NCBI GenBank assembly: GCA_963826115.1
Contig: CAWGVS010000004.1
Span: 160,001 to 224,000 of the forward strand
Direction of reading: 5' to 3'
Origin: an uncultured Candidatus Rokubacteria bacterium
GTDB taxonomy: Bacteria; Methylomirabilota; Methylomirabilia; Rokubacteriales; DASRDR01
DNA: 64,000 bases
Numbering within the stretch: the stretch's first letter is position 1; each line of letters opens with the position of its first letter. The translations under genes were made by a program, and so were the position numbers. This document shows positions 1 to 64,000 of this stretch, in pieces. Below the pieces are notes generated by a model. The model ran no database searches. It was not told the origin of the DNA and saw only the letters and a program-made list of their open reading frames with translations.

Positions 1-300
1 CTCGAGCGGCTGCGCCAGGCCGGTGTCACGGCGGCGCCCGTCCAGACCGTCGACCAGGTCGCGGCGGATCCGCAGACGAAGGCGAGCGAGATGGTGCTGC
101 CCACGCCGCGGCCCGACCTGCCGGACCTCGCCACGGTGGCGCTGCCGGTGCGGTTCGGCGACGAGCGGCCGCTGCCGCGCCGGCCGCCGCCGCGCGTGGG
201 CGAGCACACGATCGACGTCCTGGGCGAGCTCGGTTTCGGCGCCGACGAGATGGGCGAGCTTCGCGCCGAGGGCGTCGTCGACTGGCCGCTGCCCGACTAG
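1..300 (+). CDS. CoA-transferase family III (CaiB/BaiF), C-terminal part, 5'-truncated by window edge
   Basis: Frame 1 reads LERLRQAGVTAAPVQTVDQVAADPQ...RRPPPRVGEHTIDVLGELG, the typical family III C-terminus (APVxTVxE...P.xGEHT..VL). Confidence 0.85.
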   Translation, partial: LERLRQAGVTAAPVQTVDQVAADPQTKASEMVLPTPRPDLPDLATVALPVRFGDERPLPRRPPPRVGEHTIDVLGELGFGADEMGELRAEGVVDWPLPD

Positions 301-307
301 GAGAGCC

Positions 308-448
308 GTGCATCCTCTGTTCCGCCGCAGAGCCTTGAGCCAATGGGGTGGAGGGGCGTGGGGCCACAGGTCGAAGGCCGTCGGCCACAGGCCGACGGCC
401 GTCGGACGACGCGCCGCCGCTCCGCCCCCCGTGGACAGATCAACGTGA
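308..448 (+). repeat. Intergenic repeat element containing a 46-aa mini-ORF (MIRU-like), two tandem 21-bp units at 362-382 and 383-403
   Basis: ggccacaggtcgaaggccgtc and ggccacaggccgacggccgtc sit inside an outer stem (345-358 with 415-428). GTG308 follows AGGAG (299-303), and the ORF's TGA overlaps the next gene's GTG (GTGA 445-448). Confidence 0.65.
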
Positions 449-1242
449 CCGACGTGGGCTTCCGGACGCTCCGGCTCGAGCGGTCGGCCGAGGGCCACGT
501 TCTCACCGTGACGCTCCACCGGCCCGAGGTCCTGAACGCGATGAACACGGCCATGGGCGAGGACCTCCTGGCCTGCTTCCGGGGCCCGGCGACGGGAGCC
601 GACGTGCGTGCGGTGGTCTTCACGGGGGCGGGAGACCGCGCCTTCTGCGTCGGGGCGGATCTCAAGGAACGCGACGGCATGTCGGACGAGACCTGGCGCG
701 CCCAGCACGTGATCTTCGAGCAGGCCGCGATGGCCGTGCTCCGCTGCCCCGCGCCCGTCATCGCCGCGGTGGAGGGGTTCGCGCTCGGCGGCGGCTGGGA
801 GATGGCGCTCCTCGCGGACTTCGTCGTCGCCAGCGAGAGCGCGGTGTTCGCGCTGCCCGAGGTGACCCGCGGGATCTTCCCGGGCGTGGGCGGCACCCAG
901 CTCCTCCCGCGGATCGTGGGCGCGCCGCTCGCGAAGGAGCTCATCTTCACGGGGCGCCGCGTGGAGGCGGCCGAGGCCCGGGCGGTCGGCCTCGTGAACC
1001 ACCTCGTGCCGAAGGGCCAGGCGCGGGCGAAGGCCGCCGAGCTCGCGGCCACCATCGCCGAGAACGGGCCGGTGGCGGTGCGGCAGGCGAAGAAGGCGAT
1101 CGCCTGGGGCGGCGAGACCGACCTGGAGACGGGTCTCGTGCTGGCGATCGAGGCCTACAACGCGACGGTGGTCACCGAGGATCGGCTCGAGGGCGTGCGC
1201 GCCTTCACCGAGCGCCGGAAGCCCCGATTCCGGGGGCGGTGA
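445..1242 (+). CDS. Enoyl-CoA hydratase/isomerase (crotonase family)
   Basis: AFCVGADLKE, GFALGGGWE and FALPEVTRGIFPG motifs. GTG445 preferred over ATG343. Confidence 0.92.
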   Translation: MTDVGFRTLRLERSAEGHVLTVTLHRPEVLNAMNTAMGEDLLACFRGPATGADVRAVVFTGAGDRAFCVGADLKERDGMSDETWRAQHVIFEQAAMAVLRCPAPVIAAVEGFALGGGWEMALLADFVVASESAVFALPEVTRGIFPGVGGTQLLPRIVGAPLAKELIFTGRRVEAAEARAVGLVNHLVPKGQARAKAAELAATIAENGPVAVRQAKKAIAWGGETDLETGLVLAIEAYNATVVTEDRLEGVRAFTERRKPRFRGR

Positions 1243-1251
1243 GGACCAGCC

Positions 1252-2418
1252 ATGACGTCCATGAGCCTGACCCTGACCGACGAGCAGCGCGCCCTGAAGG
1301 CCGGCGTCGCCGACATCTGCAAGCGCTACCCGGGCGAGTACTGGCGGCAGCTCGACCAGGAGCGCGGCTATCCCGAGGCGTTCGTCACCGAGCTCACGCG
1401 GGCCGGGTACCTCGGGGCGCTCGTGCCGCAGGAGTACGGGGGGGCCGGGCTCGGCATCCTCGAGGGTGGGCTCATCCTGGAGACGATCAACCACTGCGGC
1501 GGGAACGGCGCCGCGTGCCACGCCCAGATGTACATCATGGGCACGGTCCTCCGGCACGGCTCGGAGGCCCAGAAGCGGCGCTACCTTCCGAAGATCGCGA
1601 CCGGCGAGCTCCGGCTCCAGGCGTTCGGGGTGACCGAGCCGAACTCCGGCTCCGACACGACGAAGCTCCAGACCACCGCCGTCCGCCGGGGCGACCGCTA
1701 CGTGGTCAACGGCCAGAAGATGTTCATTTCGCGCGTGCTCCAGTCCGACCTGATGCTGCTCCTGGCGCGCACGACTCCGGTCGACCAGGTCAAGCGCAAG
1801 ACGGAGGGCCTGTCGGTCTTCCTCTTCGACCTCCACCAGGTGACAGGCCTCGAGGTCCGGCCGATCCGCATGATGATGAACCACTCCACGAACGCGCTCT
1901 TCTTCGACAACATGGAGATCCCCGCCGAGAGCCTGATCGGCGAGGAAGGCCGCGGCTTTTCGTACATCCTCGACGGCATGAACGCCGAGCGCATCCTGGT
2001 CGCCTCGGACTCCGTCGGCGACGGGCGATGGTTCGTCGAGAAGGCGGTGGCGTACTCCAACCAGCGCGTGATCTTCGGGCGGCCGATCGGCGTGAACCAG
2101 GGCGTGCAGTTCCCCATCGCGAAGGCCCACATGGCCGTCGAGGCTGCGGAGCTCATGCGGAACAAGGCGGCGGCGCTCTTCGACGCGGGCCAGCCCTGCG
2201 GGCCCGAGGCCAACATGGCCAAGTACCTCGCGGCGGAGGCGGCGTGGGAGGCCGCCAACGCGTGCGTCGACTGCCACGGCGGCTATGGCTTCGCCGAGGA
2301 GTACGACGTCGAGCGGAAGTTCCGCGAGGCGCGCCTCTACAAGACGGCGCCCGTGAACCAGAACCTGGTCATGGCGTACATCGCCGAGCACGTCCTCGGC
2401 CTCCCGCGGTCCTACTGA
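1252..2418 (+). CDS. Acyl-CoA dehydrogenase family protein
   Basis: FGVTEPNSGSD, NGQKMFIS, R..FGRPI..NQGVQF, HGGYGF..EYDVER motifs; GAGG SD. Confidence 0.95.
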   Translation: MTSMSLTLTDEQRALKAGVADICKRYPGEYWRQLDQERGYPEAFVTELTRAGYLGALVPQEYGGAGLGILEGGLILETINHCGGNGAACHAQMYIMGTVLRHGSEAQKRRYLPKIATGELRLQAFGVTEPNSGSDTTKLQTTAVRRGDRYVVNGQKMFISRVLQSDLMLLLARTTPVDQVKRKTEGLSVFLFDLHQVTGLEVRPIRMMMNHSTNALFFDNMEIPAESLIGEEGRGFSYILDGMNAERILVASDSVGDGRWFVEKAVAYSNQRVIFGRPIGVNQGVQFPIAKAHMAVEAAELMRNKAAALFDAGQPCGPEANMAKYLAAEAAWEAANACVDCHGGYGFAEEYDVERKFREARLYKTAPVNQNLVMAYIAEHVLGLPRSY

Positions 2419-2421
2419 GCC

Positions 2422-3360
2422 GTGCCGCTCGCATCGGTCGATCGCGTCAGCGTCACGACCGTCATCGACAACTCGGTCGACATTCTGCGCGCGGACGAGA
2501 AGGTCGCCCGGCGCTGGAGCGTCCCGCGGGCCCGGAAGATCGCCGACCTCCGGGCCGAGCACGGCCTCGCCCACCACGTGGAGGTGACCCGGGGCCGCGA
2601 GACCGCCGCCATCGGCTTCGATTTCGGGCTCACCGCGGCGTCGATGACCCACAACTTCCACGAGCTCGGCCTCGATGCGGGGAAGATCACGGCGCTCGCG
2701 CTCTCCCACGGCCACTCGGACCACTTCGGCGGCCTGCTCGGCTTCCTCTCGGCCTACCGGCGGACCATGCCGCCCGCGCTCCGGTTCTACGGTCACCCGA
2801 ACCACTACGTGGCGCGCTTCATGGAGCGGGGCGAGGACCGCGTCTCGTTGGGGCGCCTCGACCGGGGTGACGTCGCTCGTTGGAGTGTTGATGTGGTCGA
2901 TGTCCCGGAGCCCTTAACCCTGCCGGAGGGCGTGCTGCTCTCGGGCGAGATGCGGACGCCCGAGTCCTACGAGGCGATCCCGCCGTCCCTCCGCATGGAG
3001 GAGGCGGGCGCCCTCGTCCAGGACACCTTCATCGGCGAGCAGACGCTGGTCGCCCACGTCCGGGACCGCGGGCTGGTCGTGGTGACCTCGTGCTCCCACC
3101 GCGGGATCGTCGGCATCTGCCGTCACGCGGCGCGGGTCAGCGGCGTGGCGAAGATCCACGCGGTGATCGGCGGGTTCCACCTCTCCGGGCTCGACGCAGA
3201 GCGGATCGACCGCGTCGTCGCGGCCCTCCGCGGCTTCGAGGTCGACTACCTCGTCCCTCAGCACTGCACGGGCGCGGAGGCCTTCGTCCGGCTGGCCCAG
3301 CAGATGGGGAAGGAGCTGGTCGTGAGCTCCACCGGCTCGACGTTCACCTTCGGCGGGTAG
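2422..3360 (+). CDS. Metallo-beta-lactamase-fold hydrolase
   Basis: AEHGL, SHGHSDHFGG, SCSHRGI, GGFHL and QHCTG metal-ligand motifs. Confidence 0.88.
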   Translation: MPLASVDRVSVTTVIDNSVDILRADEKVARRWSVPRARKIADLRAEHGLAHHVEVTRGRETAAIGFDFGLTAASMTHNFHELGLDAGKITALALSHGHSDHFGGLLGFLSAYRRTMPPALRFYGHPNHYVARFMERGEDRVSLGRLDRGDVARWSVDVVDVPEPLTLPEGVLLSGEMRTPESYEAIPPSLRMEEAGALVQDTFIGEQTLVAHVRDRGLVVVTSCSHRGIVGICRHAARVSGVAKIHAVIGGFHLSGLDAERIDRVVAALRGFEVDYLVPQHCTGAEAFVRLAQQMGKELVVSSTGSTFTFGG

Positions 3361-3368
3361 GCGGGTCG

Positions 3369-3680
3369 GTGGCGGACCTCCCCGTCGCCTGCAGCCTGAC
3401 CGAGCCCGAGCTGGCCGAGCGCCGGGCGGGGGTGCTCGCCGACGTGCGCCGGAGCGTCCAGGAGGCGCGCTGGCTCGCCGACGGCGTCCGGCTCCGCTTC
3501 AGCGCCACCCCGGAGTCCCTCGCGATGCTGGCGACGTTCGTCGACCTCGAGCGCCGGTGCTGCGCCTTCCTCCGGTTCCAGCTCACCGTCGACCCCGGCG
3601 GCGGTCCCGTCTGGCTCGAGCTGACCGGCCCGTCGGGCGCGCGCGAGCTCCTCCAGGCCGAGCTCGGTCCGCACCGGTAG
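3369..3680 (+). CDS. Small Cys-motif protein (ACSL...ERRCCAFLRF family, putative metal/metalloid binding)
   Basis: GTG start 8 nt after the upstream stop; PVACSL and vicinal Cys ERRCC motif. Confidence 0.7.
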   Translation: MADLPVACSLTEPELAERRAGVLADVRRSVQEARWLADGVRLRFSATPESLAMLATFVDLERRCCAFLRFQLTVDPGGGPVWLELTGPSGARELLQAELGPHR

Positions 3681-3709
3681 CGGCGCCGGGCCCGCGCGCC
3701 GGAGACACG

Positions 3710-4489
3710 ATGGCCGGACGGCTCGCCGGGAAGGTGGCGCTCGTGACGGGCGGGGGCGGCGGGATCGGCGCGGCGACGTGCCGCCTGTTCGTCCAGGAGG
3801 GCGCCCGCGTCGCGCTCGTGGACGCCGACGCGGAGGCGGCGGCGCGTGCGGCGGCGTCGATCGAGGGCGGGGACGCGCGCGTGGTGGCGATCGCCGCGGA
3901 CCTGGCGCGCGAGTCCGAGGCCGAGCGCGCGGTCACCGAGACGGTCCGCCGCTTCGGGCGACTCGACGTGCTCGTGAACAACGCCGGCGTGCGCCTGTAT
4001 GGCCCGGTCACCGAGGCCTCGGCGGAGTCCTGGGAGTGGATCGTGGGCGCGAACCTCCTCGCCGCCGCCCACTGCGCGAAGCACGCCATCCCCCACCTGG
4101 CCCGCCAGGGTGGCGGCACAGTCGTCAACGTGTCCTCGGTGGCGGCCGTGCGCGGCCGCGCCGGGATGGTCCAGTACGACACCACCAAGGGCGGGCTCCT
4201 CGGCATGACCAAGGCGATGGCGCACGACCACGCCGCGGACCGGATCCGGGTCAACGCGATCTGTCCCGGCGCGACCCTGACCGGCTTCCACGTGCGGCGT
4301 CGCGCCCAGGCACGGGGCCTCACGCTCCCGGCGGCGGAGGCCGAGCTGCGGGCCGAGCCGGTCCCGAACCTCTTGCGCCGCCAGGCCGACCCGATGGAGA
4401 TCGCGTACGGGATCCTCTTCCTGGCGTGCGACGAGTCGTCGTTCGTGACCGGCGCCGTCCTCATGGTGGATGGGGGCGCCGCCGCGTGA
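3710..4489 (+). CDS. Short-chain dehydrogenase/reductase (SDR)
   Basis: TGGGGGIG, NNAG, YDTTK catalytic motif, VDGG C-terminus; GGAG SD. Confidence 0.95.
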   Translation: MAGRLAGKVALVTGGGGGIGAATCRLFVQEGARVALVDADAEAAARAAASIEGGDARVVAIAADLARESEAERAVTETVRRFGRLDVLVNNAGVRLYGPVTEASAESWEWIVGANLLAAAHCAKHAIPHLARQGGGTVVNVSSVAAVRGRAGMVQYDTTKGGLLGMTKAMAHDHAADRIRVNAICPGATLTGFHVRRRAQARGLTLPAAEAELRAEPVPNLLRRQADPMEIAYGILFLACDESSFVTGAVLMVDGGAAA

Positions 4490-4609
4490 CGCCCGCCGCC
4501 TGCGCGGGCGCCGGGGCTGTCCCGGGCCCGCTTGGGAGCCATCCGGGCCTCTGGTAGGCTGAATGGCCAGCGCGCGGGGCCCCCGGGCCCCCGCCAGAGG
4601 GAGCCAGCC

Positions 4610-6130
4610 ATGATCCGCACACCCGCGGCGTTCCTGACCGAGGGCGAGGTCCGCCGGGTCCACGAGGCCTCCCTCGAGATCCTGGAAGACGTCGGGATGC
4701 TCGTCCGGAACGCTCGCGCCCGGGAGATCTTCGCCAAGCACGGCTGCAAGGTCGAGGCGGGCGGGGAGAACGTCCGGTTCCCGCGGGCGGTGGTGGAGCA
4801 GCACCGCGCCGGCATCCCGCCGAAGTTCACCTTCCGGGCGCGCGACCCCCAGTTCGACCGGACGGTGCCCGACGACGCGCCTGTGGTGATCACGGGCAGC
4901 TCGGCCCCGGACATGGTCGATCCGGCGACGGGCATCGCGCGGCGCGCGCTCGCCGCGGACATCGCGCGGATCGCCTGGCTCGTGGACCAGCTGCCGAACT
5001 ACGACATCTTCTCGGTCTCGACGCTGGCCGACGACGCGCCGCCCGCCTTCTTCTCGACCACGCGGCTCTACGCGGCGCTCAAGTACTGCCGGAAGCCGAT
5101 CCGCATCAGCGGCCCACCCGAGGAGCTCGACTCCATTCTCAAGCTCGCGCACATCATCGCCGGGGGCGAGGCCGCCTACATGGCGCGGCCGTTCGTCACG
5201 CACCACTACTGCCCGTGCGTCTCGCCGCTCACGATGGACTACGACTCCACCGAGACCCTCATCTACTACGCCGAGCGCGGCCTGCCGGGCCATCCGACCC
5301 TCGTGCCGAACGCCGGGCTGACGTCGCCGCTCACGCTCGCGGGCACGCTCGTCCAGGGCAACGCGGAGTTCCTGGCCGCCGTCGTCCTCGAGCAGATGGT
5401 CCGGCCGGGCAAGGCGACGATCTACTCGAGCCTCCCGACGGTGGCCGACATGCGGACGGGGGCCTACGCGCCGGGCGCGATCGAGACCGGGATGCTGTTC
5501 ATGGGCGTCGCCCAGCTCGCGCGCTTCTACGGGGTGCCGTGCGGCGGGTACATCGGCCTCTCGAACGCGAAGGTCAACGACGCCCAGTCCGGCTTCGAGA
5601 CCGGCATGTCCGGGGTGGCGGCGCTCCTCTCCGGCAACCACCTCTTCAACATGGCGGGGCTCCTCGACGCCCTCATGTCGTTCGACTTCGCGAAGGCGGT
5701 CATCGACGACGAGATCGTGGCGATGCTCCGCCGCATCCAGCGCGGGCTCGAGATCAGCGAGGAGAACTTCGCCCTCGACATCATCAAGGAGGTCGGGCCG
5801 GGCGGGATGTTCGCCGACCACCTTCACACCCTCGAGCGCATGCGGAGCACGGGGTTGCTGCCGGAGATCGCCGACCGCGATCCCCGGCAGGGCTGGATCG
5901 AGAAGGGCGGCCTCGACGCCCAGGGGCGGGCCATGCTGCGCGTCCGCGACATCCTGACCCGCGACGCGCCGAGCCTGTTCTCGCCCGAGGTGGACGCCCG
6001 GCTCCGGAGCGAGTTCGCCGGCATGGTCGCGGCGGAGTTCGCGCCGCCGGAGGGATGGACGCGCGCCGCCGACGAGACGCTGTCCGACCGCGCCGAGCGC
6101 CGGCGTCGGCGGCTCGCCCAGCAGACCTGA
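4610..6130 (+). CDS. Trimethylamine methyltransferase (MttB) family corrinoid methyltransferase, non-pyrrolysine
   Basis: VHEASLEILEDVG, GLTSPLTLAGTLVQGNAEFLA, DMRTGA, NAKVNDAQSGFE. Leu occupies the Pyl-equivalent position and there is no in-frame TAG. Confidence 0.9.
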   Translation: MIRTPAAFLTEGEVRRVHEASLEILEDVGMLVRNARAREIFAKHGCKVEAGGENVRFPRAVVEQHRAGIPPKFTFRARDPQFDRTVPDDAPVVITGSSAPDMVDPATGIARRALAADIARIAWLVDQLPNYDIFSVSTLADDAPPAFFSTTRLYAALKYCRKPIRISGPPEELDSILKLAHIIAGGEAAYMARPFVTHHYCPCVSPLTMDYDSTETLIYYAERGLPGHPTLVPNAGLTSPLTLAGTLVQGNAEFLAAVVLEQMVRPGKATIYSSLPTVADMRTGAYAPGAIETGMLFMGVAQLARFYGVPCGGYIGLSNAKVNDAQSGFETGMSGVAALLSGNHLFNMAGLLDALMSFDFAKAVIDDEIVAMLRRIQRGLEISEENFALDIIKEVGPGGMFADHLHTLERMRSTGLLPEIADRDPRQGWIEKGGLDAQGRAMLRVRDILTRDAPSLFSPEVDARLRSEFAGMVAAEFAPPEGWTRAADETLSDRAERRRRRLAQQT

Positions 6131-6151
6131 GCCCGCAGGCCTGAGGCCGTC
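6131..6151 (+). repeat. Degenerate 21-bp repeat unit (same family as 362-403 and 49457-49515)
   Basis: gcccgcaggcctgaggccgtc matches the consensus at 17/21 and fills most of the gap between the two genes. Confidence 0.55.
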
Positions 6152-6155
6152 CAGG

Positions 6156-6839
6156 ATGACTGACCTGACCGCGCTCCCGCTCGAGGAGCTCCTCGAGCAG
6201 ATCCAGGACAACCTCTACGGGGGCAACCCGGAGCCCGTCGTGGCCGGCGTCCACGAGCTCCTCCGCCGCGGGCTCACGCCGTACGACGCCCTCACCCAGG
6301 GCCTCATCGCCGGCATGGACGTCGTCGGCGAGGACTTCCGCACCGGGAAGCTCTTCGTCCCCCAGGTGTTGATGGCCGCGAAGGCGATGAAGGCGGGGAT
6401 GGAGGTGCTGCGGCCGCTTCTCGCCGAGACCGGCGCGCCCCGCATCGGCACGCTGGTCATCGGGACGGTGAAGGGCGACATCCACGACATCGGGAAGAAC
6501 CTGGTCGGGATGATGATGGAGGGCGCGGGCTTCCAGGTCGTCAACCTCGGGATCAACACCGACGTCGAGAAGTTCCTCCACGCGGTCCGGGAGCACGCCG
6601 CCGACATCCTCGGGATGAGCGCGCTCCTCACGACCACCATGCCGTACATGCGCGTGGTCATCCAGGCGCTGAAGGAGGCCGGCCTCCGCGAGAAGCTCAT
6701 CGTGCTCGTCGGCGGGGCGCCGCTCAACGCGGATTTCGCGAAGACGATCGGAGCGGACGCCTACTGCCGCGACGCCGCCAAGGCCGTCGCGACGGCGAAG
6801 CGCCTCATGGCGGAGAAGAACGGGACGCCCGTTGCCTGA
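6156..6839 (+). CDS. Cobalamin-binding corrinoid protein (MetH cap + B12-binding domains; MttC/MtgC-like)
   Basis: FVPQVLMAAKAM cap, GDIHDIGKNLV B12 motif, MSALLTTT, VGGAP. Confidence 0.95.
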   Translation: MTDLTALPLEELLEQIQDNLYGGNPEPVVAGVHELLRRGLTPYDALTQGLIAGMDVVGEDFRTGKLFVPQVLMAAKAMKAGMEVLRPLLAETGAPRIGTLVIGTVKGDIHDIGKNLVGMMMEGAGFQVVNLGINTDVEKFLHAVREHAADILGMSALLTTTMPYMRVVIQALKEAGLREKLIVLVGGAPLNADFAKTIGADAYCRDAAKAVATAKRLMAEKNGTPVA

Positions 6840-7731
6840 CGGGCGCCGCTGGCGAGCGCTCCTCGCGGGACCCGGCCCGATCCTGGCCGACGGCGCCATG
6901 GGGACGATGCTCTTCGAGGCCGGCCTCACCTCCGGCGACTCGCCCGAGCGCTGGAACGTCGAGCGGCCCGACGTGATCCGCGGGATCCACCGCGCGTACC
7001 GCGACGCGGGTTCGCGCATCCTCCTGACCAACACGTTCGGCGGGAACCGCCTCCGCCTGGCCCTCCACGGCCTCGACACGCGCGTCGCCGAGCTCAACGA
7101 GGCGGCGGCGCGGCTCGCCGCCGAGGTCGCGCACGCGCCCGGCAGCCGCGCGGTGGTCGCCGGCGACATGGGCCCGAGCGGCGGGATCCTGGCGCCCCTC
7201 GGCGACCTCGAGCGCGACGACGCGGTGGCGGGGTTCGCCGAGCAGGCCGCCGCGCTCCAGGCGGGCGGCGTCGACGTGTTCTGGATCGAGACCATGTCGG
7301 CGCTCGAGGAGGTCGAGGCCGCGGTGGAGGGCGTCCGCCGGGCGGCGCCCGGCGCGCCGATCGTCGTGACGATGAGCTTCGACACCCACGGCCACACGAT
7401 GATGGGCGTGAGCCCCGAGCGGGCCGTGAAGGAGCTGACCGCGCTCGGCGCCGTCGCGGTCGGCGGGAACTGCGGACTCGGGCCGGCGGAGCTCCTGCCC
7501 GCGATGGTCGCGATGCGCGCGGCCGTGCCCGACGCGGTGCTGGTCGCGAAGCCGAACGCGGGGCTGCCCGTGCTGGAAGGCGATCGCGCCGTCTACCGCG
7601 GGAGCCCCGAGGAGATGGCCGACTACGCGCGCCGCCTCAGCGCCGCGGGCGTGCGGATCATCGGCGGCTGCTGCGGCAGCGCCCCCGCCCACCTCCACGC
7701 CATGGCCGACGCCCTGGGAGTGACAGCATGA
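6832..7731 (+). CDS. Homocysteine S-methyltransferase domain protein (stand-alone MetH Hcy-binding module)
   Basis: LADGAMGT, TNTFG, IETMS, GGNC and GGCCG zinc-ligand motifs, PNAGLP. Confidence 0.92.
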   Translation: MPDGRRWRALLAGPGPILADGAMGTMLFEAGLTSGDSPERWNVERPDVIRGIHRAYRDAGSRILLTNTFGGNRLRLALHGLDTRVAELNEAAARLAAEVAHAPGSRAVVAGDMGPSGGILAPLGDLERDDAVAGFAEQAAALQAGGVDVFWIETMSALEEVEAAVEGVRRAAPGAPIVVTMSFDTHGHTMMGVSPERAVKELTALGAVAVGGNCGLGPAELLPAMVAMRAAVPDAVLVAKPNAGLPVLEGDRAVYRGSPEEMADYARRLSAAGVRIIGGCCGSAPAHLHAMADALGVTA

Positions 7732-8696
7732 TGAGATTGCCTGCGCGCGTCACGATCTGCGAGGTCGGCCCCCGGGACGGCTTTCAGATCGAGCCCGAGT
7801 GGATCCCGACCGAGACCAAGGTCGAGGTCATCGATCGCCTGTCGGAGACCGGCCTCCCGCGCATCGAGGTGACATCCTTCGTCCACCCGAAGGTCGTGCC
7901 CCAGATGCGGGACGCGGAAGAGGTGATGGCGCGGATCCGCCGGCGTCCGGGCACCCGGTACGTCGCGCTCGTGCCGAACGACAAGGGCGCCGTGCGCGCC
8001 GTCGACGCGGGCGTCGACGCGGTCCACACCGTCGTCTCGGCGAGCGAGAGTCACAACCTCGCGAACGTCAACATGACCGTCGCGGAGTCGCTCGTGAAGC
8101 TCCGCGCCGTCCTCGAGGTCGCCGCGCGCGCGAAGGTGGCCGTGAACTGCGCGATCTCGACGTCGTTCGGCTGTCCGTTCGAGGGCGACGTGCCCATCGA
8201 GCGCCTGGAATGGGTGGTGCGGTCGCTCGTCGACATGGGCGCCCCCGGGATCGCGCTCGCCGACACGACCGGCATGGCGAACCCCCGGCAGGTGACGGAG
8301 ATCCTGGAGCGCTTCATCCCGCGCTTCCCCGGCATCGAGTGGACGCTCCACACGCACGACACGCGTGCCCTGGCGATTCCGAACATCCTGGCGGCGATGG
8401 CGTGCGGCGTCACCCACTTCGACAGCTCGATCGGCGGGCTGGGCGGTTGCCCCTTCGCCCCCGGCGCCTCCGGCAACGTGTGCACCGAGGATTTGGTCCA
8501 CGGCCTCCACGCCATGGGCGTCGAGACCGGCATCGACCTCGACCGCCTCCTCGCCGTCTCGCGGCGCGTGCAGGAGGTGGTCGGCCGCGCCCTACCGGGC
8601 CAGCTCGTCAAGGCCGGCCCCGCCACGCGCCGCTACCCCGTGCCCGACGGCGTCGCGGCCCGCGTGGCGGGCGCTCGAGGGACCGCCGGCGCGTAG
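7728..8696 (+). CDS. Hydroxymethylglutaryl-CoA lyase family (DRE-TIM)
   Basis: EVGPRDGFQ, FGCPFEG, LADTTG, HTHDT, GGLGGCPFAPGASGN. Confidence 0.93.
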   Translation: MMRLPARVTICEVGPRDGFQIEPEWIPTETKVEVIDRLSETGLPRIEVTSFVHPKVVPQMRDAEEVMARIRRRPGTRYVALVPNDKGAVRAVDAGVDAVHTVVSASESHNLANVNMTVAESLVKLRAVLEVAARAKVAVNCAISTSFGCPFEGDVPIERLEWVVRSLVDMGAPGIALADTTGMANPRQVTEILERFIPRFPGIEWTLHTHDTRALAIPNILAAMACGVTHFDSSIGGLGGCPFAPGASGNVCTEDLVHGLHAMGVETGIDLDRLLAVSRRVQEVVGRALPGQLVKAGPATRRYPVPDGVAARVAGARGTAGA

Positions 8697-8806
8697 CGCG
8701 AACGACGAAGCTCGGACCGGAGGTCCGGGATGTTCGGGCATCTGCGCGCCGTGTTCTTCGTAGGCGTGTCCTTCGTAGGAGCGGATTCTTCAGGAAGGAG
8801 GCCTCC

Positions 8807-10042
8807 ATGAGGCGAACGACCATCGTGATCTCCGCGGCCATCGTGGCCATCGGCGTTCTTGCCGGCCTGGTGAACCCCGCGTCCGCGCAGTCCGTCACGG
8901 CCTACGAGGGCGCGCGACTGATCGTGGGCGACGGGCGCGCGATCGAGAACGCGACGCTGGTGGTGGACGGCGCGAGGATCGTTCGGGCCGGCGCGGCCGC
9001 CGATGTGCGGGTGCCGGTCGGCGCCGCGCGCGTGAGCCTCGCCGGCAAGACCATGATGCCGATGCTGATCGACACGCACGTCCACCTGAGCCCGACTCGG
9101 GACGGGATCGTGCGGGACCTGAAGCTGCGCGCCTACTACGGCGTCGGCGCAGCGCTGAGCCTCGGGACTGACGCCTACGAGGTGCTCGAGCTGCGCGGCC
9201 AGGCGATCCCGGGCGCCGCGCGGTACCTGAGCGCCGGGCGAGGGATCACCATGTCCGAGCCGGGGCGCACGACCGTGCCGTACTGGGTGGCGAACGAGGC
9301 GGAGGGCCGGAAGGCGGTGGAAGAGCTCCAGGCCCACACGGTCGACATCGTGAAGATCTGGGTCGACACGCGGGACGGGAAGTACAAGAAGCTGTCCCCG
9401 GCGATCTACGGGGCGATCATCGACGAGGCGCACAAGCGGGGGCTCCGGGCCACCGCGCACATCTGGGAGCTCGAGGACGCGAAGGGGCTGATTCGCGCCG
9501 GGATCGACGCGTTCGCGCACGGGGTCCGGGACCGGGACGTCGACGACGAGCTCATGGCGATGCTCCGGCAGCGTCCGGATCTGGTCGTCACGCCGAATCT
9601 CCCCGACCGCGGCGTGAAGGTGGACCTCGGCTGGCTCAAGACCGGCCTGCCGCCCGAGGAGTTTGCCAAGCTCGAGGCGGCGAACACCGACCAGTGGACG
9701 ATGCAGGCCGTCCACGCGATACAGGCGCGCAACCTCGCGAAGATGAACGCTGCGGGGGTGCGTCTCACGGTCGGGACGGACGGCAACCGGCCGTGGGGGC
9801 CGCACGAGGAGATGCTGGACATGGTGCTCGCCGGCCTGACGCCGATGCAGGTCATCGTGGCGGCGACGCGCAACTCGGCCGAGTTCCTCCGGCTCGCCGA
9901 CACGGGCACGCTCGAGGCCGGCAAGAGCGCCGACTTCCTCGTGCTCGACGCCAACCCCCTCGACGACATCACGAACACGCGCCGCATCGCGGCGGTGATC
10001 CTCCGAGGCGCGCCGCTGGACCGCTCCCAGCCGGTCCGCTGA
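8807..10042 (+). CDS. Exported amidohydrolase-superfamily protein
   Basis: Signal peptide ending ASA-Q, IDTHVH, TAH, GTDG, GKSADFLVLDANPL; AAGGAGG SD. Confidence 0.88.
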   Translation: MRRTTIVISAAIVAIGVLAGLVNPASAQSVTAYEGARLIVGDGRAIENATLVVDGARIVRAGAAADVRVPVGAARVSLAGKTMMPMLIDTHVHLSPTRDGIVRDLKLRAYYGVGAALSLGTDAYEVLELRGQAIPGAARYLSAGRGITMSEPGRTTVPYWVANEAEGRKAVEELQAHTVDIVKIWVDTRDGKYKKLSPAIYGAIIDEAHKRGLRATAHIWELEDAKGLIRAGIDAFAHGVRDRDVDDELMAMLRQRPDLVVTPNLPDRGVKVDLGWLKTGLPPEEFAKLEAANTDQWTMQAVHAIQARNLAKMNAAGVRLTVGTDGNRPWGPHEEMLDMVLAGLTPMQVIVAATRNSAEFLRLADTGTLEAGKSADFLVLDANPLDDITNTRRIAAVILRGAPLDRSQPVR

Positions 10043-10076
10043 GGGCGCGCCGACTGCGGCGGAAAGGCCGGGCGGC

Positions 10077-10457
10077 ATGAGCGGCGAACGTGCCTTCGAC
10101 GCGCTCGAGGCCTACCTGGCCTCGGTTCCGGGAATCTCGCCGCCCTTCGGCCACGGGCAGGAGCCCGCCGGCCGCTGGTGGGTCAAGTTCGCGATCGACA
10201 TCGGGCACCCGCTCGCCTGGCACGTCGTCCAGGAGCTCGGCCACGTCCTGAACTACCTCTCGACCACGGAGCGGCTGCCGACCACGTTCAAGCCGGTGTC
10301 GCCGCCGCCCTATCTCAACGGAGGCCCGCGGGCGTTTCTCTCGTGGGTCATCGAGTGCGCGGACCCGGGGTACGCGCCGGCCACCGTCGCCGAGTGGCTC
10401 GAGGGCCGTCTCCCGCGACCGGTGACCGATCTCGAGCAATGGGCGCGGGACGATTGA
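10077..10457 (+). CDS. Hypothetical protein, conserved-looking
   Basis: Globular composition (WWVKF..HPLAWHVVQELGHVLNY..PVSPPPYLNGGP) and host-like codon usage. Confidence 0.7.
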   Translation: MSGERAFDALEAYLASVPGISPPFGHGQEPAGRWWVKFAIDIGHPLAWHVVQELGHVLNYLSTTERLPTTFKPVSPPPYLNGGPRAFLSWVIECADPGYAPATVAEWLEGRLPRPVTDLEQWARDD

Positions 10458-10523
10458 CGCGCGCGCGGATCATCGGGGCGCCGGTGCCCGCCGCCGCCGA
10501 GGCCGCATGGTAGAGTCGCGGAC

Positions 10524-11465
10524 ATGCGGATCAAGTACCGCATCGGCGTGATGCCGGGGCCGTGGCCTCACGGCCCGGCCGGCCGCGACCTCTTCTGGCA
10601 GTTCGTGGAGCTCTGCGAGAAGAGCGAGCTCGACTCGGTGTGGTTCTCGGAGCGCCTGTCCTCGCCGCTCCCGGTGCCCGAGCCGATGACCGCGATGGCC
10701 GCGGTCGCGGCCCGGACGACGCGGCTCAAGTTCGGCCCGAGCGTGTTCATCACGCCGTTTCGGTCGCCGGTCGTGGCCGCGCGCGAGATCGCGATGATCG
10801 ACTACCTCTCGAACGGCCGCATGCTGCCCGCGTTCGGCATCGGCGTCGATCAGCCGCGGGAGTTCGATGCGGCGGGGGTGCCGTTCCGCGAGCGCGCGCG
10901 GCGCACCGACGAGGCGATCGCGATCATGCGGCGGTGTTGGAGCGAGGACGAGGTCACGTTCGCCGGCGAGTTCTGGCGCCTGGACCGCATCAGCGTCCTG
11001 CCGAAACCCGTCCAGCAGCCGATGCCGCTCTGGATCGGCGGCAACAGCGAGGCCGCGATGCGGCGGGCCGGGCGGCTCGGCGACGGCTGGATCCCGTCCT
11101 TCATCACGCCGGAGCAGCTCGCCGTCGGCGTGGAGAAGGCCCAGGCCTTCGCGGCCGAGGCGGGACGCGAGATCGCCGTCGATCACTTCGGCGCGCTCTT
11201 CTACTACTGCCTCGATCCCGACGCGGGGGCCGCCCGCCGGCTGGCGGAGCCCTTCATCCCGAAGGGGCGCGTGGACGACGCGACGCTCGCGCGCTGCACG
11301 GCGTTCGGGCCGCCCGCGCGAGTCCGGGAGCACCTCGAGGCGTACGTCGCCGGGGGCGCCTCGAAGTTCATCCTGCGGCCGATGTGCCCGCCCGAGCGCA
11401 TGCTCGACCAGCTCGCCGAGCTTGCCGCCGAGGTCGTGCCGGCCTTCCACCGGCGCGCCAGCTGA
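10524..11465 (+). CDS. Luciferase-like (LLM) flavin-dependent oxidoreductase
   Basis: DSVWFSE, AVAARTTRLKFG, DYLSNGR, PKPVQQPMPLWIGG..AAMRRAGRLGDGW. Confidence 0.92.
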   Translation: MRIKYRIGVMPGPWPHGPAGRDLFWQFVELCEKSELDSVWFSERLSSPLPVPEPMTAMAAVAARTTRLKFGPSVFITPFRSPVVAAREIAMIDYLSNGRMLPAFGIGVDQPREFDAAGVPFRERARRTDEAIAIMRRCWSEDEVTFAGEFWRLDRISVLPKPVQQPMPLWIGGNSEAAMRRAGRLGDGWIPSFITPEQLAVGVEKAQAFAAEAGREIAVDHFGALFYYCLDPDAGAARRLAEPFIPKGRVDDATLARCTAFGPPARVREHLEAYVAGGASKFILRPMCPPERMLDQLAELAAEVVPAFHRRAS

Positions 11466-11484
11466 CGGCCGGGCTCGCCGCGCC

Positions 11485-11790
11485 GTGCCCGTGCTCCGAC
11501 ACTTCGCCGTCCGGCGCGTCCGGGGGCCCGCGTGGGATCGCGCTCGGCCCATGCGGGAGCAGGCCCTCTGGCCGGAGCACGCCCGCTTCATGAACGCCCT
11601 GGCGGCCGAGGGCTTCGTCGTCCTCGGAGGTCCGCTCGGCGACGGTGAGGATGTCCTGCTGGTGATCCACGCCGACAGCGAGGCGAGCCTCCGCGCTCGG
11701 CTGGCCGCCGACCCGTGGACCGAGGCCGGCCTCCTCCAGGTGGCGCGCGTGGAGCCCTGGACGATCCTGCTCGACGGGCGGACCTCGTGA
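11485..11790 (+). CDS. YciI-family protein
   Basis: EHARFM...GFVVLGGPL...DPW; start uncertain (11485 or 11491). Confidence 0.75.
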   Translation: MPVLRHFAVRRVRGPAWDRARPMREQALWPEHARFMNALAAEGFVVLGGPLGDGEDVLLVIHADSEASLRARLAADPWTEAGLLQVARVEPWTILLDGRTS

Positions 11791-11863
11791 CGCGGGGACG
11801 GGGGCGGCGCCCGTCGCCCGACCGTCGTCCGCGTGTCCTGCGCGGGTGTGTATACTCGAGCCC

Positions 11864-12274
11864 ATGAACTCCTACTGGAACCACACGCAGTTCAACATCG
11901 AGCCGGCGAACCGCGACTTCTACCGCGAGCTGTTCTCGCTCCTCGGGTGGGCGGTCTGGCACGAGGACGCGAACATGCTCGGGCTGGGCGTCGAGGGCAA
12001 GGGCTCGTTCTGGTTCGCATCCGCGCCCGGCAAGCAGAAGACCGACTACGACCAGCTGGGGGTGAACCACGTCGGCGTCCGCGTGGACGAGCAGCGGGAC
12101 GTCGACACGGTCGCGGGGTTCCTGACGCGGAAGCACGTCGCGCCGCTCTTCGAGACGCCGCGCCACCGTCCGGAGTTCTCCGAGGGCGAGGGGCAGACCT
12201 ACTACCAGGTGATGTTCCGGTCGCCCGACAACGTCCTGCTCGAGGTGGTCTACATCGGTCCCAAGTCGGCGTAG
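11864..12274 (+). CDS. VOC/glyoxalase-family protein
   Basis: NH..., FYRELF..LGW, GVNHVG, YYQVMFRSPDNVLLEV. Confidence 0.85.
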   Translation: MNSYWNHTQFNIEPANRDFYRELFSLLGWAVWHEDANMLGLGVEGKGSFWFASAPGKQKTDYDQLGVNHVGVRVDEQRDVDTVAGFLTRKHVAPLFETPRHRPEFSEGEGQTYYQVMFRSPDNVLLEVVYIGPKSA

Positions 12275-12478
12275 CGGCGGGAGCGCCGGCGAGGCGCTCC
12301 GGCCCGCCCGACTCTGTCCCACCGCGCGCCCTACGGGACTCCGCATCGCGGCCGTGCCGCGTCTGAGCCCGCGCCCGTCGCGGGCGAGCCCCGTCCCCGG
12401 AGTCCCGGCGTCCCATCGGGAGTACAGTTTTCCTGAGAGGCCGCGCTCGCCACGGCGGCCCGTTTCCCGGGAGGCGCC

Positions 12479-13666
12479 ATGAAGGCCACGTATCGCTATC
12501 TCATCGTCGGCGGCGGCATGACCGCCGACGCGGCCGCCCACGGCATCCGCAAGCGCGACTCGACCGGGAGCATCGGCCTGATCGGCGCCGAGCCCCACGC
12601 GCCGTACAACCGGCCGCCCCTCAGCAAGGGCCTGTGGAAGGGCGAGGCCGAGGACAGCGTCTGGCGCAAGAACGCCGAGACCGGCGCCCAGCTCCACCTC
12701 GGGCACCGGGCGGTCGGGCTCGACGCGCGCGAGCGCCGGGTGTCGGACGCCCAGGGCGTCGTCTACGAGTACGAGAAGCTGCTCCTGGCCACCGGGGGCG
12801 CCCCGCGGAAGCTCGCCGGCGCGCCGGACGGCATCATCTACTTCCGGACCCTCGACGACTACCGGGCGGCGCGTCTCCTCGCGGACCGGAAGGCGCGGTT
12901 CGTCGTGGTGGGCGGCGGCTTCATCGGCTCGGAGGTGGCGGCGGCGCTCCGGATGCAGGGGTGCGAGGTGAGCATGATCGCGCCCCAGGCCGGGCTGGGC
13001 GGCCGCGTCTTCCCTGCCGACCTGTCGCGCTACCTGGTGGGCTTCTACCGGCAGCAGGGCGTGACGATGCTGATGAACGAGGCGGTCGAGCGGGTCGAGG
13101 TCGCGGCCGGCGGCTACCGGGTGCACACGAAGGGCGCGGGCGTGATCGCGGCCGACGCGGTCGTTGCGGGGCTCGGTATCGAGCCCGACGTGGACCTGGC
13201 ACGCCAGGCCGGGCTCACGATCCAGAACGGGATCGTCGTCGACGCCGAGCTCCGGACGAGCCAGCCTGACGTCTACGCGGCGGGCGACGTCGCCAGTTTC
13301 CCGAGCCCCGCGCTCGGCACGCGCGTGCGCGTGGAACACGAGGACAACGCCAACACGATGGGCGACATCGCGGGCCAGAACATGGCCGGTGCCGGGCTCT
13401 CGTACGAGCACCTCCCGTTCTTTTACTCCGACCTGTTCACGCTGGGCTACGAGGCGGTGGGCGAGGTGGACACGCGGCACGAGACCGTCGCCGACTGGAA
13501 GGAGCCGATGAAAGAGGGCGTCGTTTACTACCTTCAGGCCAGCCGCGTCCGCGGCGTGCTGCTCTGGAACACCTGGGAACAAGTGGACGCGGCGCGCGCC
13601 CTCATCGCCGCCCCCGGCCCGTTCCGCGCCGCCGACCTCAAGGGGCGTCTCCCGGCCGCCCGCTAG
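12479..13666 (+). CDS. FAD/NAD(P)-dependent oxidoreductase (ferredoxin reductase/AIF-like)
   Basis: IVGGG, PYNRPPLSK, LLATG, VGGGFIGSE, YAAGD, RVEHEDNA, PFFYSD. Confidence 0.92.
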   Translation: MKATYRYLIVGGGMTADAAAHGIRKRDSTGSIGLIGAEPHAPYNRPPLSKGLWKGEAEDSVWRKNAETGAQLHLGHRAVGLDARERRVSDAQGVVYEYEKLLLATGGAPRKLAGAPDGIIYFRTLDDYRAARLLADRKARFVVVGGGFIGSEVAAALRMQGCEVSMIAPQAGLGGRVFPADLSRYLVGFYRQQGVTMLMNEAVERVEVAAGGYRVHTKGAGVIAADAVVAGLGIEPDVDLARQAGLTIQNGIVVDAELRTSQPDVYAAGDVASFPSPALGTRVRVEHEDNANTMGDIAGQNMAGAGLSYEHLPFFYSDLFTLGYEAVGEVDTRHETVADWKEPMKEGVVYYLQASRVRGVLLWNTWEQVDAARALIAAPGPFRAADLKGRLPAAR

Positions 13667-13686
13667 GCTCGACGGGGCGGCGAGGC

Positions 13687-16600
13687 ATGCGCGAGCAGCG
13701 GCTGGAGCGGCGGGTTGTCACCGCGCTCTTCGTCGACGTCGTGGGGTCCGCGACGCTGACCCAGACGCTCGGGGCCGAGCGCGTCAAGCGGGCCCTCGAC
13801 CGCGCCTTCGTCGAGCTCGCCGCGCGCATCGCCGCCGAGGGCGGCACCATCGAGAAGTACATCGGCGACGCGATCCACGCCCTGTTCGGCGTGCCGGCCA
13901 CGCATCCGGACGACCATCTGCGCGCCCTCCGCGCGGCGGATGCCTGCGTGGAGTGGGCGCGGGTCGCGGGGGCCCGCGCGTCCGTGGCCCTCGAGGTGCG
14001 CGCGGGTGTCGAGACCGGCGAGGCCATCATCAACGTGGCGGCGACCGAGACGGAGCGCCAGCAGATGAGCGTCGGCGCCTGCGTGAACGCCGCCGCGCGG
14101 CTCCAGCAGGTCGCGGAGCCCGGGCAGGTCGTCGTGGGTCCCGCGTGTCGGGAGGCGAGCGCGGACGCGGCCGACTTCGAGCCGCTGGGCGAGGTCGAGC
14201 TCAAGGGCCTCGGCGCGCTCGCCGCGTGGCGGCTCCGGGCCCTCCACCGGCCGCGCGCCGCGGGCCGCGTGCCCTTCGTGGGCCGGGAGTCGGAGCTGGC
14301 GCTCCTCCGCCTCGCATACGCGCGGGCGCGCTCCGGGCACGGCGTACTGGCTCTCGTGTCCGGCCCGCCCGGCCAGGGGAAGTCGCGCCTGGTCGAGGAG
14401 TTCGTCGCCGGACTCGGCCCGGAGCACCGTCTGGCGACGGCCCGGTGTCGCCCGGCCGGCGAGCCCGGTGCGGGCAGCCCGCTCCGGCAACTCCTCGCGA
14501 CCGGTGATGCGCCGCTGTCGTTCGACGACGTGGCCGCGAGTCTGGCGGAGCTCCTTCCCGACGCGACGGAGCGCCACCGGGTGGCGACGGCGCTTGCTCA
14601 CAGCGCCGGTCTCACGGTCAGCCGCGAGCTGGCGGGCCTGCCGGCGGGGCAGCGCCAGGACGAGCTCGTCAACGGCTGGCGCCGCTATCTCGGTGTGGTG
14701 ACGCGCGAGGGGCCCCTCGTCCTGTGGCTCGATGACCTCCACTGGGCGGACGGCGAGGTCGTCCAGCTCATCGATCGCCTCACGCTCGGCGTGGAAATGC
14801 CGCTGCTCGTGATCGCGACCGCGCGTCCCGAGCTGGCCGCGCAGGGAGGCGTGCGTCCCGGTGGGGACCGCTTCTTCCTGACGCTCGATGCGCTCGACGC
14901 CGACGCCGCGCGGACGCTCGCGAGCCAGGCAGGGGGCGGCCACGCCGCGGGCGTCGAGCGGGCGGAGGGCAATCCGCTCTTCGTCATCGAGCTCGCGCGG
15001 GCGCGCTCGCTCGGCGTCGCGCGCGACGTGCCGCTCACGCTCCACGGGGTGATCGGCGCGCGTCTGGAGGAGCTGCCGCTGCCCGACCGGGAGCTGCTCC
15101 AGTGCGCTGCGGTGGTCGGCGAGACGTTCACGCCGCAGGACGTGGGTCTGCTGTCCGGCCGCGACCCGGCTGAGGTCGCCGGCGCGCTCGAGCGCTTGGC
15201 CGGGCTCCTCTATCTCCAGCCCACGGCGGCGGGGTACCGGTTCCACCACGCGCTCGTCCGGGACGTCGCCTACGCGCGGCTGACCACATCGGATCGGATG
15301 CATCTACACGCTCGCTACGGGCGCGAGGGCGTGCGGGCGGAGGACGCCGAGGTCCTCGCGCACCATCTCTGGGAGGCGGCCGGCCCGCCGGACGCCGACT
15401 GGGTATGGGAAGGGGCCGGGGAGCTCGAGGCCATTCGGCGCGCCGCGATCGAAGCGCACCTCGCGGCCGGCCGCCGGTACGTCGATCGCGCGGTGTACAC
15501 GCGCGCGGTCGACACTTGCCGGCGCGCGCTCCGGTTCGCTGGCGGCCCCGGAGAGACGGCGCGCGTCGAACACGCGATCGCCGACGCATACGCGGGCGGG
15601 GGCAACGCCGACGACGCGTGGGCTCACTACCTGCGCGCACGCGCGGTGCACCAAGAGGCCGGGACGCATCCGCCACCGGCCCTCTATCCCGACGCGCTCG
15701 AGTTGCCGGTGTACACGTCCGGCATGTTCCGCCGGCGGCCGACGGCCGGCGAGATCGAGTTCCTGCTCCGGGAAGGGGAGACCGCCGCGCGCCGGGCCGG
15801 TGACGACGCATCCCTGGCCCGTCTGCTGGCGCTCGACGCCTACCGGTCCCACGATCCGGTGCGGCTCGTCGAGGCCCTGCGCCTCTCCGAACGGCTTCAG
15901 GACCCCGCGCCCCTCGCCTCCTTCCTGTCGCATGCCGCGATCCTGCAGACTCGCGTCGGCGATTTCGCGATGGCCGAGCGTCTCTACCAGCGGCTCGATG
16001 CCCTGGGCCAGACGAGCGTGCCGGCGGACGTCCAGCTGGAGTTCCGCGCGATCCTCGCGCTCAGCACGGGTCGGCTCGCGGACGCCGAGCGTCTGGCGGC
16101 GCGGCTCCTCGAAGCGAGCGCCTCGCGCGGGCCGCACCTCCGGACGCACGGCTTTCGGGAGCAGTGTCACGTGCTGCTGGCCCGCGGTGATTGGCGCGGC
16201 CTGCGCGAGGTCGCCGCCGGGACGGAGCAGCTGGTGGCGACGAGCGCGAGCACGTCGTTCTGTTACGCCGTCACCACCACCCGGGCCTTCGCCGCGGTCG
16301 CGCACGCCATCGAGGGCCATCCCTCGGACGCCCGCGCGCTGCTGACGCGCGCGGAGGAGCCGCTCCAGGCGGAGCCGTTCGAACGGGAGAGCGCGCTGCT
16401 GCTGGCGTACGGCGCGGTGGGCGCGCGCGCGGACGTGGCCGGGCTCCGCCGTCAGGTCCGCGCGCAGCCCACGCCCCCTTTCTGGTTCTTCCACCGGATG
16501 GAAGCCGTGGCGCTGACGATGCTGGAGGACTGGTCGGAGCTGGCGACGGTGCTCCCCCCGCTCGAGCGCGTCGCCGTCCGTGGCAGCCCGTATCTTGAGA

Positions 16601-16731
16601 CCCTGGTGGCCGCCATCCGCGAGACGCTCGCTGCCGCGCAGGGCGGTCCCGCTCCGTCGCACGCGCGGCTCCGGGAGCTCGGCTACCTTGGGTGGAGCCA
16701 GCTCCTGGCCCACCGCCCGCCGGCCGTGTGA
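13687..16731 (+). CDS. Class III adenylate/guanylate cyclase fused to STAND (AAA_16-like) ATPase and TPR-like region
   Basis: LFVDVVGS, EKYIGD, VNAAARLQ; FVGRESEL, Walker A GPPGQGKS, Walker B WLDDLHWAD, AEGNPLF, FHHALVRDVAY. Confidence 0.9.
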   Translation: MREQRLERRVVTALFVDVVGSATLTQTLGAERVKRALDRAFVELAARIAAEGGTIEKYIGDAIHALFGVPATHPDDHLRALRAADACVEWARVAGARASVALEVRAGVETGEAIINVAATETERQQMSVGACVNAAARLQQVAEPGQVVVGPACREASADAADFEPLGEVELKGLGALAAWRLRALHRPRAAGRVPFVGRESELALLRLAYARARSGHGVLALVSGPPGQGKSRLVEEFVAGLGPEHRLATARCRPAGEPGAGSPLRQLLATGDAPLSFDDVAASLAELLPDATERHRVATALAHSAGLTVSRELAGLPAGQRQDELVNGWRRYLGVVTREGPLVLWLDDLHWADGEVVQLIDRLTLGVEMPLLVIATARPELAAQGGVRPGGDRFFLTLDALDADAARTLASQAGGGHAAGVERAEGNPLFVIELARARSLGVARDVPLTLHGVIGARLEELPLPDRELLQCAAVVGETFTPQDVGLLSGRDPAEVAGALERLAGLLYLQPTAAGYRFHHALVRDVAYARLTTSDRMHLHARYGREGVRAEDAEVLAHHLWEAAGPPDADWVWEGAGELEAIRRAAIEAHLAAGRRYVDRAVYTRAVDTCRRALRFAGGPGETARVEHAIADAYAGGGNADDAWAHYLRARAVHQEAGTHPPPALYPDALELPVYTSGMFRRRPTAGEIEFLLREGETAARRAGDDASLARLLALDAYRSHDPVRLVEALRLSERLQDPAPLASFLSHAAILQTRVGDFAMAERLYQRLDALGQTSVPADVQLEFRAILALSTGRLADAERLAARLLEASASRGPHLRTHGFREQCHVLLARGDWRGLREVAAGTEQLVATSASTSFCYAVTTTRAFAAVAHAIEGHPSDARALLTRAEEPLQAEPFERESALLLAYGAVGARADVAGLRRQVRAQPTPPFWFFHRMEAVALTMLEDWSELATVLPPLERVAVRGSPYLETLVAAIRETLAAAQGGPAPSHARLRELGYLGWSQLLAHRPPAV

Positions 16732-16740
16732 CGGCGCGGC

Positions 16741-18024
16741 TCAGCGGGCCGGCGCGACCGGCGCCATGATTCGGCGGAGGTCCTCCTGGTTCCGGTCGAC
16801 CCAGAGGTTCCCGACATGCCCCCCGAGGGGGTAGAGGTACAGACGGTCGCCCAGCCAGCTGCGCAGGGCGTCGAGGTCCTCGGGCCTCGCGAGGAAGTCG
16901 TCGGCGTTCTCGACGACGAAGACGCGTGGATTCCGACCGAGCTCCGGGCCCACCGCGCCCAGGCTCGCCTGTGCCAGCAGCTGTTCGTCCGGCGGGGCGT
17001 CGGCGACGGCGCGCGAGCGTCGGAGCGCGGGAAACACGAACTGCGACAGGTAGTCCGCGAAGGAGTAGCGTCCCGCCACGTTGACCTGCAGCGGCCACGT
17101 GCCCGTCACCGGCGCGGCGCCGGGCGTCCGGCCCGCGCTGATCTGACGGCTGGCGAGGATGGTGCCCTGCACGGCGATCCGGAACGACTGGCCGATGAGC
17201 CAACGCATCTCGCGGTCCGTGAAGGTCCACTGCTCGGCGGCCCAGGCGGTGAGCTCGTGAGTGAACGGGCGATTCTTGAGCTTGATGACCGTGTCGACCA
17301 TCGTCTGGGAGAGCTGGTTTCTTCGCGGGTCCGGGATGGACGCCCCCGCCGCATAGAAGCCGTCGACGACATCGACCCCGTGCCGGACGTCGATCGCGGG
17401 GTTGATGAGGACCACCCGCGCGAACGCGAACGCGCGCTGCTCGGCGTCCTCGCGGGTCAGGAACGCGGTGAGGAGGCCCCCGAACGAGTACCCCACCACC
17501 GAGTAGCCGGTGATTGCGAGGTGGTGCTCCGTGCCGAGGTGCCCAACGACCCGCTTCAGGAACTCGTAGTACTCCCGCGCGTCAACCGGGAGATAGCCGG
17601 GGAGCGTCGACTCGCTCACGCCCAGCGCGTACTGCCAGGACATCGGGTCCGGCAGGGTGACCGCATGGAAGCCCATCGCGTGGAGCTGCTCCCCGAGCAT
17701 GAGCGCCGGCTCGCTGAAGGCGTGGCCGCCCACGCCGGGGATCACGAAGACGAGCGGCGCTGGGGTCCGCTGCGCGAACACCGCGAGGATGATCCGGTGC
17801 TTCATCTCGAAGCGTGGCACCCTCCGGCGGTCGGCGCGGACCTCGAGGGCGCTGGTCGCGTAGTCAGTGCGCCGGAGGGAGTAGCCCGCCGGTAGGAGGC
17901 TTGCCTTCAGCGGGTCGGCGATCGGGAAGCGGTACTCGTCGGCCGCGGGCGCCACGGCGGCGCCCGGCCCGAGGGCCAAGGCCCCGACGAGCGCCGCAAT
18001 TCGACGGCGAGCGGTTTTCGTCAT
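16741..18024 (-). CDS. Exported alpha/beta-hydrolase-fold protein
   Basis: Signal peptide, IPGVGG oxyanion region, GYSFGG nucleophile elbow, NADD, GGHVGN. Confidence 0.8.
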   Translation of the reverse strand: MTKTARRRIAALVGALALGPGAAVAPAADEYRFPIADPLKASLLPAGYSLRRTDYATSALEVRADRRRVPRFEMKHRIILAVFAQRTPAPLVFVIPGVGGHAFSEPALMLGEQLHAMGFHAVTLPDPMSWQYALGVSESTLPGYLPVDAREYYEFLKRVVGHLGTEHHLAITGYSVVGYSFGGLLTAFLTREDAEQRAFAFARVVLINPAIDVRHGVDVVDGFYAAGASIPDPRRNQLSQTMVDTVIKLKNRPFTHELTAWAAEQWTFTDREMRWLIGQSFRIAVQGTILASRQISAGRTPGAAPVTGTWPLQVNVAGRYSFADYLSQFVFPALRRSRAVADAPPDEQLLAQASLGAVGPELGRNPRVFVVENADDFLARPEDLDALRSWLGDRLYLYPLGGHVGNLWVDRNQEDLRRIMAPVAPAR

Positions 18025-18252
18025 CCTGTCTCCGGGCCGGACAGCCCGACGGTACCTCGCCGCGGGGGCGGGCACCAGCGGGCCTCCGCGACGCGCCGCG
18101 ATCGTCCGGGACCGGACGTCGGGGGGCCCTCCCGACACGCGCTTGACCGCCCCGCTCGGATGGTGACGTAACCGCGGTCCGGATCGTGGGAGACCTAAGT
18201 CACGGTGCTGGTCGTCCCACGGTCGCACCCTGCAACTGGAGGGTCAGAGGTC

Positions 18253-18492
18253 ATGAGGAACATCGAAGAAACCCTGATCGTGACGATCGGGCTCGTCATG
18301 GGCACCGCGGTCGGCGTGCTCACCGCGGCGCTAGGTCTCACGCTCGCGGGCCTGCCGTGGGAGCTCCACTTCTCGGTACATCACGTCGCCGCGGTGGCGG
18401 TCGTCCTCACCGGAATCACGGTCGTGGCGCAGGGCGTCGTCATCGTGGTCGACCTGCTCGTGGGCAACTCGCTCCGGCGGGGGCATCTCTGA
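18253..18492 (+). CDS. Small two-TM membrane protein
   Basis: GAGG SD before ATG; two hydrophobic stretches. Confidence 0.55.
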   Translation: MRNIEETLIVTIGLVMGTAVGVLTAALGLTLAGLPWELHFSVHHVAAVAVVLTGITVVAQGVVIVVDLLVGNSLRRGHL

Positions 18493-18601
18493 GCTCGCCC
18501 TCCGCAGCGTGCTCGGCAATGCGACGGCGAATCGCGCGGGTCCGGTCTGACCGGAATTCGCTCGACGGCGCGCGAGGAGGCGTCGCGGTCCAGGAGGGAA
18601 C

Positions 18602-18802
18602 GTGATGGGTCCCCAGAGAGTGCTTTCGTGGTTGACGGTCCTGATCGGCTTGGTCCTGATAGTCACGCCGTGGCTGCTGAGCTTCGCCACCGATCGGGTC
18701 GCCCGGCTGGACGTCGTGATCGGCGGCGCGCTCGTCGCGCTCGTGGGGATCGCGCTGGTCTACGCGGCGCAACCGGAGCCCACCCGGCGCCTCTCGCACT
18801 GA
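18602..18802 (+). CDS. SPW-repeat small membrane protein
   Basis: WLTVLIGLVLIVTPWLLSF...VVIGG pattern; AGGAGG SD. Confidence 0.75.
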   Translation: MMGPQRVLSWLTVLIGLVLIVTPWLLSFATDRVARLDVVIGGALVALVGIALVYAAQPEPTRRLSH

Positions 18803-18859
18803 CGACGGCCCGGTGCGAGCCGTCCTTCCCGGCGGGGACGGCACGGGCTGGCCGAGGTG

Positions 18860-20119
18860 TCAGCGCATGTTGCCGGTGTGGCCGAGCGAGTAGCGGCCCG
18901 GCTGCGGCCACACGGTGAGCCCATGCGGCTCCTTCCCGACCGGGATCGTGGTCACCTGCCCGGTACGCGTGTCGAAGACGTAGACGACGTCGTCGAATCG
19001 GCCGCTCAGCCAGAGCTGGCTCCCGTCGGCGCTGACGTTTCCCATGTCCGGACTCCCGCCGCCCGGCACGGACCAGACGGCCTCGACCGTGCGGCTTGCG
19101 AAGTCGACGACCGCGACCGTGCCCGGCCCCTTCGGCCGGCCCCGGATCTGGCGCGAGCCGCGATTGGCGACATAGAGCTTCTTCGCGTCCCGGCTCGGGT
19201 AGAGGCCATGGGTGCCGATGCCCGTCTTGAGGAAGCCCGTGGCGGCGAAGCGGGCGCCGTCGATCAGGTGGACGCCGCCCGCCATCATGTCGGCCACGAA
19301 GAAGGTCTGACCGTCCGGCGAGACGCGGATGTCCTGGGGCATCCCGCCGCGGGGGAGCGGAAGGTACCCAATCACCGTCCGGCTGACGAGGTCGACCTTG
19401 ACGAGGCCGCTCTGGAACTCGCACGTGGCGATCAGGTACTTGCCGTCGATCGCGAAGTCGACGTGGTTCACGCCCGCGCAGTTCGGCACCTCGACGGCCC
19501 CCTGGAGGGCCATGGTCCGCGGATCGCGAAAGTCGAGGCGCTTGAGCGCCTCGGCAACCACGATCGCGGAGCGCCCGTCCGGTGTGAAGTAGAGGTTGTA
19601 GGGATCGTCGACGGCGACCGTGCGCCCTGGCTTCCCCGTCGTCGGATCGATGGGCGTGAGGCTGCCCGTCGTCAGGCCCTCGGCGTTGTTGGCCACCCAC
19701 AGGACCGCGAGGTCGTAGGACGGCACGACGTGCTGGGGATTCACGCCGACCGGGAACGTGTCCACCACCGTCAGGGTCGTCGAGTCGATCACCGTGACGG
19801 TGTTCGCCTTCACGTTGGGCACGTACACGCGCGGGAGGGCGGTGGCCACCACCGGGCTGAGCCGGCCCGCCGCGGTCTCGCTGTAGAGGTTCGTCGGATC
19901 GGGCACCGGGGGCATCCCGGGGATGGTCTGCACCGGCGGCGGTACCGGCGTCGGCGGAGTAGCGGGCGCAGCCGAGGTCGCGGGCGCGGCGGGGGTCGGC
20001 AAGCTGACACGGACGTGGGACGTCCGCCAGATGGCGACGCTCCACACGACGAGCGCGAGCCCGAGCAGCGCGCCGATGACCCGCCATCGGGATGGATTGC
20101 TCGGGCCGCTCCCGCTCAT
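18860..20119 (-). CDS. YncE/YVTN beta-propeller protein with N-terminal anchor
   Basis: VYVPN..NTVTVID, PVGVNPQH, PVGKEPHGL repeats; N-terminal TM and Pro/Thr linker. Confidence 0.88.
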   Translation of the reverse strand: MSGSGPSNPSRWRVIGALLGLALVVWSVAIWRTSHVRVSLPTPAAPATSAAPATPPTPVPPPVQTIPGMPPVPDPTNLYSETAAGRLSPVVATALPRVYVPNVKANTVTVIDSTTLTVVDTFPVGVNPQHVVPSYDLAVLWVANNAEGLTTGSLTPIDPTTGKPGRTVAVDDPYNLYFTPDGRSAIVVAEALKRLDFRDPRTMALQGAVEVPNCAGVNHVDFAIDGKYLIATCEFQSGLVKVDLVSRTVIGYLPLPRGGMPQDIRVSPDGQTFFVADMMAGGVHLIDGARFAATGFLKTGIGTHGLYPSRDAKKLYVANRGSRQIRGRPKGPGTVAVVDFASRTVEAVWSVPGGGSPDMGNVSADGSQLWLSGRFDDVVYVFDTRTGQVTTIPVGKEPHGLTVWPQPGRYSLGHTGNMR

Positions 20120-20952
20120 CGCGGCACTCCATCCGGCGGCGCCTCTCGCCGCGCCACCGACTGCCGGATGGCGGCGACGGTCTGCGCGATGATCTGGTCG
20201 ACGGCCATGCGACCGATCTCGGCGCTCGCCCGGCTCGGGTCGCCGTTCGCGCCCTCCCAGCCGCCCGGCTCGTGCGCCGCGTGGAGGCGGTCTTGGCGCA
20301 CCAGGCTCGGGTCGATGGCCAGCGCGAGGGACGTGTCGAGCGCCCCGGCGTGGCTCCCGAGCTCGCTGTCCTGGTAGCCGCGGCTTCGGAAGAGCGCGCT
20401 CGCGCCCGCGGTGCTCGCCCGGTAGTACGCGTCGATCGCGTGGACGCGGGTGGGCGTTCCCGTCCACCCGCGGTTCAGGCGCCGCGCCACCGCTTCCTGG
20501 CCGGCTTGGTTCCCACCGCTGTCTCCGAGGAACACGATGTCGCGGAATCCGTGAATGGCGAAGCTCCGCGCCGCGGACTCGAGCACTCCCTCGAAGGACG
20601 CCTCGCTGAGCGTGATCGTGCCCGGGTAGCGCATGTGCCCGGTCGGCGGGGCGAGCCCGCCCTCCGGCACGTAGGCCAGCACCGGGGCGACCAGCGTGCC
20701 CCCGAGGGCCCTCGCGATCGAGGCCGAGAGCGCCCGTACGCGGGCGTTGTGCTTGCCGAGCGTCATGTGCGGGCCGTTCTGCTCCGTGCCCCCGGTCGGC
20801 AGGATGATGGTCGTCGTGCCGGCACGGACGAGGTCACGCACCTCCGTCCACGTCAGCTCCTCGAGGAAGACGCTGCGCAGGGTCGCGGCCCGGCTCATTG
20901 CCGGGAACAGCAGCACCCATCCAGCCAGGGCCACCACCGCGCTCGTTCTCAT
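20116..20952 (-). CDS. Creatininase-family amidohydrolase with signal peptide
   Basis: LEELTW, PTGGTEQNGPH, YPGTITL, GDSGGN, HAGALDTS. Confidence 0.88.
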   Translation of the reverse strand: MRTSAVVALAGWVLLFPAMSRAATLRSVFLEELTWTEVRDLVRAGTTTIILPTGGTEQNGPHMTLGKHNARVRALSASIARALGGTLVAPVLAYVPEGGLAPPTGHMRYPGTITLSEASFEGVLESAARSFAIHGFRDIVFLGDSGGNQAGQEAVARRLNRGWTGTPTRVHAIDAYYRASTAGASALFRSRGYQDSELGSHAGALDTSLALAIDPSLVRQDRLHAAHEPGGWEGANGDPSRASAEIGRMAVDQIIAQTVAAIRQSVARREAPPDGVPR

Positions 20953-21088
20953 GCCGCTCCTTCGCAGGCACCCCGCGCTGGCGGGCGCGGGAGCGCGCAG
21001 GCGAGTCTACCGCGCGCGCCCAGGCAGAGCAGTTTACAATCGCGGCGGTGCCGGGGGGTCCTCGCGGGCCGCCGGTCCGGGGAGCCGG

Positions 21089-23197
21089 ATGAGCCATCGC
21101 CTGGGCGTCGACGTCGGCGGCACGTTCACCGATCTGGTCCTGGTGGGGCCGGACGGGCGGGCGCTCACGCGGAAGGTGCTGTCCTCGACCGGGGACTACG
21201 CCGAGGCGATCGTCGAGGGCGCGCGCGAGCTCATGGCGGCGGCGGGGATCGGCCCGGCCGAGGTCGCCGAGCTGATCCACGGCACCACCGTGGCCACGAA
21301 CGCGATCCTCGAGCGCCGAGGCGCCCGCACGGGGCTCCTCACGACCGAGGGGTTCCGCGACCTCCTCGAGATCGGGCGCCTCCGGCTGGCGCGGCTCTAC
21401 GACATCGACTTCGAGCGCCCCGCGCCCCTGGTGCCGCGGCGCTGGCGGCGCGAGGTCGCCGAGCGGCTCGGCCCGGGTGGGCAGGTCCTCATGCCGCTGG
21501 ACCCGGCGAGCGTGCGCGCGGCGGTCGACCTCCTCGCGCGCGAGGGCGTCGAGGCCATCGCCATCGCCTTCCTCCACGCCTATGCGAGCGACAAGCACGA
21601 GCAGGCCGCCGCCGCGATCGTCCGCGAGCGGGCGCCCGGCGTCCACCTGACGCTCTCCTCGGAGATCCTGCCCGAGGTGCGGGAGTTCGAGCGGACGAGC
21701 ACCGCGGTGACGAACGCCTACGTCATGCCGGTGATGAGCCGCTACCTCGGGAGCCTCGAGACCGAGCTGCGGGGCCTGGGCGTCCGCGCGCCGATCCTGG
21801 TCATGCAGTCGAACGGCGGCGTCATGACCGCCGCCAGCGGGCGCCGGCGGCCGGTGCACTTGATCGAGTCGGGGCCGGCGGCCGGCGTGATCGCGACCGC
21901 GGAGCTGGCGCGGCGGATCGGGCGCCCGAACGCGATCAGCATCGACATGGGCGGGACCACGGCCAAGGCCTCGGTGATCGAGGGTGGCGAGCTCAAGCGC
22001 ACGGGCGAGTTCGAGATCGGCGGCGCGCTCTCGCAGGGCAGCCGCCTGAATCGCGGCAGCGGCTTCCTGCTCCGCGTGCCGGCCATCGACATCGCGGAGG
22101 TGGGCGCGGGCGGCGGCAGCATCGTCCGCGTCGACGATGCGGGCCAGCTGCACGTGGGACCGCGGAGCGCGGGCGCGCTCCCCGGCCCGGCCTGCTATGG
22201 ACAGGGTGGGAAGGACGCGACCCTGACCGACGCGAACGTCGTCCTCGGCTACCTCCACCCGGAGCGGCTCCCGAGCGGGCTCGCCCTCGACGCGGCCCTC
22301 GCCCGCTCCGCGATCGCGGAGCAGGTGGCGCGTCCGCTCGACCTCGGCCTCGAGGCCGCCGCGCACGGCGTCTACCTCGTCGGCTGCGCGCGGATGGCGC
22401 GGGCGGTCCGGGCGGTCACGATCGAGCGGGGGCGCGACGCGCGAGACTTCGTCCTGGTCGCCTTCGGCGGGAACGGGCCGCTCTTCGCGGGGGAAATGGC
22501 GCGCTCGCTCGGGATCGCCACGGTGCTGGTCCCGCCGGCGCCCGGCGTCTTCAGCGCGGTCGGCCTCCTCGAGGCCGAGAGCGAGCACCACCTGGTCCGG
22601 AGCGTGCTGCGTCCGCTGTCGACCGACACGGCGGACGGCGTGGCGGCCTCGCTCCGGGCGCTCGAGGCGGAGGCCGCGGCCCTTCTCCGCGCCGAGGGCT
22701 ACCGGGACGCGGTGGCCATGGACCGGGGCGTCGATCTCAAGTACGAGGGGCAATCGTTCGAGCTGACGATCGCGGTCCCGCCGGACTGGCGCGGCGCCGA
22801 GGGGGTCGCCGCGCTGGCCGCCGCCTTCGCCCGGGAGCACGAGCGCACCTACGGACATGCGGCGGCGGGTGACCCGATCCAGGTCGTGAATCTCCGCGTC
22901 ACCGCGCGGCTGGTCCGTCCGGCCGGCCGGCCCCCGGTCCGGGTCGCGAGCGAGCGGGTCGTACCGGGAAGCGGGACGCGGCGCGCGTACTTCGGGCGCG
23001 AGCACGGGACGCTGACCACGCCCGTGCTCACCCGCGCGGACCTCGGCCCGGCGCCGCGCTCGGGCCCGCTTCTCGTCGACGAGTACGACGCGACGACGCT
23101 GATCCCGCCCGGCGCGGCGGCTTCCCTCGACGGCCTCGGGAACATCATCATCGAACCGTCCACCGGCTCCCCGAGCGGAGCGAGGCCCTGGCATTGA
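21089..23197 (+). CDS. Hydantoinase A/5-oxoprolinase alpha subunit
   Basis: [52 protein letters not shown]. Confidence 0.95.
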
Positions 23198-24804
23198 CCG
23201 GCCCCCGGGATGTCGTGGCCGGTGTGAGTCTGCTGCGACGCCTGCCCACGTTCCTTCGGAATCCGGTCACCACCATGGAGGCTCGGGCAACACTGCGCCG
23301 CCGTCTCGAGCGGCGCGAAGACGACTTCCTCTCGCTCCTCCGGAGCAGCGTGTACCCCAATCGAATCGGCCCCTACCGGCGCCTTCTCGACTACGCGGGG
23401 ATCGAGGACGGCGACGCGGAGCGCCTCGTCCGGCGAGAGGGCGTCGAGGGGGCCCTCCATGTTCTCCAGCGGGAGGGCGTCTATCTGACGCTGGACGAGT
23501 TCAAGGGCCGTCGCCCGGTGCGTCGTGGCAGCCTCGCGCTGACGCTGACTCCCGACGCGCTGCGAAACCTGAGGGCCTCGGTCCATGTGTTCTTCCATAC
23601 GAGTGGACGCACCGGGCCGTCCCAGGTCGTCGGCATCGACCTCGCTCAGATACGGCACGAAGGGGCAGACCTCAGGTTGTTCTTCGCCGCGCGTGGCGGC
23701 GATCGGTGGGTCCACGGTGTCTACGGAGTGCCGGGAAGCTCGATCGTGCGGGTCGTGATGCGTATCGGGAGCATCGGTGCTCCCCTAGTCCGCTGGTTCT
23801 CGCAGCTTGATCCGGCCGCGAGCGAACTGGACTCGCGATACCGATGGAGTGCGCGCATGATGCGTGTCGGCGGCGCGCTGGCGCGGGTGCCGATACCCGC
23901 GCCGGTTCACGTCCCGCTCGAGCACCCCCGGCCCATCGTCTCCTGGCTGACGGATGTGCTGGCTCGGGGTGAGACTCCGCACCTGTGGTCGTCCCCGAGC
24001 TCTGCGGTGCGAGTGTGCGAGGCCGCGAGCGCGGCCGGCGCCTGCCTCCGTGGGGCTCAGTTCACCCTGGTGGGCGAGCCGTTGACGGCGGCCCGGCTGG
24101 CGGCGATCCGGCGCGGAGGCGCGGAGGCGTCGTCCTACTACGGGAGCATGGAGACCGGACACGTCGCCTACTCGTGTCTGGCGCCCGGGCCGGCTGACGA
24201 CATGCACCTCATCCACGATCTCTATGCCGTGGTTCAGCCCCTCGATTGGACGGGGGCCCGGCCCCTTCCCCCCGAGCCAGATGTGGCGGCGGACGCGCTG
24301 TTCGTGTCGACCATCGGCCCGGCCGCGCCGTTCGTCATGCTAAACGTGTCCCTGGGTGACCGAGGGATCATCGAAGATCGTCACTGCGGGTGTGCCCTGG
24401 AGGCCCTGGGGTGGAGGAAGCATCTGCACACCATCCGGGGCCACGAGAAGGTTACTGCTGGCGGGTTGACTCTTGACGACGCCGACGTGGCTCGGGTGCT
24501 GGAGGAGGTCCTACCGTCTCGGTTCGGCGGGGTGCCGACCCACTACCAACTCGTGGAGGACGAAGACGAGCACGGCCACCCCCGCCTGAAACTGCTCGTG
24601 CATCCGGCTCTCGGAGAGATCAACACCGAGGCCGTTATCGAGGCCTTCCTGGACGCCGTGGGCCCGGGCACCGGCCCCGCTCGAGTGGTGGAGCTGGCTT
24701 GGCGGGCCGGCCGATTCCTCCAGGTCGAGCGCACCCCCCCGCGAGTGACGGGTGGCGGCAAGATCCTCCACCTGCTCGACGCTCGCCATCCGCGGTCGCG
24801 GTGA
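23194..24804 (+). CDS. Divergent adenylate-forming enzyme (phenylacetate-CoA ligase/PaaK-like)
   Basis: TSGRTG P-loop, YGSMETG, NVSLGD..CGC motifs; TTG start overlaps the upstream TGA; more A/T-ending codons than flanking genes. Confidence 0.7.
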   Translation: MTGPRDVVAGVSLLRRLPTFLRNPVTTMEARATLRRRLERREDDFLSLLRSSVYPNRIGPYRRLLDYAGIEDGDAERLVRREGVEGALHVLQREGVYLTLDEFKGRRPVRRGSLALTLTPDALRNLRASVHVFFHTSGRTGPSQVVGIDLAQIRHEGADLRLFFAARGGDRWVHGVYGVPGSSIVRVVMRIGSIGAPLVRWFSQLDPAASELDSRYRWSARMMRVGGALARVPIPAPVHVPLEHPRPIVSWLTDVLARGETPHLWSSPSSAVRVCEAASAAGACLRGAQFTLVGEPLTAARLAAIRRGGAEASSYYGSMETGHVAYSCLAPGPADDMHLIHDLYAVVQPLDWTGARPLPPEPDVAADALFVSTIGPAAPFVMLNVSLGDRGIIEDRHCGCALEALGWRKHLHTIRGHEKVTAGGLTLDDADVARVLEEVLPSRFGGVPTHYQLVEDEDEHGHPRLKLLVHPALGEINTEAVIEAFLDAVGPGTGPARVVELAWRAGRFLQVERTPPRVTGGGKILHLLDARHPRSR

Positions 24805-24810
24805 GGCGGC

Positions 24811-25770
24811 GTGACCCGGGATCGACCGCTGGTCTCCGTCGTCATTCCAACCATCGGCCGGCCCGATTGGGTCGTCAGGGCGGCCCGCAGCGCGCTCGCC
24901 CAGACCCTGCGGGCCATCGAGGTCATCGTCGTCGTGGACGGTCCCCACGAACCCACCACGCGGGCCCTTCGGCAGATCGAAGACGATGGGTTGCGCATCG
25001 TGGAACTCCTCCAATGGGTTGGGCTCGGTGGGGCGCGCAACGCCGGCGTCGCCACGGCCCGGGGTCGATGGGTCGCGCTCCTGGACGACGACGATGAGTG
25101 GCTTCCGCGCAAGCTGGAGATCCAGCTGCACACGGCGCAGCAGTCGGCGCGGACCTATCCCATCGTGTCCTGTCGCTTCATCGACCGGCGGCCCCACGGG
25201 GAGGCCGTCCTGCCCAGCCGCTTCCCGGAAAAGGACGAGGCGGTGAGCGAGTATCTCTTCTGCCTGAGGCGCCTGGTGGGCGGTGAGGGTGTCGTCCTTC
25301 CCTCGACCGTCCTCGCGGCGAGAGACCTCCTTGCGCGGGTTCCGTTCCGCTTCGCTCAGTTCGCCCACGAGGGGAGCGACTGGCTGCTTCGCGCCCTGCG
25401 CCAGGAGGGAGTCGGCCTCGAGTTCGTTCCCACCCACGAGCCGCTGGCCATCCGACACGCGGGGACACTTCGTACCCGGATGAGCAACACAACCGACTGG
25501 CGGACATCGCTCGCGTGGGCCGAAGACAACGCTCATTTGCTCACGCGCCGAGCGCACGCGGCCTTCATCCTGAAGCCAGCCAGCCTGGAGGCCCGGCGGG
25601 CGCGCGACGGCAGAGCCTTCTGGCGGCTCCTGTGGGAATCCTTCCGTCGAGGCCGCCCGACCGGAACCGGGATCCTGGTTCACGTCCTGATCTGGCTCGT
25701 GCCGGAGCGGGCGAGATTCAGGATCGCCGCCTTGGCCGGCGCCTTGATGAAGCGCCCCGTTTCCCGGTGA
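24811..25770 (+). CDS. Glycosyltransferase family 2
   Basis: VSVVIPT, AQT..IEVIVVVDG, ARNAG, ALLDDDDEW. Confidence 0.92.
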   Translation: MTRDRPLVSVVIPTIGRPDWVVRAARSALAQTLRAIEVIVVVDGPHEPTTRALRQIEDDGLRIVELLQWVGLGGARNAGVATARGRWVALLDDDDEWLPRKLEIQLHTAQQSARTYPIVSCRFIDRRPHGEAVLPSRFPEKDEAVSEYLFCLRRLVGGEGVVLPSTVLAARDLLARVPFRFAQFAHEGSDWLLRALRQEGVGLEFVPTHEPLAIRHAGTLRTRMSNTTDWRTSLAWAEDNAHLLTRRAHAAFILKPASLEARRARDGRAFWRLLWESFRRGRPTGTGILVHVLIWLVPERARFRIAALAGALMKRPVSR

Positions 25771-25789
25771 GTAGCTGGTTGCGACGGTC

Positions 25790-27523
25790 ATGAGCGCGAG
25801 TCGCCGCGCTGCCGCCGATCCCATCACCCTCGAGCTCGTCAAGAACGCGCTGGACGCGATCGTCGACGAGATGGCCATCGCGCTGGTGCGCACGGCCTAC
25901 TCGAACAATCTCAAGAACTCGATGGACATGTCGTGCGCCCTCTGTGACGCCGAGGGCCGGCTGATCGCCCAGGGACTGACGCTCCCGCTCCACCTCGGGT
26001 CCGTGCCGGACGCCATGGCGGCCGTCCGGCGGAAGTTCGGCGGGAAGATCCGGCCGGGCGACGTGTTCATCCTGAACGACCCATTCGAGGGCGGCACGCA
26101 CCTGCCGGACTTCTACATCATGAAGCCGATCCACGTGGGCGCAGACCTGGTGGGCTGGTCGGCGAGCATCGGCCACCAGCTGGACGTCGGCGGCAAGACG
26201 CCCGGTGGCAACGGCTGCGACGCGACCGAGATCTTCCAGGAGGGCCTCCGCATCCCGCCGGTGCGTCTCTACGACCGGGGCGAGCCGGTCGAGGCCGTCT
26301 TCGACTTCATCGACAAGAACGTGCGCGTACCCCGCCAGGTGCTCGGCGACGTCCGCTCGCAGGTGGCCGCGTGCCTCACGGGCGAGCGGGGCTATCTCGG
26401 CCTCCTCGAGCGCCACGGTCGCGAGGGGTTCCGCGCGTGCACGGACGCCCTCCTCGACCAGGCCGAGCGGCTCGCGCGGAACGCCATCAAGGCCATGCCC
26501 GACGGCGTCTACCGGTTCACCGATCACATCGACGAGGACGGCATCGACCCCGACCCGATCCCGATCGTGGTGGCGGTGACGGTGTCGGGTGACCGGCTGA
26601 TCGCGGACTTCACCGGCTCGGCGCCCCAGGTGAAGGGCGCCATCAACTCGCCGATCCCGTTCACGAAGTCGGCGGTCTACGCGTGCGTCCGCCACCTGAT
26701 CGGCGGCGACCCGCCGAACAACGAGGGCTACTTCCGCCCGATCGAGGTCGTGGCCCCGCCGGGCACGATCGTGAATCCCGTCCTGCCGGCGTCCGTCGCC
26801 GCGCGCGGCCTGACCGGCTTCCGGATCGCCAACACGGTCTTCGGCGCCCTTGCCCAGGTCGCGCCCGACCGCGTGTTCGCGTGCGAGGTCGGCGGCGACA
26901 CCGGCGTCTCGATCGGCGGCTACGACGCCGAGCGCCGGGCGTTCGTGTTCCTCGAGTTCCTGTTCGGCTCGTGGGGCGGCCGGCCGACCAAGGATGGCAT
27001 CGACGCCTGCAGCAGCTCGGTCGTGAACTTCTCCAACAACCCCATCGAGGTGATCGAGACCGAGTACCCGATCCGGATCCAGCGCTACGGCTACCTCCCG
27101 GACTCGGGCGGCGCCGGCCGGTTCCGCGGCGGTCTCGGGCTGGTCCGCGAGTACCGCTTCGAGGAAGCCGAGGGCACGCTGCAGCTCCGCACGGATCGCC
27201 GGCGCCACCTCCCGTACGGCCTCCAAGGCGGGCGCGACGGGACGCCGTCCCGGAACCTCCTGAATCCCGACACGCCCGCGGCCCGGGATCTGCCCGCGAA
27301 GTGCACGCTGACGCTCCGGCGGGGCGACGTCTTCCGCCACGTGTACGCCGGGCCCGGCGGCTGGGGCGATCCCCTGACGCGCGACCCCGAGCGCGTCCGC
27401 TGGGACGTGCTGGAGGAGAAGATCACGGTCGAGTACGCGCGCCGCGAGTACGGCGTGGCGCTCGACCCGACGACGCTGGAGATCCTGCCCGACGAGACTG
27501 CCCGTCTCCGCGCCGCCCACTGA
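25790..27523 (+). CDS. Hydantoinase B/5-oxoprolinase beta subunit
   Basis: DPITLE, RTAYS, NDPFEGGTHLPD, EIFQEG, DSGGAGRFRGG, GPGGWGDP. Confidence 0.95.
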   Translation: MSASRRAAADPITLELVKNALDAIVDEMAIALVRTAYSNNLKNSMDMSCALCDAEGRLIAQGLTLPLHLGSVPDAMAAVRRKFGGKIRPGDVFILNDPFEGGTHLPDFYIMKPIHVGADLVGWSASIGHQLDVGGKTPGGNGCDATEIFQEGLRIPPVRLYDRGEPVEAVFDFIDKNVRVPRQVLGDVRSQVAACLTGERGYLGLLERHGREGFRACTDALLDQAERLARNAIKAMPDGVYRFTDHIDEDGIDPDPIPIVVAVTVSGDRLIADFTGSAPQVKGAINSPIPFTKSAVYACVRHLIGGDPPNNEGYFRPIEVVAPPGTIVNPVLPASVAARGLTGFRIANTVFGALAQVAPDRVFACEVGGDTGVSIGGYDAERRAFVFLEFLFGSWGGRPTKDGIDACSSSVVNFSNNPIEVIETEYPIRIQRYGYLPDSGGAGRFRGGLGLVREYRFEEAEGTLQLRTDRRRHLPYGLQGGRDGTPSRNLLNPDTPAARDLPAKCTLTLRRGDVFRHVYAGPGGWGDPLTRDPERVRWDVLEEKITVEYARREYGVALDPTTLEILPDETARLRAAH

Positions 27524-27540
27524 GGCGTCGGGGCCGCCCG

Positions 27541-27728
27541 GCCACCTTCCTTGGGGTCGGCACCCAGCTACCGACGCCGAGCTGGGGCGCGGTGCTGAAC
27601 GCCGGCCGCGAGTATCTCGAGATGGCGCCGTGGGTGAGTCTGGCGCCGCCATCTTCCTGACGCCGCTCGGCTTCTACTTCCTCGGCGCCGCCGTCCACGA
27701 CGCCCTCCACCCGCGCACGCAGGGCTGA
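27541..27728 (+). pseudogene. Remnant of DppC/OppC-type ABC permease C-terminus, frameshifted
   Basis: TFLGVGTQLPTPSWGAVLNAGREYLEMAPWVSLAP, then after a frame change AIFLTPLGFYFLGAAVHDALHPR*; no start or N-terminal part. Confidence 0.8.
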
Positions 27729-27815
27729 CGCGAGCGACACGCGCCCGCGCCCAAACGCGCAGCGGGCGGCTCGGGCCGCCCGCTGCGAGTGCGTGTGCGT
27801 GAGAGGTGGCACGGC

Positions 27816-28319
27816 CTAGCGGTCGGGGATGTAACGATCTCCCCAGTACATGCGCCCTTCTCGGTCGTAGCCGTAGACCGGATGGGCGGCCGTCGGTGTG
27901 AAGACGGGCGGCGCGGGCACGATGTGGCGCGGATGCTTCACGACGACCGGCACGGGCCGGTACACGACCCGCGGGGGCGTCCGGTACACCACCGGCGGCG
28001 GCGTGACGATCACCGTGGGCGGCGCCTGCACGATCACCGGCGCGGGCTGGTACACGACGGGCGGCGGGGGCGGCGCGTACACCACCGGCGGCGGCGCCGG
28101 CGCGTAGACGACGGGGGACGGTGCGGGCTGGTAGACCACCGGCGCCGGGACCGCGACCACGGGGCGCGGCAGGAGGGCGTCGAGGATGAGCGCCGCGCCG
28201 ACTCCCACGGCAACCCCCGCGAGGACCGCGGCCGCCTTGTCGCCCGCCTTCGCGGGCCGGGCCGCGCCCAGGAGCGCGACTGGCACGATCAGCGCTGCCG
28301 CCACCAGCATCTTCTTCAT
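27816..28319 (-). CDS. Secreted Pro/Val/Tyr-rich repeat protein (PXPV-like)
   Basis: Signal peptide, hydrophobic Gly/Ala segment, repeated PVVY units; AAAGGAGG SD. Confidence 0.8.
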   Translation of the reverse strand: MKKMLVAAALIVPVALLGAARPAKAGDKAAAVLAGVAVGVGAALILDALLPRPVVAVPAPVVYQPAPSPVVYAPAPPPVVYAPPPPPVVYQPAPVIVQAPPTVIVTPPPVVYRTPPRVVYRPVPVVVKHPRHIVPAPPVFTPTAAHPVYGYDREGRMYWGDRYIPDR

Positions 28320-28438
28320 GGTCGGTAGCCTCCTTTTCCTCTCGAGCGATTTGATGGGAGGGCAGGGGCCGGTATTCAGGCCTATTCCCCGGAGGCGGTT
28401 GCGTCTCGATGCGGTCCGGGATTCACTGGGCCGTCGCC

Positions 28439-29614
28439 ATGCGGAACCGGTGGGCCGTCCTCGCCCTCGTGGTCGTCGCGAGGACGGCGATGGGCTTCCA
28501 GTTCCAGTCCGTCGCGGCGGTCGGCCCGCTCCTGGTCGCGGATCTCGGACTCAGCTACGCGCAGCTCGGCACGCTGATCGGGCTCTACCTCCTGCCGGGC
28601 GTGGTCCTCTCGATGCCGGGCGGGATGGTCGGGGCGTGGCTCGGCGATCGCGTCATGGTGCTGTCGGGCCTGGGTCTCATGATCCTCGGGGGCGTCGGCC
28701 TTGCCGTCGGCGAGTCCTGGACGCTCGTGATGGGCGCGCGCCTCGCGAGCGGCGCGGGCGGCGTGCTCCTGAGCCTCCAGCTCACGAAGATCGTCACCGA
28801 CTGGTTCGCCGGGCGCGAGCTGGCGACGGCGCTCGGGGTGATGCTCGCCACGTGGCCGCTCGGCATCGCGCTCGGCCTGATCAGTCTCGGCGCGCTCGCC
28901 GCGGCGACCACGTGGCGCGCGGCGATGCTCGCGACCGCGATCTTCGCGGCGCTCGGGTTCGCGCTGATGCTGTTCCTCTACCGCGAGCTGCCGTCGAGAG
29001 CGCCGGAGCCCGGTCGCCCGACGGCGCGCTGGTGGACCCTGTCCGGCCGGGAGACCGCGCTCACCGTGGTGGGCGGCGTGGGGTGGGCCGCCCTCAACGC
29101 CGCCCTCATCCTGGTCCTGAGCTTCGGATCGAAGCTGCTGGTGGAGCGCGGCATGACGCCGACGCGGGCGAACCTCGTCGTCAGCTGGACCTCGCTCCTG
29201 AGCATCGCGACGGTGCCGCTCGGCGGCGCGCTCCTGGACCGCGTCCGCCGGCGCGACGCGGTGATTGCGGTCGGCATGGTCGGCGCCGCGGTCGCGTCCG
29301 GTGGGTTCGCGCTCGGCGGTCCGGCCGCGCTCTGGAGCGCGCTGGTCGGGCTCCTGATCGCTCCGGCGGCCGGCGTGGTGGCGCTGCCCGGCGAGGTCCT
29401 GTCGCCGCGGAGCCGGAGCACGGGCTTCGGGCTCTTCTACGGGCTTTCCTACGCGGGCATGGGCCTGGTCCCGGTCGTGGGTGGCGCCCTCGTCGATCGG
29501 CGCGGCGGCGCGGCCGCACTGTGGCTCGCGGCGGCCCTGTGGCTCACGACGATCGCTGCCCTCGGGCTCTTCCGGGCGCTCCAGCGGCGGTGGCTCAGGA
29601 CCGACGCAGCCTAG
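28439..29614 (+). CDS. MFS transporter
   Basis: About 12 hydrophobic segments; GARLASG, DWFAGRE, GGALLDRVRRR. Confidence 0.9.
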   Translation: MRNRWAVLALVVVARTAMGFQFQSVAAVGPLLVADLGLSYAQLGTLIGLYLLPGVVLSMPGGMVGAWLGDRVMVLSGLGLMILGGVGLAVGESWTLVMGARLASGAGGVLLSLQLTKIVTDWFAGRELATALGVMLATWPLGIALGLISLGALAAATTWRAAMLATAIFAALGFALMLFLYRELPSRAPEPGRPTARWWTLSGRETALTVVGGVGWAALNAALILVLSFGSKLLVERGMTPTRANLVVSWTSLLSIATVPLGGALLDRVRRRDAVIAVGMVGAAVASGGFALGGPAALWSALVGLLIAPAAGVVALPGEVLSPRSRSTGFGLFYGLSYAGMGLVPVVGGALVDRRGGAAALWLAAALWLTTIAALGLFRALQRRWLRTDAA

Positions 29615-29674
29615 CGCCGTGGCGCCCCGCCGTTGCTTGTTGTCGGCGGCCCGGTGGTGGCAGACTAGGCGCGC

Positions 29675-30766
29675 ATGACAACCCTCAAGGAGTCGCCGTC
29701 CCCGCTCGCCGAGACGCCCGGCCTCATCTTCCACGGGATCAGCTTCGACCCGTCGAGCCATGCGGTCCGCTCGTTCGACCTGAGCGGTTTCGACGCCGAG
29801 CTGCAGGACCCGGCGGTGTTCTCCTGGATCGACATCGAGGCGCCGGACATCACGCCGCTCAACGAGGTCCTCCGACGGATCGACATCGACCTCGTGCTCG
29901 CGTCCCACTTCGACCGGCCGGAGGTGCTTCCGCGCATCGTGGAGCGGTCGAACTGCCTTGCCTTCTACCTCTATCCGATCTACGAGCCCGGGAGCCACCT
30001 CGACACCGCCCAGTCGATCGCGGAGATCGAGTTCGCCCGCATGATCCTCGTGCTCGGGACGGACTACGTCATCACGTACCATCGCCGGCGCCTGGACGCC
30101 GTGGACCAGATCAAGGCGGCGTGCGTCGACGCCTTCCAGCTCGCCGGGAAGACGCCGGGCTTCATCGCGTTCCTGTTCCTGCAGAGCTGTCTCTACGATT
30201 ACGCGCACCTCAACCTCGCCAACGACAACTACCTCGACCTCCTGGAGGCGGAATTGGCTTCCCAGGGCGGGGGAGGCGTGCCCGAGACGGCCACCGTCGC
30301 CGCCCGGAACATCTTGACGCTCAAGAAGCTGGCGGCGAGCCTCCACATCGTGCTGATGCTCCTTGGCACGAAGCGGAGCCGCTTCGTGAGCGATGACGGC
30401 CGGAATGCGTTCCTCGAGATGCTGCGAAACGCGCTCGCTATCCGCGAGGCCATCGACTCGTCCCGCGACCTCCTCGACGGGATCCTGGGCGGGGTCCAGG
30501 CGGCTGCGGCGAACCGGACGAGCGAGATCGCCCGGGTGCTCACCGTCGTGTCGAGCATCATGCTGCCCCTGACGCTGATCGCCGGCATCTACGGCATGAA
30601 CTTCGAGAACATGCCGGAGCTCAAGTGGGCGTTGGGCTACCCGGCCGCGCTCGGTGTCATGTTCGCGGTCGGGCTGGGGCTGCTCGGGGCGTTCTGGCGG
30701 CTCGGCTGGCTGCGCGGCAGCACGGCGCGTCCGCCGAGGGAGAAGAGGGCCGCCGGGTCCCGCTGA
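29675..30766 (+). CDS. corA: CorA-family Mg2+/Co2+ transporter
   Basis: WIDIE N-domain; PLTLIAGIYGMNFENMPELKW signature. Confidence 0.9.
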   Translation: MTTLKESPSPLAETPGLIFHGISFDPSSHAVRSFDLSGFDAELQDPAVFSWIDIEAPDITPLNEVLRRIDIDLVLASHFDRPEVLPRIVERSNCLAFYLYPIYEPGSHLDTAQSIAEIEFARMILVLGTDYVITYHRRRLDAVDQIKAACVDAFQLAGKTPGFIAFLFLQSCLYDYAHLNLANDNYLDLLEAELASQGGGGVPETATVAARNILTLKKLAASLHIVLMLLGTKRSRFVSDDGRNAFLEMLRNALAIREAIDSSRDLLDGILGGVQAAAANRTSEIARVLTVVSSIMLPLTLIAGIYGMNFENMPELKWALGYPAALGVMFAVGLGLLGAFWRLGWLRGSTARPPREKRAAGSR

Positions 30767-30814
30767 CCGTCACGAGCCTGGGCGGCGGTCCGGCGCGCGG
30801 CGCCCCGACTCGGC

Positions 30815-31369
30815 CTACGGCCCGATGCGCGCTCCCTTGAGGACGTCGTCCACCACGCCCTGGATCCGCGCGGCGCGGGCCTCCGTGGTCTGGTCGCGGA
30901 GGAGGGACCGCGTGGCGTAGTTCCGCATGCGGACCTTGTAGCCCTTGTTGTCGACGATGTCGATCAGGAGCGTGCCGGCCTCGAAGGAGTTCGGGTTCCC
31001 GGTGCTCGTATAGGCCTGCTGCGCCTTCTCGTGGAGCGCCCACGCGTCGTCGCTGTAGCCGAAGTAGTCGTTGATCGACCGCGTGGACACGTTGTCCCCG
31101 AGGATCACGAGGTAGGCGACGGTGACGTCGCCGCCGGTCGGCACCCGCTTCACGCCGCGGGCGGCGAGGTTCTTGGCGATCGCCTCCTGGATCATCGCGT
31201 GCACGGCCTCGCGCTGGTCGGCGTACGCGGGCGCCGGCTTCACGCCGCCGTCGACGAAGTTGAACGTGGCGGCGCGGATCGGGCCCGTGTCGACCTTGGT
31301 GGGGACTGACGCGCAACCGGCCAGGCCGAGGACGCCGGCGGCCAGAAGGAGACGGGAGAACCGCTTCAT
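30815..31369 (-). CDS. Lipoprotein, DUF4136-like
   Basis: Lipobox LAGC; FEAGTLLIDIVD motif. Confidence 0.78.
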   Translation of the reverse strand: MKRFSRLLLAAGVLGLAGCASVPTKVDTGPIRAATFNFVDGGVKPAPAYADQREAVHAMIQEAIAKNLAARGVKRVPTGGDVTVAYLVILGDNVSTRSINDYFGYSDDAWALHEKAQQAYTSTGNPNSFEAGTLLIDIVDNKGYKVRMRNYATRSLLRDQTTEARAARIQGVVDDVLKGARIGP

Positions 31370-31504
31370 GGTCGATTGCTCTCCAGGGCTAAGGTTCGGG
31401 GCGCCCGCTTCGGGACGATCTGATCGTGCGCGCGCCCGCCGGGCAGTGTCAAGCAACGCATGTGCAATTGCGCCGGGTCGCCTTCTGGCCTAGTCTCCTC
31501 ACCC

Positions 31505-33100
31505 GTGGCCGAGATCATCGACCTCGAGACCGCCGCCCGCCTCGCGCGCGACGGCGACCACGTGCTGGTCGGCGGCTCCGGCGGCGGCCACGCCGTGCCC
31601 GAGGCGTGGATCGCGGCCCTGGCCGAGCGCTTCCGGACGACGGGGCGGCCGCGCGGCCTGTCGCTCATGAGCGTGGTCGCGCTCGGCGACTGGAAGACCA
31701 CGGGGTTCAGCCGACTCGCGCAGCCGGGTCTGGTGAAGCGCGTGGTCTCGGCGGGCTTCAACAACTGCCCTGCGATCGGGGCGATGGCGGCCCGGGACGA
31801 GATCGAGGCCTACACCTTGCCCCAGGGCGCGCTGTCGCAGCTCTGCCGGGACATGGCGGCGGGCCGGCCGGGCCTCGTGACGCGGACCGGTCTCCACACG
31901 TTCGTCGACCCGCGGCTCGGCGGCGGCAAGCAGAGCCCGCGCACGACCGAGGACCTGGTCGAGCTCCTCACGCTCCACGGCGAGGAGTACCTCTTCTACC
32001 GCGCCCAGCCGATCGACCTCGCGGTGATCCGCGGCACCACCGCCGACGAGCGCGGCAACGTCACCATGGAGGACGAGCCGTACTTCGGCGAGCAGCTCTC
32101 GATCGCTCAGGCCGCCCGCAACCGGGGGGCGCCGGTGGTCTGCCAGGTGGCGCGGCTCGCAGCGGGCGGGACGCTTCCCGGGAAGCAGGTGAAGGTCCCC
32201 GGGGCGCTGGTGGACTACGTCGTCGTCGTGCCGGACGAGTGGCAGACGTACGTCACGCGATACGACCCGGCGTACGCGGGCGCGGTGCGGCGGCCGGAGG
32301 GCGCGCTCCCGCGGCTGCCGCTCGATATCCGCAAGGTCATCGCCCGGCGGGCGGCGCTCGAGCTGTTCCCCGGCGCGGTGGTGAACCTCGGGTTCGGCGT
32401 GTCGAACGGCATCGCCCCGGTCGCCGCGGAAGAGGGGATCCACCGGGACGTGACCCTGACCGTGGAGCAGGGGATCGTCGGCGGCGTGCCGGCGGGCGGC
32501 AACGACGCCGGCGCCGGGCACAACTACGACGCGATGGTGGACCAGCCGTACCAGTTCGACTTCTACGACGGCGGCGGGCTCGACGTGGCGTTCCTCTCGT
32601 TCGCCGAGGTCGACGCCGAGGGCAACGTCAACGTGAGCCGCTTCGGCCGCGTGGTCAACGGGCCGGGCGGCTTCGTCAACATCAGCCAGGGCGCGCGGAA
32701 GGTCGTGTTCTCGGGCACGCTGACCGCCGACGGGCTCGACATCCGGCCCGACGGAGCGGGCGGCGTCCACCTCGCCCGCGAGGGGCGAACGCCGAAGTGG
32801 GTGCCGGCCGTGCAGCAGATCACGTTCAGCGGGCGCTACGCGCGCGCCCGGGGCCAGGAGGTCATGTACGTGACCGACCGCGCGGTGTTCCGGCTGGGGC
32901 CGGCGGGGATCGAGGTCGTCGAGCTCGCCGCCGGCGTGGACCTCGGGCGGGACGTCCTCGCGCGCGTGGGCTTCCCGCTCAGGGTGCTGGCGCCGCCGCG
33001 TCCCATGGACCCCCGCCTGTTCCGCCCCGAGCCCATGGGCATTCTCGCCGAGTTCCGCGGGCGACCGTCGCCCCGCCAGAGGAGGCGTCCCGAGCCATGA
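31505..33100 (+). CDS. Acyl-CoA:acetate/3-ketoacid CoA-transferase (YdiF-like, fused alpha/beta)
   Basis: LPQG, GLHTFVDPR, RGTTADERGN, VNLGFG, TVEQG catalytic Glu, QFDFYDGGGLD, GGFVNISQ. Confidence 0.92.
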   Translation: MAEIIDLETAARLARDGDHVLVGGSGGGHAVPEAWIAALAERFRTTGRPRGLSLMSVVALGDWKTTGFSRLAQPGLVKRVVSAGFNNCPAIGAMAARDEIEAYTLPQGALSQLCRDMAAGRPGLVTRTGLHTFVDPRLGGGKQSPRTTEDLVELLTLHGEEYLFYRAQPIDLAVIRGTTADERGNVTMEDEPYFGEQLSIAQAARNRGAPVVCQVARLAAGGTLPGKQVKVPGALVDYVVVVPDEWQTYVTRYDPAYAGAVRRPEGALPRLPLDIRKVIARRAALELFPGAVVNLGFGVSNGIAPVAAEEGIHRDVTLTVEQGIVGGVPAGGNDAGAGHNYDAMVDQPYQFDFYDGGGLDVAFLSFAEVDAEGNVNVSRFGRVVNGPGGFVNISQGARKVVFSGTLTADGLDIRPDGAGGVHLAREGRTPKWVPAVQQITFSGRYARARGQEVMYVTDRAVFRLGPAGIEVVELAAGVDLGRDVLARVGFPLRVLAPPRPMDPRLFRPEPMGILAEFRGRPSPRQRRRPEP

Positions 33101-33879
33101 GCGAGCCGCGCCTGATCCACGTCGCCGTCGAGGCCGGCGTCGCCGTGCTGACGCTGGAGAACCCCCCGCTCAACCTCGTGACCCTCGAGCTGACGCGCCG
33201 GCTGCGGGCGGCGCTCGGCCGCCTGGCGGCGGACGACGCCGCGCGGGTCCTGGTGGTCACCGGCGCGGGCTCGCGCGCCTTCTGCGCGGGCTCGGACGTG
33301 AGCGAGTTCCCGTCGGTCGCCGACGACGTCGTGCGGAAGAAGCTCGCTCCCGAGAACGCCGCGTACAGTGCCCTCGACGATTTTCCGAAGCCGACCATCG
33401 CCGCCCTCAACGGCCTCGCCTACGGCGGCGGGCTCGAGCTGGCCGTGTGCTGCGACATCCTCGTCGCGGGGGCGGACGTGCGGCTCGCCCTCCCCGAGGT
33501 GAAGCTCGGCGTGCTCCCGGGGAGCGGCGGCACCGTGCGGGTGCCGCGGCGCATCGGCGAGGGCCGCGCCAAGGAGCTCATGTTCACGGGCGACCCGATC
33601 GACGCCGAGACCGCGCGCGCCTGGGGACTCGTGAACCGCGTGGTCCCACCCGGCCAGGCGCTCGCCGCGGCCCTCGAGCTCGCGCGCACGCTCGCCGAGC
33701 GGCCGAATCGGGCGCTCCAGCTCATCAAGGCGGCGGCGGAGCTCGGCCAGGACACGACCGAGGACGAGGCGGTGCGCCTGACGATGGGGCTCTCGCAGGC
33801 CGCCTTCCAGACGGAGGACGCGCGCGAGGGCGTGCGCGCGTTCTTCGCCAAGGAGGCGCCGCGCTGGCGCCACCGCTAG
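33097..33879 (+). CDS. Enoyl-CoA hydratase/isomerase
   Basis: AFCAGSD, GLAYGGGLE, LPEVKLG..PGSGG; ATGA overlap with upstream gene. Confidence 0.92.
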   Translation: MSEPRLIHVAVEAGVAVLTLENPPLNLVTLELTRRLRAALGRLAADDAARVLVVTGAGSRAFCAGSDVSEFPSVADDVVRKKLAPENAAYSALDDFPKPTIAALNGLAYGGGLELAVCCDILVAGADVRLALPEVKLGVLPGSGGTVRVPRRIGEGRAKELMFTGDPIDAETARAWGLVNRVVPPGQALAAALELARTLAERPNRALQLIKAAAELGQDTTEDEAVRLTMGLSQAAFQTEDAREGVRAFFAKEAPRWRHR

Positions 33880-33889
33880 CGCCGTCCGC

Positions 33890-35047
33890 TCAGCGGGCGG
33901 GGACCGCCGGCTCCCGCGGAGGCACGCCCACGTAGTCGGCCCGCGGACGGATCAGGCGGTTGTCGGCGTACTGCTCGAGCGCGTGGGCGCACCAGCCGGC
34001 CGCGCGTCCGATCGCGAAGATCGACGTGCAGAGGTCGCCCGGGATCCCGAGGGCGTGGTAGACGACCGCCGAGAAGTAGTCGACGTTGACCGGAAGCCCC
34101 GTGCGCGCCGTCACGGCCGCGTAGACCCGCTCCGCGGTCTCGAAGAGCCGCGCGTGGCCTGTTGCCTCCGCCATCGTCTTCGCCATCTGCCGCAGCACCC
34201 GCGCCCGCGCGTCGTCCACCCGGTAGACCCGGTGTCCGAAGCCCGGGATCCGGTTGCGGGGATCGGCCCGCTCGGCCCGGCTGCCGCGCGCGTGCGCATC
34301 GAGCCGCGCGGCGACGTACGCCTCGGCCCGGCCGGGATCGCCGATCTCCAGCAGCATCGCGAGCACGTCCTCGTTGGCGCCGCCGTGGCGCGGCCCCTTG
34401 AGGGTGGCGACCGCGGCCGTGAGGGCCGCGTGGAGGTCCGCCAGGGTGGCGACCGCGACCCGCACCGCGAACGTCGAGGCGTTGAGCTCGTGATCGGCGT
34501 GGAGCGTGAGGATCGTGTCGAGGACGTCGGCGACCTCCGGCGCGGGCGGCCGGCCATGGAGGAGGCGAAGGAAGTGGGCGGCGTGCGAGCCCTCGCCGCT
34601 GGCGGCCACCGGGTCCTGCCCCGCGCGGAGCCGCTGCCACGCCGCGACGACCCCGGGGATCAGCGCGGTGAGGCGGACCGCCTTCCGGAGGTTGGCCTCG
34701 GCGTCACCGGCGGCGCGGTCGGGATCGACCGTGCCGGCGAGCGACACCGCGGTGCGCAGGGCGTCGAGCGGGTGCGCGTCCCGCGGGAGCGCGCGCAGGA
34801 GGGCGAGCACGGGCGCCGGGACCTCGCGCGCCGCCCGGAGCCGGGCCGCGAACGCCTCCCGCTCCGCGGGCGACGGCAGCTCGCCGAACCAGAGGAGGTG
34901 AGTCGTCTCCTCGAAGCTGACGCGGCCCGCGAGGTCGCCGATCTCGTACCCGCGGTGGTAGAGGTGTCCCCTCGCGCCGTCGATCGCGGTGATGGCCGAG
35001 CGCGCCGCGATCACGTCCTCGAGCCCCGCCTTCCAGGTGGTCTCCAT
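33890..35047 (-). CDS. Citrate synthase/2-methylcitrate synthase family
   Basis: GLEDV, HADHELNASTF, GPRHGGAN, GFGHRVY, PVNVDY, R.AGW..H..EQ, RLIRP. Confidence 0.95.
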   Translation of the reverse strand: METTWKAGLEDVIAARSAITAIDGARGHLYHRGYEIGDLAGRVSFEETTHLLWFGELPSPAEREAFAARLRAAREVPAPVLALLRALPRDAHPLDALRTAVSLAGTVDPDRAAGDAEANLRKAVRLTALIPGVVAAWQRLRAGQDPVAASGEGSHAAHFLRLLHGRPPAPEVADVLDTILTLHADHELNASTFAVRVAVATLADLHAALTAAVATLKGPRHGGANEDVLAMLLEIGDPGRAEAYVAARLDAHARGSRAERADPRNRIPGFGHRVYRVDDARARVLRQMAKTMAEATGHARLFETAERVYAAVTARTGLPVNVDYFSAVVYHALGIPGDLCTSIFAIGRAAGWCAHALEQYADNRLIRPRADYVGVPPREPAVPAR

Positions 35048-35090
35048 TGGCCGCCCTCCTCGTCGGGTGGTCCCCGCCGGCATTTGCTGA

Positions 35091-35130
35091 ATTGATTATG
35101 ATTGATTATAGTTGATTTAGCAATATACCA
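35091..35130 (-). promoter_or_regulatory. AT-rich operator: three 10-bp direct repeats (core TTGATT) next to an extended -10 for citrate synthase
   Basis: ATTGATTATG ATTGATTATA GTTGATTTAG; minus-strand TGGTATATT at 35130-35122. Confidence 0.7.
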
Positions 35131-35184
35131 CGCTGGAGGGAGGCCTGGACTCGCGCCGGCGGGGTTGCTAGGGTGGCGGGAGCG

Positions 35185-35436
35185 ATGGTGGTGCTGGGCG
35201 GCGAGGAGTACCTGACGGTCGACGAGGCGGCGGCGCGGCTCGGGGTGAAGCCCGCGACCCTCTACGCCTACGTGAGCCGCGGCGTCTTGCGGAGCTACCG
35301 CGAGGGTACGCGCCGGCAGCGGCTCTATCGGCGGATCGACGTCGACGGGCTCCGCCGGCTCCAGCCGAGCGCGGGCTCCCAGCCCGCCGCGGCGGCGCCC
35401 AAGATCCCGCTCGCCGAGAGCTGGATCCGGGAGTAG
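35185..35436 (+). CDS. Stand-alone excisionase/MerR-type (HTH_17, BldC-like) DNA-binding protein
   Basis: YLTVDEAAARLGVKPATLYAYVSRG..RLYRRIDV. Confidence 0.85.
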   Translation: MVVLGGEEYLTVDEAAARLGVKPATLYAYVSRGVLRSYREGTRRQRLYRRIDVDGLRRLQPSAGSQPAAAAPKIPLAESWIRE

Positions 35437-35502
35437 CCGGCCCCGCGGGCTCCGGCCCGCTCCTGCGCCGCGGCACTCACCGCCGACTTCCCCTTGGCGC
35501 GA

Positions 35503-36237
35503 TCAGCGTGCCGACCGGCCGGGACGCTCGAGCAGCGAGGTCTGCTCCGGGTAGGGCAGGGTCGGCGTCAGGCCGCGGAAGCGCCGCTCGACCAGTCCCG
35601 ACGCCTCCATCGCGCGCCGGTACCGGCGCCGGCCCGAGTTGTCGTAGACGATCAGGCCGTCGGCCGCGAGGTGCGGGATCGATGCCTGGAGGCACGCCTC
35701 GCGCGCGCGGCCGTCTATGACGATGACATCGAAGCGGCCGCCGACGCGATCGATGGTCGCGACGTAGTCGGCGAAGTCCAGACCCTGGTGGCCGGGTTTT
35801 CGGGACGGGACGCCCGGCCGGGTCGCCGGCCGCGCCTCGACCTGATGGAGCGTGATGTGCCGGTGCGCGGCGAATTCCGGCCGCATGCGCGCGGCAAAGC
35901 TCGCATGGTGCTCGACGGCATGCACCTCGTCAACCCGCCGTGCCAGCCACAAGGTGCTGGCGCCCGACCCGAACTCGAAGACTCGGATCGGCCGGCGCCG
36001 GGAGCGGAGCCACGCGTCGACGACGTCGATCGCGGCATACGTCCACCAGGGCACGTCGAGCTCGGCGATGGCCAGCGAATCGTGGACGCGGGTCAGGCTC
36101 ATCAGCCAGTGGCGGACCCGCTGCCGGCGGTCGGGCGGTGTGCGAGGCAGGACGCCGATACCGGTCAGTCCCCGGCCGGCGGCGCGGGCGCATCGGGCGT
36201 AGGCTGCCTTGACCCGATACGACCAGTTTCCCACCAC
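35503..36237 (-). CDS. Class I SAM-dependent methyltransferase
   Basis: VFEFGSGASTLW, AVEH, FDVIVIDGRAR, GLIVYDNS. Confidence 0.85.
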   Translation of the reverse strand: MVGNWSYRVKAAYARCARAAGRGLTGIGVLPRTPPDRRQRVRHWLMSLTRVHDSLAIAELDVPWWTYAAIDVVDAWLRSRRRPIRVFEFGSGASTLWLARRVDEVHAVEHHASFAARMRPEFAAHRHITLHQVEARPATRPGVPSRKPGHQGLDFADYVATIDRVGGRFDVIVIDGRAREACLQASIPHLAADGLIVYDNSGRRRYRRAMEASGLVERRFRGLTPTLPYPEQTSLLERPGRSAR

Positions 36238-36309
36238 GTGGGGCCTCTCGCGTGTCAGAGATCCCGTGCTCGCCCGCGTACCGGGAGCCGGCGCGCTCGC
36301 GCGCCGCGG

Positions 36310-36723
36310 CTACTTCTTCCCGCCCGCCCCGCCGCCGCCCCCGCCGACCGCAAGCAGCACCGTCGCGGCGGCCAGGAGCGCGACGTACTCGTAGCCGGCC
36401 CAGGTCCGCCCGATGGTCGCGTCGACCACCGTCCCCTTGAGAATCACGTTCTGGCGCACGTAGCCGATGAGCAGACCGAGGAGCAGCACGGCGGCGTTCA
36501 GCGAGGCCGCGAGGCGCGTCCAGAGCCCGATCACGAGCATCGCCCCGCCGATCCCGTTGATCGCGATCACGCCGACCGCGAGGATCGTGTGGACGTGGAA
36601 GCCGAGCTTCTCGATGTACGCGGCCAGGCCCTTGGGTGTCGCGACGAACAGGGCGAGGTACGCTTGGAAGAGATAGACCGCCCCGACGATCGTGCGGAGG
36701 GCGATTCCGGCATACGCGCTCAC
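36310..36723 (-). CDS. DoxX-family membrane protein
   Basis: LRTIVG, GGAMLVIGLWTRLAA, GYEY..LL....GGG. Confidence 0.82.
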   Translation of the reverse strand: MSAYAGIALRTIVGAVYLFQAYLALFVATPKGLAAYIEKLGFHVHTILAVGVIAINGIGGAMLVIGLWTRLAASLNAAVLLLGLLIGYVRQNVILKGTVVDATIGRTWAGYEYVALLAAATVLLAVGGGGGGAGGKK

Positions 36724-36830
36724 CGGACGACCCCCACGAGCCGCGAACGGGCAGGGACAGACATGGGCCTCGGCCCCCAATGCCGCCAGAATCCGGGGGG
36801 CGCGTCAAGCCCATGCCACCCGGCCTCCGT

Positions 36831-36860
36831 TTGACACCGAGGGCGGCGTCTTCGTAGGCT
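36831..36860 (+). promoter_or_regulatory. Sigma70-type promoter of a leaderless transcript
   Basis: TTGACA-N18-TAGGCT, then 7 nt to ATG36868 with no SD. Confidence 0.7.
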
Positions 36861-36867
36861 GAGCGGG

Positions 36868-37434
36868 ATGACGCACCACGCGACGCGCCTTCGGGCCGCC
36901 GCCGTGCCATCCCCGCGGATGGACGCGCTCGGGCGCGAGGCCCGGCAGGCGTGGCGCGCGCGTCTGATTCTCGCGGCAATCGTCGCCTCGCTGCTGGGCG
37001 CGTCTCCGGTTGTCGCGGCGCATCCTCCGGACGCGCACGGGAGCCTGTCGTCCGATCCGGCGGCGGGGACGGCGCCGGCGGGCTCGCTGGCCGGCGTCGT
37101 GCTCCTGTACGCGGGGGCGTTCGCACTGCCCCTCTTGTTGGCGGCCCCGCGCCCGCGACGCCTCCTCCCGGTGGTGACCGCCGCCCTGCTCGTCGGGTTC
37201 GCGGGAGAGACCGCGCTCCACTCCGCCCATCATCTCGGAGATCCGGCGGGTGCCGAGCAATGCCCGGCGTTCTCGGCGTCCCAGCACCTGCCCGCGTTAG
37301 GGCTCGAGGGCGGCACGCCCATCGTCGACAGCGCCGTGCCCGCGGCCCGGCTGGTGGTTGGGCCGGTTGCCCGTCCTCCGGCGGTCGTTTCCGACCAGCT
37401 GCAGCCTCGCGCGCCGCCCGTTCCTCCCGCCTAG
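36868..37434 (+). CDS. DUF2946-like membrane leader protein ending in a RAPP motif
   Basis: Signal/TM segments, HSAHH...CP...QH, Pro-rich linker, C-terminal PRAPPVPPA*. Confidence 0.7.
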   Translation: MTHHATRLRAAAVPSPRMDALGREARQAWRARLILAAIVASLLGASPVVAAHPPDAHGSLSSDPAAGTAPAGSLAGVVLLYAGAFALPLLLAAPRPRRLLPVVTAALLVGFAGETALHSAHHLGDPAGAEQCPAFSASQHLPALGLEGGTPIVDSAVPAARLVVGPVARPPAVVSDQLQPRAPPVPPA

Positions 37435-37532
37435 CTCCGCGTTTCACTCGCCGAGACTCGGTCCGCGCGGCCGGACTGCATCCAGATCCGATCGCGCTCG
37501 ACCACGCGGAACCTTCGACGCGGAGGTGCGTA

Positions 37533-38534
37533 ATGATCTCAGCACGGAAGCTCCTTCACTGGCCGGGGGCCGGGTCCCGCACAGAGCGCCGGAGACCGTC
37601 CCACGCGGTGCCGCCGCATCGCTCATCGTCCGTCACGGGACGCCTCCGCCGCTGGGCGGGGTGGGGAACCGTGGCCCTCCTGGCCGCGATCGCGCTCTCG
37701 CCCGATGCCGCGTTGGCCCACGGGCTGGCGGGGCGACGATTCTTCCCGGCGACCCTGGTCATCGAGGACCCGTTCGTCGCCGACGAGCTGGCGCTGCCAT
37801 CCTTCTCGACGATCAAGACCCCCGAGGGGCGCGAGACGAGCATTGGCGCCGAGCTGGCCAAGAGCATCACGCCCAACTTGGGCGTGTCGGTCGGCGCTGA
37901 GTACCTCATTCTCGATCCGGCCGAATCGGGGGAGCCGAGCACGGACGGGTTCGCGAATCCCGAGATCGGGGTGAAGTACGTGCTCTTCAAGAGCGACGCT
38001 CACGAGAGCATCATCTCCCTGGCCTTCGACTGGGAGATCGGCGGGGTGGGCAAGGAGGCCGTCGGCGCCTCGTCCTCCTCGACCATCGGCCCGTCGCTGC
38101 TCTTCGGCCAGGGGCTCGGCGATCTCCCCGACGCGCTCGCGTACCTCCGGCCGCTGGCGATCACCGGCGTTTTCGGGGCCGAGATCCCGTTCGCGAACGA
38201 CGACGCCATCAGCCTCACCTACGGCATCGCGATCGAGTACAGCCTCCGCTATCTCCAGAACGTCGTGCGGGACGTGGGCCTTCCGCGGTTCGTGAGCCAG
38301 ATCAGCCCGATCGTGGAGCTGATCTTCGAGACCCCGATCGAGGGCGAGGAGAAGTGGAAGACGACCGGCACGGTGAATCCGGGGCTGATCTGGGCCGGCA
38401 AGTACGTCGAGGTCGGCGTGGAAGCCATCATTCCCATCAACCAGCGCACCGGGAAGGACGTGGGGGTGCGCGCGCTCGTGCACTTCTTCCTGGATGATCT
38501 GTGGCCTGCGGTCTTCCGGCCGATTGTCCCGTAG
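37533..38534 (+). CDS. Putative outer-membrane beta-barrel protein, copper-locus associated
   Basis: GGAGG SD; signal ending ALA-HG; RFFPATLVIEDP..ADEL; alternating amphipathic strands. Confidence 0.72.
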   Translation: MISARKLLHWPGAGSRTERRRPSHAVPPHRSSSVTGRLRRWAGWGTVALLAAIALSPDAALAHGLAGRRFFPATLVIEDPFVADELALPSFSTIKTPEGRETSIGAELAKSITPNLGVSVGAEYLILDPAESGEPSTDGFANPEIGVKYVLFKSDAHESIISLAFDWEIGGVGKEAVGASSSSTIGPSLLFGQGLGDLPDALAYLRPLAITGVFGAEIPFANDDAISLTYGIAIEYSLRYLQNVVRDVGLPRFVSQISPIVELIFETPIEGEEKWKTTGTVNPGLIWAGKYVEVGVEAIIPINQRTGKDVGVRALVHFFLDDLWPAVFRPIVP

Positions 38535-38541
38535 GTGAGCG

Positions 38542-38928
38542 ATGGCGCGACAGAGCCGACCGAGGAGTCTCGCCGTCCTGCTGCTTGTCGCCGTGAGCCT
38601 CGGAGGCGCGCGTGCTGCATGGGCGCACTCTTTCCCGGAGCGGGCGGAACCCAGGGTAGGCTCAACGGTCCAGGGGTCTCCGCCCGCGGTCCGGATCTGG
38701 TTCGACGGCGAGCTCGAGCCCAGGTTCTGTCGGGTCACGGTCGTGGACGGCGGCGGTCGCCGGGTCGATCGCGGCGACGCGCGCGTCGATGCCAGCAACC
38801 GGCGTCTCCTCCAGGTCACGCTCCCACCGCTCACGCCGGGAATCTACAAGGTGGAGTGGGCGGTACTGTCGATCGACGGTCATCGCACCACGGGAGATTA
38901 CCGATTCACGGTGAAGAGCGTCGAGTGA
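38542..38928 (+). CDS. copC: Periplasmic copper-binding protein CopC
   Basis: Mature N-terminal His (AWA-HS..RAEP), GIYKVEW.VLSIDGH...G.YRFTV. Confidence 0.92.
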   Translation: MARQSRPRSLAVLLLVAVSLGGARAAWAHSFPERAEPRVGSTVQGSPPAVRIWFDGELEPRFCRVTVVDGGGRRVDRGDARVDASNRRLLQVTLPPLTPGIYKVEWAVLSIDGHRTTGDYRFTVKSVE

Positions 38929-39004
38929 GGGGCTCGGGAGTCTGCCGGACCACCAGGCGGCCACGCGGGTGGGCCCGTCACGGCGGCCGCGGACCCCCGC
39001 AAGC

Positions 39005-39034
39005 TTGACAGTCGGCGTGGGCGGCGGGTAGGGT
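39005..39034 (+). promoter_or_regulatory. Sigma70-type promoter
   Basis: TTGACA-N18-TAGGGT, 9 nt before ATG39044. Confidence 0.65.
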
Positions 39035-39043
39035 GGCCGAGGC

Positions 39044-40024
39044 ATGGCCGCGCGCTCGATCTTCGTGACCTGGCCGATGGAAGCGGCGGTGCGGGCCATC
39101 CTCGAGCCGGTCGCCACGGTCCGCACGAGTCACACCGAGCACGAGCTGCCGCCCGCCGAGCTCGCCCGCCACGTCACCGACGTCGAGGCGATCATCCCGA
39201 TGGGCGCGCACCCGATCCCCGAGCCGGTCATCGCCGCCGCGCCGCGCCTCCGCATCGTGGCGGTGGCCGCCGTCGGGTACAACATCGTCGACGTCGCCGC
39301 GGCGACCCGCCGCGGGATCCTCGTGACGAACACGCCGGGCGTGCTGACCGACACGACGGCGGACATGGCGTGGGCCCTCATGCTCGGCGTGGCACGCCGC
39401 GTGCCCGAGAGCGACCGCTTCGTTCGCGCCGGGAAGTGGACGGGCGTCTACTGGAGCCAACTGATGGGCGCCGACGTGCACGGGATGACGCTCGGCATCA
39501 TCGGCCTCGGCCGGATCGGCCAGGCGATCGCGCGGCGGGCCCAGGGTTTCGGCATGCGCGTCCTCTACCACAAGCGGACGCGCGACCCCGAGACCGAGCG
39601 GGGCGTCGGCGCAGAGTACCGGTCGAAGGCCGAGCTCCTCCGGGAGTCCGACTTCGTCGTGCTCTCGATCCCCCTGACGCCCGAGACGCGGCACATCATC
39701 GGCGCCGCCGAGCTGGCGCTGATGAAGCCGACGGCCTTCCTGGTGAACGTCGCGCGCGGGCCAGTGGTCGACGAGGCCGCGCTGGTCGACGCGCTCCGGG
39801 CCGGGCGCATCGCCGGGGCGGGGCTCGACGTCTTCGAGGAGGAGCCGAAGATCCACCCGGGGCTCCTCGAGCTGGAGAACGTCGCGCTGACGCCGCACAT
39901 CGGCTCGGCGTCGGGCGCCACGCGGCGCCGGATGGCGACGCGCGCCGCGGAGAACTGCGTGGCCGCGCTCCGGGGCGAGCGCCCGCCGAACCTCGTCAAC
40001 CCCGAGGCCTGGCGGTCGGCATGA
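39044..40024 (+). CDS. D-2-hydroxyacid dehydrogenase (glyoxylate/hydroxypyruvate reductase-like)
   Basis: VTNTPGVLT, GLGRIG, VNVARG, GLDVFEEEP, PHIGS. Confidence 0.95.
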   Translation: MAARSIFVTWPMEAAVRAILEPVATVRTSHTEHELPPAELARHVTDVEAIIPMGAHPIPEPVIAAAPRLRIVAVAAVGYNIVDVAAATRRGILVTNTPGVLTDTTADMAWALMLGVARRVPESDRFVRAGKWTGVYWSQLMGADVHGMTLGIIGLGRIGQAIARRAQGFGMRVLYHKRTRDPETERGVGAEYRSKAELLRESDFVVLSIPLTPETRHIIGAAELALMKPTAFLVNVARGPVVDEAALVDALRAGRIAGAGLDVFEEEPKIHPGLLELENVALTPHIGSASGATRRRMATRAAENCVAALRGERPPNLVNPEAWRSA

Positions 40025-41457
40025 GCCGCGGCAAGCTCTGGCTCTTCCTCCTGATCCTGCTGCTCGCGGGCGGCGGGTTCCTGGTCTGGCGGCAGCGGCA
40101 GCCCGTCGTGCAGGTGACGATCGAGCCGGCGTTCGCCGCGCTCGGTCAGGCGGCCCGCCCGATCACGCTGGTGCTCGACGCGCCCGCGGCCAACCTGGCG
40201 GCGGTCGAGGTGCGGGTGGTCCAGCAGGGCACAGCCCGCCCGGTCCTGAGCGAGGACCTGACCGGCGCCGCGACCCGGAGCCTGAAGAAGGCGGTCACGC
40301 TCGACGCCGCCGCGCTCAAGCTCCAGGAGGGCCCGGCGGAGCTCGAGGTCGAGGCGAAGGACACGCTCTGGCGGCCGCGTCCGCCGCGCGGGCCCCGCCT
40401 GGTCCACCGCTTCACCGTCGACCTGACGCCGCCGAAGCTCGAGCTCAAGACGGCCACGGGCTACCTCAAGCACGCCGGGGCGGGCGTCGTCGTCTTCCGC
40501 GCGGAGGGCGCGGCGCGCGCCGGGGTCCGGGTCGGCAACGAGTTCTTCCCGGGCGTCGCGGGGCTCGCCCAGGACCCTGCCGTCCAGGTCGCCCTCTTCG
40601 TGATCCCCTTCAACGGCCCGGAGGTCGCGCCGTCCGTGGTGGCCACGGACGAGGCGGGCAACGAGCGCGTGATCGGCGTGCCGGTGACCTTCCTGCCGGT
40701 GCGATTTCCGAAGGACATCATCACGCTCACCGAGCCGTTCCTCCGCCGGAAGATGTCGGAGCTCGTGCCGCAGACGCCCGCCAGCGCCTCGGTCGAGGCG
40801 CTCCTCCAGGCCTTCCTGAAGGTCAACGGCGAGGGGCGCAAGGGGTTCGAGGCGAAGAACCGGGAGATCGGACGCGGAGAGACCTCCCCGAAGCCCCTCT
40901 GGACCGGCCCGTTCCGCCAGCAGTCGAACACCAAGGTCTTCGCCAACTTCCCGGAGGAGCGGACGTACCAGATGGACGGTCGCACCGTCGACACCCAGTG
41001 GCACCTGGGCATCGACCTCGCGTCGAACAAGCAGAGCCCGATCGAGGCGTCGAACGGCGGCAAGGTCGTGTTCACCGGGCCCAACGGCATCTACGGGAAC
41101 ATGGTCATCGTGGATCATGGGCTCGGTCTGATGAGCCTCTACGCCCACCTCTCGGACATCGCGGTCAAAGTCGGGCAGACGGTCCAGAAGGGCGAGCTGC
41201 TCGGCCGGAGCGGCGAGACGGGCCTGGCCGGCGGCGACCACCTCCACTTCGCGATGCTGATCCACGGGGTGTACACGAGCCCGATCGAGTGGTGGGACGA
41301 TCACTGGCGGAAGGACCGGATCGCGAAGCCGCTCGTCGACGCCGGCATCACGCTGCCGGGGATCACCGACGGCGCGTCCGCAACCGCCGGCCCCCCGGGG
41401 GGCCCCACCGCGCCCCCGCCGCCCGCGAAGCGTCGGCCCGCACGCGCCCGGCGCTGA
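40021..41457 (+). CDS. M23-family metallopeptidase with N-terminal membrane anchor
   Basis: HLGID, YGN, DHG, YAHLS, GDHLHF. Confidence 0.92.
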   Translation: MSRGKLWLFLLILLLAGGGFLVWRQRQPVVQVTIEPAFAALGQAARPITLVLDAPAANLAAVEVRVVQQGTARPVLSEDLTGAATRSLKKAVTLDAAALKLQEGPAELEVEAKDTLWRPRPPRGPRLVHRFTVDLTPPKLELKTATGYLKHAGAGVVVFRAEGAARAGVRVGNEFFPGVAGLAQDPAVQVALFVIPFNGPEVAPSVVATDEAGNERVIGVPVTFLPVRFPKDIITLTEPFLRRKMSELVPQTPASASVEALLQAFLKVNGEGRKGFEAKNREIGRGETSPKPLWTGPFRQQSNTKVFANFPEERTYQMDGRTVDTQWHLGIDLASNKQSPIEASNGGKVVFTGPNGIYGNMVIVDHGLGLMSLYAHLSDIAVKVGQTVQKGELLGRSGETGLAGGDHLHFAMLIHGVYTSPIEWWDDHWRKDRIAKPLVDAGITLPGITDGASATAGPPGGPTAPPPPAKRRPARARR

Positions 41458-41477
41458 GGGCGGGCGCCCGGGAGCGC

Positions 41478-41678
41478 CTACCAGGGACGGGCGGCGCGCC
41501 CCTCGAGGACGACGGCGAGCACCGTGCCGCCGACGGCGATGAGCAGACACAGGAAGGCGAAGAGACGCGGTCCGCGCGGAAGGCCCTCGGCCGGGCGGAA
41601 GCCCAGCCAGCTCCAGATGGCGCCGAACCCCATCAGGCCCAGCGCCAGCGCGAGATAGGCCAGCCAGAGGCGTTCCAT
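41478..41678 (-). CDS. Small two-TM membrane protein
   Basis: Two hydrophobic helices; upstream TTGCTT-N18-CACACT-N7-ATG. Confidence 0.65.
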   Translation of the reverse strand: MERLWLAYLALALGLMGFGAIWSWLGFRPAEGLPRGPRLFAFLCLLIAVGGTVLAVVLEGRAARPW

Positions 41679-41818
41679 CCGTGACAGTGTGGTGCACCGG
41701 CCGGTCGGGAAGCAAGGGCCTTGCCGCCGGGGAGCGCCCCGCCGGCCTCCGGCCGGCCCCCGGCTTCACCCGGGCCGCGTGATCGGCTAGACTAGGCCCG
41801 GCTCTCGCCGGAGGCCGC

Positions 41819-41938
41819 GTGGTACTGGTCAGTCGCTGCCTACGTTGCGGCTACGTTCAGCCCGGGGACGACCCCCCAGAGCGCTGCCCCCACTGCGGGG
41901 CCCCGACGGAAGACTTCGAGCTCGTGGAAGAAGATTGA
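41819..41938 (+). CDS. 39-aa rubredoxin-like microprotein (not in the ORF track)
   Basis: GGAGG SD + GTG; MVLVSRCLRCGYVQPGDDPPERCPHCGAPTEDFELVEED (CxxCGY...CPxCGAP...F). Confidence 0.85.
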   Translation: MVLVSRCLRCGYVQPGDDPPERCPHCGAPTEDFELVEED

Positions 41939-41969
41939 GCCCGGCGCGAGTCGGGCGGGAGGTGCTCCT

Positions 41970-42791
41970 ATGGCCATCGTGACGATCGCGCACGAGACGG
42001 GGTCTGGCGGCCCCGAAATCGGGATCGAGCTGGCCAAGCGCCTGGGCTGGCGCTACGTCGACCGGGACATGCTGTCCGAGGCCGCCCAGCGGTACGGGGT
42101 GGGCGAGGACAAGCTGACCGAGCTCGACGAGAAGAAGCCGTCCCTCTTCGAGCGGTTCGACGTCGAGACCCGGCAGTACATCACCGTCCTCCAGTCCGCG
42201 CTCCTGGACGCTGCCGAGCAGGACAACGTCGTCATCAACTCGCGGGGCGGGCAGATGCTGCTACGCGGCATCTCGCACGTCCTCCGGGTGTTCGTGATCG
42301 CGCCGTTCGAGCTCCGGGTCAAGCGGGTCATGAACAAGATGGCCGGGCAGGCGCAGGAAGGGGTGGACGTCCGGACGACGGTGGAGATGGTCCGCCACAG
42401 CGACCAAGAGAAGCACGGGCGGATCCGCTACCTCTACGACGTCGACTGGGGCGACCCGGCGCTGTACGACCTCGTGCTCAACACCGAGAAGCTCACGATC
42501 GACGCGGGCGTCGAGGCGATCACCGGCCTCGTCCGAAGCCTCACCGCCACGCCCGAGTCGCGGCAGCAGGTGCGGGACCGGGCGCTCGCCTCGCGCGTGC
42601 GCTCCGCGCTGGCCGCGCACCCGGACACGCGCAAGTACCGGCTCACCGTCGAGTCCGAGCGGGGCGTGATCCGGCTGGAGGGCACCGCGGCGCTCGAGCG
42701 CGCGGCCGACGTGGCCCGGACGGTGCCCGGCGTGGTGGACGTCAAGGGCCAGCTGCTCGAGGTGCCGCCCATCCCGCCCTTCGTCGCCTGA
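41970..42791 (+). CDS. Cytidylate kinase-like family protein with C-terminal BON domain
   Basis: IVTI..ETGSGG.EIG..LA..LG, DW.DP.LYDLVLNT, VIRLEG...VPGVVDV. Confidence 0.85.
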   Translation: MAIVTIAHETGSGGPEIGIELAKRLGWRYVDRDMLSEAAQRYGVGEDKLTELDEKKPSLFERFDVETRQYITVLQSALLDAAEQDNVVINSRGGQMLLRGISHVLRVFVIAPFELRVKRVMNKMAGQAQEGVDVRTTVEMVRHSDQEKHGRIRYLYDVDWGDPALYDLVLNTEKLTIDAGVEAITGLVRSLTATPESRQQVRDRALASRVRSALAAHPDTRKYRLTVESERGVIRLEGTAALERAADVARTVPGVVDVKGQLLEVPPIPPFVA

Positions 42792-42827
42792 TGGACCGTT
42801 CCCTCCCAGGGGGATCGATCGAGCGGC

Positions 42828-43544
42828 CTACCGGACCTTGACGACCCGACTCACGATTCCGCGGCGCGCGAGGGACTCCCGGTACGCCTGGGCGTCGGCG
42901 CGTCGCGCGAACTGGCCGTACCGGATGTGGTACTGCCCGCTCGGCCCCACGGCCTCGCTCACGCGCACCTCGAATCCGCGCGCGCGGACCGGCCGCGCCG
43001 CCGCCACGGCGGCGGCCAGCGACGGGTGCCGTCCGAGGACCAGCTCGGGGGCGCCCCCCTCCTCGACGACGGTGCCGCGCCCGATTTCCCGGGCGGCCTG
43101 CCGGGCCTCGTCGGCGGACCCGAAGCCCGTCGCCGTGACCACGAAGAAGCGGGCCGTGTCCTCCTTGCGGAAGCGCACCGTGGCGTGTCCCAGGCGGTTC
43201 AGCTCGGCCTCGAGGCGGTCGACGGTCTCGCCGGGCGGGAACGGCCCACTCTCGAGCGCGTATCGCTCGGGCACGGGGGCGGGAGTGCGGGGCGCTGCGG
43301 GGGCGCCCGTGGTCGGGGGCGCGGACTGCCCGGGTCCCGGGGCCCGCTCGGGCGGCGTCCCGTCGGCCGGGCCAGGGGCGGCCGGGATCGCCACCACGGA
43401 GGGCGGCGGCGTGGCAAGGCCGCGCCACCTCGGCCAGGGCCCGACGAGGCGATCGACCAGGAGCCACCCGAGGACAGCCACCAGCACGACCACGCTCGCG
43501 GCCGCCAGCGGCACATGGGTGTAGCGCGAGATGAGCCACCGCAT
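42828..43544 (-). CDS. SPOR-domain membrane-anchored protein
   Basis: N-terminal TM, Pro-rich linker, repeated beta-alpha-beta units (YHIRYGQF..RADA). Confidence 0.75.
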   Translation of the reverse strand: MRWLISRYTHVPLAAASVVVLVAVLGWLLVDRLVGPWPRWRGLATPPPSVVAIPAAPGPADGTPPERAPGPGQSAPPTTGAPAAPRTPAPVPERYALESGPFPPGETVDRLEAELNRLGHATVRFRKEDTARFFVVTATGFGSADEARQAAREIGRGTVVEEGGAPELVLGRHPSLAAAVAAARPVRARGFEVRVSEAVGPSGQYHIRYGQFARRADAQAYRESLARRGIVSRVVKVR

Positions 43545-43624
43545 CGGAGGTCAGGCATGATGTTCGAGACCGCGCTCGGCGAAGTCAAGTTCGTTCTGGG
43601 CGGCGCCGGCCCGCCGAGCCTCGC

Positions 43625-44791
43625 GTGAGCCGAGTCCTCCTGAAGGGCGGGCTCGCGATCCTGGTGGCCCTGGCCGCGGGCCTCGGGATCGGGGCCGGGT
43701 TCCAGCTGGCCGGTCTCCGCTGGCCGACCGCCGCGCCCCCGCCGCCTCGACAGACCGGGCCGACGACCGCGGACGTCCAGCGCGCGTTCGTGGGCGTCGC
43801 CGACCACCTGCGGCCCGCGGTCGTGAACATCGCCACCGCGCACTTCCTTCGGCGGCAGCGCCCGCGCGGGGGGACGCCCAGCCCGAGCACGCCGCCGAGC
43901 CTCCGGGACTACTTCGACCAGTACTTCGGCCAGATACCTCCCGGCGAGCGCGAGCGCGCCGGCGTCGGCTCCGGCGTCATCATCGACGCGCAGGGGCACA
44001 TCCTGACGAACCTCCACGTCATCAAGGGCGCGGACGAGATCACCGTCCGCTTCCACAACAAGAAGGAGGTTGCGGGCAAGGTCGTGGGCACGGACGCGGC
44101 GACGGACCTGGCCGTGATCCGGATCCCCGCCGGGGAGGGCGTGGTCGCGGCGAAGCTCGGCGACTCCGACAAGATCGAGGTCGGCGAATGGGCCATCGCG
44201 ATCGGGAGCCCGTTCGGCCTCGAGCAGACCGTCACGGTGGGCGTGGTGAGCGCGACGGGCCGGTCGGAGGTCGGGATCGTCCCGAACGAGAACTTCATCC
44301 AGACCGACGCATCCATCAACCCGGGCAACTCGGGCGGCCCGCTTCTCAATGCCCAGGGCGAGGTCATCGGCATCAACACCGCGATCCTGTCGTCGGGCCA
44401 GGGGATCGGCTTCGCGATCCCCATCAACACGGCCCGGCGGGTCGCGAGCGCCCTGATCGCGCGCGGCCGCGTGCAGCGCGGCTGGATCGGGGTTGGGCTC
44501 GAGCCGATGAGCGACGACCTGGCCAAGGCGCTCGGCGCGCCCAAGGGGCAGGGCGTGGTGGTCAAGCGCGTGCTGCCGGGCGGGCCGGCAGAGAAGGCGG
44601 GCATCCAGCCCAACGACGTGATCGTGCGCTTCGGCGAGACGACCGTGACCGACCTCCAGCACCTCCAGCGCCTCGTCCTCGACGCGGCGGTCGAGAAGCC
44701 GGTGGCCCTCAAGGTCCTCCGGCAGGGCAAGGAGGTCCCGGTGTCGATCACCATCACCGAGGCGCCGCCGGAGCGCCCCGGGGCATCCTGA
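43625..44791 (+). CDS. HtrA/DegP-family serine protease with PDZ domain
   Basis: GSGVII, TNLHV, TDLAV, IQTDASINPGNSGGPL, C-terminal PDZ. Confidence 0.95.
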   Translation: MSRVLLKGGLAILVALAAGLGIGAGFQLAGLRWPTAAPPPPRQTGPTTADVQRAFVGVADHLRPAVVNIATAHFLRRQRPRGGTPSPSTPPSLRDYFDQYFGQIPPGERERAGVGSGVIIDAQGHILTNLHVIKGADEITVRFHNKKEVAGKVVGTDAATDLAVIRIPAGEGVVAAKLGDSDKIEVGEWAIAIGSPFGLEQTVTVGVVSATGRSEVGIVPNENFIQTDASINPGNSGGPLLNAQGEVIGINTAILSSGQGIGFAIPINTARRVASALIARGRVQRGWIGVGLEPMSDDLAKALGAPKGQGVVVKRVLPGGPAEKAGIQPNDVIVRFGETTVTDLQHLQRLVLDAAVEKPVALKVLRQGKEVPVSITITEAPPERPGAS

Positions 44792-44804
44792 GGCGGCCCC
44801 GCCC

Positions 44805-45371
44805 ATGGTCTTCTCCTGGCGTCGCCTCCGCGAGCGGGCGACCCACGTGCTCCACCTGGACGAGGAGCCGTCGCGCCTGGCCGCCGGCATGGCGGTGGGC
44901 GTGTTCATCGGGGTCACGCCCTTCTACGGGCTCCACACGCTGATCGCGCTTGGCGCCGCCTCCGTGTTCCGGCTCAACAAGGCGGCGACGATCACCGGCG
45001 CGTGGCTGAACCTCCCCTGGTTCGCGCCCTTCGTCTACGGGTTCTGTCTCACCCTGGGCGAGGCGGTCCTGACGGGCGACTGGAGCCGCTTCTCGATGGC
45101 GAGCGTCCACGGGCTCGCCGAGTCGGCCGGCGCGTACCTCCGCGCCGGCCCGCGGGAGACGGCCGACAACCTCTGGCAGCTCGTGTGGAGCATGCTGTTC
45201 GTCGCGTCGAAGCCGCTTTTCGTCGGGACGACCATCGTGGGGATCGTCCTCGGCGTGGCGGCCTATTTCATCACGCTCGAGGCCGTCCGCGACGTCCGCC
45301 GGCTGCGCGCCCGCATCCATGCCCACGAGACCCCGGGGCCGCGACCCCCGGGCACCGAGCCCACGCCCTGA
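44805..45371 (+). CDS. DUF2062-family membrane protein
   Basis: P.RLAAG.AVGVFIG.TPFYGLH, FRLNK, W.N.P. Confidence 0.82.
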   Translation: MVFSWRRLRERATHVLHLDEEPSRLAAGMAVGVFIGVTPFYGLHTLIALGAASVFRLNKAATITGAWLNLPWFAPFVYGFCLTLGEAVLTGDWSRFSMASVHGLAESAGAYLRAGPRETADNLWQLVWSMLFVASKPLFVGTTIVGIVLGVAAYFITLEAVRDVRRLRARIHAHETPGPRPPGTEPTP

Positions 45372-46303
45372 TGCCGATCTTCCGTTCCCTCCTCGAGGCG
45401 CTGTCCGCCATGGCGGCCAAGACGCTCTTGCTGGGCGAGGACGCGGCCCACATCCTCGCGCGGATCGCGGTCATCGGGGGCGCGATCCTGTTCGGCTGGA
45501 TCGGCTACCGGATCGCCTCGGCGATCATCCGCCGGCTGCTCGAGCCCCTGCTCGGCGCAACGGACTACCCGGCGCGGGTCCAGCGTGCCCGGACCCTGGG
45601 CCCGCTCCTGACCAGCACGACGCGCTACCTCATGGCGTTCGTCGTGGTCGTGGTCGTCCTCCAGCAGATCGGCATCGACGTGCGCGCGCTTCTCGTATCG
45701 GCGGGCGTCGTCGGCCTCGCGATCGGCCTGGGGGCGCAGAGCCTGATCCGCGACGTCATCATGGGGTTCTTCCTCCTCCTCGAGAACCTGATTTCGGTCG
45801 GCGACGTCATCGAGGTGGGGCCGCACACCGGCGTCGTCGAGTCGGTCGGTCTCCGCGTGACGAAGATCCGGAAGTTCTCGGGCGAGCTGCGCATCGTCCC
45901 GAACGGAGAGCTGACGTCGTTCGGTCATCACGCCGCGGGCTGGGCCCGCCTGGTGATCGAGGTGGCCATCGACTACGACGAGGACGTCGACCGCGCGCTC
46001 CGCGTGCTGGGCGACGTCGGCCGGGCCGTCGCCGCCGCCCGCTCGCATGCGGTGCTCGAGCCCCCGACGGCCGAGGGCATCCTCCGCTTCGGCGCGACCG
46101 GCCAGGGCGAGGTGGTGCTCCGCCTGCACGCCCGCGTCGTCGCGACGGAGAAGGCGCCGCTCGAGCTCGAGGTCCGGCGCCGCGTCAAGGAGGCCTTCGC
46201 CGCCCACGGCGTCCGGGTCCCGCGCGCCATGATGGAGGTCCGGCTCGCCCCGCCGCCCGGCGGGGCGGCCGCCGCAGACAGTCGAAAGGAGTCTGTCGCA
46301 TGA
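45371..46303 (+). CDS. Small-conductance mechanosensitive channel (MscS family)
   Basis: AGVVGLAIGLGAQSLIRD, VGDVI, G.VE.VGLR.T, VPNG. Confidence 0.92.
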   Translation: MPIFRSLLEALSAMAAKTLLLGEDAAHILARIAVIGGAILFGWIGYRIASAIIRRLLEPLLGATDYPARVQRARTLGPLLTSTTRYLMAFVVVVVVLQQIGIDVRALLVSAGVVGLAIGLGAQSLIRDVIMGFFLLLENLISVGDVIEVGPHTGVVESVGLRVTKIRKFSGELRIVPNGELTSFGHHAAGWARLVIEVAIDYDEDVDRALRVLGDVGRAVAAARSHAVLEPPTAEGILRFGATGQGEVVLRLHARVVATEKAPLELEVRRRVKEAFAAHGVRVPRAMMEVRLAPPPGGAAAADSRKESVA

Positions 46304-47163
46304 GGGTTCGCACCGCCGTGTTCCCCGCCGCGGGTCTCGGCACCCGCTTCCTGCCCGCGACGAAGGCCCAGCCGAAGGAAATGCTGCCCCTCGTCGACAA
46401 GCCGATGATCCAGTACGTCGTCGAGGAGGCCGTGGCGGCCGGGCTCGACCGGGTCAGCCTCGTGACCGGCCGCGGCAAGCGCGCCATCGAGGACCACTTC
46501 GACTCGGCCGTCGAGCTGGAGTTCTACCTCCAGGAGCGGGGCAAGTGGGAGGAGCTGGCCCAGATCAAGACGATCTCGGACCTCGCCTCGGTCTCCTACG
46601 TTCGCCAGAAGGAGCCGCTCGGGCTCGGCCACGCCATCCTGTGCGCCCGCCCCCTCGTGGGCGACGAGCCCTTCGCCGTGTTCCTGGGCGACGACATCAT
46701 CGTCTCGGACCCGCCGTGCATCGCGCAGCTCCTGTCCGTCTTCGAGCAGCATGGCGATCCCGTCCTGGCCGTGAAGCAGGTGCCCCGATCCCAGCTGTCG
46801 CGCTACGGCGTCATCAAGGGGACGCCGGTCGGCGAGAACGTCTACCGGGTGGACGATCTGGTGGAGAAGCCGGCGCCCGAGGCGGCCCCGTCGGACCTGG
46901 CGATCATCGGGCGCTACGTCCTCACGCCCGACGTGTTCCCGATCCTCGCCGAGACGGCCCCCGACCACCGGGGGGAGATCCAGCTGACCGACGCCCTTCG
47001 CCGGCTCCGCGCGCGGCGCCCCATCTACGCGGTCCGCTTCACGGGGCAGCACTTCGACACCGGGGAGAAGCTCGGCTTCCTGAAGGCCACGGTCGACATG
47101 GCGCTCGCCCGCCCCGACCTCGGCGACGCCTTCCGGGAGTACCTCCGCGGGGTCAAGCTCTGA
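46300..47163 (+). CDS. galU: UTP--glucose-1-phosphate uridylyltransferase
   Basis: AVFPAAGLGTRFLPATKAQPKEMLP, RQKEPLGLGHA, VEKP, GEIQLTDA. Confidence 0.97.
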   Translation: MRVRTAVFPAAGLGTRFLPATKAQPKEMLPLVDKPMIQYVVEEAVAAGLDRVSLVTGRGKRAIEDHFDSAVELEFYLQERGKWEELAQIKTISDLASVSYVRQKEPLGLGHAILCARPLVGDEPFAVFLGDDIIVSDPPCIAQLLSVFEQHGDPVLAVKQVPRSQLSRYGVIKGTPVGENVYRVDDLVEKPAPEAAPSDLAIIGRYVLTPDVFPILAETAPDHRGEIQLTDALRRLRARRPIYAVRFTGQHFDTGEKLGFLKATVDMALARPDLGDAFREYLRGVKL

Positions 47164-47229
47164 CGCGCCGGCCCTGAGGGGTCCCCGGGCGATCCCCGGC
47201 GGGCGGCGGTGGCCGTGCCCCGCCGTGGC

Positions 47230-47278
47230 TTGCTGGGACGGGGAGGGGTCTGCTAGAATTTTGTCCAACTTTTCACCA
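47230..47278 (+). promoter_or_regulatory. Promoter of pncB-trp region with adjacent Rex-like imperfect palindrome
   Basis: TTGCTG-N18-TAGAAT with TG extension; TTGTCCAACTTTTCACCA at 47261-47278. Confidence 0.5.
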
Positions 47279-47398
47279 CCTACGGGTCAACAGTGAGCCC
47301 CAGTACGATCCAGTCCCGCAGCCACCTCCCCCTCCCGGCGCCCCGCGGCGGCGGACGGCCCTCCTGCGGGCGTCCCGGACGCTGAGCCCGACCGACCC

Positions 47399-48607
47399 AT
47401 GGCTGACCGGCGCCCCTTCCACCTCGCCACCGACCACGAGATCAAGTCGGGCGAGGTCACCGACGTCTACTTCAACCGGACGGTCCAGATCCTCCGGGCC
47501 CGGGGCAACCGGGCGCGCGTCAAGGCCGAGGTGTACCTGAAGAGCCTCCCGGGCGACTGGGGGTGGGGCATCCTCGCGGGCATCGAGGAAGCGGCCCGCC
47601 TCCTCGAGGGCCTGCCGATCGACGTGACCGCGATGGACGAGGGCACGGTCTTCGCCGCCTACCAGCCCATCCTCACCGTCGAGGGCGTGTACGTCGACTG
47701 GGCGGAGTACGAGACGGCGCTCCTCGGGCTCCTCTGCCAGGCGTCGGGGATCGCCACCAAGTCGGCCCGATGCAAGAAGGCGGCCGGGGAGCGGCAGGTC
47801 ATCAGCTTCGGCGCCCGCCGGATGCACCCCGGGCTCGCCCCCATGATCGAGCGGAACGCGTTCGTCGGCGGCTGCGACGGCGTGGCGGTGACGAAGTCGG
47901 CGGAGCTGATCGACGCCGATCCGATGGGCACGATTCCGCATGCCCTGGTCCTCGTCATCGGCGACACCGTGGAGGCCCTGCGCGCGTTCAACGACGTCGT
48001 CGATCCGAAGGTCCGGCGGGTGGCGTTGATCGACACCCTCCAGGACGAGAAGTTCGAGGCGATCCGCGTCGCCGAGGCGCTCGGCCGCGAGCTCTACGCC
48101 GTCCGGCTCGACACGCCGTCCTCGCGCCGCGGCGACTTCTACCGGATCCTCGAGGAGGTGCGCTGGGAGCTGGACTACCGGGGGTACGAGTACGTGCGCA
48201 TCATCGCCACCGGCGGCATCGACGAGTACCAGATGCCGCGGCTCAACCCCCTGGTGGACGCCTACGGCGTGGGGACGGCCATCGCCAACGCCCCCGTCCT
48301 CAACTTCGGGCTCGACATCATGGAGATCGACGGTCAGCCGATCGCCAAGCGCGGCAAGCACTCGGGGTCGAAGCGCGTCCTCCGCTGCCGCGCCTGCGGC
48401 AAGACGGTCGTCGTCGCCGCCCACAAGCCCGTCGATCGGTGCCCATGCGGCGGGTCGTACGAGGACCTCCTGAAGCCGCTCATTCGCGGGGGCCGTGTCG
48501 CGCGCGACTTGCCGCCGCCCCGCACGCTTCGCGAGCACGTCCTCGAGCAGCTCCGGCGCGTCCCGCTCGAGCTGCCGGGATCGGGCGGACTTCGCGGCGA
48601 CTTCTGA
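47399..48607 (+). CDS. pncB: Nicotinate phosphoribosyltransferase (archaeal-like, C-terminal Cys motif)
   Basis: TDVYF, FGARRMHP, GTIPHA, LIDT, VRLDT, ATGGID, YGVGT, KRGK, CRAC..CPC. Confidence 0.88.
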   Translation: MADRRPFHLATDHEIKSGEVTDVYFNRTVQILRARGNRARVKAEVYLKSLPGDWGWGILAGIEEAARLLEGLPIDVTAMDEGTVFAAYQPILTVEGVYVDWAEYETALLGLLCQASGIATKSARCKKAAGERQVISFGARRMHPGLAPMIERNAFVGGCDGVAVTKSAELIDADPMGTIPHALVLVIGDTVEALRAFNDVVDPKVRRVALIDTLQDEKFEAIRVAEALGRELYAVRLDTPSSRRGDFYRILEEVRWELDYRGYEYVRIIATGGIDEYQMPRLNPLVDAYGVGTAIANAPVLNFGLDIMEIDGQPIAKRGKHSGSKRVLRCRACGKTVVVAAHKPVDRCPCGGSYEDLLKPLIRGGRVARDLPPPRTLREHVLEQLRRVPLELPGSGGLRGDF

Positions 48608-48620
48608 GCGAATCGATGCC

Positions 48621-49403
48621 ATGGGACTCCTGGACGAGATCGTCGCCCGAAAGCGTGTGGACGTCGCCGCCCGACAGCTGGCCGTTCCCCGGGGCGCGCT
48701 CGCGGTCCGTGTCGCCACGCTCCCCGCGCCCCGGAGCCTCGCCGCGGCGCTGACCCCACGCGCGGCCGGCGCGGTCCAGGTCCTCGCCGAGCTCAAGCGC
48801 GCCTCCCCGGTCAAGGGCGTCCTTGCCGAGGGCTTCGACCCCGTGGCCCGGGCGCCCGAGTACGTGCGGGCCGGCGCGTCCGCCCTCTCCGTCCTGACGG
48901 ACCTGCACTTCCAGGGGAGCCTCGACGACCTGGACTCGGTGCGGGACCGGGTGGACTGCCCCGTTCTCGAGAAGGACTTCGTCGTCGACGAGTACCAGGT
49001 GTGGGAGGCGCGGGCCCACGGCGCGGACGCCATCCTCCTCATCGTGGCGATCCTCGAGCCCGGGCAGCTCGCCGACCTCTTCCAGGCCGCCAAGGGGCTC
49101 GGCCTCTCGGCGCTGGTCGAGGTCCACCGCGAGGCGGAGCTCGAGCGCGCGGCGGACCTGGGCGCGGGCCTCATCGGGATCAACAACCGCGACCTCACGA
49201 CGTTTCGGACCGACCTCGCGACCACCGAGCGGCTCGCGCCGCGCGCGCCGGCCGGCGCGTGCCTCGTCTCCGAGAGCGGCGTCGCCACGCGCGCCGACGT
49301 CCTCCGGGTGCGCGCGGCGGGCGCCCACGCGATCCTGGTCGGCGAGTCCCTGTCCCGGAGCGGCGACCCCGCGGCCAAGCTCCGCGAGCTTCTCGGGTCA
49401 TGA
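48621..49403 (+). CDS. trpC: Indole-3-glycerol phosphate synthase
   Basis: AELKRASP.KG, LSVLTD, KDF, GINNRDL, VSESG, LVGESL. Confidence 0.96.
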   Translation: MGLLDEIVARKRVDVAARQLAVPRGALAVRVATLPAPRSLAAALTPRAAGAVQVLAELKRASPVKGVLAEGFDPVARAPEYVRAGASALSVLTDLHFQGSLDDLDSVRDRVDCPVLEKDFVVDEYQVWEARAHGADAILLIVAILEPGQLADLFQAAKGLGLSALVEVHREAELERAADLGAGLIGINNRDLTTFRTDLATTERLAPRAPAGACLVSESGVATRADVLRVRAAGAHAILVGESLSRSGDPAAKLRELLGS

Positions 49404-49540
49404 GCGCAGCGAAGGCGGATCGCAGGCCCCGAGCCGACATACTCCCCGCGCCTCCTGGCCACCGGCCGCAGGCCGTCTCCGTATCGGGAGGGGTCGCCAC
49501 AGGCCGAAGGCCGTCCGACAGGGGGGGGCGACCCGAATGA
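49400..49540 (+). repeat. MIRU-like intergenic element with ATGA at both ends, encoding a 46-aa bridging ORF; 21-bp units at 49457-49477 and 49495-49515
   Basis: ATGA 49400-49403 (trpC stop) and ATGA 49537-49540 (trpF start) with an open frame between; stem GGGTCGCC 49491-49498 / GGCGACCC 49527-49534. Confidence 0.75.
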
Positions 49541-50185
49541 CCCACCTGCGCGTCAAGATCTGCGGGATCACGTCCCTCGACGACGCCCTCTGGGCGGCCG
49601 ACGCGGGGGCCGACGCCCTCGGGCTGAACTTCGTGGAGGGGACCCCCCGCTACGTCACGCCGGCCGCCGCGGCCGCCATCGTGGCGGGCCTCCCGCCGTT
49701 CGTGTGCCCGGTCGGCGTCTTCTGGGACCACGCGCCGGCGCACGTGGCCGCCGTCGTCGCGGAGTGCGGCCTCGAGGCCGTCCAGCTCCACGGCGCGGAG
49801 CCGCCCGAGCACGTGACGGCGATGCCCCGCCCGGTGCTGAAGACGATCAAGGTGCGGGACGCGGGCGACCTCGCCCAGCTCGACCGCTACAAGCCCGCGG
49901 CGTTCCTCCTCGACAGCGCGGCGCGCTGGAGCGAGGGCGAGCCGCGGCGCCCCATCTCCTGGACGCTCGCCCGCGAGGCGAACGCCCGGGGCCGCGTGAT
50001 CCTCTCGGCCGGCCTCACGCCCGAGACCGTCGGCGAGGCCGTCCGCGTCGCGCGGCCGTGGGGGGTCGACGTGAGCTCCGGCGTGGAGGCGGCGCCGGGG
50101 CGGAAGGATCCGGCGAAGGTGGCGCGATTCGTCCGAGCGGCACGCGCCGCCGCGGCGGAGCTCGAGGGTGAGGCGGAGCGACGCG

Positions 50186-50193
<8 letters not shown>
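49537..50193 (+). CDS. trpF: Phosphoribosylanthranilate isomerase
   Basis: [43 protein letters not shown]. Confidence 0.96.
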
Positions 50194-51413
<1,220 letters not shown>

Positions 51414-51427
<14 letters not shown>

Positions 51428-52244
51428 CGCCGCGTTTGCGCGGCTCCGGGAGCGGGGCGAGCGCGCGCTGATCCCGTACTTCGTCGCGGGCGACCCGAGC
51501 CTCGAGGTCACGGCGCGCCTGATCGAGGAGGCGGACGCTCGCGGCGCGGACGTGATCGAGGTCGGCCTCCCGTTCTCCGATCCCCTCGCCGACGGGCCCA
51601 CGATCCAGCGGGCCGACGTCCGCGCCCTCGAGCAGGGGACGAGCCTCTTCCGGCTCCTGCCGGTGCTCGCCGAGGTGAGCGGCCGGGTCCGCGCCCCGCT
51701 GGTCGTCATGACGTACCTGAATCCGCTCCATCGCTACGGGCTCGACGCGGTGACGCGCGACCTCGCGAAGGCGGGCGTGGCGGGACTCATCGTGCCGGAC
51801 TGCCCGATCGACGAGAGCGGGCCGCTCGGGCGCGCCGCCGAGGCCGCGGGCCTCGACCTGGTCGCGCTCGCCGCGCCGACGAGCGGCCCGGAGCGGCTCC
51901 GCCGGATCGCCCGCGCGAGCCGCGGCTTCATCTACCTCGTCCCGCTCACGGGCATCACCGGCGAGCGGACGCAGGTGCCGGCCGAGCTGGTGCGGCTCGT
52001 GCGCGACCTCCGCGCGGTCACGACCAAGCCGATCGGCGTCGGCTTCGGCATCTCGACGCCGGAGCAGGTGGCCGCGGTCGTCCGGCACGCCGACGCCGCC
52101 ATCGTCGGGAGCGCCATCGTCCGCCTGGTCGAGCGGCTCCAGGGCGACCCGGGGCTCGTGACGAAGGTCGGCGATTTCGTCGGTGCGCTCAAGGCCGCCA
52201 CCCGCGGTGCGGCCGCCGGCAACGGCGGCGGGCCGGGGCCGTAG
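51414..52244 (+). CDS. trpA: Tryptophan synthase alpha chain
   Basis: [36 protein letters not shown]. Confidence 0.97.
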
Positions 52245-52254
52245 GGGACGCCCG

Positions 52255-53103
52255 ATGGCCTGGCTGTTCGGCCGCGACAAGCCGCGGAAGATCACCACCG
52301 AGGGTCTCTGGACGAAGTGCGAGACCTGCCGGGAGATCGTCTACCGGGCGGACGTCGAGAAGAACGCGTGGACCTGCCCGCGCTGCGGCCAGCCGTTCCG
52401 GCTCTCGGCTCGCGAGCGCCTCGACCTCCTCCTCGACCCCGGATCGTTCGAGGAGCGGGACGCGGGGCTCCGCTCCCAGGACCCGCTGGGCTTCAAGGAC
52501 AACCGCGGCCGCTACGCCGACCGCCTCCAATCGTCCCGCGCCAAGACGGGCCGGGAGGACGCGCTGGTCTCCGGCGTCGGACGGATCCACGGGCACTCGC
52601 TGGTCGTCTGCATCTTCGAGTTCGGGTTCATGGGCGGGAGCATGGCCTCCGTCGTCGGCGAGAAGATCACCCGGGCCATCGAGCTCTCGACGCGGAAGCG
52701 CCTCCCGCTGCTCGTCGTCACGTGCTCGGGTGGCGCCCGGATGCAGGAGGGCGTGCTCTCGCTCATGCAGATGGCGAAGACGTCGGCGGCCCTGGGCCGA
52801 CTGGCCGAGGAGCGGGTGCCGTACTTCGCCCTCCTGGCGGACCCGACGACGGGCGGCGTGACCGCGTCCTTCGCGATGCTGGGCGACGTCATCCTCGCCG
52901 AGCCCAAGGCGCTCATCGGCTTCGCGGGTCCCCGGGTCATCCAGGAGACCATCCGCCAGCCGCTCCCCGAGGGGTTCCAGCGCTCGGAGTTCCTGCTGGA
53001 GCACGGCATGGTGGACCAGGTGGTCGACCGGAAGGAGATCCGCGAGACCCTCCGGCGCCTCCTCGTGTTCTTCGCGGAGCCCGTCGAACCCTCCGTCCCG
53101 TGA
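52255..53103 (+). CDS. accD: Acetyl-CoA carboxylase carboxyltransferase beta subunit
   Basis: GLWTKCETC...CPRC zinc finger, FMGGSM, SGGARMQEG, PTTGGVTASF, GFQRSEFL. Confidence 0.97.
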   Translation: MAWLFGRDKPRKITTEGLWTKCETCREIVYRADVEKNAWTCPRCGQPFRLSARERLDLLLDPGSFEERDAGLRSQDPLGFKDNRGRYADRLQSSRAKTGREDALVSGVGRIHGHSLVVCIFEFGFMGGSMASVVGEKITRAIELSTRKRLPLLVVTCSGGARMQEGVLSLMQMAKTSAALGRLAEERVPYFALLADPTTGGVTASFAMLGDVILAEPKALIGFAGPRVIQETIRQPLPEGFQRSEFLLEHGMVDQVVDRKEIRETLRRLLVFFAEPVEPSVP

Positions 53104-54401
53104 CGGCTCCGCTCGAGCGGCTGCTCGGCCTCGCGCGCTGGGAGCGCGCCGGGATGCGGCTCGGGCTCGAGCGCATCGAGGCGCTCCTCGACGCTCTCGG
53201 CCGTCCCGAGGCCGCGCTCCCCGTGGTCCACGTCGGCGGAACGAACGGGAAGGGCTCCGTGGCCGCGCTGACCGCGGCCATCCTGCAGGCCGCCGGCCTC
53301 CGCACGGGGCTCTACACGTCGCCGCATCTCCTCGAGGTCACCGAGCGGGTCCGCATCGACGGCGTCCCGGTGACGCGCGAGGTCCTCGGCCGCCACGCGG
53401 CGCGGATCGGGCCCGCGCTGGACGCGGGCGCCGCGACCTTCTTCGAGGCGATGACGGCCGTGGCCCTGGCCGCGTTCCACGAGGCGGAGGTCGACGCCGC
53501 CGTCCTGGAGGTGGGGCTCGGCGGGCGGTGGGACGCGACCAACGTCGGCCACCCGCTGGTGTCGGTGGTGACGCGGATCGACTACGACCACCAGGAGTTC
53601 CTCGGGCGGCGCCTCGAGGACATCGCGGGCGAGAAGGCCGGCATCATCCGGGGCGGCACCGCGCTCTCCGCGACGCAGGCCCCCGAGGCGCTGGCGGTCA
53701 TCGAGGCGCGCTGCCAGGCGGTCGGCGTGCCGCTCCTCGTCGAGGGCCGCGAGCTGACGGTCGAGGCGCGCGAGAGCGACCTCGAGGGGCACCGCCTCTG
53801 GCTCCGCGGGCCCGACTGGCGGTACGACGACGTCCGGGTCGCGCTTCCGGGACTCTTCCAGCACGGGAACGCCGTCCTCGCGATCGGCGCCGTCCGGGCG
53901 TTCGCGGCCGCCTCGGGGCGGCCGGTGCCCGAGGCCGCGGTGCGCGCGGGCTGCGCGGCCGTCCGCTGGCCGGGCCGATTCCAGGTGATCCCGGGCGGCG
54001 CGGGGCGGCCCACGCTGGTCCTCGACGGGGCGCACAACCCGGGCGGCGCGACGGCGCTGGCGGCGTCCCTCCGCCACCACTTCGCCGGACGCCGCCTCGC
54101 GCTGGTCCTCGGCGTCTCGGCGGACAAGGATCGGGCGGGGATCCTGAAGGCCCTCGCCCCGCTGGCCGCCCGCATCTACCTCGCGCCCGCCGATCATCCA
54201 CGGGCGACGCCGCCCGGCGAGCTGATCGGCCAGCTGCCGCCGGTGGACGCGGACGTCGTCCTGGCCGCGGGGACGGACGAGGCCCTCGCGCGCGCGCTCG
54301 GCGACCCTGGGATCGACGTGGTCTGCCTCGCCGGCTCCCTGTTTCTCGTGGCGGACGCCCTCCGCTGGCTCGGCGCCCGTGGCCTCGTCGGCCGCAGCTG
54401 A
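53100..54401 (+). CDS. folC: Dihydrofolate synthase/folylpolyglutamate synthase
   Basis: HVGGTNGKGS, YTSPHL, EVGLGGRWDATN, EKAGI, WPGR, LDGAHN. Confidence 0.96.
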   Translation: MTAPLERLLGLARWERAGMRLGLERIEALLDALGRPEAALPVVHVGGTNGKGSVAALTAAILQAAGLRTGLYTSPHLLEVTERVRIDGVPVTREVLGRHAARIGPALDAGAATFFEAMTAVALAAFHEAEVDAAVLEVGLGGRWDATNVGHPLVSVVTRIDYDHQEFLGRRLEDIAGEKAGIIRGGTALSATQAPEALAVIEARCQAVGVPLLVEGRELTVEARESDLEGHRLWLRGPDWRYDDVRVALPGLFQHGNAVLAIGAVRAFAAASGRPVPEAAVRAGCAAVRWPGRFQVIPGGAGRPTLVLDGAHNPGGATALAASLRHHFAGRRLALVLGVSADKDRAGILKALAPLAARIYLAPADHPRATPPGELIGQLPPVDADVVLAAGTDEALARALGDPGIDVVCLAGSLFLVADALRWLGARGLVGRS

Positions 54402-55449
54402 CGCCGCCCCCGCCCCGGCGGGTCCCGACGCGACCCCGCCGGTCACGGAGTACCGCGTCGGCACCGCGTCCTGGCTCGACCAGTCGCTGGTCGCGTCGGG
54501 ACGGTTCTACCCGCGAACGGCGATGTCGTCCGAGGAGCGGCTCCGCTGGTACGCGCGCTTCTTCGACTGCGTCGAGGTGAACTCCACCTACTACGCCTTG
54601 CCGTCACCGCGGAATTCCCTCATGTGGGCCGAGCGGACGCCGCCGGGCTTCCTCTTCCACGTGAAGGCGTACAGCCTGATGACGGGCCACCATCCGCGTC
54701 TCGAAAGCCTCCCGCCCGAGGTGCGGCTCCTCTTGCCCGAGGACGTGCCGCTGCGCTCCCGCGGCGAGGTCGACCGCACCCGGATCCCGCGCGAGGCGCT
54801 CGACCGCTGCTTCGAGCTGTTCCGCCTGGCCCTCGACCCCCTGGCCACGGCCGGGAAGCTCGGCTACGTCCTCTTCCAGCTCGCCCCCTGGATCCGGTAC
54901 GACGAGACAACGCTCGCGTATCTCGCCACGCTGCGCGCGCGGCTGCCCGGCTGGACGCTCGCCGTCGAGTTTCGCAACGAGACGTGGATCCCCGAGCGGA
55001 CGGACGAGGTCGTCGCCTTCCTGGCCCGGCACGGCCTCGTCCTCGCGACGGTGGACGCCGTGTGGCAGCCGTGGGTGGAGGCCGCGACCACGCCGGAGTG
55101 GTCGGTCCTCCGGCTCCACGGCCGGAACCTGCGCGGCTGGCTCGACCAGCGCGCCGGCCGCGAGCCCACCGTGGCGGAGAAGTACGATTACCTGTATGGT
55201 CCCGAGGAGCTCGGTGAGCTCGCCGGCCGCGCCCGGCGCCTCCACCGGCGCGCCCGGCGCGTGGCGGTGACGTTCAACAACAACAACGAGGACTTTCCCA
55301 CCCAGAACGCGCTCGATCTCAAGCGCCTCCTCGGCCTCGACGCGCCCGACCTCGCCGCGGTGCGCGCGAGCTGGCGGCCGGCGCGTCGGCGCGCGGCGCC
55401 CGTCGAGACCGATCTCTGGGGGGACGAGACGGAGAGGAGCGAGCCATGA
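54379..55449 (+). CDS. DUF72 (YecE-like) protein
   Basis: VGTASW, VEVNSTYY, LFQL, AVEFRN, RLHGRN, YDYLY...EL, FNN; start uncertain. Confidence 0.88.
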   Translation: MASSAAADAAPAPAGPDATPPVTEYRVGTASWLDQSLVASGRFYPRTAMSSEERLRWYARFFDCVEVNSTYYALPSPRNSLMWAERTPPGFLFHVKAYSLMTGHHPRLESLPPEVRLLLPEDVPLRSRGEVDRTRIPREALDRCFELFRLALDPLATAGKLGYVLFQLAPWIRYDETTLAYLATLRARLPGWTLAVEFRNETWIPERTDEVVAFLARHGLVLATVDAVWQPWVEAATTPEWSVLRLHGRNLRGWLDQRAGREPTVAEKYDYLYGPEELGELAGRARRLHRRARRVAVTFNNNNEDFPTQNALDLKRLLGLDAPDLAAVRASWRPARRRAAPVETDLWGDETERSEP

Positions 55450-56084
55450 CGGGAGCCGCGACGTCGGGAGCCGCCGTGCCGGGCCGCGTGATCGACGACC
55501 GGGTCGTGCCGGCGGGCGGGGAGTGGGCGGGCGTCGTCCCGCGGGGCCGCGTCCTCCGCATCGTGGATCTGGAGGGCCGGCAGGCCGTCGACTTCCTCTG
55601 CTACGGCGCCGCCGACCCGAGCGAGCGCTACAACGCGGCCGACACGATGAAGTTCGCGAAGACGATCTTCCTCACGACGGGCCACGGTCTCTACTCGGGG
55701 CTGGGTCGCCGGCTCTTCACGATCGTGGGGGACACGTGCGGGCGCCACGACACCATCGGCGGCTGCTGCAGCGCCGAGTCCAACAAGCTCCGCTACGACG
55801 TCGACAACACCCCGAACTGCCGGGACAACTTCCTCCGGGCGCTGGCGCCGTTCGGCCTGGGGCGGAAGGACATCGTGGCGAACCTGAACTTCTTCATGAA
55901 CGTCCCCGTCGAGGCGGACGGGTCGATGGCGATCGTGGACGGCTGGTCGAAGCCGGGCGACCACGTGGACCTCCGGGCGGAGATGGACGTGCTCGCCGTG
56001 GTGTCGAACTGCCCGCAGATCTACAATCCGTGCAACGGCGGGCGACCGACGCCGATCCGCCTGGTGACCTACGAGCCGGCCTGA
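55446..56084 (+). CDS. DUF1989 urea amidolyase-associated protein (carboxyguanidine deiminase subunit-like)
   Basis: LRIVDLEG.QAVD, HDTIGGCC, NCRDNF, NFFMNVP, SNCPQ..NPCNG. Confidence 0.9.
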   Translation: MTGAATSGAAVPGRVIDDRVVPAGGEWAGVVPRGRVLRIVDLEGRQAVDFLCYGAADPSERYNAADTMKFAKTIFLTTGHGLYSGLGRRLFTIVGDTCGRHDTIGGCCSAESNKLRYDVDNTPNCRDNFLRALAPFGLGRKDIVANLNFFMNVPVEADGSMAIVDGWSKPGDHVDLRAEMDVLAVVSNCPQIYNPCNGGRPTPIRLVTYEPA

Positions 56085-56102
56085 GGCGTCAGGCGCGCGA
56101 TC

Positions 56103-56172
56103 TGTCCGAGGATCCGCAACCGGCGAACGGAGGAACCCGCCGCCGATCCGCCTCGTCGCCTACGACCCGGCT
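56103..56172 (+). pseudogene. Degenerate second copy of the DUF1989 3' end
   Basis: tgtccgaggatc...aacggaggaacccgccgccgatccgcctcgtcgcctacgacccggc parallels tgcccgcagatc...aacggcgggcgaccgacgccgatccgcctggtgacctacgagccggc (about 56009-56081). Confidence 0.7.
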
Positions 56173-56179
56173 GCCGGCG

Positions 56180-56719
56180 TCACGCCCGCGGGAAGCCGTG
56201 GGACTTCTTGATCCGGCGGATCTGCTGGAGGTGGTCCCGGTCGTGATGGGCGGTGAGCATCCACCACTGGCCGAGGTCCATCTCGCCGAGCGTGAAGTGC
56301 CGCCACGTGAACGCGCGGGGATCGATGGTGGCCAGGCGCGCCAGCGATTGCTGGCTCCGCTCCCGCGCCGCCCGCATGTCGTGGAGGAGCTGCCCGATCG
56401 GATGACCCTTTTCGGGGCGCACGACCGGCGGCGCCTCGCGCGGGCCGGGCGGCCACGGGGGCAGGGGCGCGAAGCCGGCGAGGTCTGCCGGGTAGGGTGC
56501 CGCCGCGCCGCCGGTCTCCTTGAGGAGCTTCGAGGTGAGCTTGCCGGTGTTCACCTCGGCGAGGGTCAGGTGGTGCAGGATCTCGCCGACCGACCAGTCG
56601 TCGGCGCTCGGTCGCCAGTCGGCCTGGGCTTGCGAGAGGCCGTCCGCCTCGCGCAGCACCTCGGCGCGCACGGCGTCGAGCTCGTGGGCGAGAGCGTCGA
56701 GCGCGGCAGGCAGCGTCAT
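56180..56719 (-). CDS. DinB/YfiT-family protein
   Basis: WSVGEILHHL...E, H..LG, HDRDHLQQI metal triad. Confidence 0.88.
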   Translation of the reverse strand: MTLPAALDALAHELDAVRAEVLREADGLSQAQADWRPSADDWSVGEILHHLTLAEVNTGKLTSKLLKETGGAAAPYPADLAGFAPLPPWPPGPREAPPVVRPEKGHPIGQLLHDMRAARERSQQSLARLATIDPRAFTWRHFTLGEMDLGQWWMLTAHHDRDHLQQIRRIKKSHGFPRA

Positions 56720-56826
56720 GGCCGTCTCCTCCGGAGCGGTCGCGGGTGGCCGTCTGGACCGCGCGGGTGGGCGCGGCCGTCGGGGCGGATTATAGCGTGG
56801 TCTCACGAGGCTACGAGGAGGGCGAC

Positions 56827-57738
56827 ATGACCGCGGATCTCCAGGGGGTCATTCCCATCACCGCGACGCCGTTCGACGCCGCGGGCGAGGTGGACGAGGG
56901 GAGCATCGCCACGCTGGTCGAGTTCGAGGCGCGGTGCGGCGTCCACGGCCTGAACGTGCTCGGCATCATGGGCGAGGCGCACAAGCTCTCGGAGAGCGAG
57001 CGGCGCCGCGTGGCCGAGATCTTCGTGAAGTGCGCCGCCGGGCGCTTCCCGGTCGTGGTGGGGACCTCGCACGGCGGGACCGCGGTGGCGGTCGAGCTCT
57101 CCCGGGCCGCGGAGGCGGCGGGCGCCGCGGCCGTGATGGTGGCGCCCCCCGCGGGGCTGCGTGGCGAGGGCGCGATCCTGGCGCACTACCGCACGGTGGC
57201 CGGCGCGATCGGGATCCCGGTCGTCGTCCAGGACGAGCCGGTCTCGACCGGCGTCCTCATGTCGCCCGAGCTCCTGGTCCGCATCGCGACCGAGGTTCCG
57301 GCGTGCCGCTACGTGAAGCTCGAGGAGGCGCCGACGCCCACGAAGATCACGGCGATGCGGCGCCTCCCCGGCGGCGACCGCGCGCGCATCTTCGGCGGGC
57401 AGAACGCGATGTACTTCTACGAGGAGCTCAGCCGGGGCGCGGTGGGAATCATGACCGGGGCGGCGATCCCCGACGTCCTCGTGCGCATCTTCACGGCGTT
57501 CCGGCAGGGCGACCGGGCCGGCGCGGCGGCGATCTTCGACCGCTACGCGTCGTACATCCGCTACGAGGGCCAGCAAGGCGTCGGCCTCGCCCTGCGGAAG
57601 GAGCTCCTGCGCCTCCGCGGCGCGATCGCGACCGGCACGGTGCGCCAGCCCGGGCCGGTTCTCGACGACGTGACGCGACGGGAGCTCGCCGAGATCCTCG
57701 CGCGCCTGGCGATCCTGGAGGGAGTCGCGGACTCCTAG
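56827..57738 (+). CDS. Dihydrodipicolinate synthase/NAL-family aldolase or dehydratase (non-canonical, not DapA)
   Basis: TPF, GIMGE instead of GTTGE, VVQDEP, YVKLE Schiff-base Lys; GAGGAGG SD. Confidence 0.88.
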   Translation: MTADLQGVIPITATPFDAAGEVDEGSIATLVEFEARCGVHGLNVLGIMGEAHKLSESERRRVAEIFVKCAAGRFPVVVGTSHGGTAVAVELSRAAEAAGAAAVMVAPPAGLRGEGAILAHYRTVAGAIGIPVVVQDEPVSTGVLMSPELLVRIATEVPACRYVKLEEAPTPTKITAMRRLPGGDRARIFGGQNAMYFYEELSRGAVGIMTGAAIPDVLVRIFTAFRQGDRAGAAAIFDRYASYIRYEGQQGVGLALRKELLRLRGAIATGTVRQPGPVLDDVTRRELAEILARLAILEGVADS

Positions 57739-58172
57739 CGCCAGAGCGTCAGCGCGAGCAGGAGGACGGCCAGGATCAGCGCGAGGAGCCGCCAGCGCCT
57801 CGCGGCGCGTGCGGTGGCCTCGGCCGGCGACGCGCCGGCCTCCTCGCAGGGCGCGTAGAATTCGAGCTCGGTGCCGTCCGTGCGGTTCCGGATCACGGTC
57901 CAGAGCGCCTGGTCGGGCGTGGGCGCGCTCTCCGTGCGCTCCAGCGAGACCGGCAGCGGCGTGCCCGTCCCGATCTTGAGCGAGAGCTGGCCGCCCGGCG
58001 GGAGGGGCTTGCCGCGCCCGCCGTCCCCGAACGAGATGACGGTCCCGCCGTCGTCGCTCGTGCGCAGCGTGAAGACGCGGCTGTCCGGCCCGCAGTCGTC
58101 GAGCGTCGTGCGGCGGGACCATCGCTCGCCGTTTACGGTGAGGGTGATCGGGTCCTCGTCACGCGCGGCCAT
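57735..58172 (-). CDS. Hypothetical protein: baseplate-wedge-like beta domain plus C-terminal TM helix
   Basis: AAAGGA SD; VNGERW...L..CGPDSRVFTLRTSDDGGTVISFGDGGRGKPLP; C-terminal LLALILAVLLLALTLW. Confidence 0.65.
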   Translation of the reverse strand: MAARDEDPITLTVNGERWSRRTTLDDCGPDSRVFTLRTSDDGGTVISFGDGGRGKPLPPGGQLSLKIGTGTPLPVSLERTESAPTPDQALWTVIRNRTDGTELEFYAPCEEAGASPAEATARAARRWRLLALILAVLLLALTLWR

Positions 58173-58413
58173 CGGCTTCGTCCTTTCAGGGGGGCGACCG
58201 GAAATCCCGGCCAGGATAGTCGAGCCGGCGACGCGCCGGCAACGCGGGTGAGGCCCCTCCGGGCGGGGCGCGCCGGATTTCTTCGTCGTGGCGCACAGTT
58301 GCAACTCGGGAACTGAACGGGGTCGGGGTCGGTCCAAGTAGCCGAGGACCCGCATGTCAGCTTGTTCGGGCGTCGTCGTGTGCGATAGCCTCAGCGCGTG
58401 GGTAGCGGCACCC

Positions 58414-58974
58414 GTGGCTGAGCTGCCGGCGCGCGACTCCGCGGAGTTCGTGAGCCGGCTCCGGGCGGGTGACCGCCGGGCCTTCGAGGAGCTGGTCCGC
58501 ACCGAGCAGCACCGCGTGTACGGGCTCGCGCTCCGCATGCTGGGGAACGCGGCGGAGGCGCAGGACGTCGCCCAGGAGGCCTTCCTCCGGGCCCACCGCG
58601 GCCTCGCCGACTTCCGGGGCGACGCGCGTCTCTCGACCTGGCTTTACCAGATCGTCTCGCGCCTCTGCCTCAACCGGCTCTCGGGGAGCGAGCGCCGGCT
58701 GGCGCGCCACGGGGAGGAGGCGCTCGCGCGGGTGCCCGACGCCCGGCCGGGCCCCGATCAGGCGCTCGAGCGGGGCGAGCTGGAGGAGGCGCTCCACCGC
58801 GCGATCGCGGAGCTGCCCGAGGAGCGGCGCATCGTGGTGGTCCTGCGAGACGTCGAAGGCCTCGCGTACGAGGAGATCGCCGAGGTGCTGGAGCTGCCGG
58901 TCGGCACGGTGCGGTCCCGGCTCCACCGCGCGCGGCTCGACCTCAAGGAGAAGCTGGAGCGGTTCTTCCCATGA
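58414..58974 (+). CDS. ECF-family RNA polymerase sigma factor
   Basis: AQDVAQEAFL, FRG.A.LSTWLY.I, GLAYEEIA..L.LP.GTVRSRLHRAR. Confidence 0.95.
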   Translation: MAELPARDSAEFVSRLRAGDRRAFEELVRTEQHRVYGLALRMLGNAAEAQDVAQEAFLRAHRGLADFRGDARLSTWLYQIVSRLCLNRLSGSERRLARHGEEALARVPDARPGPDQALERGELEEALHRAIAELPEERRIVVVLRDVEGLAYEEIAEVLELPVGTVRSRLHRARLDLKEKLERFFP

Positions 58975-60260
58975 CGTGCCACGACGCCCGCGAGCAGCTC
59001 TCCCCGCTCCTGGACGACGCGCTGTCGGCGGCGGAGCGCGAGGCGCTCGAGACCCACCTGGCCACCTGCGCCGAGTGCCGCCTCGAGCTGGAGCGCCTGC
59101 GCGGCACGGTGGCGCTCCTCGGGCGCCTCCCGCCGGTCCACGCGCCCGCCGGCTTCGTCGACCGCGTGATGGCCGAGGCGACGCGCCCGCCGTGGCCCCG
59201 GCGCCTTCTCGACATCCTGTTCCAGCCGCTCCGGGTGAAGCTGCCGCTCGAGGCGGCCGCGGTGCTGCTGGTCAGCGTGTCGGCGCTCTACGTCTACCAG
59301 CACGCACCCGAGGTCCGGGAGCGCGCGCGCGAGAACCTGGCCCCCGCGCCGCCGTCGCCACCGGCACCCGGCCCGCCCGCCACGCCGCTCGCGTCGGCCG
59401 TCCCGACCGAGGCGCCGCCGGCAACGCGTCCCGCCGACGAGACGGCGGCGCGCGCCCCGGTCGCGCCGAAGGCGCCCGCGGTCGCGTCGACGCCCGAGGC
59501 GGTCGCGCCCGCGCGGCAGGCGGAGAACGAGGTGACGGCGGCGAAGCCCGCGCCCCCGGTGGAGCTCCGTGCCGAGGCGAAGCCGGATCCGCAGCCGGAG
59601 CTCCAGGCCCAGCCGGAGTTCAGGCTCCAGCGGGAGCCGAAGTCCCAGCGACAGGTGAAGCCCGAGCGGGAGCTCAAGCCCCAGCGGGAGCTGAAGAAGG
59701 AGGTGCTGGCGGACCGTCGGCCCGACGCGCCGCCCGCCGCCGCGACTGCCGAGAAGGCCGCCGCTGCCGAGCCGGCGCCCTCACGCGACGCGGCCGGACC
59801 GCGGGCCGCGACGACGCCTCCGGCGCTCGCGCCCCCGGTGGCCGCGCCCGCGCCGGTTCCCGATGCGCGCGGTGGCCACGGGGCAGGCAGCGCGGGGGCC
59901 GCGTCGCCGGGGACGCCCGCGCCCGAGAGCCCACCGAGCGGTGCGCTCTCGGGCGCGAAGTCGCGAACCGCGTCTCGGTTCATGCGCGCCTCGGACGCGA
60001 GCGGGCGCCTGGTGGTCCCGGCGCGCGAGCCGGCCGAGGTCGCCCTGGACGCGCTGCTGAGTCGCGTCGGCGCGACGCGCGTGGCGCGGCGGGTCGAAGG
60101 CCCCGAGGGCCTCGTCCTCATCGACGTCGTCGTCCCCGCGGCGCGCTACGCGGAATTGCTCGAGGGGCTCGGCCGCCTCGGCCGGTGGACGGTCGAGCAC
60201 GAGTCGAAGACGCTCCCCGTGCAGGTCCGCGTCGAGATCGCCGTCGTCGCGGCGCCCTGA
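58971..60260 (+). CDS. Zinc-binding (ZAS/zf-HC2) transmembrane anti-sigma factor
   Basis: MTC...HLATCAEC, single TM, long low-complexity extracytoplasmic region; ATGA-coupled to the sigma gene. Confidence 0.88.
   Translation: MTCHDAREQLSPLLDDALSAAEREALETHLATCAECRLELERLRGTVALLGRLPPVHAPAGFVDRVMAEATRPPWPRRLLDILFQPLRVKLPLEAAAVLLVSVSALYVYQHAPEVRERARENLAPAPPSPPAPGPPATPLASAVPTEAPPATRPADETAARAPVAPKAPAVASTPEAVAPARQAENEVTAAKPAPPVELRAEAKPDPQPELQAQPEFRLQREPKSQRQVKPERELKPQRELKKEVLADRRPDAPPAAATAEKAAAAEPAPSRDAAGPRAATTPPALAPPVAAPAPVPDARGGHGAGSAGAASPGTPAPESPPSGALSGAKSRTASRFMRASDASGRLVVPAREPAEVALDALLSRVGATRVARRVEGPEGLVLIDVVVPAARYAELLEGLGRLGRWTVEHESKTLPVQVRVEIAVVAAP
59592..59699 (+). repeat. Six degenerate 18-bp tandem units within the anti-sigma gene
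   Basis: QPELQA QPEFRL QREPKS QRQVKP ERELKP QRELKK (approximately cag-c(c/g)g-gag-ctc-aag-ccc). Confidence 0.75.
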
Positions 60261-60359
60261 CCCGCCCGCGCCGCCCCGCCTCCTCCCGGGAACTTCCGGG
60301 CCGATCGCCGGTCCAAGGGACCGAGCGGTCAGAACCCACGAGACCAGGAGGAGCCACCC

Positions 60360-61775
60360 ATGCGCCGTTCCATTGCCGCGATCCTGCTCACCGTCGCCGT
60401 CGTGTCGCCGGGGAGCCCGGCGTCCGCCGCGGCCCCCCTCGCGATCACCCGCGAGAGCCAGAAGGACCTGATGGTGACGATCTACAACGGGAACCTCGGG
60501 CTGGTGAAGGACACCCGCGAAGCCCGCCTGCCCGCGGGGATGAGCGAGGTCCAGTTCGCCGACGTCGCGGCGCAGATCGACCCGACGTCGGTGCACCTGA
60601 AGTCGCTGACGGATCCCGCGGGGCTCCGCATCCTCGAGCAGAACTACGAGTACGACCTCCTGTCGGCCCAGAAGCTCCTCGAGAAGTACGTCGGGAAGAA
60701 GGTCCGCCTCTACCAGGGCAACGGCTCCTGGGTCGAGGCGACGCTTCTGTCGACCGACGGCCCCGTCTACAACATCAACGGCGAGATCCACATGGGCCAT
60801 CAGGGCCAGATCGTCTTCCCGTCGCTGCCGGAGAACCTCGTGTCGAAGCCGACGCTCTTGTGGCTTCTCCGCAACACGGCGCCCACGCCGCAGCGGGTCG
60901 AGGCGTCGTACCTGACCGGCGGCATCACCTGGAAGTCGGACTACGTCGTGATCCTCAACGCGGCCGACGATCGGGCCGATCTCACCGGCTGGGTGACCAT
61001 CGACAACAAGAGCGGGGCGACCTACCAGGACGCGGCGCTGAAGCTCGTGGCCGGGGACCTGAACCGCGCCCGCGACGAGCGCCAGGCCCTCCGGGCCAAC
61101 GAGATGGCGCTGAAGGCCGCCGCGGCCGCGCCGGCCTCCCGCGACTTCGTCTCCGAGGGATTCTTCGAGTACCACCTCTACACGCTCGACGGGCGGACCA
61201 CGATCAAGGACAAGCAGACCAAGCAGCTCACGCTCATGTCCGCCGCCAACGTGCCGGTCCGGAAGGAGCTCGCCTTCTTCGGGGCGCGCGACTACTACCG
61301 CACGCAGTACGGCACGCCGATGAGCAACCAGAAGGTGAGCGTGTTCGTCGAGCTCACGAACTCGAAGGCCAACAACCTCGGGGTCCCGCTCCCCAAGGGC
61401 AAGATCCGCGTCTACAAGGCGGACAAGTCCGGGAGCCAGCAGCTCGTGGGCGAGGACTGGATCGACCACACGCCGAAGGACGAGAAGGTGCGGATCAAGA
61501 TGGGCGAGGCCTTCGACGTGGTGGGCGAGCGGACCCAGCGCGACTGGAAGAAGATCGGCGGGTCGACCTACGAGGTCGAGTGGGAGATCAGCCTCCGGAA
61601 CCACAAGAAGGAGGACGTGGTCGTGAGCGTGATCGAGCCCATCCCGGGCGACTGGGAGGTCGTCCGCGAGTCCCAGGCCCACGAGAAGCTCGAGGCGCAC
61701 ACGCTCCGCTACCAGGTGCCGGTGCCCCAGGAGGGCGCGGCGAAGGTGACCTACCGCGTCCGCCTGCGGTTCTAG
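60360..61775 (+). CDS. Exported DUF4139/DUF4140-family protein
   Basis: Signal peptide; VTIYN.NLGLV, IDPTSV, EQNYEYDL, SYLT.GITW..DY, EYHLY.L, G.PLPKG; AGGAGG SD. Confidence 0.88.
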   Translation: MRRSIAAILLTVAVVSPGSPASAAAPLAITRESQKDLMVTIYNGNLGLVKDTREARLPAGMSEVQFADVAAQIDPTSVHLKSLTDPAGLRILEQNYEYDLLSAQKLLEKYVGKKVRLYQGNGSWVEATLLSTDGPVYNINGEIHMGHQGQIVFPSLPENLVSKPTLLWLLRNTAPTPQRVEASYLTGGITWKSDYVVILNAADDRADLTGWVTIDNKSGATYQDAALKLVAGDLNRARDERQALRANEMALKAAAAAPASRDFVSEGFFEYHLYTLDGRTTIKDKQTKQLTLMSAANVPVRKELAFFGARDYYRTQYGTPMSNQKVSVFVELTNSKANNLGVPLPKGKIRVYKADKSGSQQLVGEDWIDHTPKDEKVRIKMGEAFDVVGERTQRDWKKIGGSTYEVEWEISLRNHKKEDVVVSVIEPIPGDWEVVRESQAHEKLEAHTLRYQVPVPQEGAAKVTYRVRLRF

Positions 61776-61851
61776 GGGGTCAGGCCTCGACTTCCGTACG
61801 GGGGCCCCGCGTGGACCGGGGCGACGTGTACCGAAGTCGAGGCCTGACCCC
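61776..61851. repeat. Long inverted repeat (19-bp perfect arms, GGGGTCAG.../...CTGACCCC) between convergent genes
   Basis: GGGGTCAGGCCTCGACTTC 61776-61794 and GAAGTCGAGGCCTGACCCC 61833-61851, extended by GTAC pairing. Confidence 0.85.
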
Positions 61852-61852
61852 G

Positions 61853-63097
61853 CTAGTTGAAGCGGTCGGGGTCGAGGAGACGGACGTCGGGCGGCGGCGT
61901 CGCGCCGCCGGCGAGCTGGGCGACCAGCTTGCCGGTGGCGGGGCCCATCGACATGCCGACCATGGCGTGGCCGGCGGCCAGCACCAGATTGTCGTAGCGC
62001 CGGGGGCGCCCGACGAGCGGCAGGCCGTCGGGCGTGCACGGCCGGAGCCCGCGCCAGATCTCGAGGAGCTCCAGGTTCTCGCCGCCCTCGATGCACGCGA
62101 GCGCCTTCCGGCGGAGCGCTTCCACGCGCCGGCGGTTGATGGAGAGGTCCATCCCGGCGAGCTCGAGGGTGCCGCCGAACCGGAGGAACTCGCCCATCGG
62201 CGTGACCGAGAAGCGGCCCTCGGCGGGCAGGAGCGGGATGGCCGGCGCCCGCGCGGGTCGCCGGTAGGTCAGGCTGTAGCCCTTGGCCGGCTGGATCGGG
62301 ACGCGAAGGCCGAGCGTACGGCCCACGCCCGGCGACCACGCTCCCGCCGCCAGGACGACCGTATCGGCGGAGAACGTCCCGCGCGTCGTCTCGATCGCGG
62401 TGACCCGGTTGCCTTGCGTCCGGAAGCCCATCGCCTCGGTCCCGGTCATGATCCGCACGCCGTCCGACTCCGCGAGCTTCGCGAGCCCTTTGACGAAGCG
62501 GTCCGGCACGAGGAGGGCGTCCTCCTTGCCGTAGAGGGCGCCGACGACGTCCTTCTGCAGCATGGGCTCGAGCGACCGCGCCTGGGGACCGTCCAGGATC
62601 TCGACGCTCGCGCCGCCCTCGCGGAGGAGGCGCGCCTCGTCCTTGCCATGGGCCAGGCCCTCGGGCGTGGCGAACACGGTCAGCGAGCCCGACTGCCGAA
62701 AGCCGAAGTCGAGGTCTTTCTCCGCGAAGGTGCGGTAGAGCTCGAGGCTCTCGACGCTCAGCCGTCGGAGCAGCGGCATCGCCCGCCGCACCCGACCGGG
62801 CGTGCAGGCCGCTCGGAAGCGCCAGAGCCAGCGCGCGAGCTCGAGGCTAGCGCGCGGCTTGATGTAGAAGGGGCTCTCGGAGTTCAGCATCCACTTGACG
62901 CCCTGCCACCAGACGCCGGGCGCCGCGAGCGGCACGAGATGCGTGGGGACGATCAGCCCCGCGTTCCCGTAGGAGCTGCCGGCGCAGATCTCGCCCTTCT
63001 CGAGGAGCGTGACCTCCCAGCCGTCCCGGGCGAGGTAGTACGCGGAGCTGACGCCGATGACTCCGCCGCCGATCACGACCGCGCTGCGACTCGCCAT
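61853..63097 (-). CDS. D-amino acid dehydrogenase (DadA-like) FAD oxidoreductase
   Basis: VIGGGVIG, GSSYGNAG, AKGYS, WRGLRPCTPDGLP..G, GH...G...GPATG. Confidence 0.92.
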   Translation of the reverse strand: MASRSAVVIGGGVIGVSSAYYLARDGWEVTLLEKGEICAGSSYGNAGLIVPTHLVPLAAPGVWWQGVKWMLNSESPFYIKPRASLELARWLWRFRAACTPGRVRRAMPLLRRLSVESLELYRTFAEKDLDFGFRQSGSLTVFATPEGLAHGKDEARLLREGGASVEILDGPQARSLEPMLQKDVVGALYGKEDALLVPDRFVKGLAKLAESDGVRIMTGTEAMGFRTQGNRVTAIETTRGTFSADTVVLAAGAWSPGVGRTLGLRVPIQPAKGYSLTYRRPARAPAIPLLPAEGRFSVTPMGEFLRFGGTLELAGMDLSINRRRVEALRRKALACIEGGENLELLEIWRGLRPCTPDGLPLVGRPRRYDNLVLAAGHAMVGMSMGPATGKLVAQLAGGATPPPDVRLLDPDRFN

Positions 63098-63214
63098 GCT
63101 GGTCCTCCGCTGGATGGATCGTTGGCCGCGCGCGCCGCGATCGGCGCGCGGGCAAGGTCGAGGATACTCTCACCTCGCTGCCGTTCGCCAGAGGCCGGAG
63201 CCGCCGAGGGGCTA

Positions 63215-63244
63215 TTGCACGGGCCCGCGCGGCTCGTCTAACAT
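63215..63244 (+). promoter_or_regulatory. Sigma70-type promoter for the SBP gene
   Basis: TTGCAC-N18-TAACAT. Confidence 0.55.
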
Positions 63245-63323
63245 GCGCCGCGAACGGCCCGATGTCCCGGGCCGTCACGACGATGTGTCCCGAGAACCCG
63301 CTTCGCGGACCGAGGAGGACTCA

Positions 63324-64000
63324 ATGAGGACCAGAGTTGGCCGTGGATTGCTCGCGCTCCTCGCCATGGCGACCGTGCTGCTGGGGATGGCCGTCGCCTC
63401 GCCCGTCCAGGCGCAGGAGAAGTCCCTCATCAAGGAGATCCAGCAGCGCGGCGAGCTCCGGGTTGGCTACGCCGTGGCCGACCCACACCAGTTCAAGGAT
63501 GCCGCCAGCGGGCAGTGGAAGGGGATCGCCGTCGAGATCATGGAGGAATGGGCCAAGGAGCTTGGGGTCAAGCACGTCCCGGTGGACACGAGCTGGGAGA
63601 CCATGATCGCGGGGCTGCAGGCCAACAAGTATGACGTGGCGGCGGCCCTGAACCGGCGACCGGGCCGAGCCCTCGCCGTGACCTTCTCGACGCCGTACAT
63701 GAACGACACGGGGACGTTCGCGGTGAATCGGGCCAAGGTGAAGGCCCGGACGTTCGAGGAGCTGGATCAGAAGGGTACGAAGGTTGCGGTGGTGCTCGGG
63801 ACTGCGGAAGACAAGTCCCTGTCCCGGATCGCGAAGAACATGGAGCTGCTGCGTCTCGCGGACCAGAACGAGATCCGGATTGCCGTGCAATCCGGTCGGG
63901 CCCAGGCCCTCTTCGACGACATCTCGGGCAACGCCAAGTTCGCCAAGGAGAACAAGACGATCCGTCTCATCATCCCCGCCAGCCCGATCCTGGTCGAGGG
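63324..64000 (+). CDS. Polar amino-acid ABC transporter substrate-binding protein (family 3), 3'-truncated by window edge
   Basis: GAGGAGG SD; signal peptide; IQQRGELRVG, G.W.GI.VE, SWETMIAGLQANKYD, RALAVTFSTPY. Confidence 0.88.
   Translation, partial: MRTRVGRGLLALLAMATVLLGMAVASPVQAQEKSLIKEIQQRGELRVGYAVADPHQFKDAASGQWKGIAVEIMEEWAKELGVKHVPVDTSWETMIAGLQANKYDVAAALNRRPGRALAVTFSTPYMNDTGTFAVNRAKVKARTFEELDQKGTKVAVVLGTAEDKSLSRIAKNMELLRLADQNEIRIAVQSGRAQALFDDISGNAKFAKENKTIRLIIPASPILVE

Follow-up and report, generated by a model that had tools for sequence, protein, structure and literature searches.

A probable MIRU-like relay repeat family in Candidatus Rokubacteria, with one copy at the trpC/trpF junction

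Main finding

The 137 nt between trpC and trpF in this genome of an uncultured soil Candidatus Rokubacteria bacterium are best read as one copy of a non-autonomous repeat superfamily that belongs to a single genus and that probably acts as a translational relay; a probability of about 0.75 is given to this explanation as a whole, including the relay. The elements have a small hairpin core in common (CACAGGCC-GAA-GGCCGTCC) and stand in one orientation at TGAG(C); this sequence includes the TGA with which the upstream gene stops and, very often, an overlapping RTG start of the gene downstream. Each element brings an (R)TGAG(C) of its own at its end, so that the upstream stop is retained and the downstream gene gains a new start codon. 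The main family has a length of 56 nt (3n+2), so that a 19-codon mini-ORF runs from the upstream stop (RTGA) to the downstream start (GTGA), and the trp copy achieves the same stop-to-start layout with 46 codons. This arrangement is reminiscent of the MIRUs (mycobacterial interspersed repetitive units), reportedly introduced by Supply et al. in 1997. As far as sequences can tell, this is a real MIRU-like family of putative relay elements in an unrelated phylum.

The window, which is the whole stretch of DNA that was analysed (64,000 nt), corresponds to C4:160001-224000, that is, to part of one of the 12 contigs of a genome of 6.24 Mb with 72% G+C and a completeness of 99%.

The trpC/trpF junction

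The features of the junction, together with two other sites of the window that carry the core, are as follows.

48621..49403, + strand: trpC (indole-3-glycerol-phosphate synthase), from the gene call and Pfam IGPS (E 1.9e-80)
49400..49405, + strand: left boundary repeat ATGAGC, equal to the empty-site sequence in the relatives G002, G009 and G006
49400..49540, + strand: 46-codon mini-ORF, putative relay, overlapping the trpC stop with its ATG and the trpF start with its TGA (ATGA in both cases)
49458..49477, + strand: unit 1, with a diverged hairpin core GGCC-GCA-GGCC (3 mismatches to the core)
49491..49534, + strand: module 2, which is unit 2 inside an 8-bp stem (arms at 49491-98 and 49527-34)
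49537..49542, + strand: right boundary repeat ATGACC (ATGAGC in the relative G011), which supplies the trpF start codon
49537..50193, + strand: trpF (phosphoribosylanthranilate isomerase), from Pfam PRAI (E 4.5e-35) and the junction alignment
365..404, + strand: two tandem 21-nt core units in a co-oriented spacer, in frame with the downstream gene
6134..6152, + strand: solo diverged core (3 mismatches), directly 3' of a TGAGCC stop; the co-oriented spacer measures 25 nt

The preliminary description of this DNA had placed the end of trpC in an ATGA at 49400-03 and the beginning of trpF in another at 49537-40, and the sequence and the Pfam matches to IGPS and PRAI agree on both. The longest trpC ORF extends from 48495, the IGPS profile runs to its end at residue 299 of the 302 residues of this upstream ORF, and the trpC stop TGA occupies 49401-49403. 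On the downstream side, the PRAI profile begins at residue 6 of an ORF whose ATG lies at 49537-39, and the N-terminus of trpF (MTHLRVK) resembles the MSHLRVK of the relatives with an empty site in the junction alignment.

Between the two ATGA sites, the existence of one open frame of 46 codons was confirmed: it is uninterrupted from the ATG at 49400 to the TGA at 49538-40 and covers the whole 137-nt insert. The 46-aa product had no Pfam match and contained no Trp codon. The frame also stayed open in 11248 of 20000 shuffles (56%) of the spacer interior and is not significant alone; an open frame by itself is no proof in DNA of 72% G+C. The spacer had further been described as holding two 21-bp units and an 8-bp stem. 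Two units are indeed present and the stem is perfect, its 3' arm stopping 2 nt before the trpF ATG; the units measure 20 nt (49458-77 and 49496-515) and are identical at 18 of these 20 positions. Module 2 contains an exact copy of the 19-mer core (49498-49516, with the GGCC-GAA-GGCC hairpin). The two units are read in different frames, and as a whole the trp copy departs from the main 56-nt unit: it is an atypical relative with two modules and a length of 137 nt.

Folding of the spacer was unremarkable. The whole trp spacer folded no better than its shuffles (z -0.05), the two-module part reached a z of -0.08, and module 2 alone had an MFE of -27.8 kcal/mol (z -1.44 against shuffles); since none of these values is exceptional, a structure-first explanation was dropped. 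The canonical 56-nt unit was less structured than its own shuffles (z +1.68), and this weak fold fits better with a translated spacer than with a stabilising hairpin. The trp spacer gave no Rfam match at E up to 1. Of 20 public sequencing runs that share sequence words with this DNA, two are recorded as RNA (share 0.05); three DNA runs and one RNA run yielded short contigs, none of which spans the spacer.

The repeat family and its distribution

The preliminary description had proposed a dispersed family, and further copies were found throughout the genome. The 19-mer core CACAGGCCGAAGGCCGTCC (GGCC-GAA-GGCC hairpin) had 37 matches at no more than 3 mismatches, of which 29 were intergenic and fell at 21 loci, as defined with a codon-based gene caller of our own; the other eight lay in or on genes, and all of these had 3 mismatches. 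At no more than 1 mismatch, the core was present in 15 copies here and in 8-86 copies each in 13 of the 14 sister genomes of the genus. No match at this threshold was obtained in the four other genera of the family, the 12 genomes from the rest of the order yielded a single 1-mismatch match, and the reversed core pattern, which served as a control, had no match in all 31 genomes searched. The core unit is far beyond chance.

The canonical 56-nt unit consists of RTGAGCC, the core, GATCRAC..., GGGTAGCCCA and GTGAGC. Read from its RTG, it yields a mini-ORF of 19 codons (MSPQAEGRPI...), the stop of which is the TGA within the terminal GTGA. A terminal inverted repeat, which along with a target-site duplication marks MITEs (derivatives of DDE transposons), was not seen by eye in the alignment of the canonical unit (A1). 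A sequence model of this unit (R1) had 13 matches in this genome and 9-78 matches each in 13 of the 14 sister genomes.

A scan for exact matches to the core across all species, with one genome per prokaryote species, returned at least 80 loci. Among the loci listed, 68 of 80 belonged to MAGs labelled Candidatus Rokubacteria or Methylomirabilota, three to one unlabelled MAG, and nine were singletons of other taxa, only one of which had the full unit; no Mycobacterium locus was among the core matches listed. The lineage had been thought not to look actinobacterial, and the labels of the core-bearing relatives (Candidatus Rokubacteria/Methylomirabilota) mean that indeed it is not.

The core is a module in at least three composite families: the 56-nt unit, a long family of about 150-190 nt, and a third family in one MAG. 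The long family, which was found in other MAGs and has the same core, is bounded by TGAG...TGAG, and its 3' end reads GGGAGG, 7 nt, (A/C)TGAG, which corresponds to a ribosome site and a start. The trp insert has the same layout. An HMM of the long family, built from 12 loci of other MAGs, had its sole match in this genome in trp module 2 (E 3.5e-4), and as it matches this module alone, the assignment of the trp copy to the long family rests on architecture and not on full-length similarity. Tandem arrays of two to three units exist. One orthologous locus has two units in G009 versus one decayed unit here.

Filled and empty sites

Relatives carried both filled and empty versions of the trpC/trpF junction, a pattern of insertion and not of an ancestral spacer. 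The same insert was present in G011 and G008 at 85-86% identity. In G011, the insert was bounded by ATGAGC on either side and formed a perfect relay of 47 codons, and G008 had four extra bases, with a frame that begins on a TGATG overlap and fuses in frame to trpF. Together with the relay layout seen here, all three filled genomes thus keep an uninterrupted reading path. The empty ATGA site, which the preliminary description had suggested looking for in relatives, was found as a bare overlap in five of them (ATGAGC in G002, G006 and G009, ATGAGA in G010, and ATGATC in G005); the outgroup families G024 and G025 had a GTGA overlap at this junction. Other fillers, which still end in ATGA, occupied the junction in G003 and G007. 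A different insert of 44 nt was located at the same point in G004; it agrees with the 56-nt family at its right end and changes the trpF start from ATG to GTG. When presence of the insert was set against similarity of the flanks, G009 was empty at 88-89%, whereas G011 and G008 were filled at 85-86%. Presence does not track flank identity, and loss, excision or transfer must therefore also have occurred.

In the reverse direction, 27 sites that are filled in relatives were traced in this genome: 23 had an ortholog, and 19 of these 23 orthologs were without the unit; the other four comprised two filled sites, one decayed copy and one unrelated 99-nt filler. Thirteen of the unit-free orthologs lie between two called genes, and 4-nt overlaps were found in 6 of these 13 gene pairs, as compared with 712 of 4330 co-oriented pairs genome-wide. 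The readable empty sites had TGAG in 8 of 10 cases and TGAGC in 6 of 10, versus 35% and 25%, respectively, of all 4-nt overlaps. In the cleanest pair (L039), the empty site reads GCGTGAG/AGTCGAG and the filled site reads GCGTGAG, then 56 nt ending in GGTGAG, then CGTCGAG.

The insertion had been supposed to duplicate ATGA. A direct repeat does stand at both ends of filled sites, but this repeat is TGAG(C), and the base of the new start is supplied by the element. The filled sites L038 and L057 have TGAC at the left end and TGAG at the right end. On this thin evidence, the TGAG on the right seems to be part of the element itself, which is the case in single-strand transposons.

Orientation and relay phase

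Neither the orientation nor the phase of the copies was random, as the preliminary description had anticipated. The core was in sense at all 18 co-oriented junctions that carry it in this genome (p 4e-6). Two of the remaining loci follow a gene that precedes a convergent neighbour, again in sense, and one lies in a divergent region. Pfam domains were detected in all 16 ORFs that flank a set of eight canonical units, and the flanking pairs include mraZ and rsmH, an FtsJ-S4 methyltransferase and NAD kinase, TetR and HlyD, and an AMP-binding protein and an ABC ATPase.

A strict relay was defined as a continuous series of ORFs that ends in the frame of the downstream gene and in which every ORF begins 1 nt ahead of the stop of the one before, and spacers of 30-250 nt in this genome were used as the test set. 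Perfect NTGA relays were found in 7 of 17 spacers with the core versus 122 of 1781 spacers without it (Fisher p 9e-5), a relay enrichment given as 9-fold; shuffled spacers passed the strict test 79 +/- 5 times. Three tandem 56-nt units at C11:93210 form a chain of four mini-ORFs, and a 163-nt spacer at C12:466265 also passes the strict test. The other 10 of the 17 core-bearing spacers are imperfect relays. Near-misses include a 57-nt copy that terminates 9 nt before the GTG and three copies that are fused in frame to the gene downstream. A decayed copy at C4:139067-139116 has lost half of its hairpin and kept both the 56-nt spacing and the relay.

Similar layouts were observed in the relatives. 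At 27 loci of 13 relatives, which are the best matches of the model, the left end was RTGA in 22 and the right end GTGA in 26, the spacing was exactly 56 at 18, and 17 had a perfect relay. Because the model includes the unit ends, the end counts are biased upwards and all of these figures represent upper bounds. The best coding frame was on the strand of the unit in 20 of 22 cases upstream and in 24 of 26 cases downstream. In the richest genome (G003), 7 of 23 loci passed an automatic chain test that is limited by short flanks and a crude gene caller; five of the 23 precede a gene on the opposite strand, and several are interrupted by single-base indels.

The interpretation given in the preliminary description is supported by these results, and none of the three contrary findings that it had named (a lack of further copies in the genome, random phase or orientation of the copies, or relatives with an equally long unrelated spacer and no ATGA overlap) was obtained.

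Proposed mode of action

Ribosomes that terminate on trpC would re-initiate on the mini-ORF. While translating it, they would unwind the stem that masks the stretch immediately before the trpF ATG, terminate on ATGA, and then start again on trpF. With re-initiation through the mini-ORF, the insertion would not be polar. The mini-ORF probably hands ribosomes on in this manner. Copies may survive only where the relay works, and such survival would account for the bias in orientation and phase. The bias in strand and phase may be a product of how the elements insert, of selection that removes polar copies, or of the two together.

Mobilisation

Neither a Y1 transposase domain (PF01797) nor a TnpB domain (PF07282) was found in this 99%-complete genome, and G012 contained 51 units without a Y1 gene. 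A RAYT-type gene of 313 aa is present in 9 of the 14 sister genomes. At four of six loci of relatives, a different 21-mer family borders this gene with inverted copies on either side; the relay core borders it at none of the six. A RAYT/IS200-type transposase flanked by the unit, as suggested by the preliminary description, was accordingly not encountered. RAYT/IS200 was rejected as the mover of the unit, as this genome has no Y1 and the RAYT of the relatives carries another repeat. No autonomous partner of the 56-nt unit was found.

A speculative and rather doubtful candidate for the mover is a novel machinery that takes the stop/start overlap (RTGAG) as its target and inserts in sense without exception. 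Such a machinery might proceed through an RNA copy of the operon transcript, or might depend on an enzyme unrelated to Y1/TnpB. If this were true, the element would amount to a transposon fitted to the punctuation of the genetic code, and would provide a portable stop, mini-ORF, ribosome site and start that could colonise essential operons (mraZ-rsmH and trpC-trpF) in a non-polar way, and the host might tune gene ratios with the units.

Alternative explanations

The unit could be an ordinary REP/REPIN palindrome that is mobilised by RAYT and influences at most mRNA stability, in which case the mini-ORF and the NTGA ends would be by-products of high G+C and abundant gene overlaps. A small GC hairpin is present in the unit, frames that are open by chance are common, a RAYT-type gene occurs in most of the sister genomes (9/14), and about half of the copies are imperfect relays, all of which suit this explanation. 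It is nevertheless regarded as unlikely: the flanks of RAYT carry the different 21-mer (4/6 loci) and never the relay core (0/6), there is no Y1 gene in this genome or in G012 with its 51 units, an inverted pair was found at only 1 of the 21 loci of this genome, and the canonical unit folds worse than its shuffles. Furthermore, neither a spacing of exactly 56 nt nor the strand bias nor the 9-fold enrichment of relays would be expected of REPs. A local tandem duplication of the trpC/trpF junction, instead of an inserted element, would produce the repetition of ATGAGC at both ends, but the interior resembles neither the 3' end of trpC nor the 5' end of trpF and holds a dispersed core that recurs at about 20 other loci here and in hundreds of copies in relatives, so that such an origin is very improbable.

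Two further possibilities concern the function of the spacer. It lies within the trp operon and its stem adjoins the trpF start, as would be expected of a trp-specific cis-regulator between trpC and trpF, either an attenuator leader peptide or an RNA switch. The mini-ORF, however, is without a Trp codon, Rfam was not matched at E up to 1, the insert is missing in five sister genomes and two outgroups, and the same units are found in unrelated operons; a regulator of this kind is thus also very unlikely. That the 46-codon frame encodes a functional small protein is hardly credible even though the frame is open in both this genome and G011, since the product belongs to no Pfam family, the four extra bases in G008 cause the spacer to be read in another frame that is fused to trpF, and the two units of the trp copy are themselves read in different frames. 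A dispersed repeat with a putative relay function is preferred over all of these explanations.

Comparison with known systems

To our knowledge, MIRUs have since 1997 been the single textbook case of repeats that insert at start codons and are kept harmless by translational coupling. A literature search of largely open-access full texts returned no such repeat in Rokubacteria and no MIRU-like element outside mycobacteria. A 2025 review names MIRUs alone for such repeats (PMC12548453). According to two reviews, MIRUs are 40-100 bp long, occur in 40-50 copies as parts of a polycistronic transcript, and are known from empty and filled sites; they have tetranucleotide direct repeats and GC-rich internal inverted repeats, and the ends of their ORFs overlap the neighbouring genes, with insertion at start codons and a -4 spacing (PMC3184786; PMC12548453).

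The likeness of the Rokubacteria family to MIRUs as described there is extensive. The 56-nt unit falls within the range of 40-100 bp and is present in tens of copies per genome. The units stand between genes of one putative transcription unit and in the orientation of these genes. Small ORFs overlap the stop and start of the neighbours with 4-nt coupling, as is found in the trp copy and not universally. Also shared are tandem arrays, GC-rich internal inverted repeats, the occurrence of filled as well as empty sites, and direct repeats of four nucleotides at the ends of the filled ones. Every structural trait given for MIRUs in these reviews is found in the Rokubacteria family, and the likeness is one of design; the two probably have no sequence relation. 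The Rokubacteria family differs from MIRUs in its phylum (the relatives are labelled Rokubacteria/Methylomirabilota), in a core that recurs as a building block of three or more composite families, and in a boundary repeat, TGAG(C), that is the stop codon itself. New in this family are the occurrence of the MIRU design in an unrelated phylum, the defined TGAG boundary and the modular nature of the core.

REP/REPIN sequences are similar in being short, GC-rich hairpin repeats that are lineage-specific, intergenic and present in tens to hundreds of copies. In contrast, the relay units are not inverted pairs, do not lie beside a RAYT gene, are strictly in sense, and are of a constant 3n+2 length, bounded by start and stop codons. 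Membership in the REP/RAYT class was rejected on its defining features, namely RAYT flanks and inverted pairs.

Non-autonomous derivatives of IS200/IS605 move by ‘peel and paste’ and insert in one orientation next to a short sequence that resembles their own right end; they have hairpins near their ends and leave apparently clean empty sites. The one-orientation insertion at a right-end-like sequence, the hairpins near the ends and the apparently clean empty sites are features that the relay units have in common with this general picture of the group. On the other hand, this genome has no Y1 or TnpB domain, and the 56-nt unit has one clear hairpin.

A second, unrelated family would provide much more material on how repeats of the MIRU type move. 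With hundreds of copies in 14 genomes, many filled/empty pairs, a defined boundary and a modular core, both mobility and the selective filter are open to comparative analysis. For annotation, downstream starts at such junctions are easily miscalled in high-G+C MAGs, and mini-ORFs are readily mistaken for genes.

In the 2025 review, synthetic bicistronic designs and natural termination-reinitiation at ATGA or TGATG overlaps are described as systems in which a short leader ORF that ends on the start of a gene delivers the ribosome and opens local RNA structure (PMC12548453). The relay unit resembles these designs, so far as they are described there, in being a short leader ORF that ends on the downstream start; unlike them, the relay cassette occurs naturally as a dispersed repeat and is in turn coupled to the gene before it. 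The unit would represent a natural counterpart of the bicistronic cassettes used in expression design.

Second insert at the trpC/trpF junction

The trpC/trpF junction of the sister genome G004 (L010) harbored a 44-nt insert that is unlike the one in the studied genome, G000, and lies at the identical ATGAG site. This insert contained a hairpin (CTCTCTCC-TTCG-GGAGGGAG) and shared its right end with the 56-nt family; through it, the trpF start in G004 becomes GTG. These features suggest that the junction was struck a second time, independently. The gene next to trpC in G000 was as follows (window positions):

47399-48607, + strand, gene immediately 5' of trpC, matching quinolinate phosphoribosyltransferase domains (QRPTase_N/C)

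This gene had no match to the anthranilate phosphoribosyltransferase family, a member of which might be anticipated in a trp cluster.

A second repeat family, flanking a RAYT-type gene in sister genomes

G000 also contained a second repeat family, in which a 21-mer of the GGGGTCAGGCCTTAACTTTGA type forms the basis of long inverted arms. A genome-wide scan of G000 identified 23, 28, and 35 copies of the 21-mer at up to 2, 3, and 4 mismatches, respectively, and 0 matches to its reversed control. Example spacers carrying this repeat in G000 include:

C4:14729
C5:1399801
C6:518070

A 313-aa RAYT-type gene was bracketed on either side by inverted copies of the repeat at four of six loci in sister genomes (L021-L024). 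The RAYT gene was absent from G000, although the repeats were retained there.

Relay chains in core-free spacers

Strict NTGA relay chains were present in 122 of the 1781 core-free, co-oriented spacers of 30-250 nt in G000, vs. 79 ± 5 in shuffled spacers. Decayed elements, other relay families, and start-codon miscalls by our own crude gene caller are all possible causes of this excess. At a junction that bears a 56-nt unit in the sister genome G010, G000 contained an unrelated 99-nt filler (C5:2041011-2041111) forming a perfect relay from GTGA to ATGA.

Unusual core loci

One array in G000 was located upstream of a Rossmann-type gene:

C5:1482812-1482945, three core units, spacings of 28 and 24 nt

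The conserved IGFVGLGRMG motif of this gene followed the core units in frame, and no ATG, GTG, or TTG occurred between the units and the motif. The gene may start at CTG or ATC, or else the locus may contain an assembly indel. At C10:386096-386267 and C12:466265-466429 in G000, the core was bordered by arrays of its own half-units, with left halves of about 12 nt each on the upstream side and right halves of about 14 nt each on the downstream side, a pattern that looks like slippage on each hairpin arm. Furthermore, the canonical 56-nt unit occurred intact, bounded by GTGA on each side and lying between coding sequences, in a MAG labeled as a different phylum, Actinomycetota (L126). Its presence there reflects either wrong binning of the contig or a transfer.
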